This document shows, in pieces, positions 1-64,000 of a stretch of DNA of 64,000 bases (positions within the stretch are counted from its first letter, which is position 1; each line of letters starts with the position of its first letter). Made by a program: the position numbers and the translations under genes. The notes under the pieces are model-generated. The model made no database searches, was not told the DNA's origin, and saw only the letters and a list, made by a program, of their open reading frames with translations. The stretch is from Acidobacteriota bacterium (lineage in GTDB: Bacteria > Acidobacteriota > UBA890 > WLXD01). Location of the stretch: NCBI GenBank assembly GCA_965248695.1, contig CBDFKD010000002.1:5161691-5225690 (forward strand), written 5' to 3'.

Positions 1-1376
1 TGTGGCCCTCCGACAACCGCCAGGCGTTCTACATGAATGGCTCCTATGAGGCGCGCATACCTGTCGGAATTTACGAGCTCGCCGCAACCCACGGGGTCGA
101 GTACCACGCGTACCATGGCGCCTTCGAGGTCAGGGAAGGGGAGACCACAGAGGTAACGGCGTCGCTGCAGCGCTACGACGATCTGCCGAGCCGCGGATGG
201 TTCTCGGGCGAATCGCATGTCCACCTGCAACGCGATCAGGTCGAGGATCTCGACGTCTGGACGCAGATCGCTGCCGAGGACGTTCACGTTGCCAACCTAG
301 TGGAGATGGGCAACATCGGCGGCACGTACTTCACCCAGCCGACATGGGGCACTGACGGCCGATTCGCGCGCCATGGAACCGTGCTCGTGTCCGGCCAGGA
401 AGACCCGAGAACCGGACATCGCGGCCACACCTTGCACTGGGATATCGAGCGCCCGACCCACGCCGAGTCGACCACGTTCTACGACTACCGCGACGTCTTC
501 GAGCAGACCCGCGCAAACGGCGGCATCACCGGCTACGCCCACCTGGGCTCGTTGTTCAACGGCGAGCGCGGGCTCGCCCTCGACATCCCGTATGGCCTCA
601 TCGACTTCATCGAAGTTCTACAGGGCGGCAACCTGCATACCGACCTCTGGTACGACTTCCTCAACCTCGGGTACCGAATCTTGCCGGCCGCCGGCGCCGA
701 CTACCCGTATTTCGGCCCCACGCTTCCTGGCGTGGAGCGCACCTACGTGCAGTTGGACGGCCCGTTCAGCGCCGATGCCTGGTTCGAGGGTTTTCGCCAA
801 GGGCGCACCTACGTCACCAACGGACCATTTCTCGAAGCGACGGTAAACGGCCAGCCCATGGGCGCCGAGCTGCGCGTCGAGCCTGGGGCGCTGCTCAACA
901 TCGTCGCCAGCACGCGCATGAATCCCGAGATCGAACCGCTCGTGCGGCTCGAGCTAGTTGTCCTCGGTGACGTGGCGCACACGGTGCCGGTGCCCACCGG
1001 CGAGGATCACGTGAGCCTCGAGACGACGCTGGTGGCGGATCGGAGCATGTGGCTCGCCGTGCGTGCCTACGGTGTCAACGACGAACGCTGGTACACGACG
1101 GTGGCGCACAGCGCCCCCTTCTACGTCGTGGTCGACGATCAGCCGACCTGGAAGACCGAGGCCGTTCCGGATCTCATTGACGAGCGCCTGCAACACCTGG
1201 AGGAACTGCTCGCCACGCCAATAGACCCGATCGAGGATCTCGAAGCGTTCGAGACCGGGGACCTGCTCATCGAGCAGTGGGACTTGCAGCTACCGCACCT
1301 GACGGAGCGGGTCGAGGAGACTCGAGCGCTCTACGAGGATCTACGGCAACGGCACGGGGAGATCTCGGGGCGGTAG
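1..1376 (+). CDS. CehA/McbA-family (PHP-type) metallohydrolase, 5' end probably outside window
   Basis: ORF open to position 3 with no upstream stop; motif WFSGESHVHLQ (metal-binding His cluster typical of PHP/CehA hydrolases); stop TAG at 1374-1376. Confidence 0.5.
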   Translation, partial: WPSDNRQAFYMNGSYEARIPVGIYELAATHGVEYHAYHGAFEVREGETTEVTASLQRYDDLPSRGWFSGESHVHLQRDQVEDLDVWTQIAAEDVHVANLVEMGNIGGTYFTQPTWGTDGRFARHGTVLVSGQEDPRTGHRGHTLHWDIERPTHAESTTFYDYRDVFEQTRANGGITGYAHLGSLFNGERGLALDIPYGLIDFIEVLQGGNLHTDLWYDFLNLGYRILPAAGADYPYFGPTLPGVERTYVQLDGPFSADAWFEGFRQGRTYVTNGPFLEATVNGQPMGAELRVEPGALLNIVASTRMNPEIEPLVRLELVVLGDVAHTVPVPTGEDHVSLETTLVADRSMWLAVRAYGVNDERWYTTVAHSAPFYVVVDDQPTWKTEAVPDLIDERLQHLEELLATPIDPIEDLEAFETGDLLIEQWDLQLPHLTERVEETRALYEDLRQRHGEISGR

Positions 1377-1834
1377 GGCGGCGACGGTTGAGGGGCATGC
1401 ACCTCGGCCAGGGACCTGCTCTGGAGCTCGACGACCGGTGTAGTCAACGGCCTGCGGCTAAGAGGTTTCTGACCGCCGTGCACGCGAGCCTGGCTACGGT
1501 GCATACCCCTCAACCGCCGCCGCCGCGATCGTCGGAGGACCCCCAGTCTGGGGGGACGGCAATGCCGCAGTCACGACGGAGTCCGCAGGCGGAGGGGCAA
1601 AGTCCTTCGGGAGGTCTCGAGTGCCCGGGGCTCGGCCTGCAGGAGCGTGCTGGACACGGTGCTTCCGGCAACAGAGGACCGCGCGGACTCGAGGCGTTGC
1701 CGGGGAGGGAGTCGACACACTCGCTTCAGCCAGCATCGCGTGCACGGCGCTCAGAACCTATCGGCTTAGACGCGCAAGCAGAAGAGCTCCCTCAACGCCA
1801 GGCAGTGACGTTGGCAGAAGTGAGTGTGTCGACT
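1377..1834. repeat. Structured intergenic repeat element, copy A (3' end interrupted by IS256 insertion)
   Basis: Shares a 45-nt near-identical core (ggtttcYgRccgccgtgcacgcgagcctggctacggYgca) and overall architecture with 8972-9376; two long-range stems with compensatory substitutions between copies; starts immediately after stop codon TAG+ggcgg as in copy B. Confidence 0.6.
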
Positions 1835-3238
1835 GAGATATAACCGGAAGTTGTGGATGGGAGGAAAAAGAAAGGCGGCGTAACCTTCGCTGGGATCATC
1901 AACAACCAGCAGCCGGCTGTGGAGGCCGGGAAGGAGACGCCACTCGTGCTCAAGATTATCGGTGGATCGGACGCGGAGGAAGGACAGCTGACACTGGACG
2001 TCGATGAGCTCGCCCGGCAGGGCGCGCTGCAGATGCTGGCAACAGCACTGGAGTGGGAGGTTCAGGAGTATATCCAGAGCCACGCCGGGCAACTGGATGA
2101 AGCCGGCCGTCGGCAAGTGGTACGCAACGGTCGGGCTCGCGCACGCAAGATCACGTTGGGGTGCGGGACGGTGCAAGTAGCCGCGCCACGGGTCAACGAC
2201 AAGCGGCTCGACGAGCAGGGACTGAGGCAGCGGTTCAGCAGTCGGATCCTGCCGCCCTACATGCGGCGCTCGCCGAAGGTGGCGGAGGTGCTGCCGGTGC
2301 TGTACCTGCGGGGCCTGTCGACGGGCGACTTCAAGGAGGCGCTGCCGATCTTACTGGGACAGGAAGCCAGCGGGCTGTCGGCATCGGCGATCTGCCGGCT
2401 GACGAACGCCTGGAGCACGGAGTACGAGGCATTCCGGAAGCTGGATCTGTCCACCAAGCAGTACGTATACGTGTGGGCGGACGGTGTGCACTTCAACATT
2501 CGACTCGAGGATGATCGGCTGTGCACGCTGGTGATCCTGGGCGTTTTGCCGGACGGAACCAAGGAGCTCATCGCGGTCGAGGACGGGTATCGAGAGAGCA
2601 CCGAGAGCTGGGCGTTCGTGCTCCGGGAGCTGAAGCGTCGAGGCATGCGGGCGCCGCTCGTGGCAGTGGGTGATGGGGCGCTGGGGTTCTGGGCGGCGGT
2701 GCGGGATGTATGGCCCCAGACTCGAGAGCAACGATGCTGGGTGCATCGGCTTGGCAACGTGCTCGACAAGCTACCGAGGCGGCTGCAGGCCAAAGCCAAG
2801 CGCGCGCTGCACGAGATCATCGGTGCGCCAACGCGCGAGGATGCTCAGGAGGGCATGGCGCGGTTCGCAGCCGACTACGGCGCCAAGTACTCCAAGGCCG
2901 TGGCGTCGTTGCAACGCGACTCCGACAAGCTGCTGACGTTCTACGACTTCCCCGCCGACCACTGGGTTCATCTGCGCACGGCCAACCCGATCGAGTCGGC
3001 GTTCGCCACCGTACGCCTGAGACAACGCGTCACCAAGGGCGCCGGCTCACGCACCAAGGCGCTGACGATGGCATTCAAGCTCCTGGAGATGGCACAGCAA
3101 CGATGGCGCCGCATCAACGCTCCTCACCTCACTGCCCTCGTACTCGAGGGCGCCACATTCGTCGATGGAGTTCACCTGATCGCTAGCGAAGACGCCGCCT
3201 GAACAAATCCACCGATCCACAACATTTGCAAATAACTC
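1835..3238 (+). mobile_element. IS256-family insertion sequence (about 1.4 kb) flanked by 9-bp direct repeat gtgtcgact
   Basis: Imperfect about 30-bp terminal inverted repeats (gagatataaccggaagttgtggatgg vs rc gagttatttgcaaatgttgtggatcgg, 22/31 identical); 9-bp TSD at 1826-1834 and 3239-3247; single mutator-type transposase inside. Confidence 0.8.
1853..3202 (+). CDS. IS256-family (mutator-type) transposase
   Basis: 449 aa; strong resemblance to IS256 transposases (…YVYVWADGVHFNIRLEDDR…CWVHRLGNVLDKLP…ANPIESAFATVRLR…). Confidence 0.9.
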   Translation: MDGRKKKGGVTFAGIINNQQPAVEAGKETPLVLKIIGGSDAEEGQLTLDVDELARQGALQMLATALEWEVQEYIQSHAGQLDEAGRRQVVRNGRARARKITLGCGTVQVAAPRVNDKRLDEQGLRQRFSSRILPPYMRRSPKVAEVLPVLYLRGLSTGDFKEALPILLGQEASGLSASAICRLTNAWSTEYEAFRKLDLSTKQYVYVWADGVHFNIRLEDDRLCTLVILGVLPDGTKELIAVEDGYRESTESWAFVLRELKRRGMRAPLVAVGDGALGFWAAVRDVWPQTREQRCWVHRLGNVLDKLPRRLQAKAKRALHEIIGAPTREDAQEGMARFAADYGAKYSKAVASLQRDSDKLLTFYDFPADHWVHLRTANPIESAFATVRLRQRVTKGAGSRTKALTMAFKLLEMAQQRWRRINAPHLTALVLEGATFVDGVHLIASEDAA

Positions 3239-3266
3239 GTGTCGACTCCCTCCGCTCACCGACCCC

Positions 3267-5261
3267 TCAGGTCCGCTCCGCCCACGGATACTGGAACTCC
3301 GGCCTGATCACGTCACCGATGAGGTCCTGAACGGCGCGATGCGCTTGATCCATCGCCGCATGCGTCAGGCTGGTGGCAGCGGCATCCGAGTTGGCCACGG
3401 CAATGCGACCAAATCGCTTCCGGCCGACCACCCAGGGGACCTCGTCGTAGCCCCATTCCGGGTCGTAGAGATCGTTGGCGCCGCCGGCATAGCCATGAGG
3501 CCATCGGTTGACGGTGATCGCGCTGATCTCCTCGGCGGGGTCGAAGCCGCCGCCTGCGAGGGCGCGCCCAAGCTCGTCGCGGATGCGGTACTCGAAGTAA
3601 TCGAACGATGTGGCGAGCAGCTCCTCGCGGCCGGCCCGGAACTGTTCCCTGGCAGAGAGACCAGGCTTGTGCGCGGGCATGCGCTGCAAGTGAAGCGGCT
3701 GAGGATCATCGGGGGTCCGGGCGCAGGTGTAGTCGCCGAGACTCCGATTCATGTCCAGCATCGCCGACCCGTGGTAGCAGCCGGGACCGTAGAAGCTGTT
3801 GATCCCGAGTGCCTCAAACGCCCTCCAGTTGCGCACCACGACGTTCGTGTAGACGAGCGGCTGGCGCACGGCCATCTTCAGCGCCGCCTTCTGCTCGTCG
3901 GGAAAGTCGGGACAGAGGTAGGGGATCATGGAGTTGTAGCAGGCCATGACGCAGGTGGCGCCGCGGGCCCGGTAGGCCTTGCCGTCACGCACGTAGGTGA
4001 CCTCGACCTCGCTGGCAGTGCGGCGCTCGCCGACGTGGCGGACGTTGACCACGGTGCTGTTGAGGCGGACGCGCGCGGCGCTGCCGTCTTCATCGATGGC
4101 GGCGTAGTCGACCGGCGTCGCCACCGAGTCTTCCATCGTCGTTCCCGGGAGAGCCTTCGGAATCAGCCATCTGACGATCAGTCGAGCGATCGCGGCATTG
4201 CCGTCGGGGAAGTGCACTCCCTCGCCGAAGTCGTTACCCTCGCCAAGCCAGCTCTCGGGCGGTCGCTCGAGACGCAGGCCGTCGAAGCCGGGCAGGGAGC
4301 CGGTGCGAAACGCTCCCCAGGCGCTATAGGAGTCGATCCTGGCCGCACCGTTGGAGCCGCCTTCAGCACGGCGCATGAAGAAGGGCATGACACCGGGATC
4401 GGCTTTGACGATCTTCAGAAGATAATCCTGGTAGCTCATCTTCCGCAGACGCGAGACCTTCTCATCGGAGGTCAATCCGGTTAGATAGTCGGTGTTGTCG
4501 TCGTAGGCGCGGGCGATATCGTGTTTGACGACATCAGTTAGCGGCGCATCGGCCAGGAACTGCGTCCATGTGAGCGTGCTACGAACCGAGCCCCAGCCGG
4601 CGGGATCTCCCACCGACAGGTGGTCGGCGCCGAACGTTTCCTGATCAAAGAAGACACCGGCCTGTAGGCCCATCTCGCGGTAAATGCTGCGATCGGCCGC
4701 CGTCGTCCGCAGGAAGCGTTGCTTGTCGATCCCGATGTCCTCCAGCAGCGCCTTTGCCTCGTGCGGGTAGCTGTTAGCGCCGTGGATCATCATCGTGCCG
4801 CCGTAGCCGATGACCAGCTTGCCATCGACCTCGAACTCGTTGCGCTTGGCGTGCCCGCCGAAGTCATCGTGATTGTCGAGAATCAGAATTCGCGCCTCCG
4901 GCAACGCCTTGCGGAAGAAGTACGCCGCCGACAACCCGCTCAGCCCACCACCGACGACGATGAGGTCGTAGCTCTCGCCGGTGTCCTCGGCGTTGTCCCA
5001 GGTCTTCCCATAGCGCATCTCGTGCGCTACTTCGTAGGAGCCCTCGTGACTGCCCCGCATGCCGGTGAGCCGCGGCGGGTAGTACTCGCCCGGCTGCGCT
5101 GCGGAAACGCCTGACCCGTTTGTCGAGCCCTTCGAGCCTGCGGGAGCCCCCGGCCTCCCGGCACCGACCAGGCCGCCGCCAATTGCGACGCTGGCCCCGT
5201 TGAGAAAATCCCGGCGGCTGATGTCACGGTCCATCCCGAGCTCTCGGTCAGTCTTGGTCAC
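3267..5261 (-). CDS. Tat-signal FAD/NAD(P)-binding oxidoreductase (SpdH/spermidine-dehydrogenase-like family, tentative)
   Basis: N-term twin-arginine motif SRRDFLNGASVAIGG; Rossmann dinucleotide motif DLIVVGGGLSGLSAAYFF; 664 aa; GTG start preceded by GAGGA. Confidence 0.6.
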   Translation of the reverse strand: MTKTDRELGMDRDISRRDFLNGASVAIGGGLVGAGRPGAPAGSKGSTNGSGVSAAQPGEYYPPRLTGMRGSHEGSYEVAHEMRYGKTWDNAEDTGESYDLIVVGGGLSGLSAAYFFRKALPEARILILDNHDDFGGHAKRNEFEVDGKLVIGYGGTMMIHGANSYPHEAKALLEDIGIDKQRFLRTTAADRSIYREMGLQAGVFFDQETFGADHLSVGDPAGWGSVRSTLTWTQFLADAPLTDVVKHDIARAYDDNTDYLTGLTSDEKVSRLRKMSYQDYLLKIVKADPGVMPFFMRRAEGGSNGAARIDSYSAWGAFRTGSLPGFDGLRLERPPESWLGEGNDFGEGVHFPDGNAAIARLIVRWLIPKALPGTTMEDSVATPVDYAAIDEDGSAARVRLNSTVVNVRHVGERRTASEVEVTYVRDGKAYRARGATCVMACYNSMIPYLCPDFPDEQKAALKMAVRQPLVYTNVVVRNWRAFEALGINSFYGPGCYHGSAMLDMNRSLGDYTCARTPDDPQPLHLQRMPAHKPGLSAREQFRAGREELLATSFDYFEYRIRDELGRALAGGGFDPAEEISAITVNRWPHGYAGGANDLYDPEWGYDEVPWVVGRKRFGRIAVANSDAAATSLTHAAMDQAHRAVQDLIGDVIRPEFQYPWAERT

Positions 5262-5353
5262 GGCATCCTCGGTCCGAGAAGTAAAATCGTGCGCTAGCGT
5301 TACAGAGACCTTACGTCAGCGCCAGAGGCGGCGATTGCGAGCGCCATATAGCA

Positions 5354-6052
5354 ATGAATGAAGTCATCGGTGCTGTTCATGAATTCCATGACGAAGAGTT
5401 CGCTGCAGGATGGGCTGACCGCTTCGTGCCGACACTCGAACGCCTGGAGTTGTTCGATGTCATGCTCGCCGAGCTGACGTCACGTGTGCCGCCGAGTGGC
5501 TGCGTGGTCGAGCTTGGAATTGGTCCAGGGTACTTGGCAGATCATCTGCTGAGAGCGATGTCCTCGGTTCGCTACTATGGCATCGATTCGTCCGATCCGA
5601 TGCTCGTCATCGCGCGGCAAAGGCTCGGGTCGCACTCAGCCCGAGTCACCTACATACAGGCTGATCTCCTAGCGGCCCATTGGTGGAGGGACATCCGCAC
5701 CCCGGTCGATGCCATCGTTTCAACCTGGGCGTTGCACGATCTGGGCTGCCAGGAGAGCGTCGAGGCAGTCTACGCTCGCTGCGCTCGCATGCTCCAGGAT
5801 GGGGGGATTCTGCTGAACGGAGACTTCATCAAGCCTGACAAGACCATGTACGAATATGAACCGGGTAGATTCGAGATAGCGCGACATCTCGCGATTCTGC
5901 GCCGTGTCGGGTTCACCAAGGCAGACTGCTTGGTCGTGCTCGAAGAGGAAACCGAATCGCCTACGGCGGCGCAGAACTACGCGTGCTTCAGGGCGGTAGT
6001 AGCCCGGACACATCAGAGCCCGGAGCCCGGCAGACGGAAAGGCTGCATATGA
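5354..6052 (+). CDS. Class I SAM-dependent methyltransferase
   Basis: Motif I VVELGIGPGY; 232 aa; stop overlaps start of next gene (ATGA). Confidence 0.6.
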   Translation: MNEVIGAVHEFHDEEFAAGWADRFVPTLERLELFDVMLAELTSRVPPSGCVVELGIGPGYLADHLLRAMSSVRYYGIDSSDPMLVIARQRLGSHSARVTYIQADLLAAHWWRDIRTPVDAIVSTWALHDLGCQESVEAVYARCARMLQDGGILLNGDFIKPDKTMYEYEPGRFEIARHLAILRRVGFTKADCLVVLEEETESPTAAQNYACFRAVVARTHQSPEPGRRKGCI

Positions 6053-8971
6053 AGCGTCTCTTGTCGACCGCACCCGCACTGGCCAGTGCGATCATCCTCT
6101 CGCTCACCGCAGGCGCCTGTTCCAGTCCCGACCCTGCTGACCAGACGCCGTCCGGCTCGGCCGTCGATCGGCCGCTGATGCCGGACTGGGACGCGGAGCG
6201 CAGCGAACGACTGGCGTTTTCCGGCGAGCCGTTTCGCACACCGGAGGGCTTTCGCGTCGAGGAAGTTGCCGGCGACGATCTCATCGGATCGGCCGTGAAT
6301 CTCACGTTCGCGTGGGATGGCCGCCCCATCGTGGCGCTCGAGCAACGGGGACTCGTAATTCTCGACGACGGCGACGGAGACGGTCGCTACGATCGAATGA
6401 CACGGCTCTCAGAAGAGATCAGCACCGCTCACGGCCTTTATGTGCTCGGCCCGGACGATCTGCTCGTGCATGCCGACGGGCCGAGTGATGGCCCCGGCCT
6501 CTATCGTGTGAGCGGCTGGCAGGAGGGTCCCTCGGAGAGCACGGTCGAGCTGCTTCGACGGTCGCGCGGAGGGATCCAGGAGCACGGTCCCCACACGATC
6601 ACCCGAGGCCCCGACGGAGCAATTTACCTGCTCTTCGGCAATCATGCCGTTCCCGACATCGAGCCCTCACAGCGCTCACCACTTCGCGCGCTCCAAGAGG
6701 ATCAGCTACTACCCGTCATTCTGGATCCACGCGGTCATGCAAACACCATTCGTGCCCCGGGCGGAACCATCTGGAGAGTCGACCTCGAGGCCGACTCCTG
6801 GGAGCTGTTCGCCGGCGGGCTGCGCAATCCATTCGACATGGCCTTTTCTCCTGCCGGCGGCCTCTTTGTCTACGAGGCGGACATGGAGTGGGATCGCAGT
6901 CTCCCGTGGTACCGACCCACGCGGGTCCTGCACGCGATCCCGGCCGGCGACTACGGGTGGCGAACCGGCTCCGGCAAAGTAGCGTTCGATAACATCGATA
7001 CGCTCCCCAGCGTCGCCGACGTCGGCCGCGGCTCGCCGGTGGGCGTGGCCTTCTACCGCCATCACGCCTACCCCGCGGCGTTCGACGGCGCGTTATTCCT
7101 AGGCGATTGGGCACGTGGCCGCATACGCGTTCTCTTTCCGCAGGAGCACGGCGCTAGCTGGCAGGGGGAGGCCGTCGACTTCGTTCTTCGAGAGCCTCTC
7201 AATGTGACCGACCTCGCGGTGGGTCCTGACGGCCATCTGTATTTCACCATCGGCGGTCGCCAGACCACTGGTGGGCTGTTCCGAGTGGTCTACGACGGAT
7301 CCGACGGTGGCGCCCGAGGGAGCATGCAAGGCGGTCAGGGGAGCGCTGTCGAGAGGGCCTTGCACCAGCCAATGCCGCGATCCGCCTGGGGCCGCGCGGC
7401 CATCGCACAGCAGCGAGCTGCGGCCGGGGCAAGCTGGGGAGAAGGCCTGCGCGACGCTGTCGAGGACACCGATCGATCGAGGTTGGAGAGACAGAGCGCG
7501 CTGGAGATCCTGCAGCTCTATGGCCCGCAACCGTCTGTTGACGATTTGCGGAGATTCCTGGCGGCAGATGATGCCGGCGTACGAGCTACCGTCGTGACCC
7601 ACCTGGGAACCCGAACCGGCCCTAGCGTCTACCGCGCACTGGCAGTCGCACTGGAAGACCCGGATGCGCGCGTTCGGCGCCGGGCGGCAGAGGCGCTGGC
7701 GCGCTCCGGGAGCGCTGGAGAGGGCGCAACCTGCGGACATCGAAGCTATCCTCGCCGGCCTGGTCGGCCTTCTCGACGACGAGGATCGGTTCGTTCGGTA
7801 CGCTGTCCGCGAGACGCTCGCTCGAGTGGACCCGGATCGCTGGATCTCCAAAGTGGATCTCGCCGGGCCACCTTCGAACGCCGCGTTCGAGGCGATGCTT
7901 GCCTTGGTTCTCCGTCCGGGCTTTCCCGATGCCGAGCTCGTCTTCGAACATCTGCGCCTTCACGTCCAATCACAACCCGGCGAAGTACTGCTGGGCTCCT
8001 ATTTACGCGTGCTCGAGCTCGCCCTGGTGCGCTCCAGGGACGCTGGGGTCGACAGCGTGGAGCTCGAGGGACTGGGCCAGTCCATGTTGGATTGGTTCCC
8101 CACGCAACGCCGCGAGCACAACCGCAAGCTCGAGCGCATCCTCGCCTACCTGGCTCCGCCGGGGGCGGTGGACGCGCTGACGGCAAGGTTGGCGCTCGGC
8201 CGGAACCAGGAGGACGAGATCCACACCCTCTACGCCTTGCGAGCGATCGAAGGCGACTGGAGCGAGGCCCAGCGACAGAGCGTCGTCACCTGGTTCGATC
8301 GTGCTCGAGCGTTCACCGGCGCAGCCAGCATGGTGGGCTATATCGACGCCCTCTGGCAGCGGTGGCTAGCGAACCTCTCCGACGCCGAGCGCGTGGCGGC
8401 GGTCGAACGCCGGCAGGTCTGGTTGAGCGCCGAGCGGGACAGGATCGCGGCACTGGTGGCCGACGAAGACCTGCCGAGCGAGGATGAGCGCCGCATGCTG
8501 CGTCAGATGAGCTTCGATGAGCTGGCAGAGTACGTCGAATACGACGTCATGGCCTACGAGCGCTTCGACCCTGCGCACGGCGAACGCGTCTTCCAGCGTG
8601 CCCGTTGTGCCGACTGCCACGTTTTCGGCGATGTCGGTCGCGGTGGCGGACCCGACCTCTCGACCGTCGTCAGTCGCTTCAGGCGGCGCGAGATCCTGGA
8701 GTCGATCGTCTACCCGTCACGGGTGATCTCCGACCAGTACAGTGCCCTTCGCGTCCGCCTCCGTGACGGACGGAGATACGTCGGCATGCACGCCGCCGAG
8801 AGCGAAGAGGACCTCGTCCTGATCACCGCTACGGGCGAACGGGTCGTCCTGGACAAACAGCTGGTCAGCGAGCGCGAGCCGGCCGACGTATCCCTGATGC
8901 CGGAGGGTCTACTCGAGGCCATGAGCTTCGACGACTTGATGAGCCTGATGCGATACCTGGAAGAAGGGTAG
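6049..8971 (+). CDS. PVC-type heme-binding CxxCH protein with membrane-bound-dehydrogenase and HEAT-repeat domains; apparent frameshift near 7720-7740 (possible pseudogene or sequence error)
   Basis: Lipoprotein-like signal MKRLLSTAPALASAIILSLTAGAC; HEAT-like repeats (DPDARVRRRAAEALA); C-terminal cytochrome c motif CADCH; reading frame switches from frame 1 (5983..8487 ORF) to frame 2 (7664..8971 ORF) around RSG/AQPADIEAILAGL. Confidence 0.6.
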
Positions 8972-9376
8972 GGCGGGCGGGTTCGAGCCCCAATGCGCCG
9001 TAACCAGGGACATGCCCTGGTGCTGGGTGAGCGGCGTAGTCTACGGCCTGGGGCACTGAGGTTTCCGGCCGCCGTGCACGCGAGCCTGGCTACGGCGCAC
9101 TGGGGCTCGAACCCGCCGCCGCGACCGAAGACACTTCTTGCCGGGCGGGCCGGTCGTGCCGCGAACTGAGACGCCGCGGCCCAGCGGTTCCGACGATCGC
9201 CCTCTTCCGTATTCCGGAGGCTGCCGCGACCTCAGGCGCTGCCGGGGAGGAAGTCGACACACCTCCTTCAACCAGCATCGCGTGCACGGCACACACCACC
9301 TAAAGGCGATGACGCGCGAGCAAAGGAGTTCCCCTAGCGCCAGGCGATGACGCTGGTAGAAGGAGGTGTGTCGACT
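8972..9376. repeat. Structured intergenic repeat element, copy B (intact)
   Basis: Homolog of 1377-1834; stem 1 gggttcgagcccc/ggggctcgaaccc and stem 2 gaagtcgacacacctccttc/gaaggaggtgtgtcgac are perfectly complementary; lies between convergent genes. Confidence 0.6.
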
Positions 9377-9419
9377 TGCTCCGCCCTCGTCTCAATCCCG
9401 CTCGCCTGATACCGAAAGA

Positions 9420-10901
9420 TCAATCGCCCGTTTGGCCGAACGTCTCCATGTACCACTTCACGAACCGAGCCGGGCTCCCCTCGTGAGTGGCGTAGCGGCC
9501 AGCGCTGTAGCCGCCCGACTGGATACCGAGGTGGTTGTTGCCGGTAAGCCAGATGTCTTCCATCGTCGTGACGTGCCACAGCGCCTTGAGCTCGTCCGGA
9601 TCGTAGTCGCGCCCCTCGACCGCATCCGGATGCACGAGCCAGATGACCTCGTTGTCGGTTCGGTCGTGCGCACGCGGTGTGTATCGGGCGATCATGACGT
9701 GGTCGTCGTAGCCCTGCCAGTAACCGGTTTGCCAGCGGGTCGTGGCGATATCGGTCTCATGGGTCCACGCGATCCTGGTTGGCAGGAGAGGAGCGACGGG
9801 GTTGCCATCCATGGACCCAGTGACGAACCCCGGGTTGAGCTCGCCGTCAACGTCGCCATAGCCGCCCATGCCTGACGCCCGTCGTTCGGCCGCTGCCGGG
9901 ACCCACTCGTCGACCGCCGTCGCGTGGGCGGCCTTCTGTTCGTCGGTGCGCTCTTCGTCGTAGTTGTGCGCTTTCACCAAGGACCCGTGCGCTGGTCCGC
10001 AGTGGTAGCACTCGATGAAGTTCTCCGTCGCGAGCTTCCAGTTCGACTTCAGCGGGTAGTACTCGCGGGCCGCGACCTTGAGCTTGTCGAAGCGGTAAAT
10101 TTCGTTCAGCGCTCGCACACGAGTCACGGTCGATTCGAACTCGGGGGGCGAATCCGATCGAGATAGATTGATGAAGATCTGGCCAGCGGCGACGCGCACA
10201 TGGCAGGGGAGAAGTCCGTTGTCCGCCGGGTCGAAATCGTCCTGCATGCCATAGGCGTAGATCAGACTTCCTTCGGTGTCATACGTCCAGGCGTGGTACG
10301 GACAGCGGAACACCGGCGAGTTGCCGTTCTGGCCAAGCTGCTTCACTGACAAGCGTGGATCCTGCGGCCTCGTATCCGCGTCGTGGCGGCACACCCGTGA
10401 GCCGCGGTGCCGGCAGACATTGTGGAAGGCGCCGACACTTCCGGTCTGGCTACGAACGAGCAGGATGCTCTCCGAGCGCCCGAACTCGAAAACGAAGAAA
10501 TCGCCCGGGCTCGGAATGCGGCTCGCCTGGTCGACGTACTGCCAGAGATTCTCCGCCAGGAAAGCCTCCTCCACCGCATAGTGCTTCGGGTCCAGGTAGT
10601 ACTCGGCCGGAATCGTGGTGCCTTCTTTCCAGCCGTTGATGCCGGCGTTCTCGGGCACGGTTACTGCGAACCGTGGCGCACCCTTGCCACCGTAGCCCGG
10701 TGCTTCCGCCGGCAAGTCTTTGCGGGCAACCGCAACCGGCGAGCCGATCGCATTCGCTGTTGATGGCCCCTGTGGTGGCGCACCGAACAGGGAGTTGGGC
10801 AAAGCGATTGCCGCGGTCCCAGCGGCTACCGAGGACTTGGCGAACGTGCGGCGGCTTACGCGCTGTCCGCCGTTGACGTCGTGACTGTCCTCGTTGCTCA
10901 T
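9420..10901 (-). CDS. Rieske non-heme iron oxygenase alpha-subunit-like protein with Tat signal
   Basis: Tat motif RRTFAKSSVAAGTAAIALP; Rieske 2Fe-2S motifs CRHRGSRVCRHD…CPYHAW; mononuclear iron motif ENFIECYHCGPAH. Confidence 0.75.
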   Translation of the reverse strand: MSNEDSHDVNGGQRVSRRTFAKSSVAAGTAAIALPNSLFGAPPQGPSTANAIGSPVAVARKDLPAEAPGYGGKGAPRFAVTVPENAGINGWKEGTTIPAEYYLDPKHYAVEEAFLAENLWQYVDQASRIPSPGDFFVFEFGRSESILLVRSQTGSVGAFHNVCRHRGSRVCRHDADTRPQDPRLSVKQLGQNGNSPVFRCPYHAWTYDTEGSLIYAYGMQDDFDPADNGLLPCHVRVAAGQIFINLSRSDSPPEFESTVTRVRALNEIYRFDKLKVAAREYYPLKSNWKLATENFIECYHCGPAHGSLVKAHNYDEERTDEQKAAHATAVDEWVPAAAERRASGMGGYGDVDGELNPGFVTGSMDGNPVAPLLPTRIAWTHETDIATTRWQTGYWQGYDDHVMIARYTPRAHDRTDNEVIWLVHPDAVEGRDYDPDELKALWHVTTMEDIWLTGNNHLGIQSGGYSAGRYATHEGSPARFVKWYMETFGQTGD

Positions 10902-11036
10902 CTACTTCGCCTCTCGACTATTCGAACGTTGGTCGACTCGCGCTTTCGCGAACTCGCCGAGCTTCAACGAACGAAAACCGCGGGAGCCGACGAGCAGATC
11001 GGCTCCCGCGGATTCACTAGCCAACTGACAGAAAGC

Positions 11037-12557
11037 TCAATCGCCGGCCTGGACAATCTCCTTCATGTACCAGTTGATGAAGCTCGACGGCCCGCCCTCG
11101 CGCGTTCCATACCGGCCGCCGCTGTATGCGCCGGACTCGACGCCGTCGTGGTTGTTGTCGGTGATCCAGATATCCTCCTGGATCGTGACGTGCCACAGCC
11201 CCTTGACGTGTTCCGGGTCGTAGTCACGGCCCTCGACTGCGTCGGGGTGCACCAGCCAGACGATCTCGGCGTCAGTGAACTTCTCGTTGCGCGGCGTGAA
11301 CCGAACCACCATGACGTGATCGTCGTAGAACTGCCAGTATCCGGTCGACTCTCCGGTGGTCGCGATGATCGTACGGTGGTCGCCTTCCTTTCTGCCGGGC
11401 AGCCAAGGTGCAGCCTGCTTGCCGTCGATCGTGCCAGTGACAAACCCCGGGTTGAGCAGACCAGTGAGGTTCTCATACTGGGGCTCGCCGCCCATACCTC
11501 CTCCGCCCATGCCGGCATCTTCATCGTCGCGACGACGACGGCTGTCCTCCGGAACCCAGTCCGCCACGGCAGCAGCCTTTTCGTTCATCTGCTGGTCGCT
11601 GAGGTCGTGGTCCCAATTGTGCGTCGTCACCAGGGGTCGGTGGGCCGGGCCGCAGTGGTAGCACTCCTTGAAGTTCTCGAGCGCCAGCTTCCAGTTGGCG
11701 TTGATTGGGTAGGACTCGCGCGCCGCGACCTTGAGGTCTTTCAAGCTGTACTCGGGGGCCAGCCGCCTGAGGGCGGTAACTGCCGAATCGAAATCCGGCG
11801 GCGTGTCTGACTTCGACAGGTTGACGAAGATCTGGCCTTCGGTAACCCGCGTGTGGCACGGGAGCAAACCGTTGTCGGCCGGGTCGAAGTCGTCCTGCAT
11901 GCCGTAGGCGTAGATAAGGCTGCCCTCGGTGTCGTATGTCCAGGCGTGGTACGGGCAGCGGAACACGGGTGAGCTGCCGCTCTGGCCGAGCTGCTTGACC
12001 GACAGACGCGGATCGCTCGGCTTCGAGTCGGAGTCGTGACGGCACAATCGCGATCCGCGGTGACGACAGACGTTGTAGAACCCGCGCACCTCGTTGTCCT
12101 GGCCTCGAACGATCAGAATGCTCTCGGAGCGACCGAACTCGAAGACGTAGAAGTCGCCCGGGTTCGGAATGCGGCTCTCCTGGTCGGTGTACTGCCAGAA
12201 GTTCTCCCCGACGAATTTCTCGTCGGCTTCGAAATGCTTCGCCTCGATGTAGTACTCGGCGGGAATCGTCAGGCCCTCTTTCCAGCCGTTGACGCTCGCC
12301 TTCTTGGCCACCGGGCCGGTGAGCGGGGCTGCGCCCCGGCCGCCGTAGCCAATGTTCTCGTTGCGCGCTTCGACGCGCGCGGCGCGGCCATAGGTGGCCG
12401 TGGTTGCGGTCGTCGTTGCGGCCGTTGCCGGGGTAGCGCCGAAAAGCGATTTCGGGAGAGCGACGGCGGCGGTGCCCGCGGCAACCGAGGACTTGGCGAA
12501 CGTGCGGCGGCTTACGCGCGGCCCGCCGTTCTTGTCGTGGTCGTCCTTCTTGCTCAT
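11037..12557 (-). CDS. Rieske non-heme iron oxygenase alpha-subunit-like protein with Tat signal (tandem paralog)
   Basis: Start ATG at 12557 with AGGAGA RBS; Tat motif SRRTFAKSSVAAGTAAVALP; CRHRGSRLCRHD…CPYHAW; ENFKECYHCGPAH. Confidence 0.75.
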   Translation of the reverse strand: MSKKDDHDKNGGPRVSRRTFAKSSVAAGTAAVALPKSLFGATPATAATTTATTATYGRAARVEARNENIGYGGRGAAPLTGPVAKKASVNGWKEGLTIPAEYYIEAKHFEADEKFVGENFWQYTDQESRIPNPGDFYVFEFGRSESILIVRGQDNEVRGFYNVCRHRGSRLCRHDSDSKPSDPRLSVKQLGQSGSSPVFRCPYHAWTYDTEGSLIYAYGMQDDFDPADNGLLPCHTRVTEGQIFVNLSKSDTPPDFDSAVTALRRLAPEYSLKDLKVAARESYPINANWKLALENFKECYHCGPAHRPLVTTHNWDHDLSDQQMNEKAAAVADWVPEDSRRRRDDEDAGMGGGGMGGEPQYENLTGLLNPGFVTGTIDGKQAAPWLPGRKEGDHRTIIATTGESTGYWQFYDDHVMVVRFTPRNEKFTDAEIVWLVHPDAVEGRDYDPEHVKGLWHVTIQEDIWITDNNHDGVESGAYSGGRYGTREGGPSSFINWYMKEIVQAGD

Positions 12558-12816
12558 TTGCGTTCTCCTGGGCCGCGGCAGCGGTGATCGGTCTGGAAGT
12601 CCAGAAGTTCTCCCTCGGCGCCTGGTGCCCGGAAGCGGCACTCACCCCACTTACGCACGCGCAGAGAACCTACTTTCACTTGTCTAGGTACTACGGTTGC
12701 GGCCGCACTACAACTGGCCGGGCGCCGACCTCCGTATCTTTATCCGGAGCCGGAGCCGCAGCACCTCCTGCTGCATCTATCATCCTTCCATGCCGGTGAA
12801 CGGTCGACCGTACCCC

Positions 12817-14630
12817 TCAGGTACGTTCCGCCCAGGGGTATTGGAACTCGGGACGAATCACGTCGGTCAGCAGCTCCTGCACGGCGCGGTGTGCCTGCTC
12901 GAAGGCCGCCTGGGTTAGCGAGATGGCTGCGGCGTCCGAGTTGGCGATCGTGATGCGCCCGAAACGCTGTCGCCCAACGACCCATGGCGCCTCGTCATAA
13001 CCCCAGTCGGGGTCATACAGGTCATTGGCGCCGCCCGCATAGCCATGCGGCCAGCGGTTGACGGTGATCCCGGCAATGTCGCGCGCCGGGTCGAACCCGC
13101 CGTCGCCGAGCGCCCGGCCGAGCTGGTCGCGGATGCTGCGCTCGAAGGTCTCGAAGCTTGTCGCCTGAAGCTCCTCGCGTCCAGCGCGAAACTGATCTCG
13201 CGCCGACAGTCCGGGCCGAATGGGAAGGCGCTGCAGCCACAACAGGATGGGCTCGTCGGGAGAGGCGGAATGGCGGTAGTCCCCGACGTTGACGCCCCAG
13301 TCCAGATCGATGAACTCGTGGAACCCACCCGGGCTGTGGATGGCACCGACACCCAGGTTGGCAAACGCCGTCCAGTTCTCGATCGCAACCTGCGTGTAGA
13401 CGTACGGCTTCCGTACCGCCAGCTTCAGGGCCTCCTTCTGTGCCTCCGGAACCTCCGGACACAGGTACGGAATCATTGCGTTGTAGCAGGCCATTACGCA
13501 GCTGCCGCCGCCGACGCGGACCGCCCGCCCGTTCTGCACGTAGGTCACCGCGACCTCGTTGGCTGCGCGTCGCTCGCCCGCGTGGCGCGCACTCACCACC
13601 GTGCTGTTGAGACGGATGCGTACCGGATTGCCGGCCTTGTCCAGCTGCGAGTAACGGATCGGCGTGGTTACCGAATCCTCCATCGTCGTCCCCGGCAGCG
13701 CCGCCGGAATGAGCCAACGGACCATTAGCCGCGCGATGCTGGCATTGCCGTCCGGGAAGTGAATTCCCTGGAATGGGTTGTCGCCCGGGGCAGCGTTGCG
13801 CGCCGGACGTTCGAGACCCTCATCTTTCGCAGTCGGGCGATCTTCTCCTCGTCGCTCAACTCCGGTAAATAGTCGCGGTTCTCGGTATAGAGCTGCAGGA
13901 TGCCCGCCTTGGCGGCTTCCGATAGGGGTGTTTGGGCAAGGAAGTCGGTCCAGCGACGGCGCGCCTGGGCACCGCGTGCCCGCCTTGGCTCGCCGACGAC
14001 CAGGCGGTCTGTGCCGAAGGTCTCGCGGTCGAAGAACACGCCGCCGCGCAGACCCATCTCACTGTAGAGGTCGTTCGCCGAGCCGCCAGGGAAGCGCTCC
14101 GCGCTCACGCCGATATCCTCGAGGAGATCCTTGGCCTCCGCCGGATAGTACCCGGTGATGAATTGGGTGCCGCCGTAGCCGATCAACTGCCGGTCGCCGA
14201 CGGTGAACTCGACGCGTTTGGCATGCCCACCGAAGTCGTCATGATTGTCGAGAACGAGCACCCGGGCTTCGGGGAGCGCCTTGCGAAAGTAGTAGGCGGC
14301 GGCAAGGCCACTGAGCCCGGCGCCGACCACCACCAGGTCGTACTGCTCGCCCGATTCCTCTGCCTCGTTCCAGGTCTTGCCGTAGCGCATCTCGTGCGCC
14401 ACCTCGAAGGAACCGTCGTGGCTGCCGCGCATGCCGGTGAGCCTCGGCGGGTAGTAGCTTTCCGGGTCCTGTGTGGGCGTCGCATGGCTGCCTGGGGGCT
14501 GGCCGGTAGGCACGGTGGCGGAGGCTCCAATCGCTGCTGCCGAGCCTCCAACGGCGACGCTGCTGCCGTTAAGGAAATCCCTTCGAGTGATTCGGCGGTC
14601 CATACCAAGCTGCTTGTCAGTCCTTTTCAC
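12817..14630 (-). pseudogene. Disrupted paralog of the Tat-signal FAD oxidoreductase (internal deletion of about 215 bp causing frameshift)
   Basis: N-part (13725..14630) and C-part (12817..13725) are each collinear with gene 3267..5261. The junction RLRKM|GLERP skips about 70 aa of the intact paralog and the downstream frame is out of register. Confidence 0.65.
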
Positions 14631-14778
14631 GGTCGAGTCCCCTTCTCCAGTTTTCGATCGGATACGGCTCGGTATGGACTTCCTGCGCCGGGATACTGGA
14701 CTTCTTGCGCCAGATTGGAAACCCTGTACGGCACTCAGCGAGTTTCTTTGCGCGGTCCCACCGGTGAGGAGGTACGAG

Positions 14779-15288
14779 ATGCGGCAGGTTCAAGGAATGG
14801 GGAAGCTCATAGTGGTCATGGTCGCGGCGGTGTTTGTCGTTGCTTGCGGCGACAGCGAGCCAGCACCGGAGCCGGAGCCAGAGCCCGAAGCGGCAATGCC
14901 GACCGCTGAGGACGAAGTGCGTGAACGGATGATGGAGTTTGTCGGCGCGTATGGCTCCAACGATGTGGAGGGCTACATCGGCTCGTTCGCGGCCGATGGG
15001 ACGCAGTGGTGGCCGGGTCGACGGGTGACGCGCGCCGAGTACCACGATCTGTGGAGCGGCGTTGTCGGCGGCGGCGGTGGTCTGACGGAAGCCAACATAA
15101 GCGATCTACAGATCCACACATCGCCCGGCGGCGACGGCGCGGTGGCATCGTACCTGCTGAAGGTGAAGCGCATCTCGGACGATCCCGAAAGCGTGGATGC
15201 CACTTACCAGATGTCGGCGACTTGGTTTAAGCGCGACGGAAAGTGGGAGATCATTCATTTCCACTGGAACCCTGTTACCAGCGGCTAG
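14779..15288 (+). CDS. NTF2-like/SnoaL-like (DUF4440-like) lipoprotein
   Basis: GGAGG RBS 7 nt upstream of ATG; lipobox VVACGDS; 169 aa. Confidence 0.5.
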   Translation: MRQVQGMGKLIVVMVAAVFVVACGDSEPAPEPEPEPEAAMPTAEDEVRERMMEFVGAYGSNDVEGYIGSFAADGTQWWPGRRVTRAEYHDLWSGVVGGGGGLTEANISDLQIHTSPGGDGAVASYLLKVKRISDDPESVDATYQMSATWFKRDGKWEIIHFHWNPVTSG

Positions 15289-15303
15289 CAGCTCAGGGAG
15301 ACG

Positions 15304-15795
15304 TTGATCGAGATGCGACAAGCAATCGGACGATCTTTGCTGGTAGCGGTCGGCGCGATGGCCATGTTTGCTGCTTCCGCAGCGACCGCGCAGGAGCCTG
15401 AGGTTCTCGAGCAGGAAGTGCGCGATGCTGTCGAGCAGCTCACCGCCACCTACGCTGCGAACGACATCGACGGCTACTTCGCGCTCTACGCACCCGAGCT
15501 CACCTGGTGGGGGCCGAACGGCAGGTGGGACAAGGGGTCCTATCTGGCGTACTGGACCGAGTACATCGAATCTACCGGCGGCCTTGCCTCGGCAGAGAAC
15601 ACCGATGTACAGGTCGCGGTGTCGCCGAGCGGGGATCTGGCGTCAGCGTCGTACCTGCTATCGGTCACACGGGCCAACCCCGGGGATGCGCCCCCGGCGG
15701 TGACCTACCAGATGTCGCCGACCCTGGTGAAACGCAGTGGCAGCTGGACGATCGTCCATCTCCACTTCCAGGTGGTGCCGGAGCCTGAGGAGTAG
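15304..15795 (+). CDS. NTF2-like/SnoaL-like secreted protein (tandem paralog)
   Basis: Signal peptide; shares YQMS..W.KR.G.W.I.H.H motif with previous gene. Confidence 0.5.
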   Translation: MIEMRQAIGRSLLVAVGAMAMFAASAATAQEPEVLEQEVRDAVEQLTATYAANDIDGYFALYAPELTWWGPNGRWDKGSYLAYWTEYIESTGGLASAENTDVQVAVSPSGDLASASYLLSVTRANPGDAPPAVTYQMSPTLVKRSGSWTIVHLHFQVVPEPEE

Positions 15796-15845
15796 ACAGA
15801 CAGGTCGCGCCGGCGGTCCGGTGGCGCAAGGGGGAAAGGCAGGCA

Positions 15846-17801
15846 GTGTCCAATCTGCAGCGGCTCATCGGCTGTGGTGTCGTGCTGGCGATGGTCGGCG
15901 GAGGGCCAATCGCCCTGCACGCCGAAGACGATCGTCCTCCCGGCGAATGGCCGTACTTCGGCGGCGACAAGGCGTTCACGCGCTACTCGGCCCTGGCGCA
16001 GATAAACAGCGACAATGTCGCCGACCTGCAGGTGGTCTGGCGTCGCCCGGCGGTCGACCAGGCGTTTCGGGATGCCTACTCGGAGGTACGCATCCCGGGC
16101 TACTTCCGGTCGACGCCGATCATGCTGGAGGGACTGCTGTTCGCACCCAACGGCGTCGGTCTACTGCGGGCGCTGAACCCGGCGACCGGCGAGACGGTCT
16201 GGGAGCAGGAGCCGTTCGCGCCGACGGTCGGTGAGGCGCGCGGCCGAAGCCCGCGCGGCATCGACACCTGGACCGACGGGACGGATCGGCGGCTGTTCTT
16301 GGTACGCAACGGCCATCTGTACGCCCTCAACGCGCGTACCGGAGAGCCGTACGCCGACTTCGGTGTTCGGGGACGTCTCGATCTGAGCTTCGCTGAGCAG
16401 CGCGCCGGCAGTTTCCGCTGGTCCGCCGGTCCCATCGTCGTGGGCGACGTCATCGTCATTGCCGGAATCACCGGCGGCGCTGGGGACGGCGGCAACCGCA
16501 AGGAGGCCGTGCCGGAGGACGTGCGCGGTTACTCGGTTCGCACGGGCGAGCTGCTGTGGACGTTCAACGTGGTTCCGAAGCCCGGTCAATTCGGCAACGA
16601 CACCTGGGGCGAGGATTCCTGGAAGTCATCCGGCGATCTGGGCTCGTGGTGCTGCGTGACCGCCGACGAGGATCTGGGCTACGTGTATATCCCGCTGACG
16701 GCGCCAACCGCGGCGTACTACGGGGGGCACCGGCCGGGCGACAACCTGTACTCCAATTCATTGGTCGTACTCGACGCCAAGACCGGCAAGCGGGCGTGGC
16801 ATTTCCAGATGGTGCATCACGATGTGTGGGAGTACGACACGGTAGGCCCGGCGACGCTGGGCGAGATCACCGTTGATGGCCGGCGGATCAAAGCCGTGAT
16901 GCAGCCCAGCAAGACGGGTTTTCTGTATGTTTTCGACCGTGCGACAGGGGAGCCTGTGTGGCCGATCGAGGAGCGCCCGGTGCCGCAGTCGAACGTCCCT
17001 GGCGAGCGCCTGTCGCCGACGCAGCCGTTCCCGACCAAGCCCCCGCCGTTCGACATGCAGGGCTTCTCCGAGGACGACCTGATCGACTTCACGCCGGAGC
17101 TCCGGGCGCGAGCGCTCGAGCTCGTGGAGCCGTTCCTGCTGGGCCCGATGTTTACCCCGCCATCTGCGACTGCGGACGATTCGGATGGCAAGCAGGGCAC
17201 GCTGATCAGTCCGGGGGCCTGGGGTTCGGGCAACTGGAATACCGGGGCCTTCGATCCCGAGACCGGGTTCTACTACGCCGTTTCGCACACGATGCCAAAC
17301 GTCTATCCGCTGTCCAGCCCCGACGATCCGGAGGCCACGATCGATTACGAGTGGGGTGATGGGCCCGGCGTCCCGACCATCGATGGGTTGCCGATCTTCA
17401 AGCCCCCGTATGGCCGCATCACGGCCTACGACATGAATCGCGGCGAGCAGGTCTGGATGGTGGCCAACGGTGATGGTCCGCGTGACCATCCACTGCTCGA
17501 GGGGCTCGACGTTCCGCCGCTCGGCATGCTCGGCCGGCCGGCGCCGTTACTTACCAAGAGCTTGCTGTTCCTCGGTGAGAGCAGCGATGCCATCCTCGGT
17601 ATCAGCGTCAACGGCAACAAGTTCCGCGCCTACGACAAGGCCGACGGCAACGTCCTGTGGGAGACGGAGTTGCCCGCCGGCGTCACCGGCGCCCCGATCA
17701 CGTATCTGTACGAGGGCCGGCAGTACATCGTCGTCGCCGTCGGCGGCAACGACGATCCGGCCGAGTGGGTGGCCTTCGCGCTGGACGGGACGACGGATTG
17801 A
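15846..17801 (+). CDS. PQQ-dependent dehydrogenase (quinoprotein alcohol/glucose dehydrogenase family)
   Basis: Signal peptide; hallmark WPYFGGDKAFTRYSALAQINSDNVADLQVVW; repeated beta-propeller W motifs. Confidence 0.8.
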   Translation: MSNLQRLIGCGVVLAMVGGGPIALHAEDDRPPGEWPYFGGDKAFTRYSALAQINSDNVADLQVVWRRPAVDQAFRDAYSEVRIPGYFRSTPIMLEGLLFAPNGVGLLRALNPATGETVWEQEPFAPTVGEARGRSPRGIDTWTDGTDRRLFLVRNGHLYALNARTGEPYADFGVRGRLDLSFAEQRAGSFRWSAGPIVVGDVIVIAGITGGAGDGGNRKEAVPEDVRGYSVRTGELLWTFNVVPKPGQFGNDTWGEDSWKSSGDLGSWCCVTADEDLGYVYIPLTAPTAAYYGGHRPGDNLYSNSLVVLDAKTGKRAWHFQMVHHDVWEYDTVGPATLGEITVDGRRIKAVMQPSKTGFLYVFDRATGEPVWPIEERPVPQSNVPGERLSPTQPFPTKPPPFDMQGFSEDDLIDFTPELRARALELVEPFLLGPMFTPPSATADDSDGKQGTLISPGAWGSGNWNTGAFDPETGFYYAVSHTMPNVYPLSSPDDPEATIDYEWGDGPGVPTIDGLPIFKPPYGRITAYDMNRGEQVWMVANGDGPRDHPLLEGLDVPPLGMLGRPAPLLTKSLLFLGESSDAILGISVNGNKFRAYDKADGNVLWETELPAGVTGAPITYLYEGRQYIVVAVGGNDDPAEWVAFALDGTTD

Positions 17802-18811
17802 CCGCGACAATCGAGCCCCTCCGCATCGGCTTCATCGGTGCCGGCGCAATGGCCACCTGGCAGGTGTACCCGTCGCTACACTTCGCGCCCATTCACCTGC
17901 AGGCGGTTTGCGATCGCGACGAGGCATTGGCCCGTGACACGGCCGGCAAGTTCGGACCGGGGCGCTGGTACACCGACTACCGGGAGATGTGGGCGAGCGA
18001 GGATCTCGAGGCGGTGATCGTTCAGATGCACCCGAAGCCGCGCCAGAAGATCGTGCTGGAGGCTCTCGAGGCCGGCTATCACGTCTTCATTCCGAAGCCG
18101 CCGGCCGCTTCATTGGTGGCAACGGAAGAGCTGGCCGCGGCGGCGCGCCAGGCGCGGCGGACGCTGATGGTCAACTTCCAGCGACGCTTCTGCTTCGGGG
18201 TTCGAAAGGCGCGAGAGATCATGGCGACCGAGTCGTTCGGTGCGATGAGCCAGTTCTTCGGCTCCTTTTGCTGCGGCATCTTCGATCCGGTCCGTGGCCG
18301 CGACTACGAAGACCCGATCCATGCGTACGTGCTCGATTTCGCGCCACACTATCTGGATATAGCCCGGTATATCGGTGGCGAGGTGCAGCAGCTGTCGCTG
18401 TTCCATCAGACGGCCGGTGAGGGCGTCGCGCTGGCCGTTGCCGTGGAGTTCGCAAGCGGTGCGGTCGGGACGCTGCAGCTCAACAGCCAGCGGCTATGGT
18501 GGCGTAACTACGACCGCATCGAGATCACCGGGCAGAGCGAGTACCTCGTTCTCGATGACCTGTGGTCGGTGAAGCACTACGGTCAAGAGCAGAATACCTT
18601 CACCGAGAACTGGAGTGATGAGCGGAGCGGCGAGCTCACCGGCGACGGTCCGTGTCTGAGCGAGTGGGTCAACGCCATCCGCGAGGATCGCGAGCCAGTT
18701 GGCAGCATCGCAGACGCGGTCCGGACCATGCGCTTGTATCAGGCAGTCTGGGACGCGGTCAGAGAAGGACGTTCGGGGGTCGTGTTCGATCGACGGACTG
18801 CTGCCGGCTGA
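17798..18811 (+). CDS. Gfo/Idh/MocA-family NAD(P)-dependent oxidoreductase
   Basis: TTG start overlapping previous stop; Rossmann RIGFIGAGAMA; 337 aa. Confidence 0.7.
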   Translation: MTATIEPLRIGFIGAGAMATWQVYPSLHFAPIHLQAVCDRDEALARDTAGKFGPGRWYTDYREMWASEDLEAVIVQMHPKPRQKIVLEALEAGYHVFIPKPPAASLVATEELAAAARQARRTLMVNFQRRFCFGVRKAREIMATESFGAMSQFFGSFCCGIFDPVRGRDYEDPIHAYVLDFAPHYLDIARYIGGEVQQLSLFHQTAGEGVALAVAVEFASGAVGTLQLNSQRLWWRNYDRIEITGQSEYLVLDDLWSVKHYGQEQNTFTENWSDERSGELTGDGPCLSEWVNAIREDREPVGSIADAVRTMRLYQAVWDAVREGRSGVVFDRRTAAG

Positions 18812-18815
18812 GCCT

Positions 18816-19559
18816 ATGATTGCTCTCGATCGGGTGACGAAGCGGTTCGACTCGGTTGTAGCGATCGACGACCTTTCTTGTGAGTTCCGACGAGGTCAGA
18901 CGCACGTCCTTCTGGGCTCCAGCGGATGCGGGAAATCGACCATCCTCCGCCTCGTGCTCGGCCTGGTATCGGCCGACAGCGGCTCCGTAATGGTCGATGG
19001 ACGTCTGATGGACGCCGCCAGTAGAACCGAGATCCTCGCTGCGATGGGCTACGTCGTACAGGAAGGGGGACTCTACCCACACCTCGATGCCCGCGGCAAC
19101 GTGTCGTTGGCCGCCGAGGCTCGTGGTTGGCCGGCCGATCGAATAGCGCAGAGGATCCAGGATCTGGTGGCACTGGTCGGGTTTGACGCGTCGATCATGC
19201 GTAAGTATCCGCATGAGCTCAGCGGTGGTCAGCGGCAGCGGGTGGGCCTCATGCGCGCCCTGATGTTGGATCCACCGATCCTGCTTCTCGACGAGCCGCT
19301 GGGGGCACTCGATCCGCTCGTGCGCGACGGGCTGCAGGTGCAGCTACGAGAGATCTTTCGCGCCCTCGGCAAGACCGTGCTCCTGGTCACTCATGACATT
19401 CGCGAGGCGGCGATGCTGGGCCAAACCGTCAGCCTGATGACCGAGGGTCGCATGGTTCAGCACGGAGCGTTTCTCGATCTCGCAACGAATCCGGCCAACG
19501 AATTTGTCCGTGCGTTCTTTCAGGCTCAGAAGCCACCACCTCAAATGCGGGGGCTCTGA
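18816..19559 (+). CDS. ABC transporter ATP-binding protein (glycine betaine/choline OpuB/OpuC type)
   Basis: Walker A GSSGCGKST, signature LSGGQRQRV, Walker B LLLDEP. Confidence 0.8.
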   Translation: MIALDRVTKRFDSVVAIDDLSCEFRRGQTHVLLGSSGCGKSTILRLVLGLVSADSGSVMVDGRLMDAASRTEILAAMGYVVQEGGLYPHLDARGNVSLAAEARGWPADRIAQRIQDLVALVGFDASIMRKYPHELSGGQRQRVGLMRALMLDPPILLLDEPLGALDPLVRDGLQVQLREIFRALGKTVLLVTHDIREAAMLGQTVSLMTEGRMVQHGAFLDLATNPANEFVRAFFQAQKPPPQMRGL

Positions 19560-19562
19560 CCG

Positions 19563-21118
19563 ATGCCACGCCGCAAGGGCAGGTGCAACGAGTCGGAGTG
19601 CAACAACGCTTCGCGGACATTCGCCGCTGCCGTGCTCATGGCGCTGCTGTCGACGATTGGCTGCGCTGCCGCCTCCAGTCGCGACTCGCCCGTGGTTCGC
19701 GTCGGATCCAAAGCGTTCACCGAGAGTTTTATCCTCGGCGAGCTCATCGCGCAGATCATCGAGGACGAAGGCGAGGCAGCGGTCGAACGCCAGCTGGGAC
19801 TGGGTGGTGCTGCGATTGCGTTCCGGGCTCTGTCGAGCGGCGAGATCGACGTTTATCCCGAGTACACCGGGACACTGACCCACGCAATCCTCCGGGACCC
19901 GGCCGTTGTCGGGGTAACGGAACTTCGCCTGCGTCTGCGAAACATGGGCCTCTCACAGTCAGTGATCCGCTGGGATTCCAGAATACGTATGCGCTGGCGA
20001 TGCATCGCGAGGCGGCCGATTCTCTCGGCATCGAGAAGATTTCCGACCTCCAAGGGCATCCCGAGTTCCGGGCGGCGTTCAGCGCCGGGTACATCGATCG
20101 CGCCGATGGATGGCCGGGCCTACAACGGCGCTACGCACTCGATTTCGCGGACGTCCGAGTGATCGAGCATTCCCTGAGCTACGAAGCGGTGGCTCGCGGA
20201 GAGGTCGACCTGATCGATATCTACTCCACGGACGGCAAGATCGATCGTTACGACCTCCGTATTCTGGCCGACGATCTGGAGTTCTTCCCCGACTACGACG
20301 CCGTGATGGTCGTTCGTGAGGACTTCATCGCTCGGTACCCCCGCAGCTGGGCGCGGCTGGAGGAGCTCCTCGTAGAGGGGTTCGATGACGCCGGGATGGC
20401 ACGGCTCAACGCGCGTTCGGATCTCGACGGAGAGACGCCACGCGCGGTCGCAGCCGCGTTCTTGAACGGTGGACAGCCCGGTCAGCCGAGCACCATCTCG
20501 ATCAGAGACGAGATCCTCGGGCTGACGCTGGACCACGCCTATCTGGTGCTGCTTTCGCTGGGCCTGGCCAGCCTCGTTAGCGTCCCGCTCGGCGTCGTCG
20601 CCGCACGCTTCCGTCGCCTCGGGCAAACTGCTCTGGTGTCGGTGGGGGTCCTGCAGACAATTCCGTCGCTGGCGCTGCTGTGCTTCATGATCCCGTTGTT
20701 CGGAATCGGGCAGGCGCCGTCTCTGGTGGCGTTGTTTCTGTACGCCCTGTTGCCGATCGTTCGCAGCACCTATACAGGGCTCATCAGCCTGGATCGCCAG
20801 CTACTGGAGATCGCGGAGGTGCTGGGGCTCAGCCGCTGGCAACGGCTGGCCCGTGTCGAGTTGCCCCTCGCGTCGGTCCACATCATGGCTGGAATCAAGA
20901 CGTCGGCGGTGCTTACGGTCGGAACGGCGACCCTCGCCGCCTTCGTCGGCGGCGGTGGCTACGGCACGTTGATCGTTCGAGGGTTGGCCATCAATCACAT
21001 CCCGACGATCCTTGCCGGCGCCGTCCCCGCAGCTGCTATGGCGCTGGTAATCCACGCCGGCTTCGAGCTGCTCGACCGGGTCGTGATCCCGGAGGGTTTG
21101 CGGCGAGCCCACCGCTAG
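19563..21118 (+). CDS. Fused substrate-binding domain + permease of betaine/choline-type ABC transporter; apparent frameshift near 19955-19965
   Basis: N-part SKAFTESFILGELIAQ…IDVYPEYTGT (OpuAC/OpuBC-like SBP) in frame 3 continues in frame 2 (VSDPLGFQNTYALAM…) and then into a 6-TM permease domain. Confidence 0.65.
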
Positions 21119-21121
21119 GCC

Positions 21122-21934
21122 TCAAGGACGCTCGGCGGGACCACCACCGCGAGTCTGGGATCGCGGCGTCCGGAACATCATGCCAGGGATTGTTTGCTGG
21201 TCGTCGGCATCGAAATCGTCGAGTCCGATCCGTACTGCATCGACGTCCTCACGCAGACGGAGGCTCCCGAGCACGAAGTCCCAGTAGGGAAACAGCGACC
21301 CGTAGTTGGAGTCCGTCTCGGACCGCTCTCGGCTGTGATGAACGCGATGCATCGCCGGGGTAACGACGAGGAGCAGAAACCCGCGGTCGATCCATCTGGG
21401 CAGCGCGACGTTGGAGTGGTGAACGAGCACCACCGGCAGGACGATCGCTTCGTAGAGCGCCAGATGCCAGATTGACATGCCGATGAGCTGCATCGCGACG
21501 ATCTTGGTAAAGAACGACAGGACTACTTCGACGGTGTGAAAGCGCACGCCGGTGCTGGCGTCCATGAACGGATCAGCGTGGTGCATGCGGTGGAAGCGCC
21601 ACAGAAACGGGATGGCGTGGTTGCCGCGGTGCCACAAGTACATCCAGAAATCGAACAGCACGATGGCCACCAGCGCGCCCAGCCATGCCGGGAGGTCGTA
21701 GGCGCGCAAGAGGCCATAGCCGTTCGCTGCCCCCCAGCTGTTACCGACAATCGCGAGCCCGGAGAAAACAACTGACACGATGACGGAGTTCAGCACGCCC
21801 ATGAAGAGGTTGCGTGCGTCGTGGCGGATGCGCGCGCCGCGGCGGTCGCCGAACTGCGCATAGAACGGTACCCAGGCCTCGCCGAGCCAGAGCGCGATCA
21901 GAACGAGACCGCCGACCAGGGTCTTGGGCTCCAA
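21122..21934 (-). CDS. Fatty-acid hydroxylase/sterol desaturase superfamily membrane protein
   Basis: Three His boxes HRGNH, HRMHH, HRVHH. Confidence 0.7.
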   Translation of the reverse strand: MEPKTLVGGLVLIALWLGEAWVPFYAQFGDRRGARIRHDARNLFMGVLNSVIVSVVFSGLAIVGNSWGAANGYGLLRAYDLPAWLGALVAIVLFDFWMYLWHRGNHAIPFLWRFHRMHHADPFMDASTGVRFHTVEVVLSFFTKIVAMQLIGMSIWHLALYEAIVLPVVLVHHSNVALPRWIDRGFLLLVVTPAMHRVHHSRERSETDSNYGSLFPYWDFVLGSLRLREDVDAVRIGLDDFDADDQQTIPGMMFRTPRSQTRGGGPAERP

Positions 21935-22133
21935 GACCTATACCCAGGCGCAGATGGTCGTCCCGGAGCCGAGAGTCGCGCCGTCAGGTAGTGACGCCAT
22001 TGTGTTTCCGAGTAGAAGGGACCGGTACGGGGCGATGGTATCCTGCGCCAACTTGAGCCGCACTGGCCGACTTGGCGAGGGGACGACGACGAAGGCGCCT
22101 CTGGAACAGCGAGGTCGATGACCACGCGCGGCG

Positions 22134-23576
22134 ATGCGAAGCCCAGGAACGGAGGCGTCGATGCTCTTGAGTGGCGAGATTGCTGAGGTCGGGCAGCGCG
22201 GCCCCGTCCGGCCCCGCCTGCGGCGTGCCTGGGTGGCGACGCTGGTGCTCCCCGTGTTGCTCGGAACCGCGCAGACGCCGTACCGCGCCGCGGAAGGCAA
22301 TATCGAGTTCGCCCTGACCGGTGATTCGATCATCAGTCGACCGTTGTCGGCCTACGTCGAGCCCGAATTCACGGCGATGGTCGAAGCCATACGCGCCGCT
22401 GACCTGGCGTTTACCAACCTGGAGATCGCGCTCCAGACGGTCGACAAGCTGACGCCGATGGTTTCGGATCGGGAAAGCTACATGTTCGCCGACCCGATCA
22501 TCGCCCAGGAGCTCGCATGGGCCGGCTTCGATGCTGTCAGCCGGGCAAACAACCATGCGCTCGACTACGGCTGGGACGGAATGCGCGCTACCAGCCGTGC
22601 TTTGGACGCCGCCGGGGTGGCGCACGCCGGGGTGGGGGAGAACCTCGCACTCGCCGACGAGGCCACCTACGTGCAGACGGCGAACGGCCGTGTGGCGTTG
22701 ATCTCGACCGCGTCGAGCTTCGATACCTTCCATCCGGCGCGGCCCCAGCGCCCCGATATTCGAGCCACCCCGGGACTCAACCCGATCCGCTACCAGCGCA
22801 CGACCACGCTGCCAGCGGACGAGTTCGCGGCCCTCAAGCAGATTGTACGTAGCCTCGGTCAGGGGGTTGACGAGGCGAGCGCAGAGCTTGTTTTCGCCGG
22901 GGAGACGTTCGCCCTCGGCGACGAAGCCGGTGTGAGAACCACCGCCGACCCGACTGATCTTCAACGTATCCTCTCGAGCGTAGATGCCGCTCGGCGCCAG
23001 TCCGACTGGGTGGTCGTCGCTACCCACACGCACGAGAGCGCCGGACGGCGGGAGCTACCGGCTGATTTTCTGGTGCAGTACGCGCGCGCCGCGATCGACG
23101 CTGGGGCGGACGTGTTCGTGGGCACCGGACCGCATGTGCTGCGCGGCATCGAGATCTACAAGGGGCGCCCTATCTTCTACAGCCTGGGCAACTTCTTCTT
23201 CGAGAACGAGACGGTGCGATACCGCCCGTCGGCTGAGTATCGCGATGTGGATCTGCCGGCTGACAGCCGCACGGTCGACTACTACGACTACCGTCAGCAG
23301 ACTCAGGCGGGATATTTCACCCTCGACGCCTGGTTCTGGGAATCGGTCGTGGCGATGCCGAGATTCGAAGCCGGTGCGTTGAAGGAGATCCGCCTCCTAC
23401 CAGTGACGCTGGGTTACGACACGCCCCGTTCGCGTCGCGGCCGACCGATGCTCGCCGGGCCCGAGCTGGCTCGGAAGATCATCGATGATCTGGCGCGGCT
23501 GTCCGCGCCTTACGGCACCGCGGTTCGATTCGAGGATGCTGTAGGTGTGATCACGCCGCCCGTGACCGGGTGGTGA
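22134..23576 (+). CDS. CapA/PgsA-family metallophosphatase-like protein
   Basis: Motifs ANNHALDYG, GTGPHVLRGIE, SLGNFFFE. Confidence 0.65.
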   Translation: MRSPGTEASMLLSGEIAEVGQRGPVRPRLRRAWVATLVLPVLLGTAQTPYRAAEGNIEFALTGDSIISRPLSAYVEPEFTAMVEAIRAADLAFTNLEIALQTVDKLTPMVSDRESYMFADPIIAQELAWAGFDAVSRANNHALDYGWDGMRATSRALDAAGVAHAGVGENLALADEATYVQTANGRVALISTASSFDTFHPARPQRPDIRATPGLNPIRYQRTTTLPADEFAALKQIVRSLGQGVDEASAELVFAGETFALGDEAGVRTTADPTDLQRILSSVDAARRQSDWVVVATHTHESAGRRELPADFLVQYARAAIDAGADVFVGTGPHVLRGIEIYKGRPIFYSLGNFFFENETVRYRPSAEYRDVDLPADSRTVDYYDYRQQTQAGYFTLDAWFWESVVAMPRFEAGALKEIRLLPVTLGYDTPRSRRGRPMLAGPELARKIIDDLARLSAPYGTAVRFEDAVGVITPPVTGW

Positions 23577-24565
23577 TGCGCCGGGGCCTCATCCGAGCTC
23601 TACCTTGGCTCGCCGTCGGCATCCTGGTTTGCGCCGCCTGTACGGAACCGGAGACAGTAACGGGCGATCGACGGCTGCAGATCGCCGTCATTCCGAAGGG
23701 CTCCACGCATCAGTTCTGGAAGAGCATTCACGCCGGCGCCATCAAGGGCGGATTCGAGGCCGACGTGGACGTGCTCTGGCAGGGCCCGGTGCGCGAGGAT
23801 GACCGCCAAATGCAGATCCAGGTGGTGCAGAACTTCATCAGCCGCGCGGTCGACGCCGTTGTTCTGGCGCCGCTCGATTCCCGTAGCCTGGTGGGACCGG
23901 TCGAAGCGGCGGTCGGCCGCGACATCCCGGTGGTCATCATCGACTCGGGATTGGATTCGACCGCCCAGTCAGCGTTCATCGCCACCAACAACTACGAGGG
24001 TGGACGCCTTTGCGGCCTGCGGTTGGCCGAGGTGCTCGGCGGTAGCGGCAAGGTGTTGCTGTTGCGCTTCATGGAGGGTCACGCGAGCACCACGGCTCGG
24101 GAAGAGGGCTTCCTCGACGCCATTGGCGAGTTCCCCGAGATCGAGGTCGTCAGCGACAACCAGCGCGCCGGCGCGACGCTTGAAACGGCCCTGCAGGCCT
24201 CGCAGAATCTGCTCAACAGATTTCCGGAAGTCGACGGGGTCTTCGCCGCCAACGAGACCTCCACACAGGGCATGTTGCGCGCCCTGCAGACTTCTGGCCG
24301 GGCCGGGATCACGCGTCTCGTCGGCTTCGACGCCAACGCGACGTTGATCGCCGCGCTCGAGGCCGGAACCATCCAAGGGCTGGCGGTGCAGGATCCGTTC
24401 GCGATGGGATACCTCGGTGTCAAGACCGCCGCCGCCGCCGCTCGCGGCAACGAGCACGAGGTGTACGTCGAAACCCGCTTGATGATGATTACCGCCGACA
24501 ACATGGCCGAGCCGGCAGCGCGCGAGCTGTTGTCGCCGGATCTGGAAACCTGGCTCGACGAGTGA
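23570..24565 (+). CDS. Sugar ABC transporter substrate-binding lipoprotein (ribose-binding-protein-like)
   Basis: Lipobox LVCAAC; periplasmic binding protein type I pattern. Confidence 0.75.
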   Translation: MVMRRGLIRALPWLAVGILVCAACTEPETVTGDRRLQIAVIPKGSTHQFWKSIHAGAIKGGFEADVDVLWQGPVREDDRQMQIQVVQNFISRAVDAVVLAPLDSRSLVGPVEAAVGRDIPVVIIDSGLDSTAQSAFIATNNYEGGRLCGLRLAEVLGGSGKVLLLRFMEGHASTTAREEGFLDAIGEFPEIEVVSDNQRAGATLETALQASQNLLNRFPEVDGVFAANETSTQGMLRALQTSGRAGITRLVGFDANATLIAALEAGTIQGLAVQDPFAMGYLGVKTAAAAARGNEHEVYVETRLMMITADNMAEPAARELLSPDLETWLDE

Positions 24566-24604
24566 TCCGGGACACGGGCCGCGAGTCAGCGTCTCGGCCT
24601 CACA

Positions 24605-26146
24605 GTGCCTGAGCCCCTTCTGGAGGTTGACGGCATCGAGAAGGCCTTCGGGCCCGTGCGCGCCTTGCGGGGCGTCTCCGTGCGCCTGGAGCGGGGACAG
24701 GTCCTCGGGCTGATTGGCGAGAACGGCGCCGGTAAGAGCACGCTGATGAATGTCCTTACCGGCGTAGCTCAACCGGACCGAGGCAGCATGCGTCTGGCCG
24801 GGGAACGCTACGCGCCCACGTCGCCGTTGGAAGGGATGCGGGCGGGTATCGCCGCGATCCATCAGGAGCTGAGCCTGGCGCCCCACCTGAGCGTCGAGGC
24901 GAACATCACCCTTGGGCGGGAGCTGTCCCAGATCGGGATGCTGCGCTCGCAGCGAGCCCGCGTACGCGAGGTCCTGGCGTTGCTCCAGCACGGAGACATC
25001 GACCCGGGCGTCTCAGTAGGTGAGCTCAGCCTGGCTCGACAGCAGATCGTCGAGATCGCCCGCGCCCTGTTCGCCGACGCCCGCATCGTGGTCATGGACG
25101 AGCCCACGAGCGCGCTTTCGTCGGCCGATACCGACACCTTGTTTCAGGTGGTGGACCGACTCCGGCGACGCGGCGTCGCGTGCATTTTCGTGAGGCACTT
25201 CCTGGAGGAGGTGCGCCGTATCTGTGATCGGTTCACGATGCTGCGCGACGGGCAGACGGTCGCCAGCGGCGCGCTCGAGCAGACCACAGACGACGAGCTC
25301 ATTTGCCATATGGTGGGTCGGGAGGTCGGCGAGCTCTACCCGCAATCGCAACGCCGGCTCGGGGAGGTGCTTCTGCGGGTCAGCGATCTATCAGGCTGCG
25401 ATGGGAAGCCTTCTGGGGCGGACATTACGATCCGCCGCGGCGAGATTCTGGGCCTCGCCGGGCTCGTCGGTGCCGGGCGAAGCGAAACGTTGCGCTCGCT
25501 GTTCGGCCTGCATCGAGCAGTGACCGGACATCTCGTGGTCAACGGCGGATCCGGGCTGCAAGTTCGCGAGCTGACGCCGGCGCATGCCCTGGATCAGGGC
25601 GTCGATCTACTCAGCGAGGATCGGCAACTCGAGGGGCTGGCGCTGGGGATGTCGATCTCCGCCAACGTCACGCTCTCGGCACTAGGGCGGTATCGCAAAT
25701 GGGGACTATTGGATCGGCGCCGCGAAGATGACGGCGCCGCTGGCTGGGCGCGACGGCTCGGAATCAAGATGCACGACACGGCTTCGCCAGCGGCAACGTT
25801 GTCGGGCGGCAATCAACAGCGAGTGTGTCTCGCGCGCCTCCTGCATCGCGACGCGGATGTGTTGTTGATGGACGAGCCGACCAGAGGCATCGACATCGGC
25901 ACCAAAGCCCGTATCTACCGCCTGATGCACGAGCTCGCCGACTCCGGGAAGGGACTCCTGATGACCAGCTCCTACTTGCCCGAGCTGTTCGGAGTCTGTG
26001 ACACGCTGGCGGTCGTTCACCGGGGAGCGATCTCGGCCCCGCGACCTGTCGGCGGATGGACAATGGAAGAGGTGATGCGTCTCGCTACCTCTGGCGCACC
26101 AGACGCTGGCCTACAGGTGCGTACCGCAGGATCGGAGCCGGCTTGA
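24605..26146 (+). CDS. Sugar ABC transporter ATP-binding protein (two ATPase domains, RbsA/MglA-like)
   Basis: Two Walker A sites (GENGAGKST; GLVGAGRSE) and two signature motifs. Confidence 0.85.
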   Translation: MPEPLLEVDGIEKAFGPVRALRGVSVRLERGQVLGLIGENGAGKSTLMNVLTGVAQPDRGSMRLAGERYAPTSPLEGMRAGIAAIHQELSLAPHLSVEANITLGRELSQIGMLRSQRARVREVLALLQHGDIDPGVSVGELSLARQQIVEIARALFADARIVVMDEPTSALSSADTDTLFQVVDRLRRRGVACIFVRHFLEEVRRICDRFTMLRDGQTVASGALEQTTDDELICHMVGREVGELYPQSQRRLGEVLLRVSDLSGCDGKPSGADITIRRGEILGLAGLVGAGRSETLRSLFGLHRAVTGHLVVNGGSGLQVRELTPAHALDQGVDLLSEDRQLEGLALGMSISANVTLSALGRYRKWGLLDRRREDDGAAGWARRLGIKMHDTASPAATLSGGNQQRVCLARLLHRDADVLLMDEPTRGIDIGTKARIYRLMHELADSGKGLLMTSSYLPELFGVCDTLAVVHRGAISAPRPVGGWTMEEVMRLATSGAPDAGLQVRTAGSEPA

Positions 26147-27114
26147 TGGAGACTCCGAAGGTCCGCATCGCAGCACTCGGTCCCTTCATAGGTCTTGCGG
26201 CCGTGGTGATCTTCTTCGCGGCGATAACCCCGCCGGCGTTCCAGTCGCTGTACAACCTCAAGACGATCCTTACGCAGAGCGTCATCGTCGGCATCGCCGC
26301 TCTGGGCATGACATTCGTCATCGTCTCCAGGGGCATCGACCTGAGCGTAGGCTCGCAGATCGCGCTGGGGACTGTCGTCACCGGGCTGGTGGTGAATTCG
26401 GCCGGGCAGGGATTCGTCGGCCCCCTGCTTGGTGCCGCTGCCGGAGTGGCGGCGTGCGTTGCGGTGGGCGCCCTGAGCGGCGTCCTCATCACGCGGTTCA
26501 ACGTCATTCCGTTCATCGTCACGCTCGGGATGATGCAGATCGCGCGCGGCGTCGCCAAATGGCTTGCCCGCGAAGGGACGCTGGCGATCCCGGACAACTG
26601 GCTCAACGATCTGATGCTGGTCGATCCACGCCCGACGTGGTTGATGTTCGCGCCCGGCGTGTGGATCGCGGTGGCGCTCCTGGCTGCTTCGACGGTCATC
26701 CTGATGCACACTGCGTTCGGGCGTTATGTGTTCGCCATCGGCTCCAGCGAGCGCACCGCCCGGCTATGCGGCGTGCGGGTCGAACGGATGAAAGTCGGAA
26801 TCTACGCGCTGAGCGGCTTCTTCACCGGCGTTGCGGCGGTGATGCAGTGTGCCTACCTCACGGTGGGTGACCCGACATCCGCGGCCGGCTTGGAGCTCGA
26901 CATCATCGCCGCAGTCGTGATCGGCGGCGGATCGCTAGGGGGTGGCGAGGGCAGCGCTGTGGGCTCGGTCGCCGGGGCATTGATCATGGCGGTCCTGCGC
27001 AACGGCAGCAACATGCTCGGAGTGCCGCACTACGTGCAGGAGATCATGATCGGCGCGTTCATGCTCGCCCAAAGCAACGGACATGCAAATGTCACGCAAA
27101 CCTATTTTTTGTAG
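26146..27114 (+). CDS. Sugar ABC transporter permease (RbsC-like)
   Basis: Start overlaps previous stop; multiple TM helices; 322 aa. Confidence 0.8.
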   Translation: METPKVRIAALGPFIGLAAVVIFFAAITPPAFQSLYNLKTILTQSVIVGIAALGMTFVIVSRGIDLSVGSQIALGTVVTGLVVNSAGQGFVGPLLGAAAGVAACVAVGALSGVLITRFNVIPFIVTLGMMQIARGVAKWLAREGTLAIPDNWLNDLMLVDPRPTWLMFAPGVWIAVALLAASTVILMHTAFGRYVFAIGSSERTARLCGVRVERMKVGIYALSGFFTGVAAVMQCAYLTVGDPTSAAGLELDIIAAVVIGGGSLGGGEGSAVGSVAGALIMAVLRNGSNMLGVPHYVQEIMIGAFMLAQSNGHANVTQTYFL

Positions 27115-27297
27115 CAACTTACAGGCGACCCTCTTGTGGGGCTAATTCTGTTCTTTCCGGTCTATTTCGGGGTGTTTCCCGGGTTTCCTGGTACAAAAGT
27201 GGTATCGGGGTGCCGGCGCTCGCGCAGCACAGGAGGGTAGCGTGCGGGGCGAGGCGATGTGGCGGCTCGAAGAACTGCTGAGGCTCGGGAGAGCGGC

Positions 27298-28302
27298 ATG
27301 AGGCACTTCCGGCTGATCTGTGCCGACGTGCTGGAGGGCCTCGCCCGGTTACCCGACGAATCGGTCCACTGCGTGATAACGAGTCCGCCGTATTGGAGGC
27401 TGCGCGACTACGGTACCGACGGCCAGCTCGGGCTGGAGGCCACGCCCGAAGAGTACGTGGAGACCATGACGGGCGTGTTCCGCGAGGTGCGCCGTGTGCT
27501 GCGCTCTGACGGCACGCTGTGGCTGAACATGGGCGACTGCTACGCGAGCGGCGGGTACGGGGCACGAGATCCCGAGAGGTGGCCGGAGCAGAGCCGAAAC
27601 AACCATATGCGGCACGCCAGGGCACCAAGCGGCGGCCTCAAGCCCAAGGATCTCGTCGGCATACCTTGGCGGGTCGCCTTAGCGCTACAGGCGGATGGCT
27701 GGTGGCTGCGAAGCGACATCATCTGGGCCAAGTCGCCACCGATGCCGGAATCGGTCAAGGACCGCCCCACGAAAGCGCACGAGTACGTCTTCCTGCTGTC
27801 GAAGTCCGCTCGCTACTGCTACGACGCAGATGCGGTTCGAACGCCCTATCGCCCTGCGACGCGGAGCGATTTGGTTGATGGCAGGTGGCGAAAATCCAAC
27901 ATCTCTGGGTGGGCAAATTCGCCGAACTTTCACGGGGCCAATCCGACTAGTAGGCCGCAGCGCCCTTGTCACCGCGGCGGCAAAGTCAAGCAAGGTGCGA
28001 ACCTGCGCTCGGTCTGGACCATCTCGAATAGCGGCAAAGATGCGTTTCCCGAAGCGCACTTCGCAACCTTCCCGACCAAGCTCGTGGAGCCGTGTGTGCT
28101 GGCCGGCTGCCCCGAAGGCGGTGTCGTGCTTGACCCCTTCTGCGGCTCAGGCACCACGGGCGTCGTCGCACTCCGCGCAGACCGGCGCTTCGTGGGTATC
28201 GAGCTCAATGAGCAGTACGTGGAGATGGCGCGCCGCAGGATCGGAGATGACGCGCCGCTGCTGAACCGCGAGGACCCGATGCTCCTGGATCTAGCGGCAT
28301 GA
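27298..28302 (+). CDS. Phage DNA methyltransferase (beta-class amino-MTase, N4-C or N6-A)
   Basis: SPPY motif IV near N-terminus, DPFCGSGTT motif I near C-terminus. Confidence 0.8.
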   Translation: MRHFRLICADVLEGLARLPDESVHCVITSPPYWRLRDYGTDGQLGLEATPEEYVETMTGVFREVRRVLRSDGTLWLNMGDCYASGGYGARDPERWPEQSRNNHMRHARAPSGGLKPKDLVGIPWRVALALQADGWWLRSDIIWAKSPPMPESVKDRPTKAHEYVFLLSKSARYCYDADAVRTPYRPATRSDLVDGRWRKSNISGWANSPNFHGANPTSRPQRPCHRGGKVKQGANLRSVWTISNSGKDAFPEAHFATFPTKLVEPCVLAGCPEGGVVLDPFCGSGTTGVVALRADRRFVGIELNEQYVEMARRRIGDDAPLLNREDPMLLDLAA

Positions 28303-28622
28303 TCAGCTTCGAGTCCCCCGCGATCCCCGACGTTGAAGGCGTGGACATCGCCCCGGAGCGCGCACTTGCCGCTGCGGTGATCCGTCGGGCGATTGTCGAC
28401 CTGGGCATGGTGGCAACGTGGCGTGATCGAACCGAGCGGCCCGCTTGCACGTGCAAGAGGCTACGGGAGATCGGCCCCGAATCAGACCTGGTTGCGTGGT
28501 TGTCGCACCCGGAGGAGTTGCGCCCCTGCTCGCTGGGCTGGTGGTGTCAGTACATCGGTGCTGACCCGGTGGCGCTCACCGAACAACTGCGTCATCGAGG
28601 GCTCTTGGAGGCAGCGGCATGA
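28299..28622 (+). CDS. Hypothetical phage protein
   Basis: ATGA overlap with flanking genes; 107 aa. Confidence 0.4.
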   Translation: MISFESPAIPDVEGVDIAPERALAAAVIRRAIVDLGMVATWRDRTERPACTCKRLREIGPESDLVAWLSHPEELRPCSLGWWCQYIGADPVALTEQLRHRGLLEAAA

Positions 28623-29866
28623 CTCCAACGCCCCGCCGGATCGAGGATCTGCAGCCGGCGCCCTACAACCCGCGCACTATCGATGCCCCCTCGCTGGAGG
28701 CGCTGAAGGCATCGCTGGGTACCTTCGGCGACCTCTCAGGTATCACCTTCAACGAGCGCACCGGGCACCTCGTTACGGGCCACCAGCGCGTGCGTGTGCT
28801 ACGCGAACAGCACGGCGAGTCAGCGCGCATCCGTCACGCCGGCAAGGAAGCGTACCTACACGTGGGCTCCGAGCGGTTCCGGTTGCGCGTCGTGAACTGG
28901 GACGAGGAGACGGAGCGCGCCGCGAACATCGCCGCCAACTCGCCCCTGCTCGCAGGCATCTTCACGGACGATCTACCCGACCTGGTGGCGCTGGCCCAAG
29001 AGGAGTTGCCGGAGCTGACCGATGCGCTCCGATTCGATGATCTGCTGGAAACGCTCGACATGGGACCGGAGCCCATCGAACTGCAAGATGACGAGGTGCC
29101 AGAGCCACCAGCCAACCCGGTGACCAAGCCCGGGGACGTATGGACACTGGGGGATCACCGGCTTATCTGTGGCGACGCGCAGGATCCTGGTGTCGTCGCC
29201 GCGCTGCTCGGCGATCATGTCCCGTTGCTCATGATCACCGATCCGCCCTACGGCGTGGAGTACGAGCCGGAATGGCGCGAACGTGATTTGGGAGAAAAAC
29301 ATGCGGGCCGGCGGTCCGGGATTGTACGCAACGACGATTGCGCCGACTGGCGAGAGGCGTTCACCCACTTTACCGGCGATGTCGCCTACGTATGGCACGC
29401 ATCCTTGTTCGGTGCGGTCGTGCTCGAAGGGTTAGCGGCGGCGCGGTTGGGGCCTCGTGCCCAGATCATATGGGCCAAGCCGCAGGGCGTGATCTCACGT
29501 GGTCACTATCAATGGGCTCATGAGCCGGCCTGGTACGCGGTGCGCCGCGGCCGGAGCGCGCGCTGGAGCGGAGACCGGTGCCAAAGCACGCTCTGGCGCA
29601 TCTCCAACCAGCTACGAGCCTCCGAAGGCAAGACGGACCACTCGACGCAAAAGCCGCTTGAGTGCATGGGCCGTCCGATGCGCAACCACGGCAAGGTCGG
29701 CGATGGGGTCTATGACCCGTTCGTGGGCTCGGGTACCACGCTCATCGCCGCCGAGCAGCTGGAGCGCCGCTGTTTCGCCATCGAGATCGACCCCGGCTAC
29801 TGCGACGTAACCGTCGAGCGCTGGGAAAACCTGACCGGCTCCAAGGCCAACCGGTGCACCCCGTGA
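28619..29866 (+). CDS. ParB-like nuclease domain fused to DNA methyltransferase
   Basis: N-terminal ParB/Srx-like segment (…LVTGHQRVRVL…), C-terminal MTase with DPPYGVEY and DPFVGSGTT. Confidence 0.8.
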   Translation: MTPTPRRIEDLQPAPYNPRTIDAPSLEALKASLGTFGDLSGITFNERTGHLVTGHQRVRVLREQHGESARIRHAGKEAYLHVGSERFRLRVVNWDEETERAANIAANSPLLAGIFTDDLPDLVALAQEELPELTDALRFDDLLETLDMGPEPIELQDDEVPEPPANPVTKPGDVWTLGDHRLICGDAQDPGVVAALLGDHVPLLMITDPPYGVEYEPEWRERDLGEKHAGRRSGIVRNDDCADWREAFTHFTGDVAYVWHASLFGAVVLEGLAAARLGPRAQIIWAKPQGVISRGHYQWAHEPAWYAVRRGRSARWSGDRCQSTLWRISNQLRASEGKTDHSTQKPLECMGRPMRNHGKVGDGVYDPFVGSGTTLIAAEQLERRCFAIEIDPGYCDVTVERWENLTGSKANRCTP

Positions 29867-29885
29867 TCATCCCAGGCACACACCC

Positions 29886-30443
29886 ATGAACAACCGCTGC
29901 ACGGCGATTACCACGAGCACCGGAAAACGCTGCAAACGCAAGGCGTTACCCGGATCGGATCGGTGTGCCATCCCCTCGCATGCCGAAGATGTTGTCCAGG
30001 AATGTCCAGGAGCCAACGTGCGCGCGCGCGCGAGGGATTGGGAATCGGTCTACTTCAAAGCGTTAGAGCGTGGACACACCAAGGAGTCTGCTGCCGGTGT
30101 CGCTGGCGTCAGCGCGGCAACGCCCTACAAGCGCGTGCAGCGGGGAGACACGGCGTTCGCCGAGCAGGAGGACATTCACTACAACCGGGGCTTGGGGATG
30201 CTCATGGAGGTGGCGCGGCGACGCATCCTGGATCCCAAGCGCCCTGGAGATCTCGTGCTCAAGCATCTGCTATCGGTTCGTGGCGTCAGCGAGCGCGTGC
30301 AAGTGACGGGTGCCGACGATGGCCCGGTCATCACCAGGATCGAGCGGGTCATCGTGTATCCCGAGAATCGGAATGACGATGCAGACGCTGACCCTAAGGC
30401 TGATGCAGCCGCCGGCCCCGAGGCTCAGGACGATGCGGCATGA
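29886..30443 (+). CDS. Putative terminase small subunit/DNA-binding protein
   Basis: Position immediately upstream of terminase large subunit; basic N-terminus; overlaps terL start. Confidence 0.4.
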   Translation: MNNRCTAITTSTGKRCKRKALPGSDRCAIPSHAEDVVQECPGANVRARARDWESVYFKALERGHTKESAAGVAGVSAATPYKRVQRGDTAFAEQEDIHYNRGLGMLMEVARRRILDPKRPGDLVLKHLLSVRGVSERVQVTGADDGPVITRIERVIVYPENRNDDADADPKADAAAGPEAQDDAA

Positions 30444-31665
30444 CGGGCAGCATGAAGGCACGCTTCAGATCGACACGCCGCACGGGTTTGAGCCGCTGCT
30501 CAAGGAGCGCGCACGGTACCGGGGTGCGTACGGTGGGCGAGGATCAGGCAAGTCATGGTTTTTCGCCTCGCTGCTGGTGCAACGATGCCTAGAGGATCCC
30601 AACACCCGAGCCCTGTGCGTGCGCGAGGTGCAACGGTCGCTGGATCAGTCCGTGAAGCGGCTGCTAGAGGACACCATCGGAAGGCTCGGGGTGTCAGAGC
30701 ACTTCCGCATCCTCAACACGCATATCGAGACCGGCGCCAACGGCCGGATCATCTTTCACGGGATGCAGAACCATACGGCCGAGTCGATCAAGTCGCTGGA
30801 GGGGTATGGGATCGCGTGGGTGGAGGAGGCGCAGTCGCTATCAGCCAAGTCGCTAGAGCTGTTGCGCCCGACGGTGCGCGCCACCGGCTCGGAGCTGTGG
30901 TTTTCGTGGAACCCCAACAGTCCCACCGACCCGGTGGATGCGCTGCTCCGCGGCACCAATGCACCGCCCGGCGCGGTGGTGGTGGAGGCCAACTACGCGG
31001 ACAACCCCTGGTTCCCAGACGTGTTGGCCCAGGAGATGCAGTGGGACCGGGCGCGCGACCCGGACAAGTACGCCCACGTCTGGCTGGGGGAGTACGTGGG
31101 CCGGTCAGAAGCGCGAGTGTTCGACAACTGGAGCGTCGAGCAGTTCGCCGATCCGCCCGAAGGCACAGCGTTGTACTTCGGAGCCGACTGGGGTTTCTCA
31201 GTCGACCCGACGGTGCTGGTGCGCTGCTGGATCGATGGGCGGAAGTTGTACGTGGATCGGGAGGCGTACCAAGTGGGCTGCGAGATCGACCGCACGGCGG
31301 AGCTATTCGACTCCATCGACAACGGCCAGGCACGCGCCTGGCCGATCATCGCCGATTCCGCTCGTCCGGAGACGATCGCGTATCTGCAGCGACACGGGTA
31401 CCCGCGCATCGCCAAAGCGCGCAAGGGGCCGGGAAGCGTGGAAGAAGGTATCGAGTTTCTGCGCAGCTACGACATCGTCGTGCATCCCCGCTGCCACCAC
31501 ATGATCCAGGAGTTGACGTTGTACAGCTACAAGACGGATCGGCGCACGGGACAAGTGATCCCGGTGCTACAGGACACCCACAACCACGTCATCGACGCGC
31601 TGCGCTACGCGGTGGAGCGGGTGCGGAGAGTCGCGGTGAGGCAGCGACAGGTGGCCTGGGGGTGA
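30433..31665 (+). CDS. Phage terminase large subunit
   Basis: Walker A GGRGSGKS; nuclease-domain Asp residues; about 410 aa; start could also be 30373. Confidence 0.85.
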   Translation: MRHDGQHEGTLQIDTPHGFEPLLKERARYRGAYGGRGSGKSWFFASLLVQRCLEDPNTRALCVREVQRSLDQSVKRLLEDTIGRLGVSEHFRILNTHIETGANGRIIFHGMQNHTAESIKSLEGYGIAWVEEAQSLSAKSLELLRPTVRATGSELWFSWNPNSPTDPVDALLRGTNAPPGAVVVEANYADNPWFPDVLAQEMQWDRARDPDKYAHVWLGEYVGRSEARVFDNWSVEQFADPPEGTALYFGADWGFSVDPTVLVRCWIDGRKLYVDREAYQVGCEIDRTAELFDSIDNGQARAWPIIADSARPETIAYLQRHGYPRIAKARKGPGSVEEGIEFLRSYDIVVHPRCHHMIQELTLYSYKTDRRTGQVIPVLQDTHNHVIDALRYAVERVRRVAVRQRQVAWG

Positions 31666-32006
31666 GGAGACGTGAGGAGACGCGCGCGCAGCAGCGAACC
31701 GATCTGCATTCGGTCGTTTCGTTGGTGCGCACGCCACCCCGAACCGGGGCGGCTCCCCGGAGCGATTTCATACAAGCACTCCAACGACCCTTGCATACCT
31801 TCCGAAGGGCAGCGTGGAGCCAACGTGCGGGTGGGACCGTGCAGGGCCACGACTGTCGCAGTAGGGACCGGGGGCGGATTGTTGTCTTCGACCCGAAGCC
31901 AGCCATACGGGGGCGTCCGCAAAAGCCACCTCCCCCACTAAGGACCAGGGGGAGTTGTCGGGTGTGCAAGTAGTAGTTAGAGGAACATATATCAGTAGAT
32001 CTCGTC

Positions 32007-32018
32007 CGCTAGGTCCGG
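32007..32018. repeat. G12 homopolymer tract in phage intergenic region, inside a CCGGGGG…CCCCCGG hairpin
   Basis: Directly read: 12 consecutive G, 54 nt upstream of portal start. Confidence 0.9.
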
Positions 32019-32071
32019 GGGGGGGGGGAAAGGCCCCCGGTATGCGCGAGAGCTGAAAAAGGGGTGGGACG

Positions 32072-33487
32072 ATGCCAGTAGATACCGCTTCCGATACGTA
32101 TGAGGCGTTCGTCACCAAGTGGCAGCGGGTGCGTCATTGCTACGAAGGCTCTGACGCAGTCAAGGAGCAGGGGGCTGGATACCTGCCCCCGCTAGCGAGC
32201 CACGGACGCGAGCCAGCCAAGTACGAGGCTTACAAGCAACGAGCGCTGTTTTACAACGCCACCGGACGCACGGTGGATGGTTTGGCGGGACTGATCTTTC
32301 AGAAAGAGCCAACGCTTCTGCTGCCCGCAAGCATCCAGGATCACGATAGGGACGTGACGCTAGGGGGCGAGTCGGCCGAGACGTTCGCACTCCAAGCTAC
32401 CCGCGAGGTGCTGCTGACGGGTCGCTACGGAATCCTGGTGGAGATGGGCTCCGAACAGGTAGCGGGTAAGCGACCCTACTGGTGTGGGTATCGGGCCGAG
32501 GACATCGTGTCGTGGCGCACGCAGCGTCTGGGTGGCGATGAGATCACTACACGGGTGGTGCTCAGAGAGGTAGCGCGGGAGCCCGATGAGCGAGACGAGT
32601 TCGTCACGCGGCAAATCGATCAGTACCGGGTGCTGCGGCTACGAGACGGGGCATATACGCAAACGGTGTATCGGAAAGCCTCGAAATCCTCCTCCAAGTA
32701 CGAACCATGGACACCGCCGGGGCAGCAGGAGCCGGAAGTGGTGGCGATACGGCGCGGCGAGGCGCTGCCGTTCATTCCCTTCGTGTTCGTGTCTCCAAAC
32801 TCCACGTCGGCTCGGGTGGACAAGCCCCCCCTGCTGGACCTGGTGGATGTGAACCTGTCGCACTACCGGACGATGGCGGACCTAGAGCACGGGCGACACT
32901 TCACGGCACTGCCTACCCCGTGGGTAGCCGGGATCAAGGACGAGGAGTCAGGGCGGTTGGAGATCGGCTCGGGCACAGCGTGGATGCTGGAGCCCACCGG
33001 TAAGGCGGGGATGCTGGAGTTCACCGGCCAGGGGTTAGGGGCGTTGGACAAGGCATCGGAGGAAAAGCGCCTCATGATGGCGACGCTGGGTGCGCGGTTG
33101 TTGGAAGAGCAGCCGCGAGCGGCGGAGACCGCCACGGCGGTAGGGATGCGTCACGCTGGGGCCCACGCCACGCTGCGAACGGTGGCGCAGGCGATCGAGA
33201 GTGCCCTGGGTCAGGCGTGGCGGTATCACGCCTGGTGGATGGGTACGGAAGCCAAGCCAAGCGACGTGGAGGTTGCCTACGAGCTGAACAAGGACTTCGT
33301 GGCGGTGCCGATGAGGGCCGACATGTTGCGCTCCTTGGTGTTGGCGTTGCAGGCGGACGCGGTGTCGTTTGAGACCTTCTGGGCGGCGATGCAGAAGGGC
33401 GAGCTGGCGCGGCCGGGGGTGAGTGCGGAGGAGGAACAAGCGGAGATCGGGCGTCAGGGACCGGCGCTCGTGGGAGAGGTGGCGTGA
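32072..33487 (+). CDS. Phage portal protein (DUF4055-type)
   Basis: 471 aa immediately after terminase; composition/length typical of portal. Confidence 0.7.
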   Translation: MPVDTASDTYEAFVTKWQRVRHCYEGSDAVKEQGAGYLPPLASHGREPAKYEAYKQRALFYNATGRTVDGLAGLIFQKEPTLLLPASIQDHDRDVTLGGESAETFALQATREVLLTGRYGILVEMGSEQVAGKRPYWCGYRAEDIVSWRTQRLGGDEITTRVVLREVAREPDERDEFVTRQIDQYRVLRLRDGAYTQTVYRKASKSSSKYEPWTPPGQQEPEVVAIRRGEALPFIPFVFVSPNSTSARVDKPPLLDLVDVNLSHYRTMADLEHGRHFTALPTPWVAGIKDEESGRLEIGSGTAWMLEPTGKAGMLEFTGQGLGALDKASEEKRLMMATLGARLLEEQPRAAETATAVGMRHAGAHATLRTVAQAIESALGQAWRYHAWWMGTEAKPSDVEVAYELNKDFVAVPMRADMLRSLVLALQADAVSFETFWAAMQKGELARPGVSAEEEQAEIGRQGPALVGEVA

Positions 33488-33786
33488 GCAGGGTTCTAAG
33501 AGTTGACGGGATATCGGTAGCCGTTGAGGAGGTGCCTCGTATCCATATAACCGAGGAGGCTCACGGCGAGTTTATTAGCCAGCCGACGCCGCACATTCGG
33601 CTAGCAGAGGACTTGCCGGACGGTGAATGGAAGCACTATGTGCTGCTGCATGAGTGGGTGCATGCGGTGTTATTCGTGCGGGGGCTGAGCTCGGTTCTCG
33701 AAGAGCATCAAGAACTCGAAGAGTTGGTATGCAACGCCATTGCATCCGAGATGGTCAAGGGGGGGTTATTTCCCGATGCCACGTAG
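33484..33786 (+). CDS. Small HExxH-motif protein (possible minimal metallopeptidase)
   Basis: LLHEWVHAV motif; 100 aa; overlaps portal stop. Confidence 0.45.
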   Translation: MSRVLRVDGISVAVEEVPRIHITEEAHGEFISQPTPHIRLAEDLPDGEWKHYVLLHEWVHAVLFVRGLSSVLEEHQELEELVCNAIASEMVKGGLFPDAT

Positions 33787-34054
33787 AGAGCCTGCGTATC
33801 GGGAGCTTCATGCGGCCGCCGACAGGATCGAGCCGCGCCTGGAGCGGGCGTTCGTACGGGCCATGGAGCGCTTGCGGGATCAGGTGTCGATCAACGAGCT
33901 AGCGCTAGCGCTGTCGGCCGGCGATGCGAAGGGGGCGCTGCGGCGGGTGCCGGTGGGTGAGGTTCGGGAGGCGTTGGAGGGAGTGGGAGACAGCGTGCAG
34001 GAGGCGTTCATGCGCGGTGGAAGACTCGGGGCGAAGCGAATCAATGAGCTCTAG
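33776..34054 (+). CDS. Hypothetical phage protein
   Basis: Shares 40-bp direct repeat (ERAFVRAMERLR) with next gene. Confidence 0.3.
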   Translation: MPRREPAYRELHAAADRIEPRLERAFVRAMERLRDQVSINELALALSAGDAKGALRRVPVGEVREALEGVGDSVQEAFMRGGRLGAKRINEL

Positions 34055-34055
34055 G

Positions 34056-34370
34056 ATGGAGCGGGCGTTCGTACGGGCCATGGAGCGCTTGCGGGAGGGT
34101 CTGTACGACGAGGCTGGTGCCGAGAGCTTGATGGCGCCTGTTCTGGTGGAGTGGCACGACTCGTACGGCTGTTCTGCCAGTTGGCAGCCATTGGATATGA
34201 TCGAGCCTGCGGCTCTCGTGTACCGGTCTGTAGGGTGGTTGGTACACGAAGACGATCAGTGTCTCGTGGTTGTGCCCCACCTGACGGACCAGACTGAGGG
34301 AGTTGCCCGCCAGGGGTGCGGCGACATGACGATTCCACGCTGCGCGGTGCTACGCGCGTCCAACGCCTAA
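34056..34370 (+). CDS. Hypothetical phage protein
   Basis: Starts MERAFVRAMERLREG; 104 aa. Confidence 0.3.
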   Translation: MERAFVRAMERLREGLYDEAGAESLMAPVLVEWHDSYGCSASWQPLDMIEPAALVYRSVGWLVHEDDQCLVVVPHLTDQTEGVARQGCGDMTIPRCAVLRASNA

Positions 34371-34384
34371 CGAGCCGGTAAGCG

Positions 34385-34966
34385 ATGGCCACGACCAGCA
34401 CTTCCTTCCGGTTCGACGCCACGCTCCCGGCAGCACAGCGCGCCGCTGCCCGCCATGCGGCACGGCTCGTCAAGGGAGTCTCAGAGGAGACCCGTCGGGG
34501 TATTCGTGCAGCCATCGTGCGCGCCATCCGCGAGGGGCAGCCTCCGTTCGAGGCGGCACGCGCGATCCAACCGATGATCGGACTGAACGCGCAACAGGTC
34601 CAAGCGGCGCTGAATTACCGCGCCGAGCTGATCGACCAGGGGCTGACGCTGCAGTTTGTCGACCGCAAGGTGGACCGCTACGTGCAGAAGAAGCTTCGGG
34701 AGCGAGCCCGAACGATCGCCCGCACCGAGATCATGAACGCGCTCAATGCGGGGCAGGAAGAATCCTGGCGTCAGGCGCAGCGGGCGGGGCTGTTGCCCAA
34801 GGGGCAGAAGAAAGTATGGATCGTCACGCCGGATGATCGGCTCTGCCCGATTTGTGAGCCGATGCGTGACGCCGTGGCGGAGGTTGGTAAGCCGTTTCCG
34901 ATTCCGGGGCCACCGGCGCATCCTCGGTGCCGGTGCGCGGTGGGGATCGCTACAGACGGCCGCTAG
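34385..34966 (+). CDS. Phage head morphogenesis protein (SPP1 gp7 / Mu F-like)
   Basis: C-terminal HPRCRC motif typical of this family. Confidence 0.7.
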   Translation: MATTSTSFRFDATLPAAQRAAARHAARLVKGVSEETRRGIRAAIVRAIREGQPPFEAARAIQPMIGLNAQQVQAALNYRAELIDQGLTLQFVDRKVDRYVQKKLRERARTIARTEIMNALNAGQEESWRQAQRAGLLPKGQKKVWIVTPDDRLCPICEPMRDAVAEVGKPFPIPGPPAHPRCRCAVGIATDGR

Positions 34967-35214
34967 AGCACGTTAATCGCGTGTAGCACGCAGTCTCCCC
35001 TGATACCACCAGATCGGGGAGGAGAAACGATCTTCGCCACAGCAGCAATCTCCATAGCGAAGACATAGCTATAGAAGAACAAAGTTAGTCACTTTTGCGC
35101 AAGGGGGGTGTTGACACCGCAACCAGGATCGTCGTATTGATTCAAGGAGACGGATTCAGACGCAACGGACCGTAGCCGGGGGGCCACGGTCGGTCGCGCT
35201 GACAGGGTGGGAGC

Positions 35215-35976
35215 ATGCAAGTCGTCGTTGAAGATCTGGGTGCCGTTGCCGAAGCACTTCGCGACGAGTACGTGGAGCGTGACGGTAAGTACGTACTGAA
35301 GCTCGAAGGCGATGTGCCGGGGATGGTGGTGGCCTCGGAGCTGGAGGAGCAGAAGAAGGCCACGGCGCATTTCCGGGATAGCAACGTTGGTCTGAACAGC
35401 AAGATCGGTGATTTGACCACGAGGCTCGATGAGATCTCCGGTCTTGAGGACAAGTACACGAGCGCCGTCACGGAGCTTGAGACGTTGAAGAAGACGGCGC
35501 CCAAGAAGGACGCGGAGATGCAAGCGATCCAGGCGCAGCTAGAGTCATTGGCAAAAAAGCTCGATGAGTCCAATGCGCGCGAGGTGGCGGCACGGCAGCA
35601 AGCGGCACGGAAGGATCTTGAGTCGCAGCTGCGAACCGTGGGATCCAAGCTCGGAGTACGTGACGAGGCGTGGGAAGACTTTTTGTCTCGTGGAACAGCG
35701 GTCTTCCAGCTGACCGAAGAGGACGGCAAGGTCGTTGCCAAGCGTGGCGAGGAGCCGTTGTTTTCCGAAATCAACCCGGCGCTGCCGCTCACGATGCAAG
35801 AGTGGGGCGAGAGGCTACAGCGACAAGCGGCGCATCTGTTCAAGGAATCCACCGGAGGTGGAGCACGCCCGAGCGATACGAGCGGTTCCACAACGGGCAT
35901 GGCACGTATGGTTTCGGAAGATCAGTTCGGGGGGAGCTTGGAGGACATTGCGGCCGGCAAGGCCGTAGTACAGTAG
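35215..35976 (+). CDS. Phage scaffolding protein
   Basis: Coiled-coil-rich 253 aa immediately upstream of coat gene. Confidence 0.6.
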   Translation: MQVVVEDLGAVAEALRDEYVERDGKYVLKLEGDVPGMVVASELEEQKKATAHFRDSNVGLNSKIGDLTTRLDEISGLEDKYTSAVTELETLKKTAPKKDAEMQAIQAQLESLAKKLDESNAREVAARQQAARKDLESQLRTVGSKLGVRDEAWEDFLSRGTAVFQLTEEDGKVVAKRGEEPLFSEINPALPLTMQEWGERLQRQAAHLFKESTGGGARPSDTSGSTTGMARMVSEDQFGGSLEDIAAGKAVVQ

Positions 35977-35990
35977 AGGACAGCAGTACC

Positions 35991-36280
35991 GAGCGTGACG
36001 TAGCACGCCATTAGGCTACGGCGGCTAACAGGGTCTCTTTAGATCCAGGGGGCCGCGCCCCGGTGGGGACGAATCGGAAGTAACCGAGCGTGACGCGGTG
36101 CGGTACGAAGCCGCGGCGGCTGGTGGATCTTGAAGGATCCAAGGGCCGTGCCCCGGTGGGGACGAATTCGGTAGTACTAAGACATATTCTGAGAGCGTGA
36201 CGTGGCACGCCATTAGGTCACGGCGGCTAACAGGGTCTCTTCAGATCCAGGGGGCCGCGCCCCGGTGGGGACGAATCCGC
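35991..36280. repeat. Three tandem about 100-bp repeat units, each with two hairpins, between scaffold and coat genes
   Basis: Units start at 35991, 36087, 36193; each ends ccagggggccgcgccccggtggggacgaat; units 1 and 3 near-identical, unit 2 diverged but hairpin-preserving. Confidence 0.8.
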
Positions 36281-36309
36281 AACTTCTTTTGTGGAGGAGT
36301 GCCCCGACA

Positions 36310-37425
36310 GTGGCCAATACCAACACCACCACGCATATCGTTGACCGTCTGTTGGCACAGGGTCTGTTGGCTCTGCGCGAGATGGTGGTCATGCCGCGGT
36401 TCGTCAACCGCGCCTACGAAAACGTTCCGGGCGATCAGTACTCGACGATCGATGTACCGATCCCCTCGGCGATCGCCGCAACCGCGGTAACGCCTTCCAA
36501 CACGCCGCCCGACGATGCCGGGATCGCGCCGACGAAGGTGTCGCTCGTACTGGATCAGTGGTACGAGGCGCCGTTTTTCCTCAACGACAAGGAAATGCTG
36601 GAGGTGCAGTCGGGAACGATCCCGATGCAAGCCTCCGAGGCGATCAAGGCGCTGGCGAACAACATCGACAACGCCATCCTTGCCAAGTACAAGGACATCT
36701 ACGGGTACGCCGGCACGGCGGGCACCACGCCGTTTACGAGCGACCTGTCGGCGTTCGTGAACGCCCGCAAGGTGCTCAACGAACAGCTCGCGCCACTGGA
36801 TCCACGCTTTTGCGTGATCGATCCGGATGCAGAGGCGAACGCGCTGAACCTGCGCGCCTTCCAGGACGCCAGTTACCGGGGTGACCGTCAGGGTATCTTG
36901 CGTGGTGAGATCGGCGAGAAGCTCGGCTCCATGTGGGCGATGGACCAGAACGTTCCAACGCATACCACGGGCGGCGGCTCAGGCTGGCTGGTGAACCAGT
37001 CGGACCATGTGGTGGGCAACGGAACCGTGACGATCGATACCGGCTCGGGCGATCCCGCCGAGGGCGACATCTTCACGGTGGCCGGTGACACGCAGACCTA
37101 CGTCGTGGAGGCCTACGGGAGCAACGTCATCACCTACGCACCGGCGTCGAAGGTTGCCTGGGCCGACGATGCGGCGCTGACGTTCAAGGGCAGCCACACG
37201 GTGAACCTGGCGTTTCACCGTGACGCCTTCGCGTTGGCCATGCGGCCGTTCCAGGGAGCCGACCCGATGGGAGTCGGGACGTTCCGCGCGGCGGTCGACC
37301 CGGTATCGGGCTTGGCGCTGCGACTGGAAGTGTCGCGTCAGCACAAGAGGACTCGCTTCTCCTACGACTCCCTCTACGGTGTGCAGACGGTTCGCCCGGA
37401 GCTGGCGGTGCGCGTCGCAGGCTAA
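36310..37425 (+). CDS. Major capsid protein (P22 coat-like)
   Basis: GTG start with GGAGGAG RBS; P22-coat-like N-terminal pattern (…VVMPRFVNRAYENVPGDQYSTIDVPIP…). Confidence 0.75.
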   Translation: MANTNTTTHIVDRLLAQGLLALREMVVMPRFVNRAYENVPGDQYSTIDVPIPSAIAATAVTPSNTPPDDAGIAPTKVSLVLDQWYEAPFFLNDKEMLEVQSGTIPMQASEAIKALANNIDNAILAKYKDIYGYAGTAGTTPFTSDLSAFVNARKVLNEQLAPLDPRFCVIDPDAEANALNLRAFQDASYRGDRQGILRGEIGEKLGSMWAMDQNVPTHTTGGGSGWLVNQSDHVVGNGTVTIDTGSGDPAEGDIFTVAGDTQTYVVEAYGSNVITYAPASKVAWADDAALTFKGSHTVNLAFHRDAFALAMRPFQGADPMGVGTFRAAVDPVSGLALRLEVSRQHKRTRFSYDSLYGVQTVRPELAVRVAG

Positions 37426-37447
37426 TCGGCTGGGTCCACAATGATGA

Positions 37448-37484
37448 GGCTCGGTCGCGCTGGCTGCGTGCTCGCGACCGAGCC
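37448..37484 (+). terminator. Strong 12-bp-stem hairpin directly after coat gene (terminator/attenuator-like, no U tract)
   Basis: ggctcggtcgcg…cgcgaccgagcc perfect inverted repeat. Confidence 0.5.
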
Positions 37485-37506
37485 CACACCCCCTAGGTGA
37501 CAAAGC

Positions 37507-37683
37507 GATGGCTGCAATACCGACTCAGAAAGTCCGTCGCAAAAGCGATGGGGCGGAGTGCGTGATCAATCGAGAAGAGTTCAACGAACACGACTACGAG
37601 GAGATAGCCAAGCCGAAGGCTAGAGGCGGTGGCAAGCCGAAGTCCAAGGCGCAGCCTACGAAAAGGCGCAAGGGGAACTGATG
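37507..37683 (+). CDS. Small basic protein (58 aa)
   Basis: ORF below 60-aa track cutoff; ATGA overlap with next gene. Confidence 0.3.
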
Positions 37684-38220
37684 GCGACCTCGGTACTGAA
37701 TGCGACCGTCGGCGGGGCTTGGAGCAACACCTACGCCACGCTGGGGGAGGCCGAGCAGTACCACGAGGACCGGGTCGCGTCCGGTACGGCGTGGACAGCC
37801 ACGAGCACCGAGGAGGATGCCAAGACCAAGGCGCTGTTGATGGCGACGCTGCTGCTGGACCGAGCCTTTGAGTGGAGCGGGCACGCGGTGGATCGGAACC
37901 AGGCGCTGCAATGGCCCCGCACGGGGATGCTCAAGCCGACCGGGTTTGAGCACGTCGCCTCCACCGAGATCCCGGTGCAGATCAAGAACGCGCAGGCGGA
38001 ATACGCCCGGCAACTGCTGGCCGATCTCGGCCGCACGGATGATTCCGATATCGAGACCAAAGGCATCACCAGGATCAAGGCAGGGCCGGTGGAGTTGGAG
38101 TTCAAAGACTCCGTGTTTGCCAAGGCGGTGCCGGACCTGGTGGTGCTGCTGCTCCCGGAGCACTGGTACTACGCGGTACGGGGCCGTGCCTCCGGTACGC
38201 GACAGCTGGTGAGGGCGTAG
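37681..38220 (+). CDS. Head-tail connector (gp6-like)
   Basis: ATLGEAEQYH…DAKTKALLMATLLLDRAFEW pattern. Confidence 0.6.
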   Translation: MATSVLNATVGGAWSNTYATLGEAEQYHEDRVASGTAWTATSTEEDAKTKALLMATLLLDRAFEWSGHAVDRNQALQWPRTGMLKPTGFEHVASTEIPVQIKNAQAEYARQLLADLGRTDDSDIETKGITRIKAGPVELEFKDSVFAKAVPDLVVLLLPEHWYYAVRGRASGTRQLVRA

Positions 38221-38224
38221 CGAT

Positions 38225-38581
38225 ATGGGCTTGGAGAGTCTCGTTGCCTCCGGTGTGGCGCTGGCCAACAGCCTCACGAGCGACCTGCAGCACGACGTGG
38301 TCCACGAAGCGTATGAAGGCCCCAATGACCAGGGGGCACCGACGTATGGCTCAGCGGTACAGCGGCCAGCGCTCGTGGAGCACAGGCAGCGACAGGTGCG
38401 CGGCGACGAGGGCAACGTGGTGATGGCGCGGGCCAAGGTGAGCTTTCTGCACCCGGTGCGGATCGGTCCGTTGGATCGGATCACGCTACCGGACGGCACG
38501 ACGGGGCCGATCCTGGATATCGAGGGGATGGTGAATGGCTCCACCGGGGCACCCTACATGCTCGAGGTGTGGCTGGGATGA
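38225..38581 (+). CDS. Head closure/head-tail joining protein
   Basis: Position and size in siphovirus head-tail module. Confidence 0.45.
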   Translation: MGLESLVASGVALANSLTSDLQHDVVHEAYEGPNDQGAPTYGSAVQRPALVEHRQRQVRGDEGNVVMARAKVSFLHPVRIGPLDRITLPDGTTGPILDIEGMVNGSTGAPYMLEVWLG

Positions 38582-38949
38582 GCGTACGGATCGAGGGGTT
38601 GTCTGAGCTGAGGCGCAAGCTGGGGGCCGTAACGGCTCGCATGCCGAGCAAGATCGAGGCGGCGTTGCACCGGGAGGCTCAAAAGATCGCCACCAAGAGC
38701 CGTCGGCGAACCCCGGTGGATACCGGCGCACTACGTGCCAGCCACAACGTGGAGGCGCCCAGGCGGTCGGGTCGGGATGTATCGGTGCGGATCGGTGTTG
38801 GGGGGCCGGCGGTGAGCTACGCACACCGCGTACACGAGGACCTAGAGGCGCGCCACACGGTGGGCGAGGCGAAGTTTCTGGAGAACTCCGTGACCGAGGC
38901 GATTCCAGGGATGGCGGCGCGGATCGGCAAGGGGTTGTTGGAGCGCTGA
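38569..38949 (+). CDS. HK97 gp10-family protein
   Basis: IATKSRRRTPVDTGALRAS…YAHRVHE pattern. Confidence 0.55.
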   Translation: MAGMSVRIEGLSELRRKLGAVTARMPSKIEAALHREAQKIATKSRRRTPVDTGALRASHNVEAPRRSGRDVSVRIGVGGPAVSYAHRVHEDLEARHTVGEAKFLENSVTEAIPGMAARIGKGLLER

Positions 38950-39341
38950 TGGCCTTTCTGCAGGAGGTGAAGAGCTACTTGGTCACCGAGAGCATCACGG
39001 ATCCGATCTATAGGGGAACGATGCCGGCGACGCCGGATACGGCGGTGGCGCTGTACCAGTACCCCGGGGAGGCGCCGTCGCGGGGGTTCGGGGTCACCGG
39101 CGGGGTGGCCTACGAGCGGCCGCGGCTGCAAGTCGTGGTGCGCGGTGCACCGCACGACCACGACACGCCGCTGGCCACCGCCACGAGTATCCGTGACGCG
39201 CTGGTGAAGGTTCAGGGCACCGAGCTGTCCGGAACGCTGTACCACTGGATCAGCCCTCTACAAGACCCGGGACTGTTCAAGCGCGACGAAAAAGAGCGCG
39301 TCTTGATCGTCTTTAACTGCCGCACGGAGAAGCACCGATGA
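38949..39341 (+). CDS. Tail terminator/tail completion-like protein
   Basis: Position before major tail gene. Confidence 0.4.
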   Translation: MAFLQEVKSYLVTESITDPIYRGTMPATPDTAVALYQYPGEAPSRGFGVTGGVAYERPRLQVVVRGAPHDHDTPLATATSIRDALVKVQGTELSGTLYHWISPLQDPGLFKRDEKERVLIVFNCRTEKHR

Positions 39342-39526
39342 CCGAAGCGGGGCCTGAAACAGATGCTCACAGCAGTCGGCTCGTGGATGCTCGCGGCAAC
39401 GCGATCCCCACTCATTTAGATGATGGATCGTGCCCGCAATGCGGGGCCTCGGAGGACAGGCAGCAGAAAGCCTTCGGAGGTACGAGCTGGTGTTTGAAGT
39501 GCGGGCATAACTACAGGAGCGACTGA
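39338..39526 (+). CDS. Small zinc-ribbon protein
   Basis: CPQC…CLKC. Confidence 0.4.
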   Translation: MTEAGPETDAHSSRLVDARGNAIPTHLDDGSCPQCGASEDRQQKAFGGTSWCLKCGHNYRSD

Positions 39527-39530
39527 TCTC

Positions 39531-39797
39531 ATGGCTACCCAAAAGCTGCGCGTGACGAACCGTCGCGGCGCCATCACGTATCCCATCGATCCGAAGGCCG
39601 TGCAGGCGATCGCTAAGGCGGGTGGGCTATCGCGCATGGGCGCCAAACAGCGCGCCGGGATCGAGCTTAGGACCGTCGAGGCTGGGGGCGACTGCTCCGA
39701 TATGCCCAAGAAGCTGCAACAGGTTCAGATCCAGTCCGGCAACGTCGAGATCGTCACGCCGCGCTTCAAGGCGAAGTCTCAACGGGGAGGTAAGTAA
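39531..39797 (+). CDS. Hypothetical phage protein
   Basis: 88 aa. Confidence 0.35.
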   Translation: MATQKLRVTNRRGAITYPIDPKAVQAIAKAGGLSRMGAKQRAGIELRTVEAGGDCSDMPKKLQQVQIQSGNVEIVTPRFKAKSQRGGK

Positions 39798-40534
39798 TGG
39801 CACGCCACGGTCCCGCCGATGTGTTCCTTACGGTGGATGGCTACGACCTGACGGCCGCGAGTCCACAGCAGCTATCCGAAACGGTCACCGTCCCCACCGT
39901 GCGTACCGATGGGCTGGGAGATGGGTGGCAAAAGCACACGCCCATCGGTGTGCGCCAAGTGGAGCTGAGCATTGAGGGAGCGTTCTTTGATACCGGAGCC
40001 AACAACAGCCACGCGGCGCTAGGGGGCTCGGTGCCGAGCTCGGTGCAGGCGGTACCGCGCCTGCTCGTGTACGGCCCCTCCAGGGGCGTGGGGGATGCGT
40101 GCGTGGGTCTGTCGGGTCTGTATCAGCAGAGTTACCAGGTAATGATGTCGCAAGGCGATCTACACCGAGCCAACGCCACATACCTGGTGACCGGGCAGCG
40201 CGACGAGTGTGTGCTTTTGCAGCCGCTGGAAGCCAAAACGGCCGACTGGAATACCGAGAGCCAGACGCTGGACAACGGTGCCAGTTCGGCCAACGGCGCT
40301 GTGGGGTACCTCGTCGTGAACGCCGCTGCGGGCATCACGGGCTTGTCGGTCAAGATCCGCGACTCGGCCGATAACACAGTGTTCGCAGATCTCATTACGT
40401 TCACCAACAACGTCTCGGCTCCGTTCGCCGAACGCCTCGGTGCAACCGGCACGGTGGATCGCTACATCGCCGTGAGTGGCGCGCTGACGGGTACCGGCTC
40501 GATCACCTCACTGATCGCAATGTCTCGTTTGTAA
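39797..40534 (+). CDS. Major tail (tube) protein
   Basis: Position between head-tail genes and chaperones; 245 aa. Confidence 0.55.
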   Translation: MARHGPADVFLTVDGYDLTAASPQQLSETVTVPTVRTDGLGDGWQKHTPIGVRQVELSIEGAFFDTGANNSHAALGGSVPSSVQAVPRLLVYGPSRGVGDACVGLSGLYQQSYQVMMSQGDLHRANATYLVTGQRDECVLLQPLEAKTADWNTESQTLDNGASSANGAVGYLVVNAAAGITGLSVKIRDSADNTVFADLITFTNNVSAPFAERLGATGTVDRYIAVSGALTGTGSITSLIAMSRL

Positions 40535-40576
40535 TCGACAACAACGGCCCGCAATGCGGGCGGGAGAAAGACAACG

Positions 40577-40999
40577 ATGCCTGGAAAGTACGGCTCCTCA
40601 TCGGTATCGGTGACCATCGAGGATGCTCCCGGTGGGACGGCCCGCGACATCTCCAACTACTTGCTCGAAGGGGTCGATCCACAGATCGAGGCGGCGTTTG
40701 TGGAGACCACCACCTACGGGGATGCCTGGGGAGAGCACACGCCCACGGGCATGAGGATGGTGAACCAGCTCACCTTCAATCTGATCTGGGACACGAGCAC
40801 GAACGGCCCGCACGACATCTTCAAGGATGTCGATGATGGTCCCCAGGATGACGGCCGCGAGGTTGTCATTACGGCCGGTGACGGTAAGACCCTCACGGGC
40901 GATGTGCGGGTGGTGAGCTTCCAGGTGGTGATGAGTGCCGAGGACATCCACAAGGCGGTCGTGGTGCTGCAGCCGACCGGCGCGTGGACCTGGGCGTAA
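40577..40999 (+). CDS. Tail-tube-like paralog
   Basis: …TTYGDAWGEHTPTGMRMVNQLTF… parallels …DGLGDGWQKHTPIGVRQVELSIEG… of previous gene. Confidence 0.4.
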   Translation: MPGKYGSSSVSVTIEDAPGGTARDISNYLLEGVDPQIEAAFVETTTYGDAWGEHTPTGMRMVNQLTFNLIWDTSTNGPHDIFKDVDDGPQDDGREVVITAGDGKTLTGDVRVVSFQVVMSAEDIHKAVVVLQPTGAWTWA

Positions 41000-41028
41000 G
41001 AGCAGCCAAAGACAAAGGAGAAACGTAG

Positions 41029-41436
41029 ATGTTGGTGACAGGAGAGCCCGTACAGCGGGAGATTCCACACGAGCCGGGGCAGCACTTTCTACTCAACCGG
41101 CTCTCGTGGAAGCAGCTGCGCAAAGCGCGCAGCCTGCAGGAGGATTATTCCCGCGAGTCCGCTAAGGCTTGGGGAGCGGAGTTCCTTGAGGTGCTTTCGA
41201 AGGGTGGCGACAGAGCCGAGGGGGAGATTCGCAAGGTGCTCCAAGAGCAGCGCTATCAGGCGGCCAACTACGACACGGGCTATCTGATCGACATGGGCGT
41301 GGCGGCCTGGTCCTACGATGCCTCCTGCGACTCCGAGAACAAGGCGGCGCTGGATGAGCGCACCACACAGTGGGCCGCTCAGGAAATCATCGATCTGACC
41401 ATGCCTCCGTCAGAGGCTCAGGAGGGGGAAGCCTAG
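41029..41436 (+). CDS. Tail assembly chaperone (G-like)
   Basis: Immediately upstream of tape measure gene. Confidence 0.6.
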   Translation: MLVTGEPVQREIPHEPGQHFLLNRLSWKQLRKARSLQEDYSRESAKAWGAEFLEVLSKGGDRAEGEIRKVLQEQRYQAANYDTGYLIDMGVAAWSYDASCDSENKAALDERTTQWAAQEIIDLTMPPSEAQEGEA

Positions 41437-41801
41437 TCCGGCTGTATCGCCACTTCGAGGGTATTGGTGATGAGCCGGTGCCCGAGGCGTGGTTCATCAG
41501 TCGGCTATGTGAGGAGTTTGGATGCACGCCACTGCAGGTGGTGGAGGATCTCGAAAACGACCCGGAGCGCTGGATGCTGCGCATCCTGCCGCTGCGGGCT
41601 TTGGCGCGCGCGTACCAAAGCTACAAGGCGGCTCAATCCAAGAAAGAACTTGGCAAGGCCATCCATCAAGACCCGTGGGTGCGGCGGGTCGTCGAGATCG
41701 ACTTTGCCGAGAAGCGACGGCAGATAGAAGCCAACAAGCAAGGCGGCGACGAGGATGATTCCGATCGGGGTGCTCGAGGCGATCCTGCGGCTGCGGGATG
41801 A
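41029..41801 (+). CDS. Tail assembly chaperone GT-like product via programmed -1 frameshift
   Basis: Frame-3 ORF 41370..41801 overlaps 3' end of G; G-rich run caggagggggaagcc just before G stop. Confidence 0.5.
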
Positions 41802-44800
41802 GATGAGCCCGAAGCTGCAGGTCGCCGGCGAGCAGCTGCAGCAGACGGGCCGGTCCATGACCAGAGTCGGTGCCGGGCTGACGGCGGGGCTGACGTTGCC
41901 CATCGCTGGGGTTGGCATCGCGGCGATTAAGGCGGCGACCGACTTCAACAAGGGAATGGCCAACGTCGCCACGCTGATCCCCGGCAACACCGAGCGTGTC
42001 AAGGAGCTGAAGCGCTCGGTGCAGGACATGGCTGTAGCCACCGGCAAGAGCACGACCGACATCTCAGAAGGTCTGTATCAGGTCGTTTCCGCCTTCGGCG
42101 ATACCGCCGACACGGCGAAGATTCTCCAGACGAACGTCGAAGCCGCAGCAGCTGGCTTGGCCACCACGAGCGAGGCAATTGCGCTTACATCGGCCGTCAC
42201 CAAAGCCTACGGGGACACAAGCGCGGAGGCCGTACAGGCTGCTGCCGACATGGCGTTCGTGACCGTCAAGCTTGGCCAAACATCGTTTCCTGAGCTGGCT
42301 GCGTCTATCGGCAAGGTCGCGATCGGCGCCGCCGGCTTGAAGATCAGCCAGCAAGAACTGAACGCCGTGTTTGCCACGATGACAGGCGTAACCGGCGGCG
42401 CTGCGGAGGTGGCCACGCAGTTCCGCGGCGCGATGACCGGCCTGAAGAAACCGAGCGACGACATGATCGTCGCGCTCGACGAGATCGGTTTCTCAACAGA
42501 GGTGTACGGCGCTCGAGCAGGAGAGGCCGCAGTCGAGAGTCTCGGCTTTCAAGGCACGCTGGCAGCTCTAACGGAGGCCTCGGGCGGCAACGCAGCCGCG
42601 ATGGCGAAGCTGTTCGGGTCAACCGAGAGCTGGGACTTCATCGCCGGCCTCGCAGGCTCGCAGGCCGAGACGTTCGGCAGCAAGTTGGGCGAGTTGGCCG
42701 AGTTCTCTGGTGCGGCAACCGAAGCGCTCAACGAGCAACAACGCGGCGTCAACGAGGCCGGCTTCCATTGGGAGGTGCTGAAGCAGAAGGTGGTCGTGGC
42801 TGCGCAGAAGTTCGGAGACGAGCTCTTGCCGATCGTGATGCGCGTCGGGGAGAGTTTGCGACCGTTGTTGGACATGGTGCTCCGGGGCGCGGAATGGTTC
42901 GGCAAGCTGCCGGTGCCGGTGCAGACGGCAGGGGTGATGTTAGCGGGGCTGGCGGCGGCGGCGGGGCCGGTGCTGATCGTGCTCGGAACGATGGCCTCCT
43001 CGATTGGAACGCTACTGCCGCTGCTTACAGGAGCAGGTTTGGCGGGAGCGGCAAGCAGCGTCATTGCTGTCCTTACTGGCCCGGTGGGGTGGGTTCTGGC
43101 GATCGGCGCCGTGGTCAGTGCCCTCGGTTTTCTCGTGCTCAAGGTACAGGAATCGAATCGGATTCTCGAAGAACACAAGCGTCGGGCCGAAGAGATTTCG
43201 GAGGCGGCGCGCGACTACGAACGCGAGGCGCAGCTGCTTGCCGGCACCTTTCGCGGTGCTCTGAGTCAGGGGCTGGATGCGGCGCGTCAGGCGACCGATG
43301 AATATCTCGACTCGCTGGAACTTGGCGCCGAAGGTGTCGTGGAGCTTTCCAGTGGCCTGCGGCTGCTGCTGAACGACAACAAGCTAACGAGAGAGCAGTT
43401 CAATGAGCTGTCCGGTGCGCTCGCCGAGTACCGGCAGCGGTCCAAGGATGCTGCTTTACAGCTACCAATTTTGAGTGCGGAACAGGATCGAGCTAGGGAG
43501 GCGGCAAGGCTTCTCGCAGAGGCGCTGGAGGGCTTCACGCTTGCCGAAGATGTTGCCAAGGATATCGACAAGCTGCGCCTAGCGGTCGAGTCCGCTGAAG
43601 CGCCGACCGTGCAGTTGGAGGCCGCTTGGAAGGACCTGGTAGCAAAGATGCAAGAGGCCGGATTGGAGATACCGGTCTCCATGAGCGCCATCGCCGACAG
43701 CCTCAATATCGTCGAGCGGAGCTTCGAGCGCGCCCGCGAGGAACAGGAAAAGCGATGGGACACAGCCAACCTCAAAGCGCTGAATGATGGATTCGACCAG
43801 CTCCAAACCGAGCTGCTTGAAGCCGAAAAAGCTGCGCTCCAAGCCGGGGAAGCGCTGAAGAATTTTGTTATCCAGCCGCCGGACCCGAGCACCATCCCAC
43901 AAATCGATGCTGTCACCCTGGCGGCCGAGAGGCTCGGGCTTAAGGCGGTCAACGTCGAGGAGCTGAATAAGAGCTTTGCTGACCTGCAAGCCGTCGTTGC
44001 AGCTGGGGGCTTCGCCCCATCGGATCTGAAGCGCATCTACGACGATCTGTACCGGACGTTCCAACAGCTGGGGCCATTGACCGACGAGCAGGCCGCTGCA
44101 TTTGAACGGCTCCGCGGGCAGATCGAGCAACAACCAAACCTGTCGTTTTTCGGCAAGATCGGCGATTCGCTCAAGTCCGTCTTTGGCAAGCTGGCAGAGC
44201 TGGGCTCGGTGTTCACCAACGCACTCGGGACGCTGTTCACGGATGGCTTAAGCGGCGCTCTAGGAGCTCTCCAAACCGGCCTGTCGCAGCTGCTGTCCAA
44301 GGCGTTCAACAGCGTCATTCCGGGGTTGGGTACCTTGGCGGCACCGCTGATCTCGGCGATCGAGAACCTGCTCTCCGGCATGTTCGGCAAGGCCCACGCG
44401 GCCGATCACGTAGCCGAGCAGTTTGGCATCGCCCTGTCCGACGGGCTCGCCAAGGCCATCGACGACCTCGCCGCCAGTCAGTTCCAAGGCAACTTCGATG
44501 CGGCTTTCCGCTCGATGATGGCGCAGGCGATCCAAGAGGCTTCGATCACCACAGAGGCGGAGCTATCCAAGTGGGTCACGCTGACCCATCAGATCCTCTC
44601 GTCTGTGGACGAGGGGTTCATGAGCCTGCAGCAGGCCGTCGAGTCGATGTCGGACTCCTGGTTGGCTCTGGTGCCCGCGATGGAGGCGACGGGAGCGTCG
44701 GCGATGGGCCTGCAGGCGCAGATATCGGATCTGATATCTCGGGGCGTTGACCTGGACACGCTCGCCACACAGCTGCAGCCTGTGATCTCGGCGATGTTCG

Positions 44801-46611
44801 ATTCCGGCATCTCCGGAGCGCAAGAGCTCGTGGACTGGCTCAACACCATGGGTGTGGAGATCGACGGCGTTGCCACGAGCGCCGAGGCCGCCGTCGCCGC
44901 CATCGAGGCCGCGTTCGGTGCCGGTGACTTCAGCGCCATGAGTACCGCGATCCGCGACGCGATCGCGGCGGGTGTTGATCTGTCGAGTCTACAAGGGCTG
45001 CTGACGGACGTGATGGCCCAGTACAAGGACCTGGTACTGGGAGCCTCCCAGGAAGTTGTCGCCGGGGTGGAGGCGCTGTTTGCCACCGTACGGCGAGAAG
45101 TCGAGGTGCTGGCCGAGGACGGCTCTACCCAGACCATCGAGCAGCTGCGGCTCACCAAGCGGGAGGCGGAGTTTGCCGCCTCGGCCCTGCTGGTCACCTT
45201 CGAGCAGATGCGTGCCGCTGGCGTGCCGCTCACAGAGATCTTCGAGGCCATGGGAGATCAGATCACCCAGTTGGCTGACAACTTCAAAGGCGCACTGCCC
45301 CCGGTGCTCGCCGAGGTGGACGCGCTGTTTTCGGCCATGCAGGGGAGCGCCGCCAAGGCGATCGAGAAGGTTGACGCCATCGGCGGCTCTATCGGCGCGC
45401 TGGGGGAAATGGGCCTGCTGAGCGCCGGGCAGCTGGATTTCTTTGGCGACAAGATCGACCGCGCCTACGCCAAGCTCATCGAAGGCGGTGCGGGCTCGGA
45501 GCAAGCGATGGCGCTGCTTGGGCCGCAGCTGCGGCAGCTGATTGACCTGTCCGAGCAATACGGTTTCAAGATCGACCGCAACACCCGGGCGCTGATCGAT
45601 CAGGCTGATGCGTCGGGTCTGCTTCCGCCAGCGATCGAGCCGGTCGAGGATATCTTCGGCGACATCCGCTCGGTGATCATCCTGTTGGCTGAGTCGCTCG
45701 GTGTGCAGGTACCGGCAGCGATCAAGCAGGCAGCAGATGCGGCGCAAGAGGCTGAGAACCGGATCAAGAGCCCCTTCAAGCGCGCCTTCATGGAGATGGC
45801 CGCGGATGCCGGCTGGGCAGCGCGAGAGACGCGCGGGGTATGGAGACAGCTGTCGCCGGATCTGCGGCGCGTGTTCGAGGAGGGTGGTGAAGTTGGCCGC
45901 GCCCAGTTCAAACAAATCGCCATGGCCGCCGGGCTGAGCGCGGCACAGGTGCGGCAGCTGTGGGGCTCGGACATGCGCACCGTCGAAGACATCTTCGGCC
46001 ACGCCGGAACGACCGGCGAGGAGGAAAACGTCAAGGTGGGCGAGGCGGCCGAGCGCGAGGCGAAGCGGTCGGCGCGCGAGATGCGCATCGCATTCATCGA
46101 CCGGGTCATCCCGGCGCTGCGCCGCATCGGACAGGTCGGTGAGATTGAGGCGAAGCGGCTGGGGGACGCGTTCGTGGGGGCGGCAAAGGACTCTGCGGCC
46201 GAGTGGGAAGCGACGCAGCGAGCCACCGTCGGTAACTCTTCGATTCTGGATATCTCACGACGCGGCATCGAAGCGGCCGAGGTGCTCGGTGGTAGTCAGG
46301 TCGAAGCGGCCATGCGTGCCGCGCACACCTGGAGCCTCGCCTCGGACACGATTGCCCGGTCGATGAACCGTACGGAATCAGCGGTTTCCGCGATTCCCTC
46401 GTCGGTGTCCGTGTCGGTGGGCACGGGGCCAAGGGATTCGATTCCCGCACCGGTCGCGGCTGCATCGGCCCCCGCACCATCCAGGCGCCCCGACGAGACG
46501 TTATTGCGCGAACTGCTCCATGAGCTCCGTGCGCTCCGGCAGGACCAGCGCACCTACTTGCCGGACGCGCTGCGCACCGCTGCCCGGCACGGGAAGCAGA
46601 CGAGCAGCTGA
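41755..46611 (+). CDS. Tail tape measure protein (1618 aa)
   Basis: Very long Ala/Gly/Leu-rich helical protein with TM segments mid-protein. Confidence 0.9.
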   Translation: MIPIGVLEAILRLRDEMSPKLQVAGEQLQQTGRSMTRVGAGLTAGLTLPIAGVGIAAIKAATDFNKGMANVATLIPGNTERVKELKRSVQDMAVATGKSTTDISEGLYQVVSAFGDTADTAKILQTNVEAAAAGLATTSEAIALTSAVTKAYGDTSAEAVQAAADMAFVTVKLGQTSFPELAASIGKVAIGAAGLKISQQELNAVFATMTGVTGGAAEVATQFRGAMTGLKKPSDDMIVALDEIGFSTEVYGARAGEAAVESLGFQGTLAALTEASGGNAAAMAKLFGSTESWDFIAGLAGSQAETFGSKLGELAEFSGAATEALNEQQRGVNEAGFHWEVLKQKVVVAAQKFGDELLPIVMRVGESLRPLLDMVLRGAEWFGKLPVPVQTAGVMLAGLAAAAGPVLIVLGTMASSIGTLLPLLTGAGLAGAASSVIAVLTGPVGWVLAIGAVVSALGFLVLKVQESNRILEEHKRRAEEISEAARDYEREAQLLAGTFRGALSQGLDAARQATDEYLDSLELGAEGVVELSSGLRLLLNDNKLTREQFNELSGALAEYRQRSKDAALQLPILSAEQDRAREAARLLAEALEGFTLAEDVAKDIDKLRLAVESAEAPTVQLEAAWKDLVAKMQEAGLEIPVSMSAIADSLNIVERSFERAREEQEKRWDTANLKALNDGFDQLQTELLEAEKAALQAGEALKNFVIQPPDPSTIPQIDAVTLAAERLGLKAVNVEELNKSFADLQAVVAAGGFAPSDLKRIYDDLYRTFQQLGPLTDEQAAAFERLRGQIEQQPNLSFFGKIGDSLKSVFGKLAELGSVFTNALGTLFTDGLSGALGALQTGLSQLLSKAFNSVIPGLGTLAAPLISAIENLLSGMFGKAHAADHVAEQFGIALSDGLAKAIDDLAASQFQGNFDAAFRSMMAQAIQEASITTEAELSKWVTLTHQILSSVDEGFMSLQQAVESMSDSWLALVPAMEATGASAMGLQAQISDLISRGVDLDTLATQLQPVISAMFDSGISGAQELVDWLNTMGVEIDGVATSAEAAVAAIEAAFGAGDFSAMSTAIRDAIAAGVDLSSLQGLLTDVMAQYKDLVLGASQEVVAGVEALFATVRREVEVLAEDGSTQTIEQLRLTKREAEFAASALLVTFEQMRAAGVPLTEIFEAMGDQITQLADNFKGALPPVLAEVDALFSAMQGSAAKAIEKVDAIGGSIGALGEMGLLSAGQLDFFGDKIDRAYAKLIEGGAGSEQAMALLGPQLRQLIDLSEQYGFKIDRNTRALIDQADASGLLPPAIEPVEDIFGDIRSVIILLAESLGVQVPAAIKQAADAAQEAENRIKSPFKRAFMEMAADAGWAARETRGVWRQLSPDLRRVFEEGGEVGRAQFKQIAMAAGLSAAQVRQLWGSDMRTVEDIFGHAGTTGEEENVKVGEAAEREAKRSAREMRIAFIDRVIPALRRIGQVGEIEAKRLGDAFVGAAKDSAAEWEATQRATVGNSSILDISRRGIEAAEVLGGSQVEAAMRAAHTWSLASDTIARSMNRTESAVSAIPSSVSVSVGTGPRDSIPAPVAAASAPAPSRRPDETLLRELLHELRALRQDQRTYLPDALRTAARHGKQTSS

Positions 46612-48158
46612 TGGCGGAGGTGGCGATGGAGTTTTACCTGTCAGGATCCTGGAGGGACGTGAGCGTCGACGTGCTCGCTGCCCACCCGATCAGCTGGCAG
46701 CGCGGCATTCCCGGCTCCGGGCCGCAAGATCTGATCGGGCAGCCGGGTCGCATGAACTGGGTGATGAACAACGGCAACAACTCCGGCGGTGTTGCCGGCT
46801 ACTACTCACCCGGGCACGCCAGCGTGCGGACCGGGTTCAAGCACGGTATGCGTGTACGGCTGACGATCGATGCAGGCAACGACTCCGCCGGCAACAACGT
46901 CAGCCGCACCGTGTTCGCCGGCAAGCTCAAGGAGGCCAACCCGATACCGGGCGCCTACACGGTGCACGAAACACACTGCATCGCCTGTGACTGGCTGGAG
47001 GACCTGGCGGATCTGAAGGACGTGCGCCTGAGCCTACGGGAAAACGTTCGCTCCGATCAGTTAATCGATGACCTCGTGGCGCTAGTGGCCATGGCGCCGA
47101 CCAGCAAGAGCCTCGATGTGGGCATCGACACCTACACGTTCGCCTTTGACGATCTCGGGGACAAAGATCCCAGCCCGATGTCGCTGGCGCACGCCATCTG
47201 CATGAGCGAACGGGGCTACCTGTATGTGCGGGGTAACACGACCGATGGCGAGACGCTGCGGTTCGAAAACCGTCACGCGCGCGCCACCAAGAGCCTGGAT
47301 TTGACGCTCACCGCCTCGCAGGTGCGCGACATCCGCGTGCCTTCGGCCATGGATCGGATCTACAACCACGTCGAAGCGACGGCCCACCCGCGCAACAAGG
47401 GCAGCACCATCATCGTGCTCGTGAGCCTGGATGAAGAGATCGAACTCCGATCTGGACAGACCGTTGAACTGTTCGTCGCCTACACCGATCCGAACAACAA
47501 GGACGCCCGTATAGGTGGCGCCAACATGGTCGCACCGGTATCGGGTACTGATTACACGGCCCGTGACGCCGCCAACGGTGGGGGGAGTCTCATCACCTCC
47601 CAGTTTGACCTATCCGACACGGAGTTTCAGGGCTCCGGGTGCAATATCGTGGCCACCAATAACGCCGACAAAACAGGCTACCTGCGAGGCCCCGGCACCA
47701 GCCCAGGCATGCAGATACGGGGCAAGCCGCTGTATCGGTACTCGCCCGTATCGCAGCGCGGCAAAGGCTCCACCGACAGCATCACCGACTACGGAGAGCG
47801 GTGGTTGCGCATCGACATGCCCTACCAGGACAACGTTCTGGTGGCGCAAGACGTAGCGAACTTCACCGCCAACGTCTATGACGGGATCCTCAACACGCCG
47901 ACCGAAGTGTCACCAATGACCGAGAGGCCTGCTCTGTTGGTGTCCTGTCTGCCGGTGGATATTGGCTCGCGCATCAAGGTGACCGAGGCGCAGTCCGGGG
48001 TGGATGGCGCGGAGGTGTTCATCAACGGCGTCCGCGGTCGGGTGCTCAACAAGACGGTGAGCTTGGAGTGGATTGTGGCCCCGGCTGATACGACCGCCGT
48101 GTTCATTCTGGATGATCCGGTGGCCGGGATCCTGGACGCCAACGCACTGGGGTACTGA
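46611..48158 (+). CDS. Distal tail protein (Dit-like)
   Basis: Position directly after tape measure gene; 515 aa. Confidence 0.6.
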   Translation: MAEVAMEFYLSGSWRDVSVDVLAAHPISWQRGIPGSGPQDLIGQPGRMNWVMNNGNNSGGVAGYYSPGHASVRTGFKHGMRVRLTIDAGNDSAGNNVSRTVFAGKLKEANPIPGAYTVHETHCIACDWLEDLADLKDVRLSLRENVRSDQLIDDLVALVAMAPTSKSLDVGIDTYTFAFDDLGDKDPSPMSLAHAICMSERGYLYVRGNTTDGETLRFENRHARATKSLDLTLTASQVRDIRVPSAMDRIYNHVEATAHPRNKGSTIIVLVSLDEEIELRSGQTVELFVAYTDPNNKDARIGGANMVAPVSGTDYTARDAANGGGSLITSQFDLSDTEFQGSGCNIVATNNADKTGYLRGPGTSPGMQIRGKPLYRYSPVSQRGKGSTDSITDYGERWLRIDMPYQDNVLVAQDVANFTANVYDGILNTPTEVSPMTERPALLVSCLPVDIGSRIKVTEAQSGVDGAEVFINGVRGRVLNKTVSLEWIVAPADTTAVFILDDPVAGILDANALGY

Positions 48159-48553
48159 TGATGCACCGCTACATACTGGGCATTCGGGACCAGCACTTGG
48201 TCGTTGACGAGACCAGGTTGCTTGCCAAGCTCGACCAACAGGTCGCCAAGTCACAGCGTCTGGGAGCGCGCATCCAGGTGCACCCGGAGGGCGAGGAGAT
48301 TGTGGCGTACTGCAACCACGGCCGCTGGGTGGCGGACTGCCCGTGCGGCGGGGGCGTGGCGGTGGAGCCGGAGTTTGACAAGGCAGCCTGCTTCGGGTGC
48401 GGGGCGGTGTACTCGTCAGTCCGGTTCCCTCGGCACCGTGACCAGATCGAGCGACAGCTGCTGAAGCGTCCCCGGATGGACAACCGCAACTGGGAGCCGG
48501 GCGAGACGGTACGGCAGCTGCGTCGGGACAACCGCAGCCGGGGGATCAGGTAG
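48158..48553 (+). CDS. Cys-rich hypothetical protein
   Basis: CNHGRWVADCPCGGG…CFGCG. Confidence 0.4.
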   Translation: MMHRYILGIRDQHLVVDETRLLAKLDQQVAKSQRLGARIQVHPEGEEIVAYCNHGRWVADCPCGGGVAVEPEFDKAACFGCGAVYSSVRFPRHRDQIERQLLKRPRMDNRNWEPGETVRQLRRDNRSRGIR

Positions 48554-49801
48554 ATGGCCTGGACGACTCCCAAGACATTCGTGGCCGGTGCCGTGCTGAC
48601 GGCGGCGGAGCTGAACACGCATATGCGTGACAACCTGAACCATCTGTTCGACAGCATCGACGATGTCGGCACGCTCTTCAACATCGCCTCCAAGACGGCT
48701 GCCTACACCGCCACCACCGCCGACACGGTACTGCTGTGCGATGCCTCCTCGGGTGCCTTCACTCTCACGCTGCCGGCAGCCTCGGGCAACGCTGGGCTGT
48801 ACTACCTGATCAAGAAGATCGACTCCTCCGCCAACGCCATCACCATCGATGCCAACGGCTCAGAGACCATCGATGGGGCCACGACCTACGTGTCGGAGAT
48901 GGAGGATCAAGCGGTACTGATCGTTTGCGATGGCTCCAACTGGGAGACGCTATCGCACACCGCCAACAGTCTGCTGAACGTGGTCTCCAAGACCAGCGCC
49001 TATACGGCCTCGGCCACCGTAGACCAGGTGATCTTGTGCGATGCTTCTTCGGCAGCTTTCACCCTCACGCTGCCAGCCGCTTCGAGCAACGCCGGGGTGT
49101 ACCTGTACATCAAAAAGATCGACTCCTCCGCCAACGCGGTGACGATCGATGGCAATGCCTCAGAGACCATCGATGGGGCCACCACGTTCGTGGTGAACTA
49201 CGAGGATCAGGCCGTTGTCCTCGCGTGCGACGGGACCAACTGGGAGACGCTAGCGCGGACCAGCACGCCGGTCTCCGCAATGGCCTTGATCGCCGCGGCG
49301 ACGCCAGCCAGCGGAACGATCTCGATGAGCTCCCTCACCACCACCGACTACGACGCGCTGTGGCTGGTGGTTACGGGTCTGGAGTCCGATACCGATCAGG
49401 ATGAAGTAGAGATGCAGCTCAATGCCACCACCGCGGGCTACCACTATGCGGACGAGATCGTCAGCGAGACGACCATCGAGCAATCCTTCGGCGCCGGCAA
49501 CGCCGGCTCGATCAAGCTGCTGTCCAATAGCGTCGGGGCCCGGAGGCTGGGCAATGCCGCCGATGAGGGGGCGTTCTTTTCGGTCTGGATCGACAACGAC
49601 CACCACGCCAACGAGTTTCTGGTGTTTTACCAAGGCTCCTATGTGGACGCTGACGGCAGGCTCTGGTCCTCGCTCGGCGGCAGCGGCTGGGTGGATCTGG
49701 GCACCGCCACCTCGATCACGCAGATTGACATCAAGGCCACCACGGGCAACCTGGATGCAGGCACAGCACGTTTGTACGGGCTCCGAAAGGCGGCGGCATG
49801 A
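48554..49801 (+). CDS. Tail fiber/receptor-binding protein with internal about 110-aa tandem repeat
   Basis: Typical N-terminus MAWTTPKTFVAGAVLTAAELNTHMRDNLN; repeated KTxAYTA…LCDASS.AFTLTLPAAS.NAG.Y..IKKIDSSANA.TID.N.SETIDGATT. Confidence 0.65.
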   Translation: MAWTTPKTFVAGAVLTAAELNTHMRDNLNHLFDSIDDVGTLFNIASKTAAYTATTADTVLLCDASSGAFTLTLPAASGNAGLYYLIKKIDSSANAITIDANGSETIDGATTYVSEMEDQAVLIVCDGSNWETLSHTANSLLNVVSKTSAYTASATVDQVILCDASSAAFTLTLPAASSNAGVYLYIKKIDSSANAVTIDGNASETIDGATTFVVNYEDQAVVLACDGTNWETLARTSTPVSAMALIAAATPASGTISMSSLTTTDYDALWLVVTGLESDTDQDEVEMQLNATTAGYHYADEIVSETTIEQSFGAGNAGSIKLLSNSVGARRLGNAADEGAFFSVWIDNDHHANEFLVFYQGSYVDADGRLWSSLGGSGWVDLGTATSITQIDIKATTGNLDAGTARLYGLRKAAA

Positions 49802-50226
49802 ACTACAAGCTCCTGGTGCGGGATGAGGACGGAGAGATCCTGGCCTCAAGGCGCGCACCGAAACAGCCGGATGGCTCCTATGAAGGGCAGCCCCTGGACT
49901 ACGTCGCGCCCAACGATCCGAAGGCCGTGCGCTACGGCATCGACGAGGTTGTGGCCACGGACGTGTGGACGGGCTCCGGCGCCCTGCGCTCCGGCTACTC
50001 GGTGGTTGTGATCGACTCCGCAGTGCACCCGAAGATGACAGCGCACAAGGTGCTGGAGGGGCAGCTGGTGGACAAGAGTGCCTCGGAGCGGGAGGCTTCG
50101 GAGCGGGCCTCCAAGCCGGCCGAGGAGCGCCGGCGCGAGGATGCGCTCGCGTGGCTGGCAGAAAACCCCGATGCGTTGGTGCCCGCCTCACGAGTGTTGC
50201 AGTTGATGGGGCAGGCGGATGCATGA
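49798..50226 (+). CDS. Hypothetical phage protein
   Basis: 142 aa. Confidence 0.4.
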   Translation: MNYKLLVRDEDGEILASRRAPKQPDGSYEGQPLDYVAPNDPKAVRYGIDEVVATDVWTGSGALRSGYSVVVIDSAVHPKMTAHKVLEGQLVDKSASEREASERASKPAEERRREDALAWLAENPDALVPASRVLQLMGQADA

Positions 50227-50440
50227 GGGGGTCGCGCAGCTGGACTACGAGGCTCTGGAGCGGCTGTATTGGCAGCTACCGGAGCCGATGCGGAGCCAGT
50301 TTCAGCAGCAACCGTGCATCCAGAAGGTACGGTGCCCACAGTGCCAGAGTCGACTGCTTGATCTACGAGGTAGCATCGCGCACATTAAGTGCAGGTGCGG
50401 CAAGGTCCACAAGCTGGGCCGGCTGAGCCTGACAATCTAA
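50219..50440 (+). CDS. Small zinc-ribbon protein
   Basis: CPQC…CRC. Confidence 0.35.
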   Translation: MHEGVAQLDYEALERLYWQLPEPMRSQFQQQPCIQKVRCPQCQSRLLDLRGSIAHIKCRCGKVHKLGRLSLTI

Positions 50441-50481
50441 GAGCCCCGAGAGGGCCTAAAACCTAACCGAGACCCGAGAGG

Positions 50482-50509
50482 TCCAGGCGTATTCGCCTGG
50501 GCCTTTTTG
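50482..50509 (+). terminator. Intrinsic terminator (hairpin ccaggcg-tatt-cgcctgg followed by cctttttgt)
   Basis: GC stem + T tract directly read. Confidence 0.7.
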
Positions 50510-50524
50510 TATGCAGAGACTCCG

Positions 50525-51559
50525 ATGACGAGCAACATGAATCGCCGGCAGCTGCTCAAGAGGGGCGGCGCCAGCAGCGCGCTGCTGGGCGTGGGCGACC
50601 TTTCCCCGCTGCTGGCCCCACGCATACTCGTGGGTCCCTTCGTACAGGAACTGCTCACGTACCGGCGCGCCACCCAGCTGCGACTCGTGCGTCAGGCCCA
50701 AGAGCTCGGTCTGGATGCCCTCGGCTTTTGCCTGTGGCCCATCGTGCCGGGGGGCGTGGAGATAATCCGCTACCCGGTGCCGTATGCCGGCTACGACCTG
50801 TCCCGGCCCACGGTGCCGTACCAGCGACGCCTGCACGAGACCGTGAGTGCCTCGGTGGCGGCCGGCATCCGGCCCTACGTCTACGGGCCGATGTTCCCGG
50901 ACCTACGCCGTTACCACCCGATGTTCGAGCGCATGAGGTTCGGTGGCCGCGGCATCCGTGCGGCGGACTGGGCCACTTGGAGCCCGCTGGCGCACGATGC
51001 CTGGAGCCATTTCCTGTTGCGCATCCACGCCGAGTACGGCGACGCGGTGGCCTACGTGGACGGTGTGGAGCCATTCACGCGCTACCTGCCGCCGCCCCCG
51101 AACCACTTCACGGCTCAGATGAGGCAGGCGCTCCCGGGCATCCTGTCGGCGGGCATCCACGAGCGTCACTTTAACCCCGGCGACTCCGACATCCCGCATG
51201 CCCGCGTCGTGGCTTCCGACGGCTGGGGCCGCAGCACGCGGCGCTGGCACTGGGGCCGCCCGACAACAGGGACGGGTCCCGTCCGCCGGCCCTTGGCGGC
51301 GCTGCCCCCGGGTAAGGCATCCGACCAGCGAACCGCTGAGGGCCAGGTGGCCTCCTACTTTCGTGGCGCTGCCGATACGGCCCAGGCGCAGGGCGCCGAG
51401 GCGTTCCTGGTGCTGCACACCCCTGGCTGGGTGGTGTCCTCGGAAAAGGAGGCCAAGGCGCAGGCCAACGACCCGGACCACTACCAGGGTCACCCGGCGG
51501 TGGCGAGTCTGCATGCACCGCCCTTCGGGGCCATCTATCAACAGCTGGCGGCGGCATGA
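50525..51559 (+). CDS. Secreted (Tat-like RR signal) hypothetical protein; candidate moron
   Basis: MNRRQLLKRGGASSALLGV; bracketed by terminator upstream and lysis genes downstream; start could be 50537. Confidence 0.5.
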   Translation: MTSNMNRRQLLKRGGASSALLGVGDLSPLLAPRILVGPFVQELLTYRRATQLRLVRQAQELGLDALGFCLWPIVPGGVEIIRYPVPYAGYDLSRPTVPYQRRLHETVSASVAAGIRPYVYGPMFPDLRRYHPMFERMRFGGRGIRAADWATWSPLAHDAWSHFLLRIHAEYGDAVAYVDGVEPFTRYLPPPPNHFTAQMRQALPGILSAGIHERHFNPGDSDIPHARVVASDGWGRSTRRWHWGRPTTGTGPVRRPLAALPPGKASDQRTAEGQVASYFRGAADTAQAQGAEAFLVLHTPGWVVSSEKEAKAQANDPDHYQGHPAVASLHAPPFGAIYQQLAAA

Positions 51560-51864
51560 GCGAGGAGCGGCTAGCGCGCATCGAGACGGCCGTGGCGCGC
51601 ACGGAAGCCAACGTGGCTGCCCTCAAAGGGGATGTCGAAACGCTCAATGAACGGCTGTGGAGGGGCAACGGCGGCAAGAGCCTCATGGTTCGCATAGAGC
51701 TGCTTGAGCAAACCCAGGTGACCACGGAGCACATCGAGCAGTTAGAAGCAGATCGAGAGAAACGAGAGGCAGCTCGCCGCTGGCACATCCGACACCTATG
51801 GGCCGCCATCGGAGCCGTGGTGGCCACCATCGTAGCCGGCTGGATCTTCGGAGGAGGGAGTTGA
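51556..51864 (+). CDS. Membrane protein (holin-like, C-terminal TM)
   Basis: …HLWAAIGAVVATIVAGWIFGG. Confidence 0.4.
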   Translation: MSEERLARIETAVARTEANVAALKGDVETLNERLWRGNGGKSLMVRIELLEQTQVTTEHIEQLEADREKREAARRWHIRHLWAAIGAVVATIVAGWIFGGGS

Positions 51865-52067
51865 TGAGCAAATTTTCGTTGTCTCAACGTGTAATGAAGC
51901 ATCTGGGCCCGTGGCAGCGCGCGCAGTCGCTCGCAGTGCGGATCGCTAAGGCGGTGGTGCTGGTGTGCCTAGCGTTCGGCGTGGTGTTCGCCGGGTTTTT
52001 CGGCAAGGTGCTGATCGTCGTCGTGCTGCTCGGCTGGGCGGCGCTGGCGGTGCTGGTGGGGCTATGA
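51864..52067 (+). CDS. Small membrane protein (holin candidate)
   Basis: AVVLVCLAFGVVFAGFFGKVLIVVVLLGWAALAVLVGL. Confidence 0.4.
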   Translation: MSKFSLSQRVMKHLGPWQRAQSLAVRIAKAVVLVCLAFGVVFAGFFGKVLIVVVLLGWAALAVLVGL

Positions 52068-52098
52068 GACTCGCCGGCCTGCTCGCCTGGGGGCTGCC

Positions 52099-52455
52099 AT
52101 GAGCGACGACAAGCGCCTGATTGCCGTGTTGGGAGGGCTAACAGGCGTCGGTGTCCTGCTGCTACTGCTGGGGCTGGCCTCCGAGGTCCGCACGGCGACC
52201 GGTGTCTCACCCACGAATCTGGGGCTCGTGCTACAGGCATTCGGCAAACGCCTTCTGGCCGTGACGCTTGGCCTGGGGGTGCACCAGGTGATCGACCGCG
52301 CCTTCCTGCCGTTCCTGCGCATTGAGCAGGCCTTTCGCCGGGAGGGCAAGTTCTCCACCGATGCCATGAGCAATGAGGAGCGCATGGTGTGGGTCGCCGG
52401 TTGGTTCTTGACCTTGGCGGTCATCGTCCTCGCCTTCGCCTCGGCGGCGAGCTAA
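52099..52455 (+). CDS. Membrane protein (holin candidate, 2-3 TM)
   Basis: Two hydrophobic helices; 118 aa. Confidence 0.45.
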   Translation: MSDDKRLIAVLGGLTGVGVLLLLLGLASEVRTATGVSPTNLGLVLQAFGKRLLAVTLGLGVHQVIDRAFLPFLRIEQAFRREGKFSTDAMSNEERMVWVAGWFLTLAVIVLAFASAAS

Positions 52456-52973
52456 TGGCCGGCGCGATCCAGGTCACAGCCGCGCTGTTGGCGGTGTTCT
52501 ATGGCGAGCTCGCCGGCGCGGGGTTGCCACTCGATCCGTTCGAGTCGCGGTTTCGGGCGCAGATCCAAGTGGAGTCGGCTTGGCGGCCCGAGGCGCGCTC
52601 CAAGTACGCCGCCGGACTCGCACAGTTCACCCCTGCCACGTGGAGCGACATCGCGCCGTACACCGAGCCCTCGTGCGCTGGCGCCCCCGAGACTGACCCG
52701 GCCTGCTCGATCCGCTCGCAGATCGTGTACATGCGCCGACTATTGATCCGATACAGCGACTCGGCGACCCCGGAGGACCAGTGGGCGTTTGCCTCGGCTG
52801 CCTACAACGGCGGTCCTGGATGGATCAGCCGCGAGAAGGCGCGGTGTGCGGCGGCTCCAGACTGCGAGCCGCGCCGCTGGTGGGGCCACGTCGAGCTGCA
52901 CTGTTTACGCGCCGCGTGGGCGTGCCGTGAAAACCGCGCCTACCCGCGCAAAATCGTCGCGCGGCTGCCGTAG
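52455..52973 (+). CDS. Lytic transglycosylase-type endolysin (SLT domain)
   Basis: QVESAWRPEARSKYAAGLAQFTPATW. Confidence 0.75.
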   Translation: MAGAIQVTAALLAVFYGELAGAGLPLDPFESRFRAQIQVESAWRPEARSKYAAGLAQFTPATWSDIAPYTEPSCAGAPETDPACSIRSQIVYMRRLLIRYSDSATPEDQWAFASAAYNGGPGWISREKARCAAAPDCEPRRWWGHVELHCLRAAWACRENRAYPRKIVARLP

Positions 52974-52980
52974 CGAAAGC

Positions 52981-53670
52981 ATGAGACTCCGCACTGCCAT
53001 TCTCCTCATCGCCCTCGCCACCCTCGTGGGCTTCGGTGCCGGATGGTGGCACTTCGCACCCTCGCTGCTGTCGCCTGAGGGGCTGGTCGGGCTGGCCTCG
53101 GGGCTGCTGGATCAGCAGCGCCGCGAGTCGCTGGCCCAGTACGAGGCGATGCAGGCGACCCACGCGGCCGAGATCGCCGCCTATGAAGCCGACCTCTCCG
53201 CTACAGAACGAGCGCTCGGCCAGCTGGGTCTCCGACTCGCCGAGCGCGATGCAGAGGCGGTCGAGGCGGAGCAGGCCCTTGGCCGCACTCTCCAGCTGGC
53301 GGCACAGCGCGAGGCGCAGCTGCGCGATGAGATCTTGGCGGCCGTCCCCGGGCTCGAGGTGCCCCTGGAGGAGCTACAGGCACAGCACCGCGGCGTGGTG
53401 AAGGGGTTCGAGCTACGGGTCAAGGCGCTGCAGCAGAGCGTCGAGACTCGTGACCAGCTGATCGTGAACCTGCGACAGCAGCTGGGTACCACTCGCCAGC
53501 TATACGAGACAACGCAAGCGCGGCTCGACCTGGCGGAGGCGCGGCGCAAGAGCCTCGAAGGACGGCGCGTGCGGCTAGCTCCAGCGCTGCTGATCGGCGG
53601 GATACGCGACCTGAGCGGCACAGACGGCTGGAGGGCTGGCGTCGCCGTCGGGATTGCGATCACCTGGTAG
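52981..53670 (+). CDS. Spanin-like protein (N-terminal TM + coiled coil)
   Basis: Start ATG 52981; MRLRTAILLIALATLVGFGAGWW then coiled coil. Confidence 0.5.
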   Translation: MRLRTAILLIALATLVGFGAGWWHFAPSLLSPEGLVGLASGLLDQQRRESLAQYEAMQATHAAEIAAYEADLSATERALGQLGLRLAERDAEAVEAEQALGRTLQLAAQREAQLRDEILAAVPGLEVPLEELQAQHRGVVKGFELRVKALQQSVETRDQLIVNLRQQLGTTRQLYETTQARLDLAEARRKSLEGRRVRLAPALLIGGIRDLSGTDGWRAGVAVGIAITW

Positions 53671-53722
53671 GAACCTCGAAGCTGCGCCTGACCAATCCGG
53701 TGCCGAGACGGTGAGGATGCAG

Positions 53723-54421
53723 CTAGCTGGAGTTGAACCGAACCTCTAGCTCCTTGACAACATCCAGCAGGGTTGCTGTCGACGCCGGTAACAATACGTA
53801 GTACAGCGGCTCTCCGTCTCCAGCACCGGCCCGCGGTTCGATAACAAAAACCTTTTCGGCGAGAGTTGCCGCAAATGACGTGACGCTGTCTTTGGCCTCG
53901 TAGGTCACGCGGTACCCGATGCGCAACGGGAGCAAATGGTGTTCGTCAGCGTAGGGGCTCACGGTTGCCGGTTCGAGGGTCTGCTCGACGAACTCCTGGA
54001 ACGCAGAGGAGAACATCCGTCGAAAGTCGATGTCGAGGGTGCAGATGCAGAAACTGTCCTGTGTCTCTGCGATGGGGACCATCGCGTCAACGTCGCACAG
54101 GCCGGACTCGACGAAACACTGCATGAGCTGGGCGTGGAACTCGTCCGCGTTTTCCGATGTGCCGAGCACCGTCGAGGAGATCCGCCGGGGCTCTACCCGC
54201 GTATGCATGATCGGCACCGCCGTGTCTTCGTCCAGCTGGTACGCGCCCCTCTCGAATACCACGGTATCTAGCCCGGCTTCGCCCAGGTTCGGGTTTACGT
54301 TGTTGAAACCGAACTCGGTGATGAGCTTGTTGCCAAGGCCTGCTGACAACACGGCCCCCGCAGGAAGCACGTCCGATCTAAAGATGCGCGTCTGGCTGAC
54401 GCTCAGTCGTCGAACCTTCAC
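53723..54421 (-). CDS. Hypothetical protein (232 aa), third gene of a toxin/HTH operon
   Basis: Translationally coupled to upstream HTH gene (4-nt overlap); no recognisable motif. Confidence 0.5.
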   Translation of the reverse strand: MKVRRLSVSQTRIFRSDVLPAGAVLSAGLGNKLITEFGFNNVNPNLGEAGLDTVVFERGAYQLDEDTAVPIMHTRVEPRRISSTVLGTSENADEFHAQLMQCFVESGLCDVDAMVPIAETQDSFCICTLDIDFRRMFSSAFQEFVEQTLEPATVSPYADEHHLLPLRIGYRVTYEAKDSVTSFAATLAEKVFVIEPRAGAGDGEPLYYVLLPASTATLLDVVKELEVRFNSS

Positions 54422-55092
54422 GCGACTATCCCCTGCTCAGCTCCGCTGGAGATTCCGGACGCCGGGCGCGCCTGAACCGAGGGGGCAATCGAGTCGTCCA
54501 TTGTGCTGGCGTAGTGGGAGATGTCGTCCTGCGGGATGAGACTACTGGCCCCTTGGGATTCCAGCCCGCTCTGGGGCACGCAGCTTGGTGCCAGATGCTG
54601 TTGGGTTGGTGCTCCTGGGGCGGGGTACCACCACATTGCCTTGCTGCCGATCGACGAGCCGGCAGAATGCCATATGCGAAGAAGGTCCGCGATCGTGATG
54701 GCAGTAGACGTATCCTCCTCTACTGCTCGGCCGTGGAACTCTGGATCCTCGTCAAACGAGGCCTGCCACAGGGTGGCAGGGCTGCGATCCTCGATCTCAA
54801 ACAGCATCTCACCAAAGCTCTCGAACCGCACCGACAATCCGATGTCGAAGATCTCGGCCAGCCGCTTAAGCGTCCCGATCCGCCCCGCCGGTTCGTTCGG
54901 ATCCTCTAGGCGGGAAATAGCTGACTGGCCGGTTCCGAGGAGTTCGGCAAGTTGCTCCTGAGATAGGCCCCGGTGCTTCCGGAGGATCCGAATCTGTGAC
55001 GCTACGACAGAATCGACGAACGAGTCGATGTAGGCATGCCGGTACTCTGGGTCACGAAACTCCTCGCGTAAGTGGTCTATGTCACGGGTCAA
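54418..55092 (-). CDS. XRE-family HTH regulator (HigA-like antitoxin with disordered C-terminal tail)
   Basis: LRKHRGLSQEQLAELLGTGQSAISRLE. Confidence 0.7.
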   Translation of the reverse strand: MTRDIDHLREEFRDPEYRHAYIDSFVDSVVASQIRILRKHRGLSQEQLAELLGTGQSAISRLEDPNEPAGRIGTLKRLAEIFDIGLSVRFESFGEMLFEIEDRSPATLWQASFDEDPEFHGRAVEEDTSTAITIADLLRIWHSAGSSIGSKAMWWYPAPGAPTQQHLAPSCVPQSGLESQGASSLIPQDDISHYASTMDDSIAPSVQARPASGISSGAEQGIVA

Positions 55093-55666
55093 AACGCTGC
55101 CTCCAATCCGCGTCGTCGATGATCGCTACTCGTCGCTTATTGGCTTTCGCACAACTGTTCCGGGGGTTCCACTTGCCGCCCACCTCGAACGCGCCCATCA
55201 GGAACGTGAACTCCGTGGTCTTGTCGATCGGCCCCTTGCACAATATGGGTCGTAGCTGCACTCCTCCGACTTGGATGCGGAGCTTGTAGAGATGCCGGTA
55301 CTTCCGTGTCGCGTCTTTGATTGGACCGGCAAGGAGCTCTGTCGAAACCGTCGGACCCTCTTCCCTGAGCAGTTTCGCCTTGTCGTTGAATCTGGCCTGC
55401 GCCCGACGCTGAAGACCATCGCGCCAGGAGGTAATCGTCCCCTGGCCTCTACCATCTACGTACTCATGCAAGGAGAAGATGGGCGTTGACGGTACCTTAT
55501 CACGATACTGTGATGCTGCGAGTTGACGGCGCTTTCGGCGACTCACCTGGCGGGCAGCGATTATCACGGGCCATCCGGCGGGTATCGGGCGCACCCCCCA
55601 GTTCCTCCCCCACCGTAGAAAACACCGTGCGGCCCTTCGAAAAGGCCGCCCGGCGCTTGCGGGCAC
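55082..55666 (-). CDS. Putative RelE/HigB-like toxin (phage gp49/DUF891-like); true start probably internal
   Basis: …RHLYKLRIQVGGVQLRPILCKG…FTFLMGAFE… resembles gp49-family; overlaps downstream HTH by 11 nt (toxin-upstream HigBA order). Confidence 0.4.
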   Translation of the reverse strand: MPASAGRPFRRAARCFLRWGRNWGVRPIPAGWPVIIAARQVSRRKRRQLAASQYRDKVPSTPIFSLHEYVDGRGQGTITSWRDGLQRRAQARFNDKAKLLREEGPTVSTELLAGPIKDATRKYRHLYKLRIQVGGVQLRPILCKGPIDKTTEFTFLMGAFEVGGKWNPRNSCAKANKRRVAIIDDADWRQRFDP

Positions 55667-55904
55667 GTCGAAGCCCCTCAGCTTCGCGCGGCGGGAAAGA
55701 TAGCACGCGAGAAGATCGCCGGCACTTCAGCTGCCTGCCAGCAGATGCGGCGCCAGGCATGGCACAGGTGCTCGCGGCCAAAAAGCGGTCTTGATGAGCA
55801 ACCAAAAGAGCGGCCGGAGGAGGTATCGTAGCGAACGTACCGTTCCGACCGCTCTTTCGTTCTTCGTGTACCGGGTGGTGGTGGGCTGGTGCCGGCTCCG
55901 GGCT

Positions 55905-55946
55905 TCCTATCTACGGGTCACGGGTTCGATCCCCGCCACCTCCACA
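55905..55946 (+). other. tRNA 3'-end-like fragment (T-arm GGGTTCGATCCCC + acceptor-like CACCTCCA); candidate att-site remnant
   Basis: T-loop consensus and acceptor 3' strand present but no foldable 5' half upstream. Confidence 0.35.
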
Positions 55947-56029
55947 CCGTTACCACCACACTAAACCTCCCGCGCACGTAGTCGTCAACGCTGATCGGCC
56001 ACTCGGGTACAAAATAAGGCTGGAGCATT

Positions 56030-56305
56030 TCATTTGCCGGCTTCGGGGGCAACGAAGATCTCCTTCGCATCGTGCGATGACAGCGTGATTTCCCGGTCCT
56101 CGTTATCGCCGATGTAACCAACGTCTGCGAGCGTCACAGTTCTTCCAACATCTTCCGGTGCTACCACGATGCTCAGAGGCAGTTCGGAGGATCTCGGAAA
56201 CATGTACATTCGCGTTAGGAAGCCGCGATTCACAGCCTCAGCCAACTCAGCGGCAGCAACGTCTTTCGTGATGCCTTCGATGCTCGCGTATTCAGCTACG
56301 TCCAA
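56030..56305 (-). CDS. Hypothetical protein (91 aa)
   Basis: ORF with upstream hairpin. Confidence 0.4.
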   Translation of the reverse strand: MDVAEYASIEGITKDVAAAELAEAVNRGFLTRMYMFPRSSELPLSIVVAPEDVGRTVTLADVGYIGDNEDREITLSSHDAKEIFVAPEAGK

Positions 56306-56355
56306 ATAGCGCCCCCCCGTTCGACGGTATACAGTCTCGATCTAAATAGCACCTA

Positions 56356-56407
56356 GCCCGAGGGTAGAGAGACAATCCGATCAGAGGAAGGTGCTCTCTA
56401 CCCTCGG
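56356..56407. promoter_or_regulatory. Perfect 15-bp-stem hairpin (cccgagggtagagag / ctctctaccctcggg)
   Basis: Directly read inverted repeat between two minus-strand genes. Confidence 0.5.
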
Positions 56408-56561
56408 GGGCTTGGATCTGGTCGCATCAAGAGCCTCAGCGGCCGGCGGATCAGGTTCGGGCGGCCCGCCGTGCTCATCGGTGCCGTGCGGAGCCCTGGG
56501 CGTGGATGGGAGCCGGGTGTCGCCGTCGGGATCGCGGTTACCTGGTAGGGAGGCGTGTGAT

Positions 56562-56774
56562 TTACCCCAACACCACTAGAGTATCGATCGTTGTCCCTAG
56601 CGCTCTAGCAATGCGGGACAGCGCGGCTGTAGAGCCGGGCTTGAGCCCACGTTCGATCTCAGACAGATATCCTGTAGCGATGCCCGTCTTGGCGGTGAGG
56701 TCGCGCACTGTGATGCCGTAGTGGGCGCGGAATGCAACGATTGGGCGTTCACCCTCCATAATGGCAAGTGCCAC
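56562..56774 (-). CDS. Short XRE-family HTH protein (Cro/CI-like)
   Basis: ITVRDLTAKTGIATGYLSEIERG. Confidence 0.7.
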   Translation of the reverse strand: MALAIMEGERPIVAFRAHYGITVRDLTAKTGIATGYLSEIERGLKPGSTAALSRIARALGTTIDTLVVLG

Positions 56775-56859
56775 CTCGTGCGGGATACGGCTCCCATCAT
56801 CTGCCTCGAGTGCGGCTAACCGATCCTCAAGTTCTTCCTTGCTGGCAACAAGGGCATCG

Positions 56860-56877
56860 TGAATTTATTGCAATTCA
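56860..56877. promoter_or_regulatory. Operator-like palindrome TGAATTtattgcAATTCA in AT-rich region upstream of HTH gene
   Basis: Directly read; AT-rich 56840-56890. Confidence 0.4.
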
Positions 56878-57032
56878 TAATTTCTGGATAATTTGCAGTT
56901 GCTTCTGCAGTTCACCTGTACTGAACGAAGACGAAGTGATCGACCAGTACGGCATCGCGCCCGAGCGGGAACACCAGAAAGGCCGCCTGCGGCTGATCAG
57001 CTTACGAGAGGCGTCTGCCTGAGAAGAAAGGT

Positions 57033-57119
57033 GCCATCGTGGCGAAATCGGCAAACGCACCCGGTTTGCGACCGGGCGGCTGTCTAGGCCTTGTGGGTTC
57101 GAGTCCCACCGATGGCACC
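57033..57119 (+). tRNA. Class-II (long variable arm) tRNA-like gene, Leu-type scaffold, non-canonical anticodon loop UUUGCGA
   Basis: Acceptor GCCATCG/CGATGGC, UG at 8-9, 3-bp D stem GCG/CGC with AAATCGGCAAA loop, anticodon stem CCCGG/CCGGG, 16-nt variable arm, T arm GTGGG-TTCGAGT-CCCAC, discriminator A. Confidence 0.65.
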
Positions 57120-57639
57120 TAAAGTACCTCCAGCAGCATCGAACCGTAGCCGCCGTGCCGCCACGATGGCGAATGTTACTTGTAACAGTATGGCGCAACG
57201 TGACACAGACCGTAAGGAACCGTCGAAGCCCGGCCCTGATGCCGAGCGGCTGAAGATCGACGACGATCCCGAGGAAGCCCTACAGCGGCTCCTGAAGAAC
57301 GCCCCCGCGCCAGAAGAACCGCGACCGCCCCGTCGACCGCGTTGACTGACAACAGCCGGTATTCAGCGACCGTCGCCACCCTCAGCAGATTTCAACAGGT
57401 ACATACTCCCGAATACCTTTGAACAAAATATCGGGTGGCCCTCGTTTCTTCGATAGGCCACCCGAAGAAGTCCCGTAGCTCAGGGACACCCGTCTCACGT
57501 GCCCCCTAGGTTAGCACAAGCGAAGCGCTCCACAGCGCCGGTTTTGAGATAACGAACCAAAGGTGGTCGTCGTGAATGCCGGTCGTGTCGTGAAAGCTGT
57601 CGCCGGCCTCAACAATCACCCCGCTGCACCAGCTGATCG

Positions 57640-57735
57640 GATTATGTCGACCTTCTTGCTGAACGCGTTTGTTAGGCGAGTAAATCTGCGCATGTTCATG
57701 CGCATGGTCAGGTTCTGCCGCTCGATTCGCCGGAG
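57640..57735 (-). pseudogene. C-terminal fragment of an IS1-family transposase (…ERQNLTMRMNMRRFTRLTNAFSKK…)
   Basis: Matches conserved C-terminal motif of the intact IS1-family transposase at 59026..59895 but diverged in sequence. Confidence 0.5.
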
Positions 57736-57892
57736 AGCCGATGAGCTAGAAGAACTTCTCATCGAAAGCGTCGATGACCCATCCGACCTCGACCACGAGC
57801 GCGTCAAGGCTCTCGAATACAGCCAAGCCGGTATCAGGCCCCATACCTTCGCCGAAGACTACGCGCGCGACCACAAGCGTATCCATTCGGCA
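57727..57892. repeat. 165-bp segment duplicated (near-)identically at 62548-62712
   Basis: Directly read identity. Confidence 0.9.
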
Positions 57893-58098
57893 ACTAATGC
57901 AGATCCGAATCCGAAAATGAGAGCAAACCGCAACAGCGATCGCGTCGGCTGCGAGAATGCCCCCGGCAAACGGGTGCTGTCCTAATTTGAACTGCTCGAA
58001 GTTTATGAGTGATTTACAACGATTTATATCATGCAGGATGGACTCTCCCTTAACTTACTTTATACTTTCACTTAAATCGTATTGACGGGAGAGAGACT

Positions 58099-58701
58099 AT
58101 GGTTCTAGGCTCTGACAGGTTGTGGGAAACGGCGTTTAGGGGACTCATGGACCCGAAATTGCTTGTCGAAAGGTACCAGTACTTATCCAGGAAGCGACGC
58201 GAGATCGAGGGGAAGATGGCGGCCCTGGCGGAAATGCAGCAAGTCTTAGGGGTGGAATTGGACGACGTAAACGACCAGCGCGCCATGCTTTGGCTTCAGC
58301 TCGATCGACAGGCTCTGCTTGATCGTGACGATATCCGCGAGTATCTCGGTGACGCCACGAAGCCGCCTGGCATCAAGCGCGTGCGTGCCGAACAGGTAGA
58401 CCGAGACTTGATGAGATACCTGGCCAATCAAGATGGTCGGGAATGGCGCGTCCGGGACATCCTCACGCACAAGAACGCCATGCGGCTCGGCCATATGTCT
58501 GATAGCGGTGTTCGGGCGGCGATTAACCGCGCCATCGAGCGCGGCGAACTGGAGAAGACTGGCGGATGGGGGATCGTTCGCGTATCGGACCGAGGTAAGG
58601 AGTCTTACGGTCTTGATGCCGAGGCTGACTTGGAAGAACAAGACATGGACCTGGCCGAGAAAGAGGCCATGGAAAAGGAGAAGGCTAGGCCACCGTTCTG
58701 A
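58099..58701 (+). CDS. Hypothetical protein (200 aa) in low-GC island
   Basis: AT-rich upstream region 57990-58098; GGGAGAGAG RBS. Confidence 0.45.
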   Translation: MVLGSDRLWETAFRGLMDPKLLVERYQYLSRKRREIEGKMAALAEMQQVLGVELDDVNDQRAMLWLQLDRQALLDRDDIREYLGDATKPPGIKRVRAEQVDRDLMRYLANQDGREWRVRDILTHKNAMRLGHMSDSGVRAAINRAIERGELEKTGGWGIVRVSDRGKESYGLDAEADLEEQDMDLAEKEAMEKEKARPPF

Positions 58702-59004
58702 ACAAAGAGCCCGCCGCTGCGGTAACAGCGACGGGCTCCGACAACTTGTGATGGCCTCGTGGACAACAGACGGTCAAGTCGCGGGACTGGAAATCCCGAG
58801 ATCCCGGTTCGACACCGGGCGGGGCCTCACCTTTCTCCCCTGACAGCAAGGAGGGTCAGATGATAGCGCGAGCACCACCGTCAGCGCATCCCTGAACGCC
58901 GAAGGGGCCGGGGTGCGTCTCACGATGCTCCCCGGCCACCTATAAGTCGCCCGGCCCGCTGCACGAACAGCGAACCGGGCTAGATCCAAGACGCGGGCAT
59001 AGGC

Positions 59005-59930
59005 CGCATCGGACCCTCACAGCCATTGTGGTCCTGCCCGCCATCCGGAGCAAGACCGATGGCGAACGTACTGGCCCCCGAGAAGAAGCGCATGATCATC
59101 GCCGCCCTGGTGGAGGGCAACAGCATCCGCAGCATCGAGCGCATGACCGGCTGTCACCGAGACACGATCTGCCGGCTGCTCGTGCGGGTAGGTGAAGGCT
59201 GCGAAGCCATGATGCGCGAGCGGTTCACCGGTTTGCGCCTTGACGATCTCCAGGTCGATGAAATCTGGACCTACGTCCAGAAGAAGCAGGCCACGGTGAT
59301 CAGGTCCGGCAAGCGCGTGAATCCCAAGCATGGTGATCAATGGGTTTTCGTCGCGCTCGATGCCGAAACGAAGTTGGTGCCGCATTGGATCGTCGGCAAG
59401 CGCGACGGCTACAACTCCTACCAGATGATCTCGGAGCTGGCCCGTAGGATCGACGGGCCGTTCCAACTGACCACGGACGCTTTCGCTGGCTACAAGGCCG
59501 CTCTCGGAGTCGTGGCGGCTCGTGGTATCGACTACGCACAGCAGACCAAGAGCTATACGGCCACGAATCCATCCTTCGGACGTTACTCACCACCAAGGGT
59601 CAGCCACTGCACAACTCAGGTTGTGGCCGGAGATCCAGATCCGGAGGCGATCTCCACGAGCTACGTCGAGCGTCAGAACCTGACCATGCGGATGAGTATG
59701 CGACGGTTCACCCGGCTGACGAACGGCTTCTCAAAGTCGCTGCGCAACCTGGAAGCCGCTGTGTCGCTGCACTTCGCCTGGTACAACTTCGTGCGGATTC
59801 ACGACAGCCTGCGGAGCACGCCGGCCGTTGTGGCCGAAGTAGTTAGTACCGAGTTGGCGATGGACGACCTGCTGGCCTTCGAGGCGGGCTACTAATGCTC
59901 GGTGATTTCCACAGGATATCCACAACGGGT
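59005..59930 (+). mobile_element. IS1-family insertion sequence (boundaries approximate)
   Basis: Imperfect terminal inverted repeats around cattgtggtcctg / caggatatccacaacgg; single fused InsAB-like ORF. Confidence 0.45.
59026..59895 (+). CDS. IS1-family transposase (single-ORF InsA-InsB type)
   Basis: N-terminal HTH; C-terminal YVERQNLTMRMSMRRFTRLTNGFSKSLRNLEAAVSLHFAWYNF matches IS1 InsB C-terminus. Confidence 0.85.
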   Translation: MWSCPPSGARPMANVLAPEKKRMIIAALVEGNSIRSIERMTGCHRDTICRLLVRVGEGCEAMMRERFTGLRLDDLQVDEIWTYVQKKQATVIRSGKRVNPKHGDQWVFVALDAETKLVPHWIVGKRDGYNSYQMISELARRIDGPFQLTTDAFAGYKAALGVVAARGIDYAQQTKSYTATNPSFGRYSPPRVSHCTTQVVAGDPDPEAISTSYVERQNLTMRMSMRRFTRLTNGFSKSLRNLEAAVSLHFAWYNFVRIHDSLRSTPAVVAEVVSTELAMDDLLAFEAGY

Positions 59931-60189
59931 GGCGCTCCTGTTGATGATGACCCCCAACATGTTGTGGTCGTGATGTTGACCACGGGACTTCCCGCAGGCT
60001 ACAACAACAAAGACCCGACGGGTTCACCGTCGGGCCTTTGACCAAACCAGTTGTCACCCGGCGTAGGCGCGCCGGGACTTTGATGCTCTGTCGGAGCATA
60101 GGCCGCTCTGACCTTGAGCGTCAAGTCGCACCCGGTGCGTCTGTCGGGTGGCAACGCAGCGCCCGCATTATGCGGGAGGAGTAACTGCA

Positions 60190-60345
60190 ATGCCAACTAC
60201 AGGCAAGACTGCCACCACGTCCGGGATCTACCGGGCCAGCGACTGCGGCTACGAAATCGCCCTCAGCCGAGGGGAACGATTTCCACCGTGTCCGATGCAT
60301 CGGCGTGCTGTGACGTGGACTCTGGTGAGGGCGACGAAGCACTAA
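60190..60345 (+). CDS. Small Cys-containing protein (51 aa)
   Basis: GGGAGGAG RBS 7 nt upstream of ATG; C…CPMH. Confidence 0.35.
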   Translation: MPTTGKTATTSGIYRASDCGYEIALSRGERFPPCPMHRRAVTWTLVRATKH

Positions 60346-60724
60346 CGTAGCCCGACACCGCATCACTGTTGTAACCGAAGAGGTGCCCCATTACCCAATC
60401 GGGGCACCTCTTCCTCGTCTCCAAGAGAGCTTCTAGGGCGTAGGCGTGACGATATACGCCTAGCGCCCACTGGCCGCGTTCGACCTCCAAGAGGAACCCG
60501 CTGATCGGCAGCGATAGCGAGGACAAGAGAGTCTGTAGCTCGCTGGCGAACGCGGGCAAGTCTTCGCTCGCGATGTTGCGCGCTCCGACCTCGGCAATGG
60601 GTTTACCACCCCAAGCTACCCATTCGGCATACGCCGAAATCCGGCCCGCTTCGTAGTCGGTGATCATTTTTTTGAGATCACTCCGATCCGGCGCGCTGTC
60701 GCCCTCCATTAGGCTAACAGGCAC
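60263..60724 (-). CDS. Hypothetical protein (153 aa)
   Basis: ORF only. Confidence 0.4.
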   Translation of the reverse strand: MPVSLMEGDSAPDRSDLKKMITDYEAGRISAYAEWVAWGGKPIAEVGARNIASEDLPAFASELQTLLSSLSLPISGFLLEVERGQWALGVYRHAYALEALLETRKRCPDWVMGHLFGYNSDAVSGYVSASSPSPESTSQHADASDTVEIVPLG

Positions 60725-60809
60725 AAACGCTCCTCGAAACGGCCAGCAAAATCCGTACCAAACTGACTTTCAGTGACTTTCATAATGGGACACTACCCAT
60801 ACGAGATCA

Positions 60810-61424
60810 CTACCCTGGCAGGCGGCCGGGGCTGGCGCGAACGCCGAGCACGGTGTTGGTTTCCGGGTCGATGTCGCATTGGTAGGTGTGGTTCTGCCAA
60901 GCACCGAGGCCATTTTGGAACTGGATCTTGTCGCCGATCAGGGTGAGGGTTCCGGCAGACTGATCCTTCCAGCGGAAGCGGCTGAACTTTGGCTCAAGGA
61001 AGCCGTCTGTCCACTGGTGGCTGTATTGCGCTAGCCGCTCGATGCGGTCTTCGCAGTACACACCTGTAGAGATGTGCCTGTTGCCCCAGCAGTTGAGGTC
61101 TTGCCGACAGGCCGTGTCGCTGACCGAAGGTGCGGAAGACGAGCCTGACCCTGGGTCATCCGTGCTGAGGACGTAGACGCAAAAAGCCAGTCCTAGCAGA
61201 AGCATCACCACACATCCCATGGCGGTCTTGCTGGCCTGCTTTTTCTCTGCAGCCGCCGTCTCGGCGGTGAGGCTGGGTGCCGAGTCCTCGGGCTCGGGGG
61301 CTGCAGTGGCTGGGGGCGCGGCCGCGGCCGGATCCTCCGTTCCAACCGGGCAACCGCACTGCGGACAGGCTGCCGCCTGGTCGGAAATCTGAGCCTTGCA
61401 TTCAGGGCATTCGATCAGAGCCAA
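60810..61424 (-). CDS. Zinc-ribbon membrane protein (N-terminal CPEC…CPQCGC, one TM, Cys-containing C-terminal domain)
   Basis: Motifs directly read. Confidence 0.5.
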   Translation of the reverse strand: MALIECPECKAQISDQAAACPQCGCPVGTEDPAAAAPPATAAPEPEDSAPSLTAETAAAEKKQASKTAMGCVVMLLLGLAFCVYVLSTDDPGSGSSSAPSVSDTACRQDLNCWGNRHISTGVYCEDRIERLAQYSHQWTDGFLEPKFSRFRWKDQSAGTLTLIGDKIQFQNGLGAWQNHTYQCDIDPETNTVLGVRASPGRLPG

Positions 61425-61714
61425 CGTCGGTTTCCCCGTTCAGCGTTCACCGACCCTCGGGTGAGGTCGGCCTGTAGCGTGTAGAGCCTGCCGTAGCAGG
61501 CGCTCTCGGTCCTCCAGCGCGCTCCCCACGCGGCCTTCTCATCTTCTCCTTGTGTTAACAGACATTTGTCTAGTATGGTCTGCCACTTTGGATTAGAGCA
61601 CACACGTACGGATACCGCTACCGGAAGCAGCCCCCTCGCCTCCCGGTTCGGAATGCTGGGAGGCATAAAGCATGGAGTGGATTGCGGCCAGTTTCGGATT
61701 TCTAGTCGGGGTCA

Positions 61715-62119
61715 TCATCGGTGTTCGATGGGGCGTAGCTTCGGTGCTGCGCGTGGCTCGGGATCGTCGCCGTATTCGGCTCCGAGTTCCCTAACAATCT
61801 TTTCAAGCTCGTCTACGTCCGCTTCGTATTCTTCTTTGATCTGGAAAAGCAAATCCATCAGGCGGAGGGTTCGTATGCGCGAGCGCGTGAGCCCCGGCAG
61901 ATGAACCGCCAAGGCATCAATGAGCCCCTGGCCGCTCGGGTGCGACTTGCCCGTGATCCAGTTACTCAGCGTCGGTTGTGGGACACCTATTAGGCGGGCA
62001 GTAGCGCTCTTGTTCATGCCGCTTTCCTCGATCGAAGCCTCGATCGCCGAGCCCAGGTACCGCCTGAGGTAGATGTGTCCGTGTTTCTTGCGGGGTCGCA
62101 CGCGATCAATACTTAGCAC
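61715..62119 (-). CDS. XRE-family HTH protein (divergent partner)
   Basis: MNKSATARLIGVPQPTLSNWITGKS. Confidence 0.55.
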   Translation of the reverse strand: MLSIDRVRPRKKHGHIYLRRYLGSAIEASIEESGMNKSATARLIGVPQPTLSNWITGKSHPSGQGLIDALAVHLPGLTRSRIRTLRLMDLLFQIKEEYEADVDELEKIVRELGAEYGDDPEPRAAPKLRPIEHR

Positions 62120-62181
62120 TTCCTGCCGACGGGTGCCGGAAAGCTATTGCGCTATCCAGTGAAACAGGTTATCTTTCTTCT

Positions 62182-62415
62182 ATGAGATTCAGCAGAGAAA
62201 CACTCCGATCTGCACGGGAAGAGGCGGGAATGTCCCGCGAGGACGCTGCCTTCTTCTTGCGGCAGTCTGGAAACGGTGTGTCGGTACGCACACTGCTTAA
62301 TTGGGAGAGCGGTCGGTCGGAACCGCCGGCAGGCCAACTCGTGAATTTGGCGAATTTGTACGGCGTGAACCCAGTTGCATTTTTTTCACCAGATTCAACC
62401 AGTAACGCAGCCTAA
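62182..62415 (+). CDS. XRE-family HTH protein (Cro-like)
   Basis: MSREDAAFFLRQSGNGVSVRTLLNWESGRS. Confidence 0.65.
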   Translation: MRFSRETLRSAREEAGMSREDAAFFLRQSGNGVSVRTLLNWESGRSEPPAGQLVNLANLYGVNPVAFFSPDSTSNAA

Positions 62416-62547
62416 GACGAATACTCATACTCGACGAGGTCGCATAGAAACCCCATGACGCTACCGAACGCAGACACCCACACGCCACTGCGGAATCAGG
62501 CGGGTAGCGCAGTGGGCGAGGCCATCGTCACGCTTCTCATGGAGCTT

Positions 62548-62712
62548 CGCCGGAGAGCCGATGAGCTAGAAGAACTTCTCATCGAAAGCGTCGATGACCC
62601 ATCCGACCTCGACCACGAGCGCGTCAAGGCTCTCGAATACAGCCAAGCCGGTATCAGGCCCCATACCTTCGCCGAAGACTACGCGCGCGACCACAAGCGT
62701 ATCCATTTGCAC
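62548..62712. repeat. Second copy of the 165-bp duplicated segment
   Basis: Identical to 57727-57892. Confidence 0.9.
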
Positions 62713-63432
62713 TTTTGGGGGTGCAGAGAAGACGAGGGTCGCGATTTTTGCGTTGTGTACCAGGCGGGGCTTGGTGACGGCGATGAACGTTTTGGGCTGG
62801 CCAGCGGATTCGTCATCGACGAGAGCGTTCAAACGGAAGCGCTCGGGCATCGCGGCGACGACCGAGAGCAATTTGTGCTTGTTCCGGTTGTCCAGTCTTC
62901 TCAGAAGGGAGAGGGGCGCCATCACGGGATCGTCACCTTGGTACGGCTGAACTCGCTCGATCAAGGATCTGGCCTCAGCGGGAAGGCTGGCAATGCGCCG
63001 AGCCCCGCGCGATTCGTATGCCCGTTCGGAGTCGAAGATCGGAAACAGGGTCAGTGTGTCATCAAGATCCGCCCCAGAAAGCTCCCAGGCGATGTAGTCG
63101 AGCGAGCACCGCAGGTTGTGGATGCAATCGCCGATGGTCAGCGCCCACTCACTACTGGGCAAAGCAGGAGGATCTTTGACGCGAGCGACGTAGCGGACTT
63201 CGTCGATCTCAGCCTCAACGACGATTCGATAGAGGTTCGCTTCAAAGAAGGAGTCAGTTTCTCTTTTAAGCGCTTCGAGGTGCTGTCTCGCCCGACGAAG
63301 TTTGGCGCGACTTCCATCAAGCCCCAATTGGCACAGCTCCTCGGGATTGAGGTCGACGACGACGGGGAGGCGGCGTGAGCGGCGTGAGGCTAGTCGAACT
63401 CGACGCCTTCCAGAAGCTCGTCGACGGTGCAT
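62566..63432 (-). CDS. Hypothetical protein (288 aa) with possible HEPN-like Rx4-6H motif (RLDNRNKH); antisense ORF 62455..63378 is an alternative
   Basis: Diverse composition with amphipathic helices (IHNLRCSLDYIAWELS); downstream of and overlapping minus-strand HTH gene; C-terminal 50 aa lie in the 165-bp repeat. Confidence 0.4.
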   Translation of the reverse strand: MHRRRASGRRRVRLASRRSRRLPVVVDLNPEELCQLGLDGSRAKLRRARQHLEALKRETDSFFEANLYRIVVEAEIDEVRYVARVKDPPALPSSEWALTIGDCIHNLRCSLDYIAWELSGADLDDTLTLFPIFDSERAYESRGARRIASLPAEARSLIERVQPYQGDDPVMAPLSLLRRLDNRNKHKLLSVVAAMPERFRLNALVDDESAGQPKTFIAVTKPRLVHNAKIATLVFSAPPKVQMDTLVVARVVFGEGMGPDTGLAVFESLDALVVEVGWVIDAFDEKFF

Positions 63433-63650
63433 TCCAGGGCGCGGGCGATCTTCGCGACGTTCTCGATTCCAGGGCTTCTTGTGTTGCCGCTCAGAATCTT
63501 GTTCAGCTGGCTTCGAGCCATCCGCGCCCGATAAGCCGTCTCCTCGATCGAGATTTCCTTCTCCTGGATTACGGCTCGCACACGCTGCCCAAACGTCAAG
63601 CTCATGCGCCAGACGCTATTCGTGTGAGTTTCCCCCATCAATCTTCGCAA
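63390..63650 (-). CDS. XRE-family HTH protein
   Basis: ISIEETAYRARMARSQLNKILSG. Confidence 0.6.
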   Translation of the reverse strand: MRRLMGETHTNSVWRMSLTFGQRVRAVIQEKEISIEETAYRARMARSQLNKILSGNTRSPGIENVAKIARALECTVDELLEGVEFD

Positions 63651-63657
63651 ATACTAC

Positions 63658-63704
63658 TTGACGAATCTGCAACTTCTCTTGTATAAATATAGACAGCGCA
63701 GATT
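63658..63704 (+). promoter_or_regulatory. Sigma70-like promoter (TTGACG-18-TATAAA) flanked by 6-bp inverted repeat ATCTGC/GCAGAT, between divergent HTH genes
   Basis: Directly read. Confidence 0.5.
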
Positions 63705-63731
63705 TGCAAGGTCATAACCGGAAGCTCGATC

Positions 63732-63941
63732 ATGGATAATCGCATCAAGGAAGAACGCGAAAAGCGGGGCATGACTCAAATGGCCTTGGCTGTCGCCGCT
63801 GGGCTCCACCCAGGACACGTCAGCCGGATCGAAAACGGCTCCGGCTGCGAGCTGAAGACTGCACGCAAACTCGCTGACGCGCTCGAAGTAACCCTCGATG
63901 AGCTAGTCGGGCCGCGACGAAGCTGCCTAGGAGCCCCATGA
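63732..63941 (+). CDS. XRE-family HTH protein (Cro-like)
   Basis: MTQMALAVAAGLHPGHVSRIENG. Confidence 0.7.
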   Translation: MDNRIKEEREKRGMTQMALAVAAGLHPGHVSRIENGSGCELKTARKLADALEVTLDELVGPRRSCLGAP

Positions 63942-64000
63942 CGCTACCGAGCCCCACCACCCCCACGCCACTGCGGAGTGAGGCGAACGGCGCAGTCAAC

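Follow-up and report, generated by a model that had tools for sequence, protein, structure and literature searches.

A triplicated RNA module before a P22-type coat gene as a candidate leader gating coat translation

The gap between the head scaffolding gene and the coat gene of this prophage is 333 nt long and is filled by three units of about 90 nt, each of which is a copy of a structured RNA module found at a fixed position before the coat genes of related phages. The last hairpin of the module (hp3) has a loop and a 3′ arm complementary to the end of the Shine-Dalgarno (SD) sequence and the spacer of the coat ribosome-binding site, and this complementarity covaries between loci. We take the apparent competition between hp3 and a helix hiding the ribosome-binding site, together with its covariation, to be the main new finding. 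On balance we lean towards reading the array as a new cis-regulatory leader of the coat mRNA which gates translation, possibly with processing. The effect on translation, its trigger and the role of the extra copies are the inferred part of this reading.

In what follows, the window means the whole 64-kb stretch of DNA that was analysed. The genes on the two sides of the array are those named in the original prediction, with a scaffolding gene upstream and a P22-type coat gene downstream (Table 1). The coat gene most likely starts at the GTG at 36310; its N-terminus, (M)ANTNTT, lines up with the starts of relatives, whose coat proteins are 42-68% identical and come from collections of viruses, genomes and metagenomes. 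The prophage resembles siphoviruses; it has a tape-measure gene but no giant polymerase gene. No match to positions 35000-37500 was found among GenBank phages with blastn, and exact look-ups of the scaffold, coat and portal proteins, made to find the same prophage elsewhere, found none of them on record.

Three tandem direct repeats stand immediately upstream of the coat gene, as predicted, with start-to-start spacings of 95 and 107 nt. Over 85 nt, units 1 and 3 share 95% identity, and unit 2 is about 72-75% identical to both. The 18-mer GCCCCGGTGGGGACGAAT occurs three times in the window, always in the array, against 0.07 copies expected, and a count of three was reached in 0 of 100 shuffles. 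Tandem Repeats Finder did not detect the array because the copies have diverged and carry indels. No further copy of the unit was found in the window, either with the 18-mer allowing 3 mismatches or with a covariance model of the module (R1), which gave no match better than E = 2 outside the array. It had been considered that the repeats might be a recent tandem duplication without conservation. The close match between units 1 and 3 does point to a recent duplication, but the unit as such is ancient and conserved.

Each unit contains three hairpins, and not two as first proposed: a variable hp1, a long hp2, and hp3 (CCCC-GGU-GGGG), which is followed by ACGAAU. In RNAfold predictions units 1 and 2 also have an outer stem (P1) which closes a four-way junction. 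The proposal that one hairpin diverges in sequence with its pairing kept was confirmed by compensatory changes in hp1, the arms of which are CGUAGC/GCUACG in unit 1, CGCGGU/GCCGCG in unit 2 and CGUGGC/GUCACG in unit 3; for the last of these the register given originally, CGUGAC/GUCACG, is a possible alternative. The GC hairpin that had been described as conserved (GGGGCCGCGCCCC) can pair in the window but is not retained in relatives, where the overlapping CCCC-GGU-GGGG hairpin is conserved. A fourth hairpin, hp4, the 3′ strand of which takes in the first GGA of the SD, sits between module and ribosome-binding site and stacks on the sequestering helix described below. At the hp4 site the relatives have hairpins of different sequence, namely UUCACA/UGUGAA (L074; relatives carry L numbers), UUCAAG/CUUGAA (L060), UUCACG/CGUGAA (L026) and UCACAA/UUGUGA (L175).

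Known RNA classes were not recognised in this region. ARAGORN found no tRNA within the units, none of the 4227 families of Rfam 15 gave a match at E <= 10 in 35500-36800, and when the window and 14 related loci were compared with Rfam the gathering score was reached by tRNAs alone. Hammerhead, HDV-like and twister ribozymes were rejected since their core motifs are absent (by eye) and they gave no Rfam match. There is no promoter-like site and no sigma-70-like hexamer in 35000-37600. A sigma-54-like sequence in hp1 of unit 3, TGGCACG-N4-TAGG, was also rejected: the GC of its −12 element is missing, and units 1 and 2 do not retain the motif. Terminator-like sites near the array are not in excess (3 observed, 2.1 expected), and the sole terminator-scan match in the region, at 36265-36280, is a weak 5-pair stem within chance expectation. 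What follows hp3 is ACGAAU, with A-rich tails in relatives, instead of a run of U, so that hp3 does not have the form of an intrinsic terminator.

Table 1. Positions, in window coordinates, of the genes, repeat units and predicted helices at the scaffold-coat junction. Paired strands are separated by a colon.
Feature	Position	Strand	Details
Head scaffolding protein gene	35215-35976	+	phrog_206, E 3.2e-19; stop TAG 35974-35976
Unit 1, predicted closed four-way junction	35988-36078	+	RNAfold -41.5 kcal/mol, z -2.1; R1 85.6 bits
Unit 1 outer stem P1	35989-35992 and 35994-35996 : 36069-36071 and 36074-36077	+	CCGA and CGU : ACG and UCGG
Unit 1 hp1	35999-36004:36015-36020	+	
Unit 1 hp2	outer stem 36021-36026:36051-36056; inner stem 36031-36036:36041-36046	+	
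Unit 1 hp3	36058-36061:36065-36068	+	loop GGU; tail ACGAAU 36069-36074
Unit 2, predicted closed four-way junction	36082-36173	+	most diverged unit; RNAfold -44.0 kcal/mol, z -2.7; R1 83.8 bits
Unit 2 hp1	36094-36099:36110-36115	+	three compensatory positions relative to unit 1
Unit 2 hp2	outer stem 36116-36121:36144-36149; inner stem 36124-36130:36135-36141	+	
Unit 2 hp3	36151-36154:36158-36161	+	tail 36162-36167; P1 3′ strand UUCGGU 36167-36172
Unit 3, terminal copy, without P1 closure	36190-36276	+	R1 85.3 bits; 95% identical to unit 1
Unit 3 hp1	36201-36206:36217-36222	+	
Unit 3 hp2	outer stem 36223-36228:36253-36258; inner stem 36233-36238:36243-36248	+	
Unit 3 hp3	36260-36263:36267-36270	+	loop GGU 36264-36266; tail ACGAAU 36271-36276
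hp4, between module and ribosome-binding site	36276-36295	+	UCCGCAA/UUGUGGA; pair probabilities 0.75-1.0
Sequestering (Alt) helix	36267-36305	+	GGGGAC 36267-36272 : G36299, U36300, CCCC 36302-36305 (last SD G and spacer)
Alt helix extension	36259-36261:36312-36314	+	hp3 5′ arm with last start-codon base and first two bases of codon 2
Coat ribosome-binding site	36293-36312	+	SD GGAGGAG 36293-36299, spacer, GTG 36310-36312; read from sequence
Major capsid (coat) protein gene, P22 coat family	36310-37425	+	PF11651, E 1.9e-19

The covariance model R1 was seeded with the three units of the window and with L073, L074 and L060. Beyond its seeds it matched L026 three times (E 1e-10 to 1e-12) and L075 once (7e-9), and further non-seed matches, all with E < 0.01, were obtained in L065, L058, L001, L018, L003, L062, L061 and L005. 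The best 22 matches (E <= 0.035, seeds included) all lie directly upstream of a coat start on the coding strand. The scenario in which related phages lack the repeat, raised together with the original prediction, thus did not hold: the same module stands before their coat genes, with a structure supported by covariation, and the core of the original proposal, a functional structured RNA rather than a chance repeat, is borne out. Among 19 sequences, in an alignment fitted to the model, 94.3% of cells pair as against 36-61% with the partners slid. Changes on both sides were seen in 15 of the 16 pairs (same model-fitted alignment), and none of 500 shuffles equalled the observed values. G.U cells outnumber A.C cells by 21 to 4, which favours an RNA of the coat strand. 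Conservation of unpaired bases is modest (a 5′ GCGUG, an RCGY at the start of the hp1 loop, and a CRAA in the tail). Most members allow a pseudoknot in which the 5′ flank GCGU pairs with the hp1 loop ACGC, and L074 allows a swapped version, but it is indistinguishable from chance (P = 0.75) because all versions are GCG-rich.

Of 87 non-redundant relatives, 37 have a CC-N3-GG hairpin whose stem counts 5 pairs or more and whose centre falls 25-75 nt ahead of the coat start, against a background of 2.5% per interval scanned (binomial P ~6e-36). The loops of these hairpins are strongly biased to NGN closed by C-G, and the commonest loop is GGU. When an HNH endonuclease gene lies between scaffold and coat (L005-L008), the element stays beside the coat gene. 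Some relatives have a strong GC hairpin just 3′ of the scaffold stop, before the module. An exact scan of IMG/VR with the 18-mer gave no match; a looser DNA pattern gave 61, of which 57 were apparently chance matches in unrelated contexts, and this pattern scan yielded an independent member, L175. The element occurs in prophages of little-studied soil and sediment bacteria (Vicinamibacterales, Ca. Marinacidobacterales) and on viral and metagenome contigs, including ocean ones (TARA); the relatives are assigned to several phyla or are known from metagenomes alone. Most of them carry a single copy. Tandem arrays were found in at least three lineages, that of the window included, and internal units have a closing stem of their own in two independent arrays. 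L026 and L027, sister prophage copies in one genome, have three units and two units respectively, two of the units being 99% identical; among the L026 units hp1 shows a compensatory change (UGCGAC/GUCGCA and UGCGGC/GCCGCA).

The sequestering helix of Table 1, which pairs the 3′ arm and tail of hp3 with the ribosome-binding site, and hp3 itself are mutually exclusive. In equilibrium predictions for the window the Alt helix has a pair probability of 0.92-0.93 and hp3 one of 0.001, and hp3 can be forced at a cost of 3.6-4.5 kcal/mol. Of 20 leaders, 17 disfavour hp3 by about 3 kcal/mol or more, the gap ranging from 3 to 16 kcal/mol. Because a MAFFT alignment of the expression platform lost the register of the helices, complementarity was tested by permutation and not by column counts. 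The hp3 loop and 3′ arm were compared with the 26 nt around the ribosome-binding site in matched and mismatched loci. With hairpins chosen by a rule that requires a stem, the duplex energy of matched loci gave a permutation P of 5e-5, while the control with the 5′ arm gave 0.23. In an ungapped 9-nt test on hairpins chosen by the same rule, 8 of 9 was reached by 37% of matched and 13% of mismatched combinations (P = 5e-5, control 0.17). Perfect 9/9 pairings were found with differing sequences, namely GGUGGGCCC:GGGCCCACC in L062, GGAGUGGCC:GGCCAUUUC in L075, CGAGGGGCC:GGUCUCUCG in L026 and UGAGGGGCC:GGUCCCUCG in L060, and the same complementarity is seen in L175. With 6 pairs, a bulge and -10 kcal/mol, the Alt helix of the window stays below 8 of 9 and is weaker than those of the best relatives, and about half of the members, for example L073, L154 and L058, show no clear complementarity. 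The bases of the loop covary with those of the spacer: GGU goes with ACC, GGA with UCC or UUC, and CGA with UCG. Since the complementarity of hp3 follows the SD end and the spacer in this way, hp3 is likely to compete with the helix that hides the ribosome-binding site. This is the best-supported function and points to control of coat translation; it lay beyond the reach of the original prediction, the interpretation of which is on the whole partly supported.

We therefore suggest the following model. Each unit represents a single instance of a conserved module, about 85-90 nt long (hp1-hp2-hp3-CGAAU tail), within the 5′ leader of the mRNA for the coat protein. The gene-proximal copy would be joined to the expression platform. 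With the loop and 3′ arm of hp3 paired to its 5′ arm the ribosome-binding site would be open; with the same strand paired to the last SD G or Gs and the spacer, in a helix stacked on hp4, it would be closed, and the closed form would be the thermodynamic ground state. Given such a ground state, opening would have to proceed through the order of co-transcriptional folding and ribosome loading, through cleavage, or through a bound factor. In the first case hp3 has the advantage of being made first; in the second the cut would fall in the conserved GAA between hp3 and hp4. The two upstream units are extra copies, predicted to close themselves into four-way junctions and keeping their structure through compensatory changes; what they contribute is probably stability or further binding sites. 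For the virion gene with the highest expression a closed ribosome-binding site is unexpected, and the switch does not explain the function of the two upstream copies.

Other explanations bear on the same observations. A rather unlikely one is that hp1-hp2-hp3 is an orphan sensor domain, riboswitch-like or protein-sensing, which would decide when the coat ribosome-binding site opens. Unassembled scaffold or coat protein is a possible signal, and the tandem copies would make the response cooperative or, set free as stable RNAs, act as decoys against a host factor. A simple ligand-driven switch is unlikely since hp3 is disfavoured by 3-16 kcal/mol. This large gap suits an irreversible step more than a reversible switch, as would be expected if the array were an intercistronic processing or stability element, an unlikely explanation. 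An RNase III-like or RNase E-like host enzyme would cut the closed hairpin or the single-stranded GAAU, after which hp3 would refold and protect the 3′ end of the scaffold mRNA, hp4 would protect the 5′ end of the coat mRNA, and the ribosome-binding site would be freed. All the conserved parts would then be explained together: both arms of hp3, the closing helix, hp4 and the GAA. The closed hairpin, with about 18-19 pairs in the window and L175 (fewer in L062 and L045) and an internal loop GAA/GGA, resembles in outline the RNase III sites of phage T7, where an internal loop interrupts about 20 pairs, and internal units also carry AA or GAA at a bulge between two helices. Nevertheless, the helices are short for a classical RNase III substrate, hp4 is absent in L062 and L045, GAAUC and GAAUUC match the preference of RNase E loosely, and the element tracks the coat gene, not the scaffold gene, where the two are separated. 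Cleavage is also one way to open the proposed gate, and to that extent processing and the translational leader overlap.

The number of copies may have no meaning: the last unit would be functional, and the two upstream copies would be recent products of slippage or recombination without a role. The near-identity of units 1 and 3 and the single copy of most relatives agree with this, as does the difference between L026 and L027, which indicates that copy number changes quickly. But unit 2 is about 25% diverged and has kept all its helices, with three compensatory changes in hp1 and conservative changes in hp2; hp1 compensation among the L026 units, the closing stems of internal units in two arrays and the recurrence of arrays in at least three lineages also make a neutral triplication improbable. 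The same amplification would suit a protein-binding array or decoy RNA, in which C-GGN-G triloops (hp3, and the tip of hp2 in many relatives) bind a phage or host protein, free scaffold or coat protein being candidates, and more copies give more capacity, or in which closed internal units, compact and very stable in their predicted folds, are released to titrate a host factor. Several leaders do have two to four similar triloops (four with GGA in L011 and L012, three with GGU in L100 and L110, two each in L026, L074 and L062), and the NGN bias with C-G closure is in line with a binder. We consider it quite improbable all the same: the identity of the loop is explained, with no need for a protein, by the covariation of its bases with the spacer ahead of the start codon, the search for a partner gave no candidate, a small basic ORF 3′ of the coat gene being present with and without the element and uncorrelated with it, and GGU rather than GGA is the commonest loop, a poor fit to CsrA-type binding, which requires GGA. 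A role at the DNA level (promoter or operator, cruciform, hairpin promoter, recombination or packaging site) is very improbable. Short inverted repeats do stand at a set distance from the gene start, and the promoters of phage N4 virion RNA polymerase are hairpins with three-base loops; yet stems that vary freely with their pairing kept argue against a double-stranded sequence-specific site, the excess of G.U over A.C favours a single strand of coding sense, and this siphovirus-like prophage has neither sigma-70-like hexamers nor a giant polymerase gene. A put-like processive antiterminator RNA, letting polymerase pass late-operon terminators, had been proposed originally, beside RNase processing sites, which agree with the data, and a protein-binding array. 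The array is a multi-hairpin structured RNA of roughly the right size, and there is the GC hairpin after the scaffold stop in some relatives, but its fixed position relative to the coat start codon and its covariation with the ribosome-binding site indicate translation and not transcription. With no promoter-like site upstream, no excess of terminators and no Rfam match, the idea found no support and is hardly credible.

The dosage of capsid protein in tailed phages is commonly put down to promoters and to the strength of ribosome-binding sites. An RNA gate on the coat gene, if true, would be an extra and testable layer of control. In this family a structure of about 90 nt, compact and strongly covarying, comes with natural variants of one, two and three copies and lends itself to a clear mutational design in which three strands compete for one; the element could mark this coat lineage and serve as a portable part for translational control. 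If the trigger were a protein or small molecule it would represent a new class of sensor, and if the sensor reading were true, an RNA-encoded checkpoint on capsid production would extend across a large clade of uncultivated temperate phages.

The proposed leader resembles translational riboswitches and riboregulators in that two exclusive helices share a strand, one of them hides SD, spacer and start codon, and a folded domain lies upstream. It differs from them in having no Rfam match, in junctions without ligand-type conservation and in a closed form favoured by 3-16 kcal/mol, more than ligand binding usually supplies. In the maturation-protein gene leader of the RNA phage MS2, translation is controlled by delayed RNA folding. 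There, too, an upstream complement pairs with the SD region, an early local hairpin delays this pairing, and ribosomes load on fresh transcripts; but virus type, gene and sequence are different, the gene here encodes the most abundant virion protein and that of MS2 a one-copy protein, and the kinetic likeness is an analogy. The mom mRNA of phage Mu, which is activated by the Com protein, likewise comes from a phage late gene with a stem-closed start region, and in mom the activator acts on an adjacent upstream hairpin; in contrast, no Com-like zinc-finger gene was found beside the element, and there is no sequence similarity. RNase III cuts intercistronic sites of phage T7 (R1.1 and others) and the lambda N leader. 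The T7 sites share with the array the hairpin of about 20 pairs with an internal loop between late genes, and a cut, which can switch on the gene downstream, would leave a 3′ hairpin as protection, whereas the helices here are shorter, interrupted and known as predictions, and are tied to one gene and not to several junctions. The put RNA of HK022 is also a phage RNA that works in cis, with several hairpins and a similar size. It is found immediately 3′ of early promoters and its target is RNA polymerase, while our element stands at a set distance from a start codon, changes in concert with the ribosome-binding site and has no sequence similarity to put.

Comparative genomics has yielded 10,006 structured RNA candidates, and five upstream of a major capsid family (PHA00201) are mentioned (PMC10690425). 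Candidates of this kind before phage structural genes, like GP20-a and GP20-b, share with our element a covarying structure that belongs to a virion-gene leader in uncultivated phages. Neither GP20-a nor GP20-b (Rfam) matches the array, and the capsid family named with those candidates, PHA00201, differs from PF11651 by family identifier. RNA anti-CRISPRs (Racr) are solitary CRISPR-repeat mimics of the host's own repeat, located downstream of a promoter of their own (PMC10651486). Racr and the array are both intergenic in prophages, sometimes repeated, and combine a short GC hairpin with an A-rich tail; the hairpin here, unlike Racr, holds its place ahead of the coat gene in many hosts, and it covaries with the ribosome-binding site. 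We noticed no CRISPR array in the window. REP/BIME repeats, which stabilise upstream mRNA and are dispersed in many copies in the host genome, are similar as tandem GC-rich hairpins between two genes of an operon. In contrast to them, the present element travels with the coat gene in phages assigned to many sources or sampled from them, and it has no dispersed copies in the window, 27 kb of which are host genes.

Between the head scaffolding gene and the P22-family coat gene lie three direct repeat units, with start spacings of 95 and 107 nt. Units 1 and 3 share 95% identity over 85 nt, and unit 2 is about 72–75% identical to both. The 18-mer GCCCCGGTGGGGACGAAT has three copies in the gap and none elsewhere in the 64 kb (0.07 expected), so the triplicated repeat originally predicted ahead of the capsid gene is present; Tandem Repeats Finder does not report the array. 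When folded as coding-strand RNA, all three units gave one common architecture, as predicted, but with three hairpins per unit (hp1, hp2 and hp3) instead of two. hp1 is a 6-bp hairpin whose stem differs by unit (CGUAGC/GCUACG, CGCGGU/GCCGCG and CGUGGC/GUCACG in units 1, 2 and 3) and still pairs, in keeping with the variable hairpin described originally. Directly after it comes the long hairpin hp2, in which an internal loop lies between the outer stem GCGGCU/GGCCGY and the inner stem GGRUC/GAUCC; a single G separates hp2 from hp3 (CCCC-GGU-GGGG), which is followed by the tail ACGAAU. The "conserved GC hairpin" of the original prediction, GGGGCCGCGCCCC, proved to be an alternative pairing that draws on the hp2 3' strand and the hp3 5' arm, and relatives favour hp3. 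An outer stem (CCGAG..CGU with ACG-AA-UCGG) closes units 1 and 2 into a four-way junction, with folding energies of -41.5 kcal/mol (z -2.1) and -44.0 kcal/mol (z -2.7) respectively. The opposite strand folds more poorly in all three units, with a similar z-score for unit 2.

Positions in the window of the coat leader and neighbouring features
Feature	Position	Remarks
Siphovirus-like prophage	roughly 27.2-55.7 kb	~28 kb
MuF-like N-terminal ORF	33740-34054	phrog_3517
Direct repeat, perfect, 40 nt	33840-33879, 34057-34096	217 nt apart, within MuF-like head-morphogenesis region
Further ORF	33924-34370	between the two MuF-like ORFs
MuF-like C-terminal ORF	34385-34966	PF04233
Head scaffolding gene	35215-35976	phrog_206; upstream of gap
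Scaffold-coat intergenic gap	35977-36309	333 nt
Unit 1	35988-36078	+ strand
Unit 2	36082-36173	+ strand
Unit 3	36190-36276	+ strand
Terminator-like site	36265-36280	weak; hp3 3' arm + hp4 5' strand
Closing pairs	36267-36272:36299-36305	probability 0.92-0.93
hp4	36276-36295	
Coat SD	36293-36299	GGAGGAG
P22-family coat gene	36310 (likely start, GTG)	PF11651; downstream of gap
Small ORF	37508-37681	57 aa, right after coat
tRNA genes Arg-CCT, Ala-TGC, Ser-GGA	within 55874-58828	just beyond prophage end
Mutator-family transposase (PF00872, E 1e-58) and IS-type DDE transposase (weak matches)	1853-3202, 59026-59895	flank region

The three hairpins form a conserved RNA domain tied to coat genes; a search of related phages, as the original prediction suggested, found the module ahead of their coat genes, with covariation. 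Loci were chosen by coat proteins 42-68% identical, from IMG/VR (L001-L023), species genomes (L024-L050) and metagenomes (L051-L130); among the species-genome loci are prophages of Vicinamibacterales and Ca. Marinacidobacterales (Acidobacteriota), Gemmatimonadota, Desulfovibrionaceae and others. About 45 nt ahead of the coat start codon, many relatives carry a short GC hairpin that has a triloop and is followed by an A-rich tail. A CC-N3-GG hairpin (at least 5 pairs) centred 25-75 nt before the coat start was present in 37 of 87 non-redundant loci, a few being coding-sequence coincidences at the scaffold C-terminus, against a background of 2.5% per such window (P ~6e-36); its loops are mainly GGU, GGA, CGA or GGG. 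Many relatives, including low-G+C, Desulfovibrionaceae and Gemmatimonadota ones, have short gaps without the element.

A covariance model of hp1, the hp2 outer stem and hp3, seeded with the three window units and L073, L074 and L060, recovered the non-seed loci L026 (three tandem copies, E 1e-10 to 1e-12) and L075 (7e-9), eight others at E <0.01 (L065, L058, L001, L018, L003, L062, L061 and L005), and L067 and L024 at E ~0.03. All of the best 22 matches (E up to 0.035, seeds included) lie directly upstream of a coat start on the coding strand, and nothing in the remainder of the 64-kb window scored better than E = 2. In a 19-sequence alignment, 94.3% of cells are standard pairs, compared with 36-61% after shifting the partners by 1-3 columns; fitting of the alignment to the model somewhat inflates these figures, but the contrast is still large. 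Two-sided changes occur in 15 of 16 pairs, and none of 500 shuffles attained the observed values. G.U cells outnumber A.C cells (21 vs 4), which speaks for coat-strand RNA rather than for the opposite strand or a cruciform in DNA. Of 61 hits from a pattern scan of IMG/VR, four scored highly with the model (L142, the L074 contig; L148; L154; L175). Each of these is 39-53 nt ahead of a coat ORF that begins (M)ANTNT/ANTLT/ANSNT, and the remaining 57, in unrelated contexts, are apparently chance.

One strand of the last hairpin also takes part in a helix over the SD, spacer and start codon. Many members show complementarity between a segment made of the hp3 loop, the 3' arm and 1-2 tail bases and one made of the last G(s) of the SD and the spacer; it mostly ends 1-4 nt ahead of the start codon (L062, GGUGGGCCC:GGGCCCACC; L001, GGUGGGCC:GGCCUACC; L075, GGAGUGGCC:GGCCAUUUC; L065, GGAGUGGUC:GGUCAUUCC; L026, CGAGGGGCC:GGUCUCUCG; L060, UGAGGGGCC:GGUCCCUCG; L045, GGUGGGGUU:AGCCCCACC; L005, GGUGUGGCC:GGCCACACU); about half of the members have no such complementarity. 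Bases of the hp3 loop covary with those immediately 5' of the start codon. Each locus was set against its own RBS and against RBSs from other loci in two permutation tests. Mean duplex energy was -10.3 kcal/mol for matched and -8.3 for mismatched pairs (P = 5e-5; 5'-arm control, P = 0.23), and ungapped 9-nt complementarity of at least 8/9 was found in 37% vs 13% (P = 5e-5; control, 0.17). Between hp3 and the SD lies a small hairpin, hp4, variable in sequence with its pairing preserved (UUCACA/UGUGAA, UUCAAG/CUUGAA, UUCACG/CGUGAA and UCACAA/UUGUGA; UCCGCAA/UUGUGGA in the window). In the predicted closed form, hp4 stacks on the closing helix (hp3 3' arm and tail paired with SD end and spacer) across a GAA/GGA internal loop, which would explain the conservation of the CGAA tail. 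The window's closing helix is modest (6 pairs and a bulge); the hp3 5' arm is predicted to pair with the start-codon region (P = 0.62), hp3 itself has P = 0.001, and forcing hp3 costs 3.6-4.5 kcal/mol. Of 20 leaders examined, 17 disfavour hp3 by about 3 kcal/mol or more, the gap reaching 16 kcal/mol; for L175 and L062 the minimum-energy fold is the closed hairpin (z -4.5 and -5.1).

From these comparisons and predicted folds we think, with moderate confidence, that the leader acts as a cis-acting translational gate on the coat gene. It would share with translational riboregulators the hiding and release of the SD. Such a gate would matter as a clear, testable switch, widely spread in little-studied phages and recurrently amplified in tandem. 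Against it, the coat is the most abundant virion protein, yet its RBS is closed in the favoured fold. As the ground state is closed, opening probably needs folding order, cleavage or a bound factor. Transcription would reach hp3 about 30 nt ahead of its competitor, and ribosomes might then keep the site open. The MS2 maturation gene is controlled by delayed RNA folding, and opening of the coat leader by folding order would be analogous. Cleavage in the GAA between hp3 and hp4 would give each new end a protective hairpin, hp3 at the 3' end and hp4 at the 5' end, and may be seen as a more specific form of the processing role proposed originally; that the leader is cut there is also a separate explanation, compatible with the gate, which we regard as rather unlikely. 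A bound factor is the third candidate for opening the RBS. No effector gene was found, and the small basic ORF after the coat is conserved with or without the element. A pseudoknot of the 5' flank with the hp1 loop is possible but not significant (P = 0.75).

The leader is not in any Rfam family: Rfam 15 gave zero matches in the region at E up to 10, and only tRNAs in the window and 14 related loci. ARAGORN called no tRNA within the units, and GenBank phages contain no similar DNA. The put-like antiterminator suggested originally is not supported, given the wrong position, the lack of a promoter/terminator context and the coupling to the RBS; an intrinsic terminator was ruled out by the absence of a U run. 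A consensus scan marked one weak terminator-like site, GUGGG-GACGAA-UCCGC then AACUUCUUUU; such sites are at chance level (3 observed vs 2.1 expected). A REP-type repeat was rejected on finding no dispersed copies within the 64 kb searched. A CRISPR-repeat mimic is unlikely, because the element keeps a constant place before coat genes across hosts, whereas Racrs lie downstream of a promoter of their own. Large phage surveys contain thousands of unnamed structured-RNA candidates, some of them upstream of another capsid family (PMC10690425).

The module is most often single in relatives. In the window only unit 3 contacts the RBS, units 1 and 2 being closed by their own outer stem, and prophages of Ca. 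Marinacidobacterales have the same array design. L026 carries three units of 143 nt, two of which are 99% identical, and its sister copy in the same genome, L027, has two; copy number therefore changes quickly. An internal L026 unit also folds as a four-way junction, with another outer stem (GAGUAG/UUUACU) closing it. Four related coat regions (L026, L027, L030 and L034), with leader arrays of 2 or 3 units, lie on one 5.87-Mb contig of a Ca. Marinacidobacterales MAG. The Vicinamibacterales prophages L024 and L028 have 2-3 tandem structured units, then a final GGA/GGG-loop hairpin. At least three lineages thus have arrays. Internal copies that have diverged retain their helices via compensatory changes, which argues against pure decay, though it falls short of proof for a role.

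The scaffold and coat genes belong to a prophage that also encodes DNA methylases, a portal (DUF4055), a MuF-like protein, connectors, a major tail protein, a tape measure and an HTH regulator; it adjoins tRNA-Arg in a bacterial chromosome of 64% G+C. The small ORF, which matches nothing in Pfam or PHROG, has a VINxxEF/DFD-like motif and a Lys/Arg-rich tail; many relatives encode a similar small protein after the coat. In L005-L008, an HNH-endonuclease-like ORF (CxxC...HVDHVVP...CxxCN) lies directly upstream of the RNA element in the usual place of the scaffold gene, and the element still adjoins the coat gene. In L002, L003, L018 and L051 the stretch between scaffold stop and module contains a strong 9-12-bp GC-rich hairpin that lacks a U run (in L018, CCCGCGGCC-AGUGUU-GGCCGCGGG), and the IMG/VR contig L003 has a seven-tRNA-gene cluster upstream of the head genes (13-1910). 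In the window, the MuF-like gene is apparently split, and together with the 40-nt repeat this may reflect a duplication or insertion disrupting or remodelling the gene. Beyond the prophage, the tRNA-Ala call is unusually long for its type (87 nt), the tRNA-Ser call has only 76 nt, and G+C falls to about 58-60% from 56 kb onward.

What the first reader, a model, noticed from the sequence alone, without database searches (positions are those of the whole stretch)
53723..55666. Three-gene toxin/HTH/unknown operon at the prophage end (candidate defense or addiction cargo)
Minus-strand genes overlap by 11 and 4 nt, which indicates translational coupling. They are a gp49/HigB-like toxin candidate, an XRE-family HTH with an N-terminal helix typical of HigA and an unusual about 120-aa low-complexity tail, and a 232-aa protein with no recognisable motif. 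The location between the lysis cassette and a tRNA is a typical hotspot for phage-borne defense systems. The third gene goes beyond a canonical two-gene HigBA.
Basis: inference. Interest (0 to 1): 0.6.

Follow-up and report, generated by a model that had tools for sequence, protein, structure and literature searches.

The report
Toxin-antitoxin operon with non-SecB third partner
At the end of a prophage sits a three-gene toxin–antitoxin module built like the known toxin–antitoxin–chaperone (TAC) phage-defence systems, except that the usual SecB-type chaperone is replaced by a protein from an undescribed family, which suggests that chaperone-dependent toxin control arose more than once.

Summary

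The layout, including both overlaps, recurs in two other loci. In 59 homologous A–B loci the third slot holds either the C family (25), a SecB-like chaperone (20) or DUF3467 (13), interleaved on the A tree. Independently sampled C-family genes always follow a toxin and an over-long antitoxin (HicB, MqsA, BrnA-like or HTH).

Best reading: a TAC-like module in which C replaces SecB as the partner of the antitoxin tail. That role is inferred, not shown. C's fold is uncertain (pLDDT 50).

Verdict: new variant of a known kind; interest about 0.7.

The parts
55082..55567 (-). Gene A: HigB/Gp49-type RelE-fold toxin. The probable start is GTG 55567 (161 aa). The maximal ORF reaches 55666, and the alternative start is TTG 55471. 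The core is basic (pI 10.1).
54838..54993 (-). Gene B, residues 34-85: the XRE-type helix-turn-helix domain of the antitoxin.
   Evidence: Pfam HTH_3 E=2e-9, HTH_31 and HTH_19. NCBIfam Y4mF/HipB-type and MqsA-type antitoxin models match below their cut-offs. phrog_1373 E=2e-12.
54418..55092 (-). Gene B, whole (224 aa): a HigA-like antitoxin. It consists of an N-terminal helix, the HTH, a conserved linker (residues 86-118) and a variable tail.
   Evidence: Residues 1-118 are conserved across 59 homologous loci, and conservation stops at about residue 118. GGAGG lies 7 nt before the TTG start, and the gene overlaps A by 11 nt.
54421..54738 (-). Gene B tail, residues 119-224: 106 aa, rich in Ser/Ala/Gly/Pro, not conserved, with aromatic patches (W141, W154-W155-Y156, Y194) and a C-terminal Val-Ala. 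It is a candidate chaperone-addiction (ChAD)-like element with a degron.
   Evidence: Composition and aromatic positions are. The lack of conservation is shown. The last residue is Ala in 23 of 59 homologues, against 9.8% Ala in the tails overall; AA or VA ends 14 of 59. Mtb HigA1 ends in a Val-Ala ClpXP degron, and the E. coli HigA ChAD is 96 aa with aromatic motifs (Mets et al.).
53723..54421 (-). Gene C: a 232-aa acidic protein (pI 4.65) from an undescribed family. It occupies the position that SecB-like chaperones hold in homologous modules. An 'EPR' motif occurs twice (VEPRR 76-80, IEPRA 194-198), half a protein apart.
55620..55649 (-). Terminator-like hairpin with a T-tract, upstream of the probable start of A. 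It marks the 5' limit of the operon.
53626..53671 (+). The 3' end of the spanin-like gene (…GVAVGIAITW*). An 80% identical copy lies at 56504-56549. The two copies bracket the 2.8-kb segment that carries the module.
   Evidence: plus my translation of both copies.
56504..56549 (+). Second copy of the 46-nt repeat. It encodes GVAVGIAVTW*, a remnant of a gene end.

Best explanation
This is a prophage-borne, three-component type II toxin-antitoxin module of the toxin-antitoxin-chaperone (TAC) type, with a non-SecB third component.

Gene A encodes a HigB/Gp49-type RelE-fold toxin. By homology this is a ribosome-dependent mRNA endonuclease that stops translation. Gene B encodes a HigA-like XRE-HTH antitoxin. 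It is expected to neutralise A and probably to repress the operon. Its 106-aa disordered tail ends in Val-Ala and is expected to make it unstable on its own. Gene C, translationally coupled to B, is proposed to bind that tail and keep the antitoxin soluble and protected, so that all three genes are needed for a non-toxic state.

By analogy with SecB-based TACs, loss or titration of C (for example by a protein of an infecting phage) would free the toxin and arrest the infected cell. That would protect the lysogen population, or stabilise the prophage.

Shown here: the gene layout, the fold of A, the domain structure and tail properties of B, the co-conservation, and the repeated exchange of C-family, DUF3467 and SecB-like genes in the same slot.

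Inferred: the RNase activity of A, neutralisation by B, binding of the tail by C, and the defence or addiction role.

For: 2. The gene order is toxin, antitoxin, third gene, as in all described TACs (PMC3581621). The overlaps of 11 and 4 nt are conserved in L001 and L009.

3. In 59 homologous A-B loci the third gene falls into four groups. The C family occurs in 25 loci plus the window. A family whose profile hits the Mtb TAC chaperone Rv1957 (5mtw_C, E=1.3e-4) occurs in 18. Direct Pfam SecB matches occur in 2 (L071 at E=8e-9; L029 only weakly, E=0.11, below the cut-off). DUF3467 occurs in 13. These groups interleave on the A tree. B cores that are 62-63% identical sit next to different third genes. 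This pattern is non-orthologous displacement of a known antitoxin chaperone.

4. C-family members were sampled independently of A. In all 7 loci where the upstream genes were on the contig, the C-family gene lies directly downstream of a small toxin-like gene and an over-long antitoxin: HicB of 183-204 aa three times, BrnT with a CopG-type antitoxin of 183 aa, MqsR with MqsA of 229-247 aa, DUF6932 with an HTH protein of 204 aa, and A with HTH. HigA, MqsA and HicB are the antitoxin families known to partner SecB-like chaperones.

5. B's tail has the length, disorder-type composition, aromatic patches and C-terminal Val-Ala of described ChAD elements. A C-terminal Ala is enriched about 4-fold among homologues.

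6. C is acidic, with pI 4.65. The third-gene families have median pI 5.6 (C family), 5.3 (SecB-like) and 5.7 (DUF3467).

7. Context: the module is at a prophage end here. It lies between a type I R-M system and a DUF1156/DUF499/helicase system in L001, and next to a DUF1156/PLD-helicase system in L002. Relatives of A occur on IMG/VR viral contigs. Described E. coli HigBAC and CmdTAC systems are prophage-encoded defence systems.
Against: - Nothing was tested experimentally.
- The C model is poor (pLDDT 50, built from a 2-sequence alignment).
- Pfam Gp49 does not hit A. The best result in the family is E=0.042, on the homologue P0009.
- Catalytic residues of A were not mapped onto HigB.
- B tails are unrelated to each other even among loci with the same type of third gene, so no tail motif specific for C could be defined.
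- PADLOC does not list the system.
- No operator or sigma-70-type promoter was found.
- In the related genome L007 the module is decayed, so it is dispensable.
Confidence: 0.6

Rival explanations
1. C is a sensor or trigger rather than a stabiliser. It binds the antitoxin tail, or a phage product, and promotes degradation or release of B on infection. It would then act as an adaptor or anti-antitoxin, and loss of C would make the module silent rather than toxic.
For: The context evidence is the same as for the main explanation and does not fix the sign of C's effect. In SecB-based TACs the chaperone is also the phage sensor. The tail ends in a degron-like Val-Ala.
Against: The slot is shared with SecB-like proteins, whose established role is stabilisation. 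In L007 the toxin is truncated together with the loss of C. That is what is expected if loss of C alone were harmful.
Confidence: 0.17
2. C is a second toxin or effector that is neutralised by the long tail of B. The module would then be a two-warhead system with one bifunctional antitoxin.
For: Disordered antitoxin segments commonly wrap around toxins (general knowledge of type II TA systems). C always accompanies an antitoxin with an added tail.
Against: C is acidic and has no nuclease, kinase, ADP-ribosyltransferase or membrane motif in any library. It is interchangeable with SecB-like chaperones and with a 100-aa DUF3467 protein. Each locus already has a recognisable toxin.
Confidence: 0.1
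3. The module is an ordinary two-gene HigBA pair followed by an unrelated passenger (moron) gene. The tail of B would be meaningless low-complexity sequence.
For: C has no recognisable function. The tail is not conserved. Prophage ends accumulate unrelated cargo.
Against: The 4-nt start/stop overlap and the gene order are conserved across loci whose C proteins are only about 25-55% identical. The C family is found behind five different toxin-antitoxin pairs and, in the sample taken, never elsewhere. Every partner antitoxin is 50-110 aa longer than its domain family requires.
Confidence: 0.05

Closest known systems
TAC (toxin-antitoxin-chaperone) systems: M. tuberculosis HigB1-HigA1-Rv1957 and E. 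coli NT1F31 HigBAC (Bordes 2011/2016; Guillet 2019; Mets 2024)
   Different: The third gene is not SecB-like at the sensitivity reached here. It is 232 aa rather than about 150-180 aa. It has no PF02556 match, no profile similarity to the SecB-like third genes, and a tentative two-lobed alpha/beta model. Chaperone function is not demonstrated.
Canonical two-gene HigBA of the Gp49 type (S. pneumoniae HigBA, V. cholerae HigBA2)
   Different: The antitoxin carries an extra tail of about 106 aa, and there is a conserved, translationally coupled third gene.
Other three-component TA systems (pasABC, paaR-paaA-parE, omega-epsilon-zeta, HipBST)
   Same: Three co-transcribed genes, with a third component that modulates a toxin-antitoxin pair.
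   Different: In those systems the third gene is a transcriptional regulator, a split toxin or antitoxin, or a neutralisation enhancer, and the gene order differs. None has an antitoxin tail paired with a swappable downstream partner. This comparison is from my own knowledge and was not tested here.
DUF3467 (PF11950)
   Same: It occupies the same third-gene slot behind homologous A-B pairs in 13 loci and on one viral contig.
   Different: It is about 100-140 aa and shows no detectable similarity to C. It is itself uncharacterised: only one paper in the library mentions it.

Membership tests
RelE/ParE superfamily, HigB/Gp49-like clade (gene A) | RelE-type fold: an antiparallel beta-sheet flanked by helices | tested here: met
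RelE/ParE superfamily, HigB/Gp49-like clade (gene A) | Match to Pfam PF05973 (Gp49) above the gathering score | tested here: not met
   No Pfam hit on A at E<=1. The homologue P0009 reaches only E=0.042 and 14.3 bits, against a cut-off of 23.9. The profile of the A family finds no PDB sequence. A is a divergent member recognisable only by structure.
RelE/ParE superfamily, HigB/Gp49-like clade (gene A) | Long C-terminal helix alpha3, typical of Gp49-like HigB toxins | tested here: met
   The model has helix 107-120. The feature is described in PMC9098466.
RelE/ParE superfamily, HigB/Gp49-like clade (gene A) | Catalytic basic and acidic residues equivalent to HigB1 E66/R68/R77/K95 | not tested
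   The family has invariant H61, Y63, K64, R75, E88, E97, R115 and R125. No residue-level structural superposition was available to map them.
XRE-family HTH antitoxin, HigA-like (gene B) | Cro/C1-type helix-turn-helix domain encoded directly after the toxin gene | tested here: met
   HTH_3 E=2e-9, above the cut-off. B overlaps A by 11 nt.
TAC (toxin-antitoxin-chaperone) system | Tricistronic order: toxin, antitoxin, third gene | tested here: met
   The order is stated as universal for TACs in PMC3581621.
TAC (toxin-antitoxin-chaperone) system | Antitoxin with a disordered C-terminal chaperone-addiction extension | tested here: inconclusive
   A 106-aa non-conserved Ser/Ala/Gly/Pro-rich tail with aromatic patches and a Val-Ala end is present. 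Whether it causes instability or chaperone dependence cannot be tested with these tools.
TAC (toxin-antitoxin-chaperone) system | Third gene is a SecB-like chaperone (PF02556) | tested here: not met
TAC (toxin-antitoxin-chaperone) system | Antitoxin function depends on the third protein | not testable with these tools
   This needs toxicity/rescue and stability assays.
Catalogued anti-phage defence systems (PADLOC-DB 2.0) | Match of the components to a defence-system model | tested here: not met
   Only generic HTH models hit B. A and C have no hit.

The most novel reading that the evidence does not exclude
The C family (about 300 sequence clusters) and DUF3467 are new classes of dedicated antitoxin chaperones or phage sensors unrelated to SecB. 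If so, chaperone-addicted toxin-antitoxin modules are a general architecture invented at least three times, with the third component freely swapped among HigBA, HicAB, MqsRA, BrnTA and other pairs.
Probability: 0.45. Interest if true: 0.8.

Novelty: new variant of a known kind. Interest (0 to 1): 0.7.

Why it matters
Every paper retrieved defines TAC systems by a SecB-like chaperone. In the best-studied cases that chaperone is also the phage sensor.

If an unrelated 230-aa family, and DUF3467, do the same job, three things follow:
1. Searches for TACs that key on SecB miss a large share of such systems.
2. Two protein families of unknown function receive a testable function.
3. The 'unstable tail plus dedicated guardian' logic is shown to be convergent. 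That gives new sensor modules for comparing how phage proteins are recognised, and new parts for engineered hybrid defence systems of the kind built by Mets et al.

The A-B scaffold with four interchangeable third genes is a natural experiment for studying that exchange.

Tried and rejected
- **Sequence libraries.** Pfam, PADLOC, NCBIfam and PHROGs on A and C gave nothing. The same was true for 100 C-family members.
- **PDB sequence search.** Profiles of the A family and the C family gave no meaningful hit. The DUF3467 profile also gave none.
- **Word-indexed homologue search.** It found only one relative of C, and with the family profile only four. The exhaustive HMMER search was needed.
- **Locus retrieval for the C family.** `search for related loci` with C-family alignments failed twice because no stretch was conserved enough. 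Family contexts therefore come from only nine look-ups, two of which were uninformative because the gene lay at a contig end.
- **Internal repeat in C.** hhalign of the N-half against the C-half gave a marginal E=0.024 over 19 columns. The duplicated EPR motif is suggestive only.
- **Similarity among third-gene families.** hhalign among the four families was negative. It also missed the SecB relationship of the C2 family, which was later shown against Rv1957. A very remote C-SecB link is therefore not excluded.
- **Tail motif.** B tails are unrelated to each other even within one third-gene type.
- **Regulatory elements.** No sigma-70-type promoter was found. The palindrome ATCACagtatcGTGAT (55499-55514) is conserved in L001 but lies inside the probable coding extension of A, so I do not claim it as an operator.
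- **GenBank phages and PLSDB plasmids.** tblastn with C found no match.
- **Own genome record.** The exact-sequence look-up of the window's C protein was not on record.

Full report
**1. What is in the sequence**

Three minus-strand ORFs are present in the window. A is 55082-55666 as the maximal ORF, B is 54418-55092 and C is 53723-54421. A and B overlap by 11 nt, and B and C by 4 nt (GTGA). B and C each have a Shine-Dalgarno-like motif 7 nt before the start. Third-position GC is of coding type.

The 194-aa version of A is too long, for three reasons:
- Its homologues are 130-137 aa.
- A terminator-like hairpin at 55620-55649 lies inside the long ORF.
- Comparison with two related loci shows a short N-terminal extension kept at the protein level. 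An RRKRR motif is preserved through synonymous third-position changes, and the extension's start aligns with GTG 55567.

I therefore place A at 55082-55567, with TTG 55471 as the alternative start.

Upstream, on the plus strand, lie a tape-measure gene, a baseplate-like gene, an XhlA/holin-like ORF, an endolysin (52389-52973) and a coiled-coil spanin-like ORF that ends at 53670. The module is therefore at the end of a prophage late region.

The neighbouring tRNA-Arg (55874-55945) is called only by ARAGORN. Rfam scores it below threshold.

GC content falls from about 0.65 to about 0.58-0.61 from 54 kb onward. A 46-nt copy of the 3' end of the spanin-like gene recurs at 56504-56549, so the two copies bracket 2.8 kb that include the module.

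**2. Gene A is a HigB-type toxin**

No sequence library recognises A. A profile of its family finds no PDB sequence. One homologue reaches only E=0.042 on Pfam Gp49.

The model has the long C-terminal helix described for Gp49-like HigB toxins. The core is basic, with pI 10.1. I did not map catalytic residues.

**3. Gene B is an HTH antitoxin with an added tail**

Residues 34-85 form an XRE-type HTH. Across 59 homologous loci, residues 1-118 are conserved and conservation then stops.

The remaining 106 residues have these properties:
- They are rich in Ser, Ala, Gly and Pro.
- They contain a few aromatic patches (W141, W154-W155-Y156, Y194).
- They end in Val-Ala.

Among the 59 homologues, 23 end in Ala, although Ala makes up only 9.8% of tail residues. 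Fourteen end in AA or VA.

In described TAC systems the antitoxin carries a disordered C-terminal chaperone-addiction element. It is 96 aa in E. coli NT1F31 HigA and is recognised through aromatic residues. The M. tuberculosis HigA1 tail ends in a Val-Ala ClpXP degron (Mets et al.).

**4. Gene C belongs to a real but undescribed family**

The word-indexed search found a single relative, 55% identical. The exhaustive HMMER search with the two-sequence profile found 298 cluster representatives at E<1e-3, and 191 at E<1e-10. Nearly all of the 150 listed are about 230 aa and match end to end.

None of 100 members has a consistent Pfam or NCBIfam match. The family profile finds no PDB sequence.

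The window protein is acidic (pI 4.65), and the family median is 5.6.

A two-lobed TBP-like fold is therefore a hint, not a result. No SecB structure appears among the 60 best hits.

**5. Co-conservation and the identity of the third slot**

The 55%-identical relative of C lies in a locus with the same three genes and the same -11 and -4 overlaps. That locus sits between a DUF1156/DUF499/helicase system and a type I restriction-modification system.

A scan of one genome per species found 71 loci that encode relatives of A, mostly in Acidobacteriota, Methylococcales and Burkholderiales.

Using my own ORF extraction, gene A in nearly all of these loci is followed by a closely spaced, usually overlapping, HTH gene of 150-230 aa and then by a third gene. 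Clustering the third genes gave four groups:

| Third gene | Loci | Evidence for identity |
|---|---|---|
| C family | 25, plus the window | HMM of the C family |
| Family of about 170-215 aa ('C2') | 18 | Profile hits the M. tuberculosis TAC chaperone Rv1957 as its only significant PDB match (5mtw_C, E=1.3e-4) |
| Direct Pfam SecB match | 2 | L071 at E=8e-9; L029 only weakly, below the cut-off |
| DUF3467 | 13 | Pfam PF11950 above the cut-off on the members scanned |

On a neighbour-joining tree of A, the C-family and DUF3467 loci interleave repeatedly, and the SecB-type loci appear in two places. B cores that are 62-63% identical sit next to different third genes.

So the A-B pair is a bona fide TAC scaffold. 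Its known chaperone has been replaced several times by unrelated proteins, one of which is the window's C.

**6. Independent evidence from the C family**

I sampled C-family members found through C alone. Of nine look-ups, seven had the upstream genes on the contig. In all seven the C-family gene lies directly downstream of a small toxin-like gene and an unusually long antitoxin:

| C-family member | Upstream pair |
|---|---|
| P0060, P0030, P0045 | small ORF plus HicB of 183-204 aa |
| P0023 | BrnT plus a CopG-type antitoxin of 183 aa |
| P0119 | MqsR plus MqsA of 229-247 aa |
| P0090 | DUF6932 plus an HTH protein of 204 aa |
| P0002 | A plus HTH |

In the sequences printed, these antitoxins carry extra C-terminal residues beyond their recognisable domain.

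HigA, MqsA and HicB are the antitoxin families reported to partner SecB-like chaperones, always in the order toxin, antitoxin, chaperone (PMC3581621).

**7. Interpretation**

The best-supported reading is a TAC-like module:
- A is a translation-blocking RNase toxin.
- B is its antitoxin, and its disordered, degron-tipped tail makes it dependent on a partner.
- C is that partner, standing in for SecB.

By analogy with E. coli HigBAC and CmdTAC, which are prophage-borne and are triggered when a phage structural protein competes for the chaperone, the module probably protects the lysogen against other phages or stabilises the prophage.

The evidence for C's role is positional and comparative only. 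The direction of its effect (stabiliser or trigger) and its fold remain open.

A close relative of this prophage (L007) retains only the 3' part of A and a fragment of B's tail. C is deleted there and transposase fragments are inserted. The module was therefore ancestral at this site and is dispensable. The toxin is inactivated along with the loss of C.

**8. Novelty**

Every paper I could retrieve defines the TAC third component as SecB-like. DUF3467 appears in one unrelated paper. PADLOC does not list the system. GenBank phages and PLSDB plasmids hold no detectable homologue of C.

I rate this a new variant of a known kind. The A-B part is a divergent member of a known family. The replacement of SecB by the C family (and by DUF3467) is the new element. 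The literature search covers only the held library, so earlier description elsewhere is possible.

Noticed in passing
L008, L012, L016, L026, L030, L039, L052, L056, L057, L059, L065, L068, L072, L082 (third gene after the A-B pair): DUF3467 (PF11950), a family of unknown function, occupies the same slot as SecB-like chaperones and the C family behind homologous HigB-HigA pairs. This implies a chaperone or partner role for DUF3467. Its profile finds no solved structure.
   Followed up: partly
window 55472-55567 (-): Gene A has an N-terminal extension of about 32 aa with an RRKRR motif. It is shared with L001 and L009 but absent from other homologues. The motif is kept through synonymous codon changes, so the extension is probably translated. 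Its function is unknown.
   Followed up: partly
window 55499-55514: The palindrome ATCACagtatcGTGAT is conserved in L001 and L009 just upstream of the toxin core. It could be an operator for the HTH antitoxin, but it lies within the probable coding extension of A.
   Followed up: no
window 53626-53671 and 56504-56549: The last 46 nt of the spanin-like gene (…GVAVGIAITW*) recur 2.9 kb downstream at 80% identity as a gene-end remnant (…GVAVGIAVTW*). The two copies bracket the toxin module, the tRNA-like sequence and a 91-aa ORF. This looks like a scar from insertion or recombination of a cargo segment.
   Followed up: partly
window 56562-56774 (-): A small 70-aa XRE-HTH ORF (phrog_7241, E=3e-13) lies right next to the repeat remnant. 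It may be a second antitoxin or regulator. No partner toxin was identified.
   Followed up: no
window 55874-55945 (+) and 57033-57119 (+): ARAGORN calls a tRNA-Arg(CCT) that Rfam scores only 24.5 bits, below threshold, so it may be a degenerate tRNA. The tRNA-Ala(TGC) call is 85-87 nt long, which is unusual for an Ala tRNA, although Rfam accepts it as a tRNA (58 bits).
   Followed up: partly
window 57726-57887 and 62546-62707: A perfect 162-nt direct repeat, 4.8 kb apart, overlaps fragments resembling an IS1595/ISXO2-type transposase. The region from 56 to 64 kb has lower GC (0.58-0.61) than the rest of the window.
   Followed up: no
L007 8800-12800 (Acidobacteriota MAG CBDFKO010000002.1): A related prophage end carries a decayed copy of the module. 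It keeps the 3' part of A (98.7% identical) and 120 nt of B's tail. C is deleted except for its last 10 codons, and transposase-like ORFs are inserted between the pieces.
   Followed up: partly
window 35991-36279 and 33840-34096: The phage region contains two to three tandem-like copies of an 85-nt element (95% identical) and a perfect 40-nt repeat 217 nt apart. Their purpose is unknown.
   Followed up: no
window 3262-5261 vs 12812-14630, and 9411-10901 vs 11028-12641: There are paralogous gene blocks at 72-81% DNA identity, including a tandem pair of genes of about 500 aa. I did not examine them.
   Followed up: no
L001 1-7600 and 13500-19600; L002 9960-16400: Relatives of the module sit beside DUF1156/DUF499/SNF2-helicase gene sets, a type I R-M system and a PLD-helicase/DUF1156/DUF3780 set. 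This is a defence-island context.
   Followed up: no

Follow-up and report, generated by a model that had tools for sequence, protein, structure and literature searches.

A leucine-type tRNA gene with an alanine anticodon, carried in a small conserved cassette behind an ImmA peptidase gene, in an Acidobacteriota genome

How a class II tRNA gene with the body of a leucine tRNA should have come to carry the anticodon UGC is the question raised by a locus in an Acidobacteriota genome. The gene was found at positions 57033 to 57119 of a 64,000-nucleotide stretch of contig CBDFKD010000002.1, referred to here as the window. A preliminary description had pointed out that the anticodon fits no leucine, serine, or tyrosine isoacceptor, and had suggested a suppressor-like tRNA, an inactivated tRNA, or an integration target reshaped by a mobile element. 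The structural reading was right, and the three suggestions fared differently.

Direct reading of the sequence, ARAGORN, and the Rfam tRNA model RF00005 confirmed the tRNA as it had been described. The Rfam score of 58.2 bits (gathering score, 29; E value, 5.6e-10) is far beyond chance, and the Rfam arm partition was that of the preliminary description, with the long variable arm treated as an insertion. ARAGORN kept the same partition while labeling the gene tRNA-Ala(tgc), a name that comes from the anticodon alone, so that no standard isotype emerged from a different division of the arms. The gene lies on the plus strand and runs for 85 nucleotides, from 57033 to the discriminator A73 at 57117. 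It is followed by an encoded CC (57118 to 57119) with the terminal A absent; two of the related copies considered below, L183 and L185, encode CCA. The acceptor stem (GCCATCG/CGATGGC) consists of 7 bp, Watson-Crick throughout, with U8 and G9 after its 5' strand. Next come the D arm (GCG-AAATCGGCAAA-CGC; 57042 to 57058), which has a 3-bp stem, and A26. The anticodon arm (CCCGG-TTTGCGA-CCGGG; 57060 to 57076) presents the anticodon TGC at 57067 to 57069, in a loop with U33, G37, and U32/A38, and is expected to read GCA, and GCG by wobble. The 16-nt variable arm (CGGCTGTCTAGGCCTT; 57077 to 57092) has a GGCU/GGCC stem and a 5-nt loop and ends in U48, which can pair with A15. The T arm is GTGGG-TTCGAGT-CCCAC. 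In a manual parse, 17 of 17 stem pairs were formed.

The body of the molecule resembles tRNA-Leu rather than tRNA-Ala. The window tRNA was aligned with annotated tRNAs of Escherichia coli K-12: whole-molecule identity was 63 to 66% to tRNA-Leu, versus 50 to 57% to the tyrosine, serine, and alanine tRNAs. By alignment count, the stretch from U8 to A26 (GTGGCGAAATCGGCAAACGCA) was identical to that of tRNA-Leu(UAG) (leuW) at 18 of 21 positions and to that of tRNA-Leu(CAG) at 16 of 21, compared to 11 to 12 of 21 for tRNA-Tyr and tRNA-Ser. The window tRNA shares with canonical bacterial tRNA-Leu the D arm, A14, the A15:U48 pair, the G18G19 spacing, the long variable arm, A73, and a similar T loop (UUCGAGU, versus UUCAAGU in E. 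coli). In work on the identity of E. coli tRNA-Leu (Asahara et al. 1993, cited in PMC13363220), A73, A14, A15 with U48, the G18G19 spacing, and a 3-bp D stem, all of which are present, mark a substrate of leucyl-tRNA synthetase (LeuRS). The differences from canonical tRNA-Leu lie in the anticodon (UGC rather than NAG or YAA) and in G37 following C36, rather than the G36-G37 context of CUN-reading tRNA-Leu. Because these identity elements are of the leucine type and E. coli LeuRS is blind to the anticodon (PMC13363220), the gene can be regarded as a tRNA of the leucine type whose anticodon is that of alanine.

The ARAGORN label notwithstanding, it is hardly credible that the gene encodes an ordinary tRNA-Ala. 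The UGC anticodon, which conforms to the NGC of tRNA-Ala, and A73 would suit such a tRNA, but the alanine determinant G3:U70 is replaced by C3:G70 in an acceptor stem without any G:U pair, and a 16-nt variable arm and a Leu-type D arm take the place of the class I body with its variable loop of 4 to 5 nt. Moreover, identity to E. coli tRNA-Ala(GGC) was 50%, the low end of the comparison given above. Taken together, the alignments and the parse show that the class II tRNA gene is intact and combines tRNA-Leu architecture and identity elements with the alanine anticodon UGC and no G3:U70.

Thermodynamic folding by itself lengthens the anticodon stem of the window tRNA, and the alternative fold with a 6-bp stem and a 5-nt loop that had been noticed earlier is possible in this copy, where it needs a U32-A38 pair. 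It is not a conserved feature, as that pair is impossible in most relatives, whose loops include CTTGCAA, TTCGCAC, and CTCGCAA. G37 after C36 is found in the window lineage, and 82 of 84 relatives have A37. It is possible that G37, the potential U32-A38 pair, or both could weaken decoding by the tRNA of the window lineage.

Comparable tRNAs were found in many other bacteria when one genome per species was scanned with a pattern that required a T loop and a long variable arm in addition to a Leu-type D arm and the anticodon loop YTNGCR. The scan returned 93 loci with a Leu-type body and an NGC anticodon, the latter imposed by the search pattern. ARAGORN called class II tRNAs with the anticodons CGC (53), UGC (23), GGC (12), and AGC (6) at these loci, together with three neighboring Leu-type tRNAs with CAC, a valine anticodon. 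About 45 of the 80 loci listed were from Gemmatimonadota; the other phyla included Chloroflexota, Planctomycetota, Verrucomicrobiota, Pseudomonadota, Bacteroidota, and Acidobacteriota, among others, and an Azospirillum isolate (Pseudomonadota) had two such tRNAs in tandem. Among 84 distinct intact sequences, 98.4% of cells were paired, a percentage slightly inflated by the omission of the few copies that formed fewer than 16 of the 17 stem pairs, and 19 of the 24 pairs varied on both sides. The covariation score was 0.70, compared to 0.17 in shuffled and at most 0.13 in slid controls, and the helix of the variable arm (helix 4) was among those that covaried. Of the 82 sequences with a standard 3:70 pair, all except one had C:G, G:C, or U:A there, and A73 was almost universal. 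These patterns show that tRNAs with a leucine-type body and an alanine anticodon are real and common; with the scan restricted to NGC, no preference for alanine over other anticodons is implied. A pattern search for a Leu-type body with UGC gave no match in viral contigs, and BLAST searches of phage, plasmid, and E. coli collections with the window tRNA retrieved no full-length close relative, and nothing at all from E. coli.

The window tRNA is part of a small conserved cassette rather than a core tRNA of the host. The full order of the cassette, which spans about 1.6 kb when intact, is a gene for an XRE-HTH/ImmA peptidase, the tRNA 7 to 11 nt past its stop codon, and an open reading frame (ORF) of about 50 to 70 codons. 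In the window, this ORF (57166 to 57345, plus strand) encodes 59 amino acids (MAQRDTDRKEPSKPGPDAERLKIDDDPEEALQRLL...). It had four homologues (P0001 to P0004) in a large protein collection, whose contigs were retrieved, and all copies of the cassette have it 3' of the tRNA, including those of contigs L181, L182, L183, and L184 and locus L062. A tRNA 100% identical to that of the window recurs in three other contigs, in which the flanks are different. In two of them, L181 and L182, the cassette lies directly upstream of a HipB/HipA toxin-antitoxin pair, which follows the small ORF, and in L181 a complete gene with XRE-HTH and Peptidase_M78 (ImmA/IrrE) domains, as detected with Pfam, stops 11 nt before the tRNA. 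The third, L183, is a 1.5-Mb contig in which the tRNA and the small ORF are accompanied by otherwise unrelated flanks, with IS1595 and IS481 transposases nearby. L062 belongs to a Planctomycetota genome that the pattern scan had picked up; its ImmA homologue, which shares 33% identity with that of L181, ends 7 nt before a tRNA that is 82% identical to the window tRNA, and the small ORF follows. The cassette thus sits at unrelated genomic positions, adjoining toxin-antitoxin genes and insertion sequence (IS) elements. HipBA is not an obligatory partner, because the window, L183, and L062 lack it. Nor is the placement of a tRNA behind an ImmA gene a general arrangement: in none of 80 viral contigs was a tRNA directly downstream of the ImmA homologue. 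In the window, L062, L181, and L183, the ORFs and called genes examined near the tRNA included no synthetase gene.

A further conserved element lies between the tRNA and the start of the small ORF and extends into the latter. The first 12 nt of this 13-nt near-palindrome (CGCCACGATGGCG; 57159 to 57171) are the exact complement of tRNA nucleotides 1 to 12, and the element is conserved in all relatives. In the predicted precursor fold, it pairs with these nucleotides and displaces the acceptor stem.

Diverged copies provided information on whether the anticodon itself has been kept. In L184, where the tRNA is 77% identical to that of the window, the loop is TTTGCAA with the UGC anticodon retained, and the anticodon stem (CCGGC/GCCGG, versus CCCGG/CCGGG in the window) has changed by compensating substitutions. 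L184 was found via the small ORF, with no requirement for an anticodon, and is the sole unbiased test of anticodon conservation; the L062 tRNA, which also retains UGC and has compensated changes in its acceptor stem, was ascertained on an NGC anticodon. Because three lineages keep UGC and the tRNA is 100% identical in three contexts, there is moderate evidence that the tRNA, including its anticodon, has been maintained, the grade reflecting that only one of these lineages is unbiased. The suggestion of an inactivated tRNA does not agree with intact stems, complete identity in three other contigs, and diverged homologues in which UGC persists, in one case alongside compensating changes in the anticodon stem. 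The marks of a pseudogene or attachment-site remnant, namely broken stems, a shortened gene, or a partner repeat of the 3' end, were likewise missing from a gene with all its pairs and 58 bits, and neither half of the tRNA had a second copy within the 64-kb window.

The window copy of the cassette is truncated on both sides, at 56918 and 57411, because identity to L181 stops at these positions. In blastn comparisons, the segment from 56918 to 57411 (plus strand) was 99% identical to positions 1714 to 2204 of L181; the sequences on both sides are unrelated, and nothing else in the window matches L181. What remains of the upstream gene is a 3' stub at 56918 to 57022 (plus strand), recognized by blastn, by tblastn with the L181 ImmA protein, and by the XRE-HTH and Peptidase_M78/ImmA domains that Pfam identified in that protein. 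High identity (99%) to the intact gene of L181 is confined to the final ∼35 codons; the frame is open back to 56768, with weaker similarity in tblastn.

The cassette fragment is embedded in a mosaic island, with a prophage to its left. Ordinary metabolic genes, including one for a PVC-type heme-binding protein that by itself would hint at a planctomycete-like host, lie to the left of the prophage, which extends from ∼28 to 53.7 kb and encodes a DUF4055 portal, a P22-type coat protein, a tape-measure protein, and DNA methylases; a remnant of the C terminus of its last gene is found at 56504 to 56549. From 54 kb to the end of the window, the GC content declines from about 0.64 to 0.58 to 0.61. 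The island has six XRE-type HTH genes and, downstream of the cassette, a gene for a 200-amino-acid protein (58099 to 58701), a class I tRNA with the anticodon GGA (58753 to 58828), and an intact IS1-like DDE transposase gene (59026 to 59895, plus strand; identified with Pfam/NCBIfam), in that order. Searches of the remaining island proteins with Pfam, NCBIfam, and PHROGs detected only XRE HTH domains and the IS1-like transposase, and two neighboring window proteins had no exact match in protein records. The protein encoded at 58099 to 58701 was not significantly similar to the coiled-coil/winged-helix proteins upstream of other irregular tRNAs (hhalign E value, 0.22). An attachment-site search found no repeats of two other tRNA-like genes of the window within the window.

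A 3' fragment of an IS1-like transposase gene (57661 to 57725, minus strand) is cut at 57726 by a perfect 162-nt duplication (57726 to 57887, identical to 62546 to 62707), as indicated by inverted repeat I1, direct repeat D2, and tblastn. The fragment and the duplication lie 540 bp downstream of the tRNA. No convincing promoter or terminator was found upstream of the tRNA in a scan whose scope was sigma-70-like sites. The window copy may be poorly expressed, because the promoter-bearing upstream gene has been lost. These features, together with the loss of homology to the intact cassette at both ends and the reduction of the ImmA gene to a stub, could indicate a hitch-hiking remnant, trapped by IS-mediated rearrangements, untranscribed, and heading for decay. 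We consider this improbable. The tRNA and its flanks are 99 to 100% identical to intact copies, so there has been no decay yet, and read-through or an unrecognized promoter is possible, the scan having been aimed at sigma-70-like rather than planctomycete-type sites. The remnant account concerns the expression of the window copy alone and fits either functional model.

The IS1-like transposase family is enriched for irregular tRNAs nearby. Homologues of the island transposase adjoin Leu-type tRNAs with alanine anticodons in 3 of the 93 loci from the pattern scan. When metagenomes were scanned with an alignment of these transposases, ARAGORN detected 13 tRNAs in 12 of 80 loci (370 kb in total). 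All 13 passed the Rfam gathering score, with 49 to 65 bits, and at least 11 were irregular: Ser- or Leu-type class II tRNAs with UUA (ochre), UAU, or GUC, class I tRNAs with GCU, and tRNAs with "Ala" anticodons that lacked G3:U70. They were usually positioned 100 to 600 nt upstream of the transposase gene, on the same strand. The island repeats this layout, with the class I GGA tRNA placed between the gene for the 200-amino-acid protein and the transposase gene. For rough comparison, 450 kb of viral contig sequence surrounding ImmA homologues had three tRNAs, two of them ordinary. The loci were too diverged at the DNA level to place the tRNAs inside or outside the IS1-like element.

The reading that we favor, with a probability of roughly 0.45, is that the gene specifies a natural Ala-to-Leu missense tRNA, charged with leucine and reading GCA and GCG, on a mobile cassette. 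Of the earlier suggestions, this is closest to the suppressor-like tRNA, or more exactly a missense-suppressor-like one. In intact cassettes, the tRNA would be cotranscribed with the XRE/ImmA gene or transcribed after it, probably at a low level or under certain conditions, and the processed transcript would be charged by LeuRS and delivered to the ribosome, where GCA, and GCG by wobble, would be read as leucine. Charging with leucine is predicted because bacterial LeuRS does not read the anticodon. In a reconstituted system, variants of E. coli tRNA-Leu with other anticodons, including one for GCG, are employed to give codons over to leucine (PMC13363220), and in E. coli, sense codons can be decoded by irregular tRNAs whose anticodons are mismatched (Mukai et al. 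2017; PMC5389517).

Proteome-wide substitution of leucine for alanine should be harmful. In the host genes of the window, GCA is the rarest alanine codon, accounting for 9.6% of alanine codons (10 per 1,000 codons), and GCG accounts for 37%. Recoding of the cassette's own ImmA gene was also considered. The GCA codons of the L181 and L062 ImmA genes were compared with 50 homologues, and no enrichment of leucine or hydrophobic columns was found: the leucine fractions at GCA columns were 0.08 and 0.01, versus 0.29 to 0.73 at CTG/CTC columns, and this possibility was rejected. The cassette needs no special tRNA to read its own genes, because the GCA codons of its ImmA gene are not at leucine-conserved columns.

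A tRNA-shaped RNA with no use in decoding is the alternative that has to be taken most seriously, although we regard it as doubtful. Such an RNA could act in regulation or as a decoy, or serve a neighboring toxin-antitoxin or kinase system as substrate or cofactor; it could also be a tRNA that is charged but kept off the ribosome, or a processing signal for RNase P and RNase Z that separates the ImmA mRNA from the mRNA of the small ORF. Such possibilities have precedents, as some irregular tRNAs near toxin-antitoxin and transposon genes are charged yet not used in translation and others are inactive (Mukai et al. 2017; PMC5389517). The position of the cassette directly upstream of HipB/HipA in L181 and L182 would also be in accord with this explanation, but HipBA is missing from the window, L183, and L062. 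HipA-type kinases target aminoacyl-tRNA synthetases. G37 and the possible U32-A38 pair in the window lineage, and the conserved 13-nt element, which replaces the acceptor stem by pairing with tRNA nucleotides 1 to 12 in the predicted precursor, point in the same direction. However, a purely structural or processing role would leave the anticodon free to change, yet UGC is kept at 77% and at 82% identity, the anticodon stem of L184 has changed with compensation, and every tertiary and identity position expected of a working tRNA is intact.

The third of the earlier suggestions, a host tRNA-Leu gene that served as an integration site and had its anticodon loop altered by the integrating element, is very unlikely to account for this tRNA, even though part of it has a basis. 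In L185, only the last ∼17 nt of the tRNA remain, joined to the small ORF in an att-like junction. Because this junction falls inside the 3' end of the tRNA, the tRNA gene can apparently serve as an attachment site, and the window gene does lie at the edge of mobile DNA. The suggestion leaves the anticodon unexplained, because an element that enters a tRNA gene replaces its 3' part and not the anticodon loop. Furthermore, neither half of the tRNA is duplicated elsewhere in the window, no integrase gene was found beside the tRNA in the window (Pfam/NCBIfam), in the called genes of L181 and L183, or in the L062 ORFs, and UGC is common to diverged copies in different genomes.

Among known systems, the window tRNA is best seen as a canonical-fold, Leu-type variant of the irregular-tRNA phenomenon that Mukai et al. 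described in Acidobacteria (2017, NAR 45:2776; PMC5389517). In the allo-tRNAs and irregular tRNA polycistrons of that study, as in the window tRNA, identity elements disagree with the anticodon; many have a long variable arm and lie near toxin-antitoxin and transposon-related genes, and some are missense or nonsense suppressors in E. coli. The present tRNA shares with them both the mismatch and the neighborhood (HipBA in L181; IS1-like, IS1595, and IS481 elements). However, allo-tRNAs have 8/4 or 9/3 acceptor/T stems and mostly serine (or alanine) identity, whereas the 12-bp acceptor branch of the window tRNA is divided canonically into a 7-bp acceptor stem and a 5-bp T stem, with U8 and G9 between the acceptor and D stems, and its identity elements are of the leucine type. 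The cassette of ImmA gene, tRNA, and small ORF is absent from the 2017 description.

The tRNAProX and tRNAProA of Streptomyces and its relatives also combine one identity with the anticodon of another amino acid, alanine anticodons included, and give programmed mistranslation (Schuntermann et al. 2023, PMC10404621; review, PMC11415595). Those tRNAs are of class I with proline identity, often with a dedicated ProRS paralogue, whereas the window tRNA is of class II and Leu-type, with leucine as the residue predicted to be misincorporated. The same logic of a Leu-accepting body with a variable arm and a non-leucine anticodon is found in the nematode nev-tRNAs, which are class II tRNAs with glycine or isoleucine anticodons that are charged with leucine; unlike the window tRNA, they are encoded by eukaryotic nuclear genes, have other anticodons, and are not part of a mobile cassette (PMC4300185). 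An engineered tRNA-Leu with the alanine anticodon CGC assigns leucine to an alanine codon through the anticodon-blind LeuRS (eLife 2026, PMC13363220), but it is synthetic and was used in a reconstituted system from which the competing tRNA-Ala had been removed, whereas the window tRNA is natural. A search of the full-text literature, in which coverage is incomplete and an earlier mention is possible, found no description of a natural bacterial Leu-type tRNA with an alanine anticodon; the only match was this synthetic in vitro study. A 2024 review of mistranslating tRNAs treats yeast CUG tRNAs, bacterial tRNAProX, and human variants and has no case of a Leu-type body with an alanine anticodon.

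What benefit a mobile cassette could draw from such a tRNA invites speculation. The tRNA might be the effector of a toxin- or defense-like cassette, in which misreading of GCA and GCG as leucine would act in addiction or abortive infection, or would inflict damage biased toward lower-GC invaders that are richer in GCA. We consider this quite improbable as it stands. XRE/ImmA control typically responds to stress or infection. If the proposal is true, such control would release a Leu-charged tRNA that poisons protein synthesis, and the Leu-type tRNAs with alanine or valine anticodons and the irregular tRNAs beside IS1-like transposases would be variants of one "weaponized" missense-tRNA strategy.

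Natural tRNAs that uncouple amino acid identity from the anticodon are rare, and they bear on drift of the genetic code, on how mistranslation is tolerated or used, and on the supply of parts for genetic-code engineering. Here, a Leu-type tRNA of canonical fold with an alanine anticodon is conserved within a three-part cassette, and tRNAs of this type recur in many phyla. As a small and simple unit, the cassette lends itself to asking if, and to what end, missense tRNAs are put to use by mobile elements.

The window holds a second irregular tRNA, that is, one whose body or identity elements are at odds with its anticodon. In bacteria, tRNA-Ser belongs to class II, and the tRNA at 58753-58828 on the forward strand (50.2 bits in Rfam) is irregular because it carries the serine anticodon GGA on a class I body. 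It also has U73, a D stem with an A13:A22 mismatch and the T loop UUCGACA, which we take to be traits of E. coli tRNA-Cys. The gene for a 200-amino-acid coiled-coil/winged-helix-like protein (58099-58701, forward strand) ends 52 nt before this tRNA, and the gene for an IS1-like transposase (59026-59895, forward strand) starts 198 nt after it.

Irregular tRNAs were enriched near members of this IS1-like transposase family in metagenomes. Twelve of the 80 loci built around homologues of the transposase (L101 to L180) contained 13 tRNAs between them, and body and anticodon were mismatched in at least 11 of the 13 (anticodons UUA, UAU, GUC, and GCU, or UGC/CGC without G3:U70). Most of the tRNAs shared the strand of the transposase and preceded it by 100 to 600 nt. 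In the window, the GGA tRNA, the transposase gene, and several small genes are flanked by a perfect 162-nt direct repeat (57726-57887 and 62546-62707, spaced 4.8 kb), one copy of which forms the 3′ end of a reverse-strand gene at 62566-63432. The repeat probably reflects an IS-mediated rearrangement.

In the cassette that carries the Leu-type tRNA with the alanine anticodon UGC, a 13-nt near-palindrome, CGCCACGATGGCG, is located 40 nt past the tRNA (57159-57171); it was also present in L183, L184, and L185, which carry the cassette or part of it, and in the Planctomycetota relative of the cassette (L062). Nucleotides 1 to 12 of the element are exactly complementary to nucleotides 1 to 12 of the cassette tRNA, and diverged copies retain complementarity to the tRNA 5′ end at 11 or 12 of these 12 positions. 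Folding of the precursor is predicted to put a 13-bp helix with the element in place of the tRNA acceptor stem. Candidate roles for the element are operator, att core, and anti-acceptor. In L185, a relative of the cassette, the tRNA is reduced to its final ∼17 nt (170-186), with unrelated DNA upstream and the small ORF downstream; this arrangement is the one expected of an integrase attachment junction in a tRNA 3′ end.

Less complete tRNA-like sequences were also found. ARAGORN called a tRNA-Arg(cct) at 55874-55945 on the forward strand that fell under the Rfam threshold for tRNA. It was convincing in the acceptor and T arms only, its anticodon stem scarcely pairs, and it gave a partial match of 18 bits to the tmRNA model; the sequence probably represents a tRNA-like remnant that has degenerated. 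A search within the window found no second copy of its 3′ half. Just upstream of the Zixibacteria Leu-type tRNA(UGC) in L063, a reverse-strand sequence (2240-2300) that was not called by ARAGORN has good acceptor and T arms, an anticodon-like hairpin with the loop GUUUGCA, and almost no D arm.

Between the end of the prophage and the tRNA-like genes lies a reverse-strand operon of three genes with overlapping stop and start codons (53723-55666), the layout of which is toxin-antitoxin-like or defense-like. Its products are a 224-amino-acid XRE HTH protein and proteins of 194 and 232 amino acids, for both of which no family match was found. The last prophage gene encodes a coiled-coil protein ending in GVAVGIAITW, and its C-terminal 15 codons (53626-53671) recur with 80% identity 2.9 kb downstream, at 56504-56549. 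This recurrence suggests that 56504-56549 is left over from the end of a second, related prophage, and that the intervening DNA was inserted later. Within the prophage, an ∼85- to 100-nt unit is present in three tandem copies (35988-36279; outer two 95% identical) just upstream of the P22-type coat protein gene, with a slight overlap, and a 40-nt exact repeat is found at 33840 and 34057.

Gemmatimonadota genomes (loci drawn from L003 to L093, such as L006, L018, L021, L026, L052, and L064) have multicopy Leu-type class II tRNAs with the anticodons CGC, GGC, UGC, AGC, and CAC. The copy in L073 has G3:U70 on a Leu-type class II body of this kind. In 19 cases, 18 from Gemmatimonadota and one from a Planctomycetales MAG (L035), the 8-kb locus also encodes a Ser/Thr protein kinase that bears a beta-propeller-like tail. 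In many of these the kinase gene adjoins the Leu-type tRNA, often divergently and no more than a few hundred nucleotides away.

Proteins of 110 to 180 amino acids were encoded directly upstream of irregular tRNAs of differing types, with the gene ending 3 to 180 nt before the tRNA (L001, L014, L040, L045, L063, L068, L075, L080, L091, L092, L101, L103, L157, L169, and L172). They have a coiled coil at the N terminus and a winged-helix-like segment at the C terminus, and in phmmer comparisons they grouped into several clusters that cross tRNA types. The protein encoded at 58099-58701 in the window shares this layout; its homology to the upstream small proteins was not significant. A small coiled-coil/winged-helix-like protein and an irregular tRNA may together constitute an undescribed protein-plus-tRNA module.
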